From: a virus
Taxonomy: Duplodnaviria > Heunggongvirae > Uroviricota > Caudoviricetes
DNA: 33,187 bases
IMG/VR virus record: IMGVR_UViG_2529293223_000010
Direction: 5' to 3' (one strand)
The notes under the pieces are model-generated. The model worked only from the letters and a program-made list of their open reading frames with translations. It made no database searches and was not told the origin of the DNA. The position numbers and the translations under genes are program-made. Below, piece by piece: positions 1 to 33,187 of this stretch (positions within the stretch are counted from its first letter, which is position 1; each line of letters opens with the position of its first letter).

Positions 1-9547: not shown

Positions 9548-10491
9548 TATTTAACCTCATATTTACAAATGACTTTTTCAATCAACTGCCGGGATATTTC
9601 CCGGGCGGTGCTCTGGTAGTAATTCACGTCAAAATCGACAATCTTTTTCTTCGCCAGAGCGTTGATTTCAACCTGTCCCGACTTTGCGTCCTGAACCACC
9701 GGAATATTGGTTACACCAAACTTTTCCTCCTCCAGCGCCCTGTTCACCACCGAGTCGACAAGATCCAGCGCCATTTTATTGCTGAATCCATAAAGCGTCA
9801 GGCGAACCGAATCCTGGACGAGCTGGAATCGCTCACCACCGAAAACAACGGGAGCCACCTGCAATGGAATACTGTTGCGAACATCCACCGCGATATACGG
9901 AGGGCGAAGGTTCTGCGGTACCAGGTAAGACGGATACACGGTCGCGGCATCTTTCATTTGCAGCCAGATCGGGATGCTGTTGGATATGATCTGCTCGTCG
10001 CTGATATCCTCCTCGCAGTCGATAATCTGGGAACGCATGGTTGGCAAAATCGCCATGCCGCGATAATGAAAAATACCCGACTGCTGATAGCGGCTCTCCA
10101 TTCGAGAAAAAGCGAACTGGACGCCGCCGTACTCACCGAGATAGATCGCATCGGGATTTTCCACATTAAAATCATCAACCTGCTGAACAGGCGTGAAAAT
10201 AATGTTGTTCACATCCTTCGAGACAGACTCGTCCTGAATCGCAATAATCTGACGATGCAGGCTGCCTTTGATTTTCAGACGAGTTGGTGACTCAATATTC
10301 AGACGACACAGTTCATCGCAACTGATGATTTCCGCATTAACCCAATAGACAAAGCCATCCAGCGGCAGAACCTGCCGGACATAGAGCCTGAACGTGATTT
10401 CCTGGTCTGACGAGATGGTTTCAACTGCGGATTTAAGAACGGACGAGAGCTGCGAACTGTGCTGTTCGGCTAATTCTTCAAGACTCGGCAT
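9547..10491 (-). CDS. phage structural protein of unknown function (head-tail joining region)
   Basis: 314-aa ORF in the tightly packed structural operon; start overlaps upstream stop. Confidence 0.5.
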   Translation of the reverse strand: MPSLEELAEQHSSQLSSVLKSAVETISSDQEITFRLYVRQVLPLDGFVYWVNAEIISCDELCRLNIESPTRLKIKGSLHRQIIAIQDESVSKDVNNIIFTPVQQVDDFNVENPDAIYLGEYGGVQFAFSRMESRYQQSGIFHYRGMAILPTMRSQIIDCEEDISDEQIISNSIPIWLQMKDAATVYPSYLVPQNLRPPYIAVDVRNSIPLQVAPVVFGGERFQLVQDSVRLTLYGFSNKMALDLVDSVVNRALEEEKFGVTNIPVVQDAKSGQVEINALAKKKIVDFDVNYYQSTAREISRQLIEKVICKYEVK

Positions 10492-10933
10492 TGTTATCTA
10501 TCCACGCTATAAAGCTGCCCTTAAACAGGCCGCCATCTATGAATGACGGGCGCCGCTCCCCGGTATATTTGTCCTTAAGCCTTGAGTTAACACCCTGTAA
10601 CGCAGCCTGGGTTGGGACCTGATTTCCGTTGATCGTCATTCCGGCCATTTCTTCGGTTTCAAGAAATATATGGAAAATCTTCCCGGTCCCTTCCAGAAAA
10701 TGCTCGCCAGGTAGCGGAGCCTTATACTTGAAGTGATTGACCAACTGGTACGCCAGTTCAGTACCTGCCTCCTGGATAATCTCGTCCTTATGCATTTCCC
10801 AGAAGTGCGTAAAAATTTCGTATCGCTCCTCGAGGTCACAGGCCACGTCAAACGTGGTTTTTCCCAGTTCGTCGCCGTAGTCATACGGCTGGTCGATAAC
10901 CCCAAAACAAAGTTTCATGGCGTGTAACCCCAT
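10478..10933 (-). CDS. phage structural protein (putative head-tail connector/completion)
   Basis: 151-aa ORF overlapping neighbours in operon. Confidence 0.45.
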   Translation of the reverse strand: MGLHAMKLCFGVIDQPYDYGDELGKTTFDVACDLEERYEIFTHFWEMHKDEIIQEAGTELAYQLVNHFKYKAPLPGEHFLEGTGKIFHIFLETEEMAGMTINGNQVPTQAALQGVNSRLKDKYTGERRPSFIDGGLFKGSFIAWIDNNAES

Positions 10934-11355
10934 ACCGTGCCCATCTGCATCAGCACCGCAACAACCTGTCGTCCATACGGATCCTGTAACATCTGCAAAT
11001 CCAGCAAAGACAGATTACTCAGCGCGTCGCTGATGGTGATCGAACCAGATGTCCCCTGGTCTGCTGCCGCGCTGACAAGCCCGGTAGCCAGTTTCCCAAG
11101 GTTGAGTTTTTTTCTCAGGTCGGCAAACCGCGAGCCGGGAGCGAAATTCAGGAGAAATGAGGCGGCAGCGTTATAAACCGTTCGCACATAGATGATGGGT
11201 AAACGCTCCAGCCCCTGATCGTGAGGGATTAGCTCCATAGCAGACTGAAAGCAACATTCCAGCGTCGGATCATCGTCAGCAATAGCGTGAACCGATACTT
11301 TCATGTCGTCACGAACAAAGCGAATAAATCCCTCCAGTGACGGACGCAAGGTCAT
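10915..11355 (-). CDS. phage structural protein (putative head-tail connector/completion)
   Basis: 146-aa ORF overlapping neighbours in operon. Confidence 0.45.
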   Translation of the reverse strand: MTLRPSLEGFIRFVRDDMKVSVHAIADDDPTLECCFQSAMELIPHDQGLERLPIIYVRTVYNAAASFLLNFAPGSRFADLRKKLNLGKLATGLVSAAADQGTSGSITISDALSNLSLLDLQMLQDPYGRQVVAVLMQMGTVWGYTP

Positions 11356-11852
11356 TATTTTTTAACCTTAATATTTCGCTTTGTGCTGGGCGGATTTTCC
11401 TGTTCAGTGTTAATCGCTTCCCCGGTGATTTCCATTTCAATACCACCCGGTTGAGGTTTTTCGCCACTTTGAATCACTGCCTGATCCACTGCGTTATTCA
11501 GCGATACGGCGCTGGCTGCAAGAATTTCTTCTGACAGGGATTCCAGATTTTCCGTTTTCTGCTCCGCGCAATCCTCAATGCGACCGACGCTCACAGGTTT
11601 ATCGATGGAATAGCAGATACCGGAAAAATTCTTGTCCACCTTGTCACAACGCTGGAATCCGTAAGGCTCATGCTGTCGGATGATGTGGTCGATAATATCG
11701 GACTGATTTTCGATCATATGCTGACGTCCGGACGGAATTGTCACACCGAACGACTGCGTTTTTTCGGGGAGTTTGTAGTTGAACGTGTGCGGCTGACGTG
11801 AGCAGTTAGCGATGTAGAGCTTCATAAATTTTTCCCACAAAAAAGGGAGCAT
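11355..11852 (-). CDS. phage structural protein of unknown function
   Basis: 165-aa ORF directly downstream of the putative capsid gene. Confidence 0.45.
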   Translation of the reverse strand: MLPFLWEKFMKLYIANCSRQPHTFNYKLPEKTQSFGVTIPSGRQHMIENQSDIIDHIIRQHEPYGFQRCDKVDKNFSGICYSIDKPVSVGRIEDCAEQKTENLESLSEEILAASAVSLNNAVDQAVIQSGEKPQPGGIEMEITGEAINTEQENPPSTKRNIKVKK

Positions 11853-11881
11853 TTAGCTCCCCGCGTTATCAGATTGAACGT

Positions 11882-12910
11882 TTATGCGTATTTGGCAGAC
11901 AACAGGGTGATCCCCTCAGGGCGGAAGTTCCAGCCCGGCGTCGCGCGCATGGTATACAACGTGGTCAGGCCGCCATCCGGCATAGGGGACGGGATTTCCG
12001 TCGGCGCTGCCATATCACAGAACATCACGTTGACGGCCTGCTGGTTAGGTACCAGCGGGGAGAAAATATTGGTGTTAATGGTGTAACGCGCTTCCGGAAC
12101 CTCAATCGTCGGGTTCGTAACGATGATCAGGTCATTACCACCAGCGCCTTTACCGATCAGCGTGTCGTCCTGGCAGAACATGATGTCGTCGCCTGTCGCC
12201 TTATCGGCGACGTCTTTAACCATCGTTCCCACCGTTCCGGTACCACCACCAGGACGCTGGTAACTGGTCAGCTCAACAATTCCTGTCCACTCCAGCGCCT
12301 TCATGAATCGCTGTGGGCTCAGAATAACAGTCGTTAATGGCTGCCCCAGCAGCAACATGCGGGTTTTCTGGTCAGCAATCAGGCCAAGCATAAATTTAGC
12401 CATCTCGCCGGAATCCCAGGTGGTGTACGAATCGTTACCTTTGCTGTCGTTGCCCAGATTCAGCGTCACTGCGTTCGGTGAGTTGGTGATCCCCTCGTTA
12501 TTAGCTGCATTCACGCCATACAGCAGCATATTACGCAACATTTGAGCGTGTCCCTGACGGTTAGCCAGGCGCAGGCCTTCAATCAGAGAATAGCCCCAGC
12601 GATCTGCTGCATCAGTATCGAGATAGCTGTATTGCGAGCGGGAAGAAATTCGGTAAGTCATCATTCCGTCATAGCCGCCAGAGATACTGGAAGACGGTAA
12701 CTGACCCGGCAGAGACTGGCTGACCTGCGCCTGCGAGGTCATGCGCAGATATTTCTGATAGACCATCAAATCACTGGAACTGATTTTTACCGCTGGAGCA
12801 CCACCGGCCAGGACTTCAAACGCCCCGGAAGCCATGCTCTGTTGCACGATCATTTCCGGCAGCACCATTGACGGCGACACAATAGTAGTCGCAGGAGTAA
12901 ATGCGCTCAT
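11882..12910 (-). CDS. putative major capsid protein
   Basis: 342-aa ORF in the head module between packaging and tail genes; family not recognised with certainty. Confidence 0.4.
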   Translation of the reverse strand: MSAFTPATTIVSPSMVLPEMIVQQSMASGAFEVLAGGAPAVKISSSDLMVYQKYLRMTSQAQVSQSLPGQLPSSSISGGYDGMMTYRISSRSQYSYLDTDAADRWGYSLIEGLRLANRQGHAQMLRNMLLYGVNAANNEGITNSPNAVTLNLGNDSKGNDSYTTWDSGEMAKFMLGLIADQKTRMLLLGQPLTTVILSPQRFMKALEWTGIVELTSYQRPGGGTGTVGTMVKDVADKATGDDIMFCQDDTLIGKGAGGNDLIIVTNPTIEVPEARYTINTNIFSPLVPNQQAVNVMFCDMAAPTEIPSPMPDGGLTTLYTMRATPGWNFRPEGITLLSAKYA

Positions 12911-12924
12911 TAATTAATATCCCC

Positions 12925-13464
12925 TTAAATTAAAAACAGGCCGCACGGTTTGCCGATTTCCCAGACAACGTTACCACCATCCTCTTTTTTCACCGTCAGG
13001 TTTCCGTCAACTGAAACCATCAGCAGCTTAATATCCACTTTCGGATTAGCGCCGGGTGATCCCGAATAAACATCAACCATGTTTTTCGTCAGATCCCACA
13101 CAAAACCACTGGCAGCAACGGTGTTATTTCCATCAGCCAGCGCAACAACTTCTGCACTGACAGGGAGAGGAATGCGGGCACCTGAGCCAACGCGGTAATA
13201 GTGAACAAAGCCACCCGCGAGATATAACGGCACCGGATTATCCGGCGTGGTAATGCCATGAAATGCCTGATTAAAGACAGTAAAGGCGTTACAGGCGTCC
13301 TTCGTGGCTTGTTTAATTACCGCGCCGTTAACGCTGTCTTTCGCGGGGGCAATGCACTCCATAACTCCAACGCCACCCCATACCGGTTCAGTGATTTTGC
13401 TGTCCAGTCGACCGGAGCAAAGTTGCAGACGAATTGCCGGATCATCCTGCGCATCCCCCTGCAT
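12925..13464 (-). pseudogene. phage head-module protein (scaffold/decoration-like), probably N-terminally truncated at the IS4 remnant
   Basis: 179-aa ORF whose reading frame stays open upstream to the IS4 terminus at about 13506. Confidence 0.3.
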
Positions 13465-13505
13465 CAGCCCACGGGATTCGACGTTAAAAAGGCCACCAAA
13501 TGCTC

Positions 13506-14821
13506 TAATGCCAGTCAGTTAAGCAACTGACTGGCTCTTTTTCGGGGCTGTGGGGTATTTCCTGGGCCTCTCCTTTACCACTCTCGGGAAGGCCCTTTCC
13601 CTTCTCGTCGGTAATTTCACAAGTTGTCCCATACTTGCAAGATCGCGCATCAGCTCCGGTATACGTCCCGGTGAAGCGCCCTGCAATGTCATCAGCATTC
13701 TCATCACCATTCCGCATGATTCTGAGAAACTCAGTTGATTCGGCCAGTAACCTTTCAGATGTTCCGCCATTTTAATCATCTGATATCTCACCAGATTATA
13801 AGCCAGTAAGACACCCCACAGCTCTTGCTCCACAAGCTCCGGCTTTTTACTTCTCAGCGTCAGCCTGCTCAGTTGCATCGTCTGTTTTATCTCCCTGTAT
13901 CCCAGTTCGATTTCCCAGCGATGACTGTACAGATCCGCCATTTCTCCTCCGGGGAAGCGCATGGCGTCCGTCATCGACGTCAGCAGATGGCAGACTTTTC
14001 CTTTGCGCGTCACGGTCAGCAGGCGGGCTGTCACTTCATTTCCCAGTCCCGGCCACTTTTTTCGTGCCTGCGGGCTGGTTTTCAGCTTCACCAGATGATC
14101 GCCTTTACCCAGTTTTCTGAGCTCTTCATATTGCGCTCCCTTTCTGAGAGGTATCATCCAGTGGCGGTGTTCTCCCGCCAGGCTCCAGGCATTTAACAGT
14201 CCCAGTGAGTAATAACCTTTATCCATTAACGTCAGAGTGTTATCGCCGGTTTGTTCTATAAGTTGCTCAGCAAGCTCATTTTCGCTGTTCTTCATCGTGC
14301 CGAAGGCTGCAGCCGTCAGCAGATGGCTGGTCAGTTCCATCTGGCAGACCATTTTGACCTGCGGGTAGAGCGCCGGGTTCCCGGCATGTGTCTGGCGGGG
14401 GAAGGCTGCATCGTTCTCTGGTGTATCCGGTGTGCGCCAGAACACACCATCGATGGCCAGCAGGGTCAGGCCGCACCAGTGCGGATGCGGCGTGGCGTTA
14501 TGCCAGAGCTGCGCTGTTTTCGTGAACACGCGGCGGACAGCCTCACTTCCCAGGCGCTGGCGGGCCTGAATAACGGCACTGGGGGCAACGAAGGGGCGAT
14601 TGCCCGGCAGCATGATGTCCAGGCGATTCACAATCTGGTGAAGAGGTTCTTTACGCTCAAGCGCCATGCCAACAATACACCAGACCATCATTTCGAGGGG
14701 AAGACGGCGCTTGCGTAGCGTTACAGTACCTGATTCGGCAAGGCAACGAGAGATGAGTTCGGGGTCGAGGTAATCCCCCAGAGAAGTCAGTGGGTTACGC
14801 AGAGAATCGTAACGGGATACC
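13506..14821 (-). mobile_element. IS4 remnant: one terminus plus most of the transposase gene; other end replaced by IS600 copy 2
   Basis: Terminal palindromic sequence taatgccagtcagttaagcaactgactggc at 13506..; 442-aa transposase ORF whose N-terminus runs into the IS600 end. Confidence 0.7.
13519..14821 (-). pseudogene. IS4 transposase (InsG-like), N-terminally truncated by IS600
   Basis: C-terminal DDE/YREK signature [17 protein letters not shown]; first residues MSVKLRLPQ are encoded by the IS600 inverted repeat. Confidence 0.7.
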
Positions 14822-14885
14822 TGAGGTAGCCTGAGTTTAACGGACACTCCTTCCTGAAATAGAATGGCATCAGAAGGAGCTAATA

Positions 14886-15188
14886 ATGAGCAGAAAAACC
14901 CAACGTTACTCTAAAGAGTTCAAAGCCGAAGCTGTCAGAACGGTTCTTGAAAATCAACTTTCGATCAGTGAAGGCGCTTCCCGATTATCCCTTCCTGAAG
15001 GCACTTTAGGACAATGGGTTACCGCCGCCAGAAAAGGGCTCGGTACTCCTGGTTCCCGCACGGTGGCTGAACTGGAATCTGAAATTCTGCAACTGCGTAA
15101 GGCGTTAAATGAAGCTCGCCTTGAGCGAGATATATTAAAAAAAGCAACAGCGTATTTTGCACAGGAGTCGCTGAAAAATACGCGTTAA
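14886..15188 (+). CDS. IS600 OrfA
   Basis: 100-aa ORF identical to other copies; slippery A AAA AAG at 15138..15144. Confidence 0.9.
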
Positions 15189-15223
15189 TCGAACAATGGC
15201 GACAACAATTTCCCATTGAAGCG

Positions 15224-16042
15224 ATGTGTCAGGTATTTGGTGTATCCAGGAGCGGTTATTACAACTGGGTACAGCATGAACCCTCAGACAGAAAACAAAG
15301 TGATGAGCGGCTAAAACTGGAGATTAAGGTGGCACATATCCGCACTCGCGAAACATATGGAACCCGGCGGCTCCAGACGGAGCTGGCAGAGAATGGCATC
15401 ATCGTTGGTCGTGACCGACTGGCACGTCTTCGTAAGGAGCTAAGGCTACGCTGTAAGCAGAAACGCAAGTTCAGAGCGACTACGAACCCGAACCACAATC
15501 TGCCAGTTGCGCCAAATCTGCTGAACCAGACGTTCGCTCCTACAGCACCAAATCAGGTCTGGGTGGCGGACCTGACGTATGTTGCCACACAGGAGGGATG
15601 GTTGTACCTCGCTGGCATCAAAGATGTTTATACGTGCGAAATTGTCGGCTACGCCATGGGAGAGCGCATGACAAAAGAGCTGACAGGTAAAGCCCTGTTT
15701 ATGGCGCTCAGGAGCCAGCGCCCACCTGCCGGGCTAATCCACCACTCTGATCGAGGTTCACAGTACTGCGCATACGATTACCGGGTCATACAGGAGCAGT
15801 TTGGTCTGAAAACATCAATGTCGCGTAAAGGTAACTGTTACGACAACGCTCCGATGGAAAGCTTCTGGGGAACGCTGAAAAATGAGAGCCTGAGCCACTA
15901 TCGTTTTAATAACCGGGATGAAGCCATCTCAGTAATACGGGAATACATTGAGATTTTCTACAATCGTCAGCGTCGTCACTCTCGTCTGGGGAATATCTCC
16001 CCGGCAGCCTTCAGGGAAAAATATCATCAGATGGCTGCTTAA
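15224..16042 (+). CDS. IS600 OrfB
   Basis: 272-aa ORF in -1 frame relative to orfA. Confidence 0.9.
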   Translation: MCQVFGVSRSGYYNWVQHEPSDRKQSDERLKLEIKVAHIRTRETYGTRRLQTELAENGIIVGRDRLARLRKELRLRCKQKRKFRATTNPNHNLPVAPNLLNQTFAPTAPNQVWVADLTYVATQEGWLYLAGIKDVYTCEIVGYAMGERMTKELTGKALFMALRSQRPPAGLIHHSDRGSQYCAYDYRVIQEQFGLKTSMSRKGNCYDNAPMESFWGTLKNESLSHYRFNNRDEAISVIREYIEIFYNRQRRHSRLGNISPAAFREKYHQMAA

Positions 16043-16085
16043 AAAAAGAACAAATGGTAGTGTCCGCTATTGCCAGTACACCTCA

Positions 16086-16896
16086 GTGAACTTACGTCTT
16101 CGTCTTTTCCAATACTCAACACGCCTTTATTTTTGGCGGCTTTCACGTTTTCCCTTTTACGCCCCGTGGCAGCAGCCATGATCCCGTCCATTTTCGAACC
16201 GGACTGCACAACTTTAGCTACCAGTACGCCCGCCTTCTGACTGACGAGATCATTCGCCTCCATCGTGTTGATATAGGATTTCAGGGAATAAAGAACGCGC
16301 TGAAACACACTTCGTCCGGTGAATCCGAACGATGAACTCTGAAACTCCAGATAAATCGGTGTGCCGTTGAAGATTTTCAGTGTGCGTGACGGATGCCAGT
16401 CTTTTCCGCCAATCTTCAGCCTTTTGTTGGCTTCCTGGAAAAACGGACTGTTTGGGTTCTGGTCAGTCACCATCGAACCGGAAGCGTTCAACGGATCCCA
16501 CGCGTTGATATACACATCCTCTTCTGTCAGCCCGAATGTCGGAAGCGGCTCACGACATGAAACACTGTCGGTGCCCACGCCGATCGCTGCAGCACCGTAG
16601 CAACGAGACAGAAAAAACAGATTTTTTATCTTCTCGTTGACCCTCATACGTTCCCATACCTCCTGGAAACGCCGCACAACCCTCTCGTCAGGATCTGTCT
16701 CCACGTTATACTGTCGCGGCTTACACATCGCCATCAGTATGGGTTTTTCGACAAGTTTTCCGCCCAGAGGATGGAATTGCCACAGCAGCTTACACAATTC
16801 ATAGCCAATATCGGTTCCTGGCTGAATTTCTTCAGCCTCAAGAATACGCATCAGTGCTGAACCGAGGCCGCCAGTAATCTCGATCTCTGCCATCAA
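16086..16896 (-). pseudogene. putative portal protein, N-terminal fragment; 3' part removed at IS600 copy 2
   Basis: 285-aa ORF immediately downstream of the terminase large subunit; C-terminus reads into the IS600 terminus. Confidence 0.45.
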
Positions 16897-16910
16897 AAAT
16901 ATCCTGATTT

Positions 16911-18239
16911 TTACAACTCCGCGTAATTACCGTGCGCGATGATCAATCCATAGGTGTAACAATCGAAAAGGTCATCAGCACGTTTATGCGCGTCTTTATC
17001 CGCCAGGTGGAATCCGGCGATTTGTTTTATGAGGTGGTTTGCGGTGGTGCGCTTGAATGAAACGGTCTTGTCGTAAGCCTCCCGGACGATTTTGCACATC
17101 CCCTGATAGTGGTAGCTGGATGCCATCACCGCCCGTTCGTCTTTGCCCTTGCTGGTTAGTGCCGATTTAATCGGCGTCATATCCCAGCCTTCGGTTTCCG
17201 CCTTCTGGTTGAGGATTGCCCCCATCGCGGCGTCTTCCATAAAAATTCCCTGGCTGCCCAGACGCGGACGGCATAATTTCGCGAGGCGCTCAAGGTTGTC
17301 ATAAACGCCGGGAATATATTCAGGAAGCAATGACGCTTTAATTTGCGTCACATCCCAGTCAATAATCGTCAGTTTTGGCTCTTCCGAATACGTTGACTCA
17401 TAAGCGAAATACAACACGCCAGTACCATCATTTTCGGTCCCGCCTTTCAGCGCCGTATCCATCACTGCGAAAATCATGTCGCAGTACGGCGGCATCTCAA
17501 TCGGCTGACCGTCCACCAGCAGCTTATCGACATCGAGTAACGCGTCTTTGGACCAGTCCACGAACTCGGCAAGATATTCCTGCTGCCAGACGCGCGGATC
17601 GGATTTCTTCTCCGTTTCCTCCAGTTCTTCTTTCGGAATATACGGATTCGATGAAGTTGGCGCATGGTGCATGACAAATCCCAGGGATTCATCGTGGCAT
17701 ATCGCGTAGAAAAAATTGCTCTCGTCGATACCGTTTGGTGTGGAAAATACCCACGCACAGCCGCGGTAATCGACAAGCGTCGGGCGTATAGCTCGGGGCC
17801 AGATTTCCTCGAGCATTTCCGGCGATTTAGTGAATGCTGCCTCATCAATCAGCACAGCGTGATATTTACGCCCACACCCGGCTAGTTTGTTATTGTCCGT
17901 TACCCAAAAGTCGATGCGCCCCCCATTACGGAGAATAATGCGCTTTTCATTTTTTGACTGGCTGAGGATCAGCGGTTGCAGAACGGCGCTAATTTCATCC
18001 CAGATTTCCTGGTACTGGCGGTATTGTGCGGTAAAAATCCCCACCCTACCCGCGATAAGTTGCCCGGTGGTAGGAACGGCAAATTTCCGCGTAGCGAAAC
18101 TGGTAGCGATGTTTACCAGCATCACCGTTTTACCCCAGCGACGACCACAGCATACCGCGTGGAAGCGTTCCTCTATTGCCGCCGTCCATGCAGCTATTTG
18201 CCCCTCATGAGGTTTTGGGAGGTAGATTTCAATCGACAT
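16911..18239 (-). CDS. terminase large subunit
   Basis: 442-aa ORF with N-terminal Walker A-like ATPase motif (CCGRRWGKT) and acidic C-terminal nuclease-like region; upstream of portal. Confidence 0.75.
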   Translation of the reverse strand: MSIEIYLPKPHEGQIAAWTAAIEERFHAVCCGRRWGKTVMLVNIATSFATRKFAVPTTGQLIAGRVGIFTAQYRQYQEIWDEISAVLQPLILSQSKNEKRIILRNGGRIDFWVTDNNKLAGCGRKYHAVLIDEAAFTKSPEMLEEIWPRAIRPTLVDYRGCAWVFSTPNGIDESNFFYAICHDESLGFVMHHAPTSSNPYIPKEELEETEKKSDPRVWQQEYLAEFVDWSKDALLDVDKLLVDGQPIEMPPYCDMIFAVMDTALKGGTENDGTGVLYFAYESTYSEEPKLTIIDWDVTQIKASLLPEYIPGVYDNLERLAKLCRPRLGSQGIFMEDAAMGAILNQKAETEGWDMTPIKSALTSKGKDERAVMASSYHYQGMCKIVREAYDKTVSFKRTTANHLIKQIAGFHLADKDAHKRADDLFDCYTYGLIIAHGNYAEL

Positions 18240-19320
18240 TATCCACTCCCGGCATCGGCAGAGAGTTGTGGATAATTATTTCGTTATTCTCACCACCCAC
18301 GCCTTTTTTGAGGTTTTCAATCTCAGTGCGCAGCTTTTCGTTGCGAAGCCTCAGTCCTTCAAGCTCCAGATCATTGCGACTGTCAGTTGCACCACCAGCA
18401 GAACTTCCTTTCGTCGCCATTATCAGCTTGATAAGTTCGCGCCGGGCGGCAGCCTTATCCTCCAGCAGGATCTCAACACCAAATTTCCCGAGCTTTGCCC
18501 CTGCATATAATTGTCGCGCATCCCCATCAAGCAGAGTGGTATCAGCCATATAAAGCTGTCCCGTTCCCTCACCGCAGCACTTCGGACAATCCGGATTGGG
18601 TATGGCGTTATCAACAAAGCCGAGGCCTCCATATTCCGGCTCGGGTTTGCCATCTCTGGAGGCCTGTGCCGCTGCCTTATCGAATTCTGCAATATCACGC
18701 CACTGGTAGAGATGATTCTCGCTCCAGCAATAACGGCAGTTAACACGGCGAAATTGTGCCAACTGATTGGGGTCGGCCTGGACAATAGCCATAAACTGAC
18801 TCACCAGTAAATCCAGGTCTGCGGTATAGCGTTTCTGATACTGATTGCGGAAGTAACTGATAGCACGATAAACCCTGGCATTTCTAAGCATACGGCTGGC
18901 GTTGCTGTTAGCTGTCGCACCTTGCCCCTCATAACCAGCCAGTCGGTATGCCTCTGTCGGCTTTTTCCCCTGAGCAACAAGCATCGCAAACTTAGCCTGC
19001 TGGTCAGAAATGCCGAATTCATCGGGGCAGAACGAAAATTCCTCCGCGTCGCCCTCATTCAGGCACGCATCGGATACTGGCTTTTTTTTCTGAGATTTTC
19101 CGTTCCGCTTTTGCGCAGTCTGCGCAGATTTTTTCTGCGCACTTTGTTGCGCAGTTTTACGCATTTCTGTCTGCGCATTTTTCGGAGGTTTTTTGATGTA
19201 ACGACGGGCTGTTGCGTAATTCAGTCCCCTTGCTTCACACCATGCCACCGGAGATATACCGGAGCGGGTGTATTCAGCAATATACTCCTGCTGCAACGCC
19301 CCCCAGTCCGGTCTGCTCAT
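18229..19320 (-). CDS. putative terminase small subunit / DNA-packaging protein with HTH regions
   Basis: 363-aa ORF overlapping the terminase large start; contains small-terminase-like segment FAMLVAQGKKPTEAYRLAGY. Confidence 0.5.
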   Translation of the reverse strand: MSRPDWGALQQEYIAEYTRSGISPVAWCEARGLNYATARRYIKKPPKNAQTEMRKTAQQSAQKKSAQTAQKRNGKSQKKKPVSDACLNEGDAEEFSFCPDEFGISDQQAKFAMLVAQGKKPTEAYRLAGYEGQGATANSNASRMLRNARVYRAISYFRNQYQKRYTADLDLLVSQFMAIVQADPNQLAQFRRVNCRYCWSENHLYQWRDIAEFDKAAAQASRDGKPEPEYGGLGFVDNAIPNPDCPKCCGEGTGQLYMADTTLLDGDARQLYAGAKLGKFGVEILLEDKAAARRELIKLIMATKGSSAGGATDSRNDLELEGLRLRNEKLRTEIENLKKGVGGENNEIIIHNSLPMPGVDNVD

Positions 19321-19599
19321 CAGTTAGTCCTGATTTTTATCCACCCTGAGTAGTTCGCGCAGAGCAAAGGCATCCCCTTTTCTGGCAAGCTTAAACAATG
19401 CCGCTCGTAACTTGGCTTCACCTTTCGCTCCGCCCTTACGGATGGACGCATAAAATCTCGCTCATACAGCCTTGCTTTATGAATAAAACGCACCCCAGCA
19501 GCCAGTGCTACTGGGGGCGGAGGTGTTGCTGGTAAAGTTAGGTATTGGATCAATGAGTGAGTCAACATAATATTAAACTCACAATTATAAATCAGCCAT

Positions 19600-21075
19600 A
19601 TATTAGGAGCGCCAAAAAAAACTGAAAACAATATAATAACAGGATAAATTTCAAGGCGACCAAGAATCATAGCTATGCACATTAAATATTTTGCAATGTC
19701 ATTAAGCACTCCGAATGACGATGCAGTAGCCCCAAAACCTAATCCCATATTATTAATACATGCAGCCACTGTTGCAAATGATGTAAGAAAATCATATCCC
19801 ATACCATTTAACACCAGTATAAAAAACACCGTGAAGAGAGTATAAAGAAAAAGAAACTCCATACAGACCTCATGACACGATCTGTAACTATCTTCCCTCC
19901 TACATTTACACTCAACAACGCTCTGGGATGAGAAAGCTGGTTTATCTCGTGTTTGCTTTGTTTGAAAAGTATAAGAAATCGAAGTGACTTAATTCCACCA
20001 CAAGTTGAACCTACACATCCCCCAAAGAAACTTGACAACAGCAAAAACACTATCGTGTGCGTGGGCCAGTTTGCATAATCCTGCGTAGCTAAACCATTAT
20101 CAGTGAGCATGGAGCTGGCAAGAAAAAACGAATGAATAAAACTTCCAGGCAAGTCATACATACCTATATGCCAGACCTGGAAAGAGGTAACAATGATCAC
20201 CCCTAAGGCTATTAACAGAAAGAAACGAAGTTCAATATCTCTGATTAAAGGTTTTATCGTTTTCCTGCTAATAACAATATACCAAAGGGTGAAATTGAAA
20301 GCCGATAGCAGGGAAAAAGAACCAGCCACCAGCTCAACCAAATAGTTATTAAAATATCCGATACTCTCGCTATGAGTTGAGAAACCACCAAGCGAAACTG
20401 TGGATATCCCGTGACAAATAGCATCAAACAAAGGCATTCCTGCAAGTCTATAACAGACAATACAAGCAATACCTAATAAAGAATAAGTTATCCAAAGTAT
20501 CCGTGACGTATCGGCCAGGCGGGGAGTAAGTTTGTCATCCTTAAATGGCCCCGGCATTTCTGACTGATAAAGCTTTGCACCACCAATACCCAATAATGGC
20601 AATACAGCAACCGCCAGAACAATAACTCCTAAACCACCTATAAAATTTAACTGTGACCGATAGTACAAATATGCCCGAGGTAATGAACTAACATCATCAA
20701 TTACAGTTGCTCCTGTTGTTGTTATTCCAGAAACCCCTTCAAATAGAGCATCGATAAACGTTAAATTAAGTTCTGAGTCAATCCATAAAGGGAATGCACT
20801 AATAACAGAAAACAAAATCCAAAACATTACAATTATAATAAACCCATCACGGGTACGTAATTGAATACCAGATTTCTTAGTTGTATACCACGCTCCGCCA
20901 CCAATGCAAAAAATATAACGGAAGTTATAAAGAAAACGAACAGGCTTTTTTCTTTATAAAACAATGCTACAACCATTGGTGGCAACATTGAAAGACTATA
21001 GAGCCAAACCAGGAACCCACACATATGAGTAACAACTCTTACATGAGATGTATTCATATCTAAATATTCTTTCAA
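19600..21075 (-). pseudogene. trkG: TrkG/TrkH-family potassium uptake protein, disrupted by at least two frameshifts (approximate 3' limit)
   Basis: Three consecutive minus ORFs in three different frames (20833..21075, 19808..20827, 19320..19862) with polytopic TrkG-like sequence starting MNTSHVRVVTHMCGFLVWLYSL. Confidence 0.7.
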
Positions 21076-21194
21076 TTATAACCACCTTGCTGCAACATTA
21101 TGATTATACTGTATAAAATTTAACTCCTCTAAGATCTTACTTCACTGTTCCTTATGAAACAATCATCAAAATGAATCATATTGTAGTTAAGATT

Positions 21195-21659
21195 TTACTT
21201 TAAACACTGTTCGGTTATGTATTGCTGAGCACCTTCAAGTTGGGCCTGCATCATTACCAGTCGTTCCCGGAGGGTGAAATAATCCCGTTCAGCGGTGTCT
21301 GCCAGTCTGGGGGAGACTGCATTATCCACGCTGGAGGCGATGGTGGCTTCACGCACGGACGGACAGACTGCTTTGATGTGCAACCGACGACGACCAGCGG
21401 CAACATCATCACGTAGAGCATCATTTTCAGCTTTCGCATCAGCTAACTCCTTCAGGTATTTTGCATCGAGTGCAGCAACATCACGCTGGCGTATCTGCAT
21501 GTCAGTAATGATTGCGGTCGCCTGGTTGAGTTTTTCCTTCACATTATCGCGCTGCTCTTTGTAGGTAATGGCGTTATCACGGTAATGATTAGCAGCCAAT
21601 GACAGGCAGGCGATGATGCAGATAACCAGAGCGGAGATAATCGCGGTGACTCTGCTCAT
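21195..21659 (-). CDS. Rz i-spanin
   Basis: Close match to recalled lambda Rz ([16 protein letters not shown]...[19 protein letters not shown]...); start right after the endolysin stop. Confidence 0.85.
21254..21439 (-). CDS. Rz1 o-spanin lipoprotein, embedded in Rz in the +1 frame
   Basis: [24 protein letters not shown]... lipobox LVVVGC and proline-rich mature region. Confidence 0.8.
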
Positions 21660-22153
21660 TGCTGCCCCCACAAACAGACTTCACGCTCAATCTCACGACG
21701 GGTCATCAGCCCTTTCCATTGCTTACCGCCAGCATATGTCCAGCGACGTAGCTGGTCACATGCGCCTTTGATATCGCCCTGGTTTATTTTGCGAAGAAGC
21801 ATCGATGTTCTGAAATTGCCAGCGCCCACGTTGTAAACGAACGAGTAAAGAGCGCCGCGCGTTGTTTCCGGTATATCGACTTTGATGTACGGGTTAATTT
21901 GTCTGGCGACAGTGGCAAGGTCTTTATTCAGGAGGGCTTTGCATTCTGCTTCGGTATACGTTTTACCGAGCATGATGTCTTTTCCGGTGTGTCCGTGGCA
22001 TACAGTCCATACGCCAACGATATCTTTGTATGGTATGTAGCTGACACCTTCCAGACCATCGTTACCACCTGGGCCAGTGATGAGCACAGACGCTATGGCA
22101 ATAGCCCCACCACCAATAGCAACTGCAACAGCCTTGCGTAATGATGGCGACAT
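21656..22153 (-). CDS. SAR endolysin (phage 21 R-type lysozyme with N-terminal signal-anchor-release domain)
   Basis: N-terminal Gly/Ala-rich SAR helix [23 protein letters not shown]; catalytic E-x8-D-x5-T triad. Confidence 0.85.
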
Positions 22154-22368
22154 TATTCACCTCTCGCAGCCTTACGCTTATCTTCTCTTATTTTGAAATA
22201 CAGATTCGTCAGATAAGTCAGAAGCCCCAGAAGCAGACTTCCCAGCACACCAATCGCAGCCCACTGTGACGGACTGACCTGATCCAACCACTGCAAAAAC
22301 CAGTAGCCGGCACTGCCGGCGGAGGTGCCGTAGGCAATGCCTGTTGATATTTTTTCCATCTGATACAT
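22153..22368 (-). CDS. pinholin (phage 21 S-type) with dual start motif M1/M4
   Basis: [28 protein letters not shown]... two TMDs and basic C-terminus; stop overlaps endolysin start. Confidence 0.85.
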
Positions 22369-22401
22369 ATCCCGCCCCCCGACAGACCTGTGCTATCGGA
22401 A

Positions 22402-22434
22402 AGAAAAAAGGCCATCAGCAAAACTCTGATGGCC
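22402..22434 (-). terminator. rho-independent terminator just upstream of the holin gene (tR'-like position)
   Basis: Minus strand GGCCATCAG-AGTTTTG-CTGATGGCC followed by TTTTTTCTTTCC. Confidence 0.55.
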
Positions 22435-23046
22435 TGAATCACCTTTACCAATATTGTATGAAAAAACACGCACGTCTAATTGACAATAATTTTCATTTCC
22501 ATTAAAAAAGATCACGTAGCATTCTTAATTCATGAGGAACTTTACCCGCCAGCAATCTGAGTAGCGAAAGCTGTTCATCCCCAATGTTTTTGCTGGCGGG
22601 TCCTTTTTTCTACGGTCCTCCTCCCCGGAGGGGGCATTTCATTATTTTTCTAATCATTACTGGTGAGAAGGCGGAAGAAAAAGCCAGTTCTTCGCCCCTA
22701 AATAACAGCATGATTCCAGTCCATGCAAAATCTGATTTCCAGCTCACACATACCGAGCACTGTACAAAAAACCGCCAGCCAAGGCAGTTAAGAGTGTGTT
22801 CCCGGGGTTTGCTTAGAATATTTTGTAAGTTGTCCGAAGAGATATTTACAACACCAGAATGATGCATTATCAGTCCCCTGCCAGAGGTTCACTACGTAAC
22901 CTGACCGACAATGCACCATTCTGGTGCTGAAAAAAGAGCACTGGAACTGCAACAAAACAACATCACAGAACAGGAGATGGTAAGGAGTCAGACATTCCCA
23001 CACAATATTGTGTCAGTGCAAATAACAACCTTCGTCTCAAATCTCG

Positions 23047-23122
<76 letters not shown>

Positions 23123-23124
23123 AT

Positions 23125-23200
<76 letters not shown>

Positions 23201-23202
23201 CG

Positions 23203-23279
23203 CTGGCCCACCACCGAGGACTCGAACCTCGCACCGTCAACTTAGAAGGTTGATGCTCTATCCGGATGAGCTAGTGGTG
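23203..23279 (-). tRNA. tRNA-Arg (anticodon UCU, reads rare AGA)
   Basis: 77 nt, acceptor CCACCAC/GUGGUGG, anticodon stem UCAAC/GUUGA, loop CUUCUAA, T-arm CGAGG-UUCGAGU-CCUCG. Confidence 0.75.
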
Positions 23280-23280
23280 G

Positions 23281-23357
23281 TTGGTGGCCCTTGCTGGACT
23301 TGAACCAGCGACCTGGCGATTATGAGTCGCTCGCTCTGACCAACTGAGCTAAAGGGC
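23281..23357 (-). tRNA. tRNA-Ile2-like (anticodon CAU, probably lysidine-modified to read AUA; elongator Met not excluded)
   Basis: 77 nt, acceptor GGCCCUU/AAGGGCC, anticodon loop CUCAUAA, T-arm GCUGG-UUCAAGU-CCAGC resembling recalled ileX. Confidence 0.7.
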
Positions 23358-23365
23358 CGGAGGCA

Positions 23366-23395
23366 GAATAATAACCATATGTCATCACATCTGCA
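23366..23395 (-). promoter_or_regulatory. sigma70-like promoter for the tRNA cluster (TTGCAG-N17-TATTAT)
   Basis: Minus-strand -35 at 23390..23395 and -10 at 23367..23372, about 9 nt upstream of the tRNA-Ile 5' end. Confidence 0.45.
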
Positions 23396-23446
23396 AACTC
23401 ATCTGACCACCAGCACGTTTAACGTCCTGTGCCGTTTTTCAGGTAT

Positions 23447-23468
23447 AAAAAAACCCGCATAAAGCGGG
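23447..23468 (-). terminator. rho-independent terminator downstream of antirepressor-like gene 1
   Basis: Minus strand GCCCGC-TTTAT-GCGGG followed by T7. Confidence 0.55.
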
Positions 23469-23565
23469 CTCTTTCAAATGTCCATGTCTGCTATTCGCCT
23501 CGCAGTACAACTTTGCGAAGCGTACCGGAATTGAAGCAGTTTATGGCTAAAATTGCAAGAACTTT

Positions 23566-24123
23566 TTAAAGCTGCATCAGCCTTTCCACCAGTTTATCTC
23601 TGCGAACAACAAACCAACCATTGGCTCTCGCCAGTTCCAGCCATGACTCAAGGGAAATAACAATATCATCATCCCGCAACTGAATTGTGGAAACAGTGAC
23701 ACCGCCTTGCTGATAACAGAGAACTCGCGTGTCGTAACTTTTCTGGCATGAAACTGGCGTTGACGGCTCCTTTTGACTGAAATAGCAGTCTTCCAGTTTT
23801 TCGAACACATCCCACGCCTGATCGGTTTCGAGCATTTTTGCGTGGCGGGCTGCGCCGCGTTCTGTCCAGAGAATGAGGGAACGGGTTTTGGGAGAGATGG
23901 GATTTTGTGAGTAGTTTAAAGCTACCCGCAATTCTTTAAGGTCATTACCAACAACTTTGAAAAAGTGTTTCCCTTCAACGAAGCGTACTTTGTTCTCATA
24001 ATGATTCTGGCGAATACGCACCGGCTCAGTGCCGTAAAGCTGCGCCAAAAGTTCGGTGGTAATAACAGGAATCTGGTTATAGGTAACAGGGGAAAGGTTT
24101 TTGACAGAAATCTGAACAGTCAT
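23566..24123 (-). CDS. phage antirepressor-like protein (AntA/ORF6N-type N-terminal domain), paralogue 1
   Basis: 185-aa ORF; N-terminal two thirds about 80 percent identical to the 28080..28628 paralogue; conserved LILWTERGAARHAKMLETDQAW; family from memory. Confidence 0.55.
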   Translation of the reverse strand: MTVQISVKNLSPVTYNQIPVITTELLAQLYGTEPVRIRQNHYENKVRFVEGKHFFKVVGNDLKELRVALNYSQNPISPKTRSLILWTERGAARHAKMLETDQAWDVFEKLEDCYFSQKEPSTPVSCQKSYDTRVLCYQQGGVTVSTIQLRDDDIVISLESWLELARANGWFVVRRDKLVERLMQL

Positions 24124-24283
24124 AACGACCTCGCGTTTCGATGGTTTTTAACTCACCACCTGCGACGCCAATCGCTGGGTGGTGAACTGTGCAGGGTTGG
24201 CGTAACCGGTCGAAACATCCGGCGAGTCTCTCAACTCCCCCACACAGCCCACCATAAATCGCGAATGTGACTGTGCTTAGCGC

Positions 24284-24306
24284 ATAAAAAAACCGCCAGC
24301 GCGGTT
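24284..24306 (-). terminator. rho-independent terminator ending a short leader transcript (tR'-like), copy 1
   Basis: Minus strand ACCGC-GCTG-GCGGT followed by T7; about 60 nt downstream of the predicted promoter. Confidence 0.5.
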
Positions 24307-24366
24307 ATGCACCGTTTCGATATCCGGGACGCCAATCCCGACGCCAGATTTTGCTGGCGCGTGAGG

Positions 24367-24396
24367 AATATAGCCCCGGATAACAGATTGAGTCAA
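24367..24396 (-). promoter_or_regulatory. sigma70-like promoter TTGACT-N18-TATATT, copy 1 (pR'-like, directly downstream of the Q-position gene)
   Basis: -35 at 24391..24396, -10 at 24367..24372 on the minus strand; lies in a block identical to 28831..28890. Confidence 0.5.
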
Positions 24397-24947
24397 CAGA
24401 CAGTTTTTAAATCCCCGGAAGAGAATGCATCACGCATCGGCAGATAGAGCATAAACTCTGCCATTTTCAACCACGCATCTATGCGATTACGGCACGTGGC
24501 GTAACACCACTCAGGGTGTGAATCATTCAGCAATTCAGCCATTTTTCGCTTAGTCATCCCCCTCCCTTCATATCGTTGCCGGAGGATACAAATCAATCCT
24601 GGGTGTTCTGCCAGCACTTCACTAATCACCCGATCAATGCATAACGCCTCTGCATCAGTACAATGCACCAGCCAGCTTTTTTGCTTGCCGTTGATCATAT
24701 CCCGCAAAAAAGCCTCAAGTTCAGGTTTGTCCAGACCTGCTTTTTTCATCCTCCGGAGCGCCTCGTTAATTGCCGTTTTTGTCAGCTTTTTAGAGGCCAA
24801 CAACTGGTTGAACATATTCCCCGTCTTACCGCCGCCAATATACGACCAGCGCCCCCACATGCGCAGTTTTCCCTGAATCCAGACACTTTCCAGCGTGGTG
24901 AGACGAAGGTGTTCCCCGCTTTTGCCTGTATTTGTTGGGTAAATCAT
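24393..24947 (-). CDS. hypothetical phage late-region protein at the position of antiterminator Q (function unverified); start taken at internal Met MIYPTNTG
   Basis: ORF 24393..25067; start at 24947 gives a 4-nt overlap with the upstream gene; sits immediately upstream of a promoter-terminator module. Confidence 0.3.
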   Translation of the reverse strand: MIYPTNTGKSGEHLRLTTLESVWIQGKLRMWGRWSYIGGGKTGNMFNQLLASKKLTKTAINEALRRMKKAGLDKPELEAFLRDMINGKQKSWLVHCTDAEALCIDRVISEVLAEHPGLICILRQRYEGRGMTKRKMAELLNDSHPEWCYATCRNRIDAWLKMAEFMLYLPMRDAFSSGDLKTVC

Positions 24948-25234
24948 AAATAACCTTCCTTTCTCCAGATTTCTTGCGTGCGAAAAACACCTTCTGCATG
25001 CATCAGGCGTAATTCTTCTTTGGTGTAATCGCTTGTTTTTACCCGCCCGTCGATTAAATCGTGGCATGAGCTACAGGCAATCGCCGCCTGCATATCGTGT
25101 GGTTTTGTCGCTGTTCCGCACGTTCCCGCCAGTCGGTAATGCGCCAGCACAGACGTTTCCGGATCGTGATTGCAGTAGCCAGGAATTCTGACGGTGCACA
25201 TCTGCCCCCGCGCCGCTTTACGTAAATCCACCAT
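24944..25234 (-). CDS. YbcO-like nin-region protein (DUF1364-type putative nuclease)
   Basis: 96-aa ORF MVDLRKAARGQMCTVRIPGYCNHDPETSVLAHYRL... with Cys-rich pattern resembling recalled DLP12 YbcO. Confidence 0.55.
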   Translation of the reverse strand: MVDLRKAARGQMCTVRIPGYCNHDPETSVLAHYRLAGTCGTATKPHDMQAAIACSSCHDLIDGRVKTSDYTKEELRLMHAEGVFRTQEIWRKEGYL

Positions 25235-25236
25235 TA

Positions 25237-25399
25237 CGCAAACTCCAGTAGCTGCGCGGCCACATTTTCGACTTCCTCCGGAGAGGAGAATTTACGGAAC
25301 AGGATCCAGTTCCACAGCACATTCAGTACAGATTTATAAACCTGCTGAAACTCGGTTTCGTCCATGTTCGCAAATGCGATAGATTTTGCCCTGCGCCCA
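25237..25399 (-). pseudogene. C-terminal fragment of an unidentified nin-region gene, truncated by IS600 copy 3
   Basis: ORF 25234..25425 begins MSVKLRLP encoded by the IS600 terminus; only about 50 genuine codons remain. Confidence 0.4.
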
Positions 25400-25463
25400 T
25401 GAGGTAGCCTGAGTTTAACGGACACTCCTTCCTGAAATAGAATGGCATCAGAAGGAGCTAATA

Positions 25464-25766
25464 ATGAGCAGAAAAACCCAACGTTACTCTAAAGAGTTCA
25501 AAGCCGAAGCTGTCAGAACGGTTCTTGAAAATCAACTTTCGATCAGTGAAGGCGCTTCCCGATTATCCCTTCCTGAAGGCACTTTAGGACAATGGGTTAC
25601 CGCCGCCAGAAAAGGGCTCGGTACTCCTGGTTCCCGCACGGTGGCTGAACTGGAATCTGAAATTCTGCAACTGCGTAAGGCGTTAAATGAAGCTCGCCTT
25701 GAGCGAGATATATTAAAAAAAGCAACAGCGTATTTTGCACAGGAGTCGCTGAAAAATACGCGTTAA
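25464..25766 (+). CDS. IS600 OrfA
   Basis: 100-aa ORF identical to other copies. Confidence 0.9.
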   Translation: MSRKTQRYSKEFKAEAVRTVLENQLSISEGASRLSLPEGTLGQWVTAARKGLGTPGSRTVAELESEILQLRKALNEARLERDILKKATAYFAQESLKNTR

Positions 25767-25801
25767 TCGAACAATGGCGACAACAATTTCCCATTGAAGC
25801 G

Positions 25802-26620
25802 ATGTGTCAGGTATTTGGTGTATCCAGGAGCGGTTATTACAACTGGGTACAGCATGAACCCTCAGACAGAAAACAAAGTGATGAGCGGCTAAAACTGGAG
25901 ATTAAGGTGGCACATATCCGCACTCGCGAAACATATGGAACCCGGCGGCTCCAGACGGAGCTGGCAGAGAATGGCATCATCGTTGGTCGTGACCGACTGG
26001 CACGTCTTCGTAAGGAGCTAAGGCTACGCTGTAAGCAGAAACGCAAGTTCAGAGCGACTACGAACCCGAACCACAATCTGCCAGTTGCGCCAAATCTGCT
26101 GAACCAGACGTTCGCTCCTACAGCACCAAATCAGGTCTGGGTGGCGGACCTGACGTATGTTGCCACACAGGAGGGATGGTTGTACCTCGCTGGCATCAAA
26201 GATGTTTATACGTGCGAAATTGTCGGCTACGCCATGGGAGAGCGCATGACAAAAGAGCTGACAGGTAAAGCCCTGTTTATGGCGCTCAGGAGCCAGCGCC
26301 CACCTGCCGGGCTAATCCACCACTCTGATCGAGGTTCACAGTACTGCGCATACGATTACCGGGTCATACAGGAGCAGTTTGGTCTGAAAACATCAATGTC
26401 GCGTAAAGGTAACTGTTACGACAACGCTCCGATGGAAAGCTTCTGGGGAACGCTGAAAAATGAGAGCCTGAGCCACTATCGTTTTAATAACCGGGATGAA
26501 GCCATCTCAGTAATACGGGAATACATTGAGATTTTCTACAATCGTCAGCGTCGTCACTCTCGTCTGGGGAATATCTCCCCGGCAGCCTTCAGGGAAAAAT
26601 ATCATCAGATGGCTGCTTAA
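25802..26620 (+). CDS. IS600 OrfB
   Basis: 272-aa ORF identical to copy 2. Confidence 0.9.
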   Translation: MCQVFGVSRSGYYNWVQHEPSDRKQSDERLKLEIKVAHIRTRETYGTRRLQTELAENGIIVGRDRLARLRKELRLRCKQKRKFRATTNPNHNLPVAPNLLNQTFAPTAPNQVWVADLTYVATQEGWLYLAGIKDVYTCEIVGYAMGERMTKELTGKALFMALRSQRPPAGLIHHSDRGSQYCAYDYRVIQEQFGLKTSMSRKGNCYDNAPMESFWGTLKNESLSHYRFNNRDEAISVIREYIEIFYNRQRRHSRLGNISPAAFREKYHQMAA

Positions 26621-26663
26621 AAAAAGAACAAATGGTAGTGTCCGCTATTGCCAGTACACCTCA

Positions 26664-27121
26664 ATATGCTCGGTGTAAAATCCGGCCTGAATGGTTACCC
26701 ACTCGCGGAAAGCCTCAAACGACTTTAGCAATGCCGTATCACGGGTTCTGCGTGTCGCAACTGTATTCAGATATTGCTCTGCGGCTTCGCTCAGAGCTGG
26801 CGTATGTTCCCGGCCTACTGATTCACACAGGTAATCAACGAAACCGGACACCAGTTTTCGTTCGCGAGGCGTGATCGCCCCACCGACCGGAGTCCAGTAA
26901 TCGAAACCCAGTTGCAGGAGTTTGAAAAAACGCTTGTGGAATGCGTAGTTACGCACACGCTTAAAGTCTGCGTGTATCCACTCACCTATTTTGATTTGAT
27001 GCAGAAAATCGCAACTCTCCGGCGTCGCCGGGAGAAGTAATCCGGAAGAGGTTTGTTTGACCAGTTGTATATGTGCCATCGGCTTTCTCCGGTGGCACGG
27101 TGTTACACAGCAGGAGTTCAA
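26664..27121 (-). pseudogene. nin-region phage protein of unknown function, C-terminally truncated by IS600 copy 3
   Basis: ORF 26645..27121 whose last codons are encoded by the IS600 terminus. Confidence 0.4.
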
Positions 27122-27405
27122 TCCTGCTCAAGATTGTAGATGAGTTTATTCTTCAGCAAAAGCAGAAAACCAGCCTTAAAACCAATCTCTTTCAAAACCC
27201 GTAATGATGTGACAAATTCGTCCTCACGCAAAATAAAACCGTCCGTCAGAAGTCCATTACAAAAATAAAATAACACAGCACCGCTCTTCCTTTGTTGAGA
27301 TTGCAAACATCTAATGCGGCAATGGCTGACAATCGCTCCATTCTCAACGCGCACAGCATAGAGGCCATTTTCACTAAAAATTTCACGCAATTCTTCGATT
27401 TTCAT
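27118..27405 (-). CDS. small hypothetical phage protein
   Basis: 95-aa ORF whose stop overlaps the start of the downstream ORF; no recognised domain. Confidence 0.35.
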   Translation of the reverse strand: MKIEELREIFSENGLYAVRVENGAIVSHCRIRCLQSQQRKSGAVLFYFCNGLLTDGFILREDEFVTSLRVLKEIGFKAGFLLLLKNKLIYNLEQD

Positions 27406-27534
27406 CTTCAGAATCCTTCCAGATAAATAGCTCTCCCCTGTTCGGGGTCCATCCCTCTTCTCCCTGCGCGCTACTTAAGTGAGTCGATTCTATCTGCGAA
27501 GGTGCGCGAATCAAATTCACCGGAAATAAACAAC

Positions 27535-27577
27535 AAAAAACCCGCCGAAACGCTGAGAGATCACAGCGATGGGCGGG
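27535..27577 (-). terminator. rho-independent terminator of the hok mRNA
   Basis: Minus strand CCCGCC-loop-GGCGGG followed by T7, about 80 nt after the hok stop. Confidence 0.55.
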
Positions 27578-27654
27578 TTAAGTGCGGGTGCGTTGAGGAT
27601 GCCTGACACATCAGAGGTGGGCGGGGATGGGATCAGCTCCCCGCCCGGTCACTC

Positions 27655-27810
27655 TTACTTCCTGGATTCGTAGTCTACGAAGACAGCGACCTCCGTCTGG
27701 CCGGTTCGGATTCGTACCTCACAGAGGTCTTTCCTCGTTACCAGTGCCGTCACTATGACGGTTAAACAGATGACGATCAGGGCGACTAACATCGCCTTTT
27801 GCTGCTTCAT
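27655..27810 (-). CDS. hok: Hok/Gef-family type I membrane toxin (HokD/RelF-like), start taken at MKQQKAML
   Basis: MKQQKAMLVALIVICLTVIVTALVTRKDLCEVRIRTGQTEVAVF matches the recalled Hok family signature; ORF track shows an in-frame upstream extension to 27867. Confidence 0.8.
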   Translation of the reverse strand: MKQQKAMLVALIVICLTVIVTALVTRKDLCEVRIRTGQTEVAVFVDYESRK

Positions 27811-28079
27811 AGCCTGCTTCTCCTTGCCTTCCGGCACGTAAGAGGCTAACCTACATGTGTCTAGCATGAAATTGGCCTCAGATTAATGTTAAGCGTCTTG
27901 CAGGACGCGTAATGTTAACTGGGGCTTCTCATCTGCCTTTTGGTGTTCATGCCTGAGACAGATAGCCTCAAGCACCCGCAGCAATTCTACTTAACTTCCC
28001 TTTCACCGCAAATCATTTTATCCCCGGTGGTAATGTTCTCCCGATATGGGAATTCCCATATCGGGGCTAATTTAACCAG

Positions 28080-28628
28080 TTAAAGCTCCATTAATTTTCC
28101 GGCAAGTTCATCTCGCGGCATTACCAGCCATCCGCGCGATTTAAGCAACATCAGGGCTTCTTCAACCGTCACCAGCTGACCAGGCGCATAACTTCGGATG
28201 AAGGCAGTTTTATCATCACGGATCGCCAGGTGAATATCGATGTTCATTTTCCCCGTAGCCCGATCTTTCTCGTACTGGTTGAAGTAGCAGTCTTCCAATT
28301 TTTCGAATACTTCCCACGCCTGATCGGTTTCGAGCATTTTGGCGTGACGTGCTGCTCCGCGTTCTGTCCAGAGAATGAGGGAGCGAACGTTACGGGCAAT
28401 TTTCACAGACTCGCTTAAAGATAGTCTGTGCTTCATACCTCTAAGCTCATCGCCCACTAACTTATAAAAATGCTTACCTTCAATAAAACGTTCAGCGTTT
28501 CTGGCGTGATTTTGCTGAATGCGAATCGCTTCTGTGCCGTACAACTGCGCCAAAAGTTCAGTGGTAATAACAGGTATCTGGTTATGGGCGATCGGGGAGA
28601 GAGTTTCAACAGAGATTTGAGTGGTCAT
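28080..28628 (-). CDS. phage antirepressor-like protein (AntA/ORF6N-type), paralogue 2; start taken at MTTQISVETL
   Basis: ORF track start at 28760 translates the conserved 5' leader; internal Met aligns with the start of paralogue 1. Confidence 0.55.
   Translation of the reverse strand: MTTQISVETLSPIAHNQIPVITTELLAQLYGTEAIRIQQNHARNAERFIEGKHFYKLVGDELRGMKHRLSLSESVKIARNVRSLILWTERGAARHAKMLETDQAWEVFEKLEDCYFNQYEKDRATGKMNIDIHLAIRDDKTAFIRSYAPGQLVTVEEALMLLKSRGWLVMPRDELAGKLMEL

Positions 28629-33187: not shown

Follow-up and report, generated by a model that had tools for sequence, protein, structure and literature searches.

A self-contained IsrK-C4-antirepressor cassette very probably inserted between a Q-like gene and a Q-linked promoter/terminator unit of a lambdoid prophage

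Introduction

A promoter and a terminator located directly after a Q gene raise the question of whether they belong to that gene. Such an arrangement is found on the minus strand (-), which carries all the features described below, at positions 24,124 to 24,396 of the 33,187-nucleotide stretch of viral DNA analysed here (the window; IMG/VR record IMGVR_UViG_2529293223_000010, Caudoviricetes). The initial annotation, made from the sequence, read it as the lambda pR'-6S-tR' module of the adjacent gene in the Q position, followed by an antirepressor-like gene. Q proteins load at DNA sites specific to each family (10.1101/651190; PMC6606751), and a promoter-terminator pair immediately behind a Q gene need not be a Q-utilisation site. 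The distinction matters for annotation: labelling 24396..24367 as pR' would assign the antirepressor to the late genes' control and overlook a candidate 800 nt downstream.

Results

The gene preceding the unit (24393..24947) encodes a Q-like protein of 184 aa, assigned by Pfam, PHROG and structure-profile comparison. It matched DUF1133 (3.9e-108) and, above the curated cutoff of 26, PF06530 (26.6 bits), its PHROG match is PHROG 753 'anti-termination protein Q-like', and Q21 was the sole significant solved relative of its family profile (E = 1.3e-5). The TGA stop codon (24395..24393) falls within the -35 hexamer of the promoter, so in this first copy the unit does stand directly after the gene in the Q position. 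Four IS3-family transposase ORF pairs were detected in the window, and one such element interrupts the DUF1367 gene that immediately precedes the Q operon.

The sigma-70-type promoter described in the initial annotation was found at 24396..24367, with the -35 hexamer TTGACT (24396..24391), an 18-nt spacer and the -10 hexamer TATATT (24372..24367), agreeing with the consensus at 10 of 12 positions. The short RNA that follows, with two hairpins and a T7-tailed terminator, is present as well, and it matched the Rfam isrK family (RF01394) at 24360..24286 with 77.8 bits (gathering score 50; E = 3e-15; model positions 1-77). The predicted fold of this RNA of ~75 nt comprises hairpin 1 (24360..24341) and hairpin 2 (24340..24325), the loop of the latter bearing the sequence UUGGCGU (site I, 24335..24329), and a linker with the sequence UCGAAAC (site II mimic, 24320..24314) before the terminator stem (24306..24291), whose T7 run ends at 24286. 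With the start placed at about 24360, the terminator stem begins ~55 nt downstream, close to the 60 nt estimated before. The c4-a1b1 family (RF03163) additionally matched at 24373..24321 (-) with 52.9 bits (gathering score 46.7).

In a 2.8 kb scan, four promoter-like sites were seen and 3.2 expected, and four terminator-like sites were seen and 3.3 expected. Since the observed counts are close to the expected ones, consensus matches taken alone are at chance level; the IsrK fold also barely beats shuffled sequence (z = -1.9). The promoter-IsrK-terminator unit is nevertheless real, as judged from homology and conservation. Among 102 distinct homologous cassettes, a promoter with at least 9 of 12 consensus matches is kept at the same position in 87, and a run of at least five T is found in 99, at a median of +71. 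Hairpin 1 is formed by 32 different arm pairs in these cassettes, with 97% of the positions paired. Its loop is invariant in every context and includes the -10-like hexamer CAAAAT at +8..+13. Such hexamers in the transcribed region can cause sigma-dependent pausing (PMC6606751); the occurrence of CAAAAT in all contexts suggests that this one is not tied to Q. The 5' flank of the C4 RNA described below, GAUUUAUG, was considered as a partner of the loop sequence CAAAAUC and was rejected as a partial match that is not conserved.

Downstream of the terminator, the conserved leader proposed before proved to be real; it covers 160 nt (24283..24124) and contains an antisense RNA of the C4 type that corresponds to STnc1160 of Salmonella. 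The C4 family (RF01695) matched at 24259..24175 with 68.7 bits against a gathering score of 45, and the fold energy of -41.5 kcal/mol corresponds to z = -4.1. Two segments of this RNA are of importance for the following, loop 2 GUUUCGA (24216..24210) and the single-stranded segment ACGCCAA (24203..24197). The proposed target region of C4 on the antirepressor mRNA (24129..24171), predicted from covariation, contains site I' UUGGCGU (24171..24165) and site II UCGAAAC (24141..24135), which lies beside the Shine-Dalgarno sequence GAGG (24132..24129). A small ORF of 35 codons (24148..24255), read from the sequence, overlaps C4 in the position of Gifsy-1 orf45, with its AUG at about +106.

The antirepressor-type gene (23566..24123) is intact and encodes 185 aa, with an N-terminal ORF6N domain (Pfam, 7.5e-20) and a full-length match to PHROG 2379 'anti-repressor' (2.3e-91). 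It had been suggested that this gene is reached only by read-through of the terminator, and the anatomy fits that suggestion; in Gifsy-1, anrP is transcribed from the isrK promoter and some of the transcripts extend past the terminator (PMC4825925). The isrK, c4-a1b1 and C4 families were all detected above their gathering thresholds and in the expected order. The promoter, the hairpinned RNA and the terminator are those of the IsrK small RNA, and the cassette is of a type that is already known.

A second copy of the cassette was found in the window, with its head at 28634..28904 (promoter TTGACG-18-TATATT), IsrK at 28868..28792 (Rfam, 75.1 bits), C4 at 28764..28680 and the antirepressor gene at 28634..28080. 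The differences between the C4 RNAs of the two copies are compensatory: loop 2, the IsrK site and the Shine-Dalgarno site read GUUUCGA / UCGAAAC / UCGAAAC in copy 1 and UCCGUA / UACGGA / UACGGA(G) in copy 2, all three changing in matching fashion. Because the copies share contact I (UUGGCGU) and differ at contact II (UCGAAAC versus UACGGA), partial cross-talk between prophages would be possible.

Exact three-way matches among the C4 segments, the IsrK sites and the sites 3' of C4 were detected in the window. In the minimum-energy fold of the 256-nt leader, the IsrK sequence UUGGCGU is paired with ACGCCAA of C4, as in the published structure A. The same relationships were found among the 102 distinct cassettes, which come from viral contigs. 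The variable triplet of UUGGNNN in IsrK hairpin 2, seen in six classes, has its exact reverse complement in C4 in 96 of the 102 cassettes, and in the same 96 it is repeated identically after C4. C4 loop 2 occurs in 42 different sequences, and the longest stretch exactly complementary to it averages 6.9 nt in the IsrK linker of the same cassette (2.1 nt for mismatched pairs) and 7.7 nt in the Shine-Dalgarno region of the same cassette (4.1 nt for mismatched pairs). Duplex energies of the C4 segment with IsrK or with the antirepressor leader beat shuffles modestly for cognate pairs (z -1.3 to -3.4) and, between cognate and non-cognate pairs, do not cleanly separate copy 1 from copy 2; we relied on covariation, measured by exact-match counts, rather than on these energies. 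The covariation points to repression of translation by C4 and to mimicry of the C4 target by IsrK.

The control of the Gifsy-1 locus has been explained differently by its authors, through alternative folds of the long RNA and translational coupling through orf45 (PMC4825925). According to that model, the C4-like stretch is leader plus orf45, free IsrK opens the ribosome-binding site of the small ORF, and no repression by C4 takes place in trans. Native gels, mutations, 30S binding and fusion data support it in Gifsy-1 (PMC4825925), and the window has the small-ORF AUG at the same position (+106) and the same predicted long-range helix. The coding capacity of the small ORF is not conserved among the cassettes: copy 1 has 35 codons, the ORF of copy 2 continues in frame into the antirepressor gene, and elsewhere its length varies between 3 and 74 codons or the ORF is missing altogether. 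The model also leaves unexplained both the covariation of C4 loop 2, in its 42 types, with the Shine-Dalgarno region and the UUGGNNN repeat after C4; furthermore, the stretch fits the C4 antisense RNA model, and a stable processed C4-type species (STnc1160) of ~80 nt has been reported in Salmonella. We consider the model of alternative folds without C4 repression unlikely for the window, about one chance in four.

The cassette could also be a decayed remnant, a family member that has lost its function in a prophage riddled with IS elements. Four IS3-family transposase ORF pairs in the window, one of them cutting the DUF1367 gene, and two related loci (L004 and L005) with an IS directly after the antirepressor gene agree with decay, which is nevertheless improbable: the promoter, IsrK, C4, both target sites and the full-length antirepressor ORF are intact in both copies, and the differences between the copies are compensatory, not random. 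As the prophage itself is broken by IS elements, there may be no functional repressor left for the cassette to act on.

The relationship of the cassette to Q was analysed in 128 cassette instances. A Q gene lies upstream in 23 of them, ninE or ninB in 11, and in 59 there is no co-directional ORF; copy 2 in the window likewise has neither a Q gene nor any co-directional gene upstream. The Q genes represent four types with separate Pfam models, namely the Q82 family, DUF1133, PF06530 and the Q-lambda family. Whatever the upstream gene, the promoter is nearly constant, TTGACn-18-TATATT with a spacer ending in ..atccggggc. The IsrK promoter is not tied to one Q family, as a promoter with the binding site of its own Q would be expected to be. 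In the phages VT2-Sakai and YYZ-2008 the cassette is located in the nin region, 2.3 kb upstream of the Q gene; VT2-Sakai has a separate terminator after its Q gene, and in our comparison the region after this Q gene showed no similarity to either unit of the window. The cassette is common: of 5,426 complete E. coli genomes, about 800 gave a hit in a near-identity search, and Stx phages have it as well. The same promoter-IsrK-terminator unit behind four Q families, ninE or ninB, or no ORF indicates that it is part of the cassette and not of Q.

A different element travels with the DUF1133 Q genes. In the window it lies at 23447..23561, after the antirepressor gene, and is a candidate pR'/tR' with putative promoter activity. 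It consists of TTGCAA (23558..23553), a 17-nt spacer, TTCAAT (23535..23530), a 5-nt gap and TACGCT (23524..23519), with a terminator at 23471..23447 (-). The promoter box agrees with the consensus at just 8 of 12 positions, and a simple promoter scan did not flag the element at 23561..23447; its fold has z = -3.5. We prefer the register TTGCAA-17-TTNAAT with TAnGCT downstream, which comes from an alignment of 22 loci. Reading TAnGCT as an extended -10 was rejected, the TG motif being present in some loci only and a -35 hexamer at the proper distance being absent.

The profile of this element, built without the window, matched the window at 23561..23503 only (E = 9e-14 and 1.5e-12 in two runs), with no match to the IsrK promoter. 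Of the 32 DUF1133 Q loci, 27 gave a match, in each case downstream of Q, and in 21 loci the element directly adjoins the Q stop codon. In the window and five further loci (L003, L008, L060, L061 and L149) it stands after the antirepressor gene; these six are all the loci with the cassette behind a DUF1133 Q that reach far enough. In loci L004 and L005 an IS lies directly 3' of the antirepressor gene.

Q82-family Q genes show the same pattern with IsrJ, which adjoins Q in 41 loci and is located ~830 nt downstream of Q in 20 loci that have the cassette behind Q. The Rfam isrJ model found no match on the Q-linked element of the window or on its Salmonella counterpart in L008, even at permissive thresholds, and the search of the window and L008 returned merely weak, terminator-driven matches; the DUF1133-linked element is therefore IsrJ-like by position, not by sequence. 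The comparison places the cassette repeatedly between Q and the putative promoter/terminator unit of that Q, and does so for two or more Q families that have Pfam models of their own.

Beyond the IsrK terminator the window carries C4, the antirepressor gene, the second promoter-like box with its terminator, and then tRNA and lysis genes; the late genes are not directly 3' of the IsrK terminator. The proposed identity with lambda pR'-6S-tR' is not upheld, as the promoter is not Q-specific, another element travels with the DUF1133 Q, and no late genes come next. It is very improbable that 24396..24367 is the late promoter of the adjacent Q, with IsrK as a 6S-like RNA and the antirepressor and downstream genes transcribed by Q-dependent read-through, even though the unit directly follows the Q-like gene and overlaps its stop codon, a Q gene is upstream in 23 of the 128 instances and CAAAAT at +8..+13 could induce pausing (PMC6606751), because the same promoter stands behind four Q families and non-Q genes, copy 2 lacks an upstream Q gene, the conserved sequence beside DUF1133 Q genes is another one (23561..23447), the Q82 family with IsrJ repeats that pattern, and CAAAAT is the invariant hairpin 1 loop everywhere and apparently not tied to Q.

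Discussion

Taken together, the locus is very probably a self-contained IsrK-C4-antirepressor cassette inserted between a Q-like gene and the Q-linked promoter/terminator unit. With similarly high confidence, we suggest that it represents, in lambdoid prophages, the type of antirepressor unit under antisense-RNA control that is known from immI of P1/P7 and was studied as isrK of Gifsy-1.

The cassette would work as follows. Its sigma-70-type promoter (24396..24367) would fire without Q, and the weak intrinsic terminator would stop most transcripts, producing IsrK of ~75 nt. A fraction would read through, giving a long RNA that comprises the C4-type RNA and the antirepressor mRNA and probably ends at 23471..23447, about 910 nt from the start, like the long transcript of Gifsy-1. 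C4, either within the long RNA or processed from it, is predicted to pair with the two sites upstream of the antirepressor start codon, loop 2 GUUUCGA with UCGAAAC and ACGCCAA with UUGGCGU, leaving the antirepressor untranslated. Both sites are also present in IsrK, which as part of the long RNA would pair with C4, forming the inactive 'structure A', while excess free IsrK may bind the C4 region and thereby turn antirepressor translation on. The antirepressor would then inactivate the prophage repressor.

Promoter firing, read-through and activation in trans would be expected here by analogy and have their experimental basis in the Gifsy-1 homologue. There, and for Gifsy-1 only, IsrK is known to be made, to bind Hfq and to switch on antirepressor translation in trans (PMC4825925); IsrK supplied in trans raised anrP translation 139-fold, and the C4-segment mutations C159U and C162U raised basal expression (PMC4825925). 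Masking of the antirepressor sites by C4 and target mimicry by IsrK are suggested by the covariation, and inactivation of the prophage repressor by the family annotation together with Gifsy-1. The start site, the termination efficiency and the C4 processing at the window locus are taken from homologues.

Several observations in Gifsy-1 are in tension with this working. The changes G28A and G31A in cis IsrK raise basal expression, which fits a simple decoy only with an extra assumption, for example that pairing in cis is needed for C4 folding or processing. Constitutive STnc1160 strengthened, not weakened, IsrK-mediated growth arrest, and no structural change was seen by the authors at the anrP ribosome-binding site (PMC4825925). 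We propose tentatively, at slightly below even chances, that IsrK is a target mimic of a C4 RNA masking the ribosome-binding site, and that Gifsy-1 and P1 c4 share one mechanism with a two-contact specificity code; at least six variants of one contact and 42 of the second were detected.

The cassette is potentially a Q-independent route to the antirepressor, and so possibly to induction. In strains with several prophages, the covariation code provides a testable guide to which cassettes communicate.

The lambda pR'-6S RNA-tR' module and StxS of Stx phages (Sy et al. 2020, PMC7547250) resemble the window in having a constitutive-looking promoter after Q and a short terminated RNA, with the genes beyond requiring read-through. 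In contrast to them, the promoter in the window is not tied to one Q family, the late genes are not directly next, a separate Q-linked unit is located 800 nt downstream, and in the Gifsy-1 homologue control is exerted by RNA pairing and translation. The CI RNA of P4, with seqA and seqC, is similar in arrangement, as a processed RNA that pairs with complementary sites on both sides of it in its own transcript, and P4 seqA was named a structural homologue of IsrK by the Gifsy-1 authors (PMC4825925). P4 CI acts by premature transcription termination on replication genes, whereas the downstream site in the window overlaps the antirepressor ribosome-binding site.

The immI unit of P1/P7 (c4, icd, ant1/2) is a further parallel. 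There, as in the window, a C4-type RNA comes from the same transcript as the antirepressor mRNA that it controls, target-like sites lie on both sides of C4, the downstream one at the ribosome-binding site, and the sequences that pair differ from one element to another, serving as a specificity code. The C4 target sites a1/b1 and a2/b2 of P1/P7 immI were reportedly described by Citron & Schuster in 1990. P1 C4 is freed from its precursor by RNase P processing. The window differs in the intrinsic terminator between the upstream sites and C4, which makes IsrK a separate RNA, in the lack of an icd homologue, in an antirepressor of the ORF6N type instead of P1 Ant, and in its host element, a lambdoid and not a plasmid prophage, with no C1 operator identified. 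Given the ORF6N antirepressor and no conserved icd-like ORF, the unit would work like immI and is not a P1 immI operon. Full repression of ant in P1 requires the C4 antisense RNA (PMC8198154).

The cassette shares its architecture with the isrK-orf45(STnc1160)-anrP-isrJ region of Gifsy-1 in Salmonella Typhimurium LT2 (Hershko-Shalev et al. 2016, PMC4825925), which has the same order of Q, IsrK, C4, antirepressor and second short-RNA unit. In both, the promoter overlaps or adjoins the Q stop codon and is followed by IsrK (~77 nt in Gifsy-1) with its terminator; the 5' half of IsrK is nearly identical, including C18, G28 and G31, the positions chosen for mutation in Gifsy-1, and both have the predicted long-range helix. 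The read-through transcript predicted for the window is, like that of Gifsy-1, about 910 nt long. The small ORF has 45 codons in Gifsy-1, with the AUG at +107, versus 35 codons and about +106 in the window, and loop 2 contains CGGUGA in Gifsy-1 versus GUUUCGA here. The Gifsy-1 Q (AntQ) belongs to the Q82 family (PF06323), whereas the window Q is a DUF1133 protein, distantly Q21-like, and the unit after the antirepressor gene is IsrJ in Gifsy-1 but not IsrJ by sequence in the window. Insertion of the cassette between Q and its unit suggests that IsrJ, not IsrK, would be the 6S-like RNA of Gifsy-1. The published assignment of IsrK to an 'antitermination-regulated promoter' could thus be re-examined, and IsrJ appears to fit that description better.

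Identity and anatomy of the cassette

The cassette (promoter, IsrK small RNA, terminator, C4 antisense RNA and antirepressor gene) lies on the minus strand. The copy 1 promoter consists of TTGACT (24396..24391), an 18-nt spacer and TATATT (24372..24367), matching 10 of 12 consensus positions; its -35 hexamer takes in the TGA with which the upstream Q-like gene ends (24395..24393). IsrK, predicted from about 24360 onward, has predicted hairpins at 24360..24341 and 24340..24325, and its terminator has a stem at 24306..24291 and a seven-T run ending at 24286. By consensus matching alone this unit is unremarkable: the scan of the 2.8-kb region gave 4 promoter-like sites (3.2 expected) and 4 terminator-like sites (3.3 expected), and the fold of the short RNA is only marginally more stable than those of shuffled sequences (z = -1.9). 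We consider the unit real because of homology and conservation, rather than consensus matching.

Rfam detected c4-a1b1 (RF03163; 24373..24321, 52.9 bits, gathering score 46.7), isrK (RF01394; 24360..24286, 77.8 bits, gathering score 50) and the C4 antisense RNA (RF01695; 24259..24175, 68.7 bits, gathering score 45), all on the minus strand; by these curated models copy 1 is a member of the IsrK and C4/a1b1 families. A second set of the three is found at 28881..28680. The C4 stretch of copy 1 has a very stable fold (-41.5 kcal/mol, z = -4.1), and the stem differences between the two copies are compensatory changes.

The downstream gene (24123..23566, minus) has an ORF6N domain and a full-length match to PHROG 2379 "anti-repressor". 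The upstream gene is a DUF1133 gene, its PF06530 match being barely over the cutoff, and matches PHROG 753 "anti-termination protein Q-like"; a profile from 21 members of its family matched Q21 alone among solved structures (E = 1.3e-5). These matches therefore bear out the initial annotation of a Q-position gene and an antirepressor-like gene. At its C-terminus the Q-like protein has eight residues (SGDLKTVC; 24393..24420, minus) that are outside the DUF1133 profile, and the encoding DNA adjoins the cassette -35 hexamer. Where ninE or a Q82-family gene precedes the cassette, the stop codon of that gene likewise overlaps or abuts the TTGAC -35.

Relationship of the IsrK promoter to Q

Most of the 128 cassette instances compared (102 distinct) come from viral contigs. 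The upstream neighbour is a Q82-family Q (PF06323) in 9 of the 128, a DUF1133 Q in 8, a PF06530 Q in 5, a Q-lambda-family Q (PF03589) in 1, NinE in 6 and NinB in 5, and 59 instances lack a co-directional ORF that ends within 70 nt. The promoter is nearly identical in every setting (TTGACn, 18 nt ending ..atccggggc, TATATT). The promoter-proximal half of the spacer (..ATCCGGGGC right before TATATT; 24381..24373, minus) is near-invariant among cassettes in unrelated contexts and may be an operator or other protein-binding site. The Stx phages VT2-Sakai and YYZ-2008 have the isrK unit within the nin region, and a Q gene lies about 2.3 kb further downstream; the VT2-Sakai unit comes after ninE, and behind Q that phage has a separate terminator. 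The DNA sites at which Q proteins load are specific to each family (10.1101/651190; PMC6606751), while the IsrK promoter is common to four Q families and non-Q contexts, so it is improbable as the cognate site of any one of the four. The promoter appears to be part of the cassette, not of Q, and the copy 1 unit does not appear to be a Q-utilisation unit.

Elements linked to Q genes

Among 27 genome loci with relatives of the window Q, isrK is directly behind Q in only 3. The remaining loci have a conserved box at the Q stop codon (TTGca, 17 nt, TTnAAT, 5 nt, TAnGCT, with T1, A2, G4, C5 and T6 of the last hexamer invariant) and a strong terminator 60-110 nt past it. A profile of this box, built without the window sequence, gave a single match in the window (23561..23503, E = 9e-14), immediately past the antirepressor stop codon, and none at either IsrK promoter. 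The window element (23561..23447, minus) is TTGCAA-17-TTCAAT-5-TACGCT with a strong terminator, directly behind the antirepressor gene.

In the numbered set of 32 DUF1133 Q loci, the box abuts Q in 21, from many enterobacterial genera, including L092, which has its cassette elsewhere, in the nin region. Six loci with the cassette after Q (the window, L003, L008, L060, L061 and L149) have the box behind the antirepressor gene; the box was not detected in four: L004 and L005, each with an IS after the antirepressor gene, L010, which reaches a contig end, and L121 (no match). In the remaining locus, L014, a hok/sok insert sits between the DUF1133 Q and the box, suggesting that the junction takes other inserts too.

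The window element (23561..23447) is a candidate for the real late promoter/terminator (pR') because it is linked to Q, has a terminator and precedes the tRNA genes and the lysis genes (holin 22368..22153, lysozyme 22153..21656); the box is promoter-like only, with 8/12 consensus matches. Past the Q-linked terminator and ahead of the lysis genes come four tRNA genes (Met-CAT, Arg-TCT, Thr-TGT, Gly-TCC; 23358..23048, minus), preceded by a promoter-like TTTGCA-18-TATTAT (23368..23397, minus). In one box subgroup (L015, L016, L018, L023-L026), GTGAGC(A/C) occupies a constant position in the spacer from the -35-like to the -10-like hexamer (locus positions about 3553..3562); TGAGCA is the published Q21 binding subsite, likewise between -35 and -10 (PMC6606751). 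The window box is without GTGAGC(A/C).

AntQ of the Salmonella prophage Gifsy-1 is a Q82-family protein. The IsrJ promoter, RNA and terminator are found 11-37 nt past Q in 41 of 67 distinct Q82-family loci, suggesting that IsrJ is a 6S-like late-promoter transcript of these phages. In 20 further loci, with the isrK cassette behind Q, the IsrJ unit is about 830 nt downstream, and in one more about 1040 nt; three cassette loci gave no IsrJ match, at least one because the fetched stretch was too short. The other two have an IsrJ match at about 800 nt and no match to the cassette pattern, and are taken to be cassette variants. In Gifsy-1 itself (L151, NC_010392; 33406..33512, minus) the IsrJ promoter TTGCAA-17-TATATT begins at the anrP stop codon. 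These placement patterns of the DUF1133 box and IsrJ point to the cassette as an insertion between Q and its linked unit in two Q families, and would imply that the 6S-like RNA of Gifsy-1 is IsrJ rather than IsrK. The insertion junction seems to be at the -35 hexamer or a few bases before it.

Proposed pairing between IsrK, C4 and the antirepressor mRNA

Specificity-determining pairings were sought over the 102 distinct cassettes. In 96 of them the IsrK hairpin 2 loop UUGGNNN (contact I) has its exact reverse complement NNNCCAA in the single-stranded segment of C4 and an identical UUGGNNN just past C4, with six triplet classes; a few cassettes resemble recombinants in which C4 has kept its match to the downstream site. 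For contact II, C4 loop 2 occurs in 42 sequences, and its longest exact complement averages 6.9 nt with the IsrK linker just past hairpin 2 (2.1 nt in mismatched pairs) and 7.7 nt with a site at or overlapping the antirepressor Shine-Dalgarno (4.1 nt). The copy 1 sites, on the minus strand, are UUGGCGU (24335..24329) and the contact II mimic UCGAAAC (24320..24314) in IsrK, loop 2 GUUUCGA (24216..24210) and the single-stranded ACGCCAA (24203..24197) in C4, and UUGGCGU (24171..24165), UCGAAAC (24141..24135) and the Shine-Dalgarno GAGG (24132..24129) in the mRNA. Site order and polarity are compatible with antiparallel C4 pairing to either target.

Copy 2 (28904..28080, minus), with no Q gene upstream, keeps contact I (UUGGCGU), and its contact II sites have changed jointly, to UCCGUA in C4 loop 2, UACGGA in the IsrK linker and UACGGA(G) at the Shine-Dalgarno. 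Conservation does not extend to the small ORF over C4 (3 to 74 codons, absent in many cassettes, in copy 2 an in-frame fusion with the antirepressor gene), which argues for conservation at the RNA level. The hairpin 1 loop (G)CAAAAU(C) (24352..24347, minus) agrees with the Rfam c4-a1b1 and isrK consensus; as it was fixed in the search pattern, its invariance is not demonstrable from the cassette set, and no convincing pairing partner was found for it.

The most likely reading of these pairings is that C4 would block antirepressor translation and IsrK would carry a copy of the C4 target, pairing with C4 in cis within the long RNA and, in excess, titrating or remodelling C4. Published Gifsy-1 results agree with this reading in the trans activation by IsrK, its loss with G28A and G31A, and the derepression by C159U and C162U; the reading alone leaves unexplained that G28A and G31A in cis raise basal expression and that extra STnc1160 enhanced toxicity (PMC4825925).

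Other features of the window and of related loci

The loci L008 and L061 have two cassettes apiece. A hok/sok toxin-antitoxin pair (27655..27977, minus; Hok/gef ORF, Rfam sok/CssrC 96.3 bits) closely follows the antirepressor gene of copy 2 on its downstream side. Four same-size ORF pairs (100 aa + 272 aa) are present at 5191..6347 (-), 14886..16042 (+), 25464..26620 (+) and 30811..31967 (-); the third, the sole pair scanned, matches HTH_Tnp_1 and rve (IS3 family). This IS copy has cut short the DUF1367 gene, which lies just ahead of the Q operon, and the prophage is therefore probably defective. The prophage material is flanked by the overlapping, opposite-strand chromosomal sRNA genes SraC/RyeA and SdsR/RyeB and the Shigella sRNA CssrB (32581..32725 and 1365..1547), suggesting a Shigella or E. 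coli chromosome.

Comparison with known systems

Gifsy-1 has the order antQ, isrK promoter, IsrK (77 nt, terminated), orf45/STnc1160, anrP and isrJ; anrP transcription is driven from the isrK promoter, with read-through in a transcript subset giving an RNA of about 910 nt, translationally silent owing to mid-IsrK pairing with the orf45 region (PMC4825925). IsrK in trans raised anrP translation 139-fold, and AnrP leads to higher antQ expression and prophage induction (PMC4825925). Transcription of IsrK from an "antitermination-regulated promoter" is an assertion of PMC7547250, and AntQ action on the IsrK terminator is not among the tests of the 2016 paper (PMC4825925). Gifsy-1 LT2 has the same Rfam layout as the window (isrK 34316..34240, C4 34214..34131, anrP 34076..33513, isrJ 33480..33406). 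At the positions mutated in the Gifsy-1 study (C18, G28 and G31) the window IsrK is identical; the UUGGCGU/ACGCCAA long-range helix is also found in the minimum-energy fold of the 256-nt window leader, and the next terminator (about 23450) is 911 nt away from 24360, which fits the published long transcript.

The initial annotation had likened copy 1 to the lambda pR'-6S-tR' arrangement, and its observation stands: the promoter, two-hairpin short RNA and T7-tail terminator are present at 24396..24286, and the anatomy, with the antirepressor gene reached by terminator read-through, was judged correctly. The pR'/tR' identity is not supported. The likeness is of shape only, as the cassette promoter is not linked to one Q family and late genes are not directly behind the terminator.

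P1/P7 c4 has the same pairing logic as that proposed for the C4 of the cassette with its two target sites, and its a1/b1 and a2/b2 details were reportedly described by Citron and Schuster in 1990. C4 is required for full ant repression in that system (PMC8198154). Of 5,426 complete E. coli genomes, about 800 gave a near-identity match to the cassette; a search at greater distance placed it in 264 phage records, mostly of Stx phages. Given this commonness and the comparison with the known IsrK, C4/a1b1 and immI systems, the IsrK-C4-antirepressor feature is already known. Possible additions to the literature are the apparent insertion of the cassette, in two Q families, between Q and the unit linked to it, the implied 6S-like role of IsrJ in place of IsrK in Gifsy-1, and the two-contact covariation, which may join the IsrK and C4 descriptions. 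The cassette would work like P1 immI without being a P1 immI operon: it lacks icd, has an antirepressor of another type and has a terminator that splits off IsrK.
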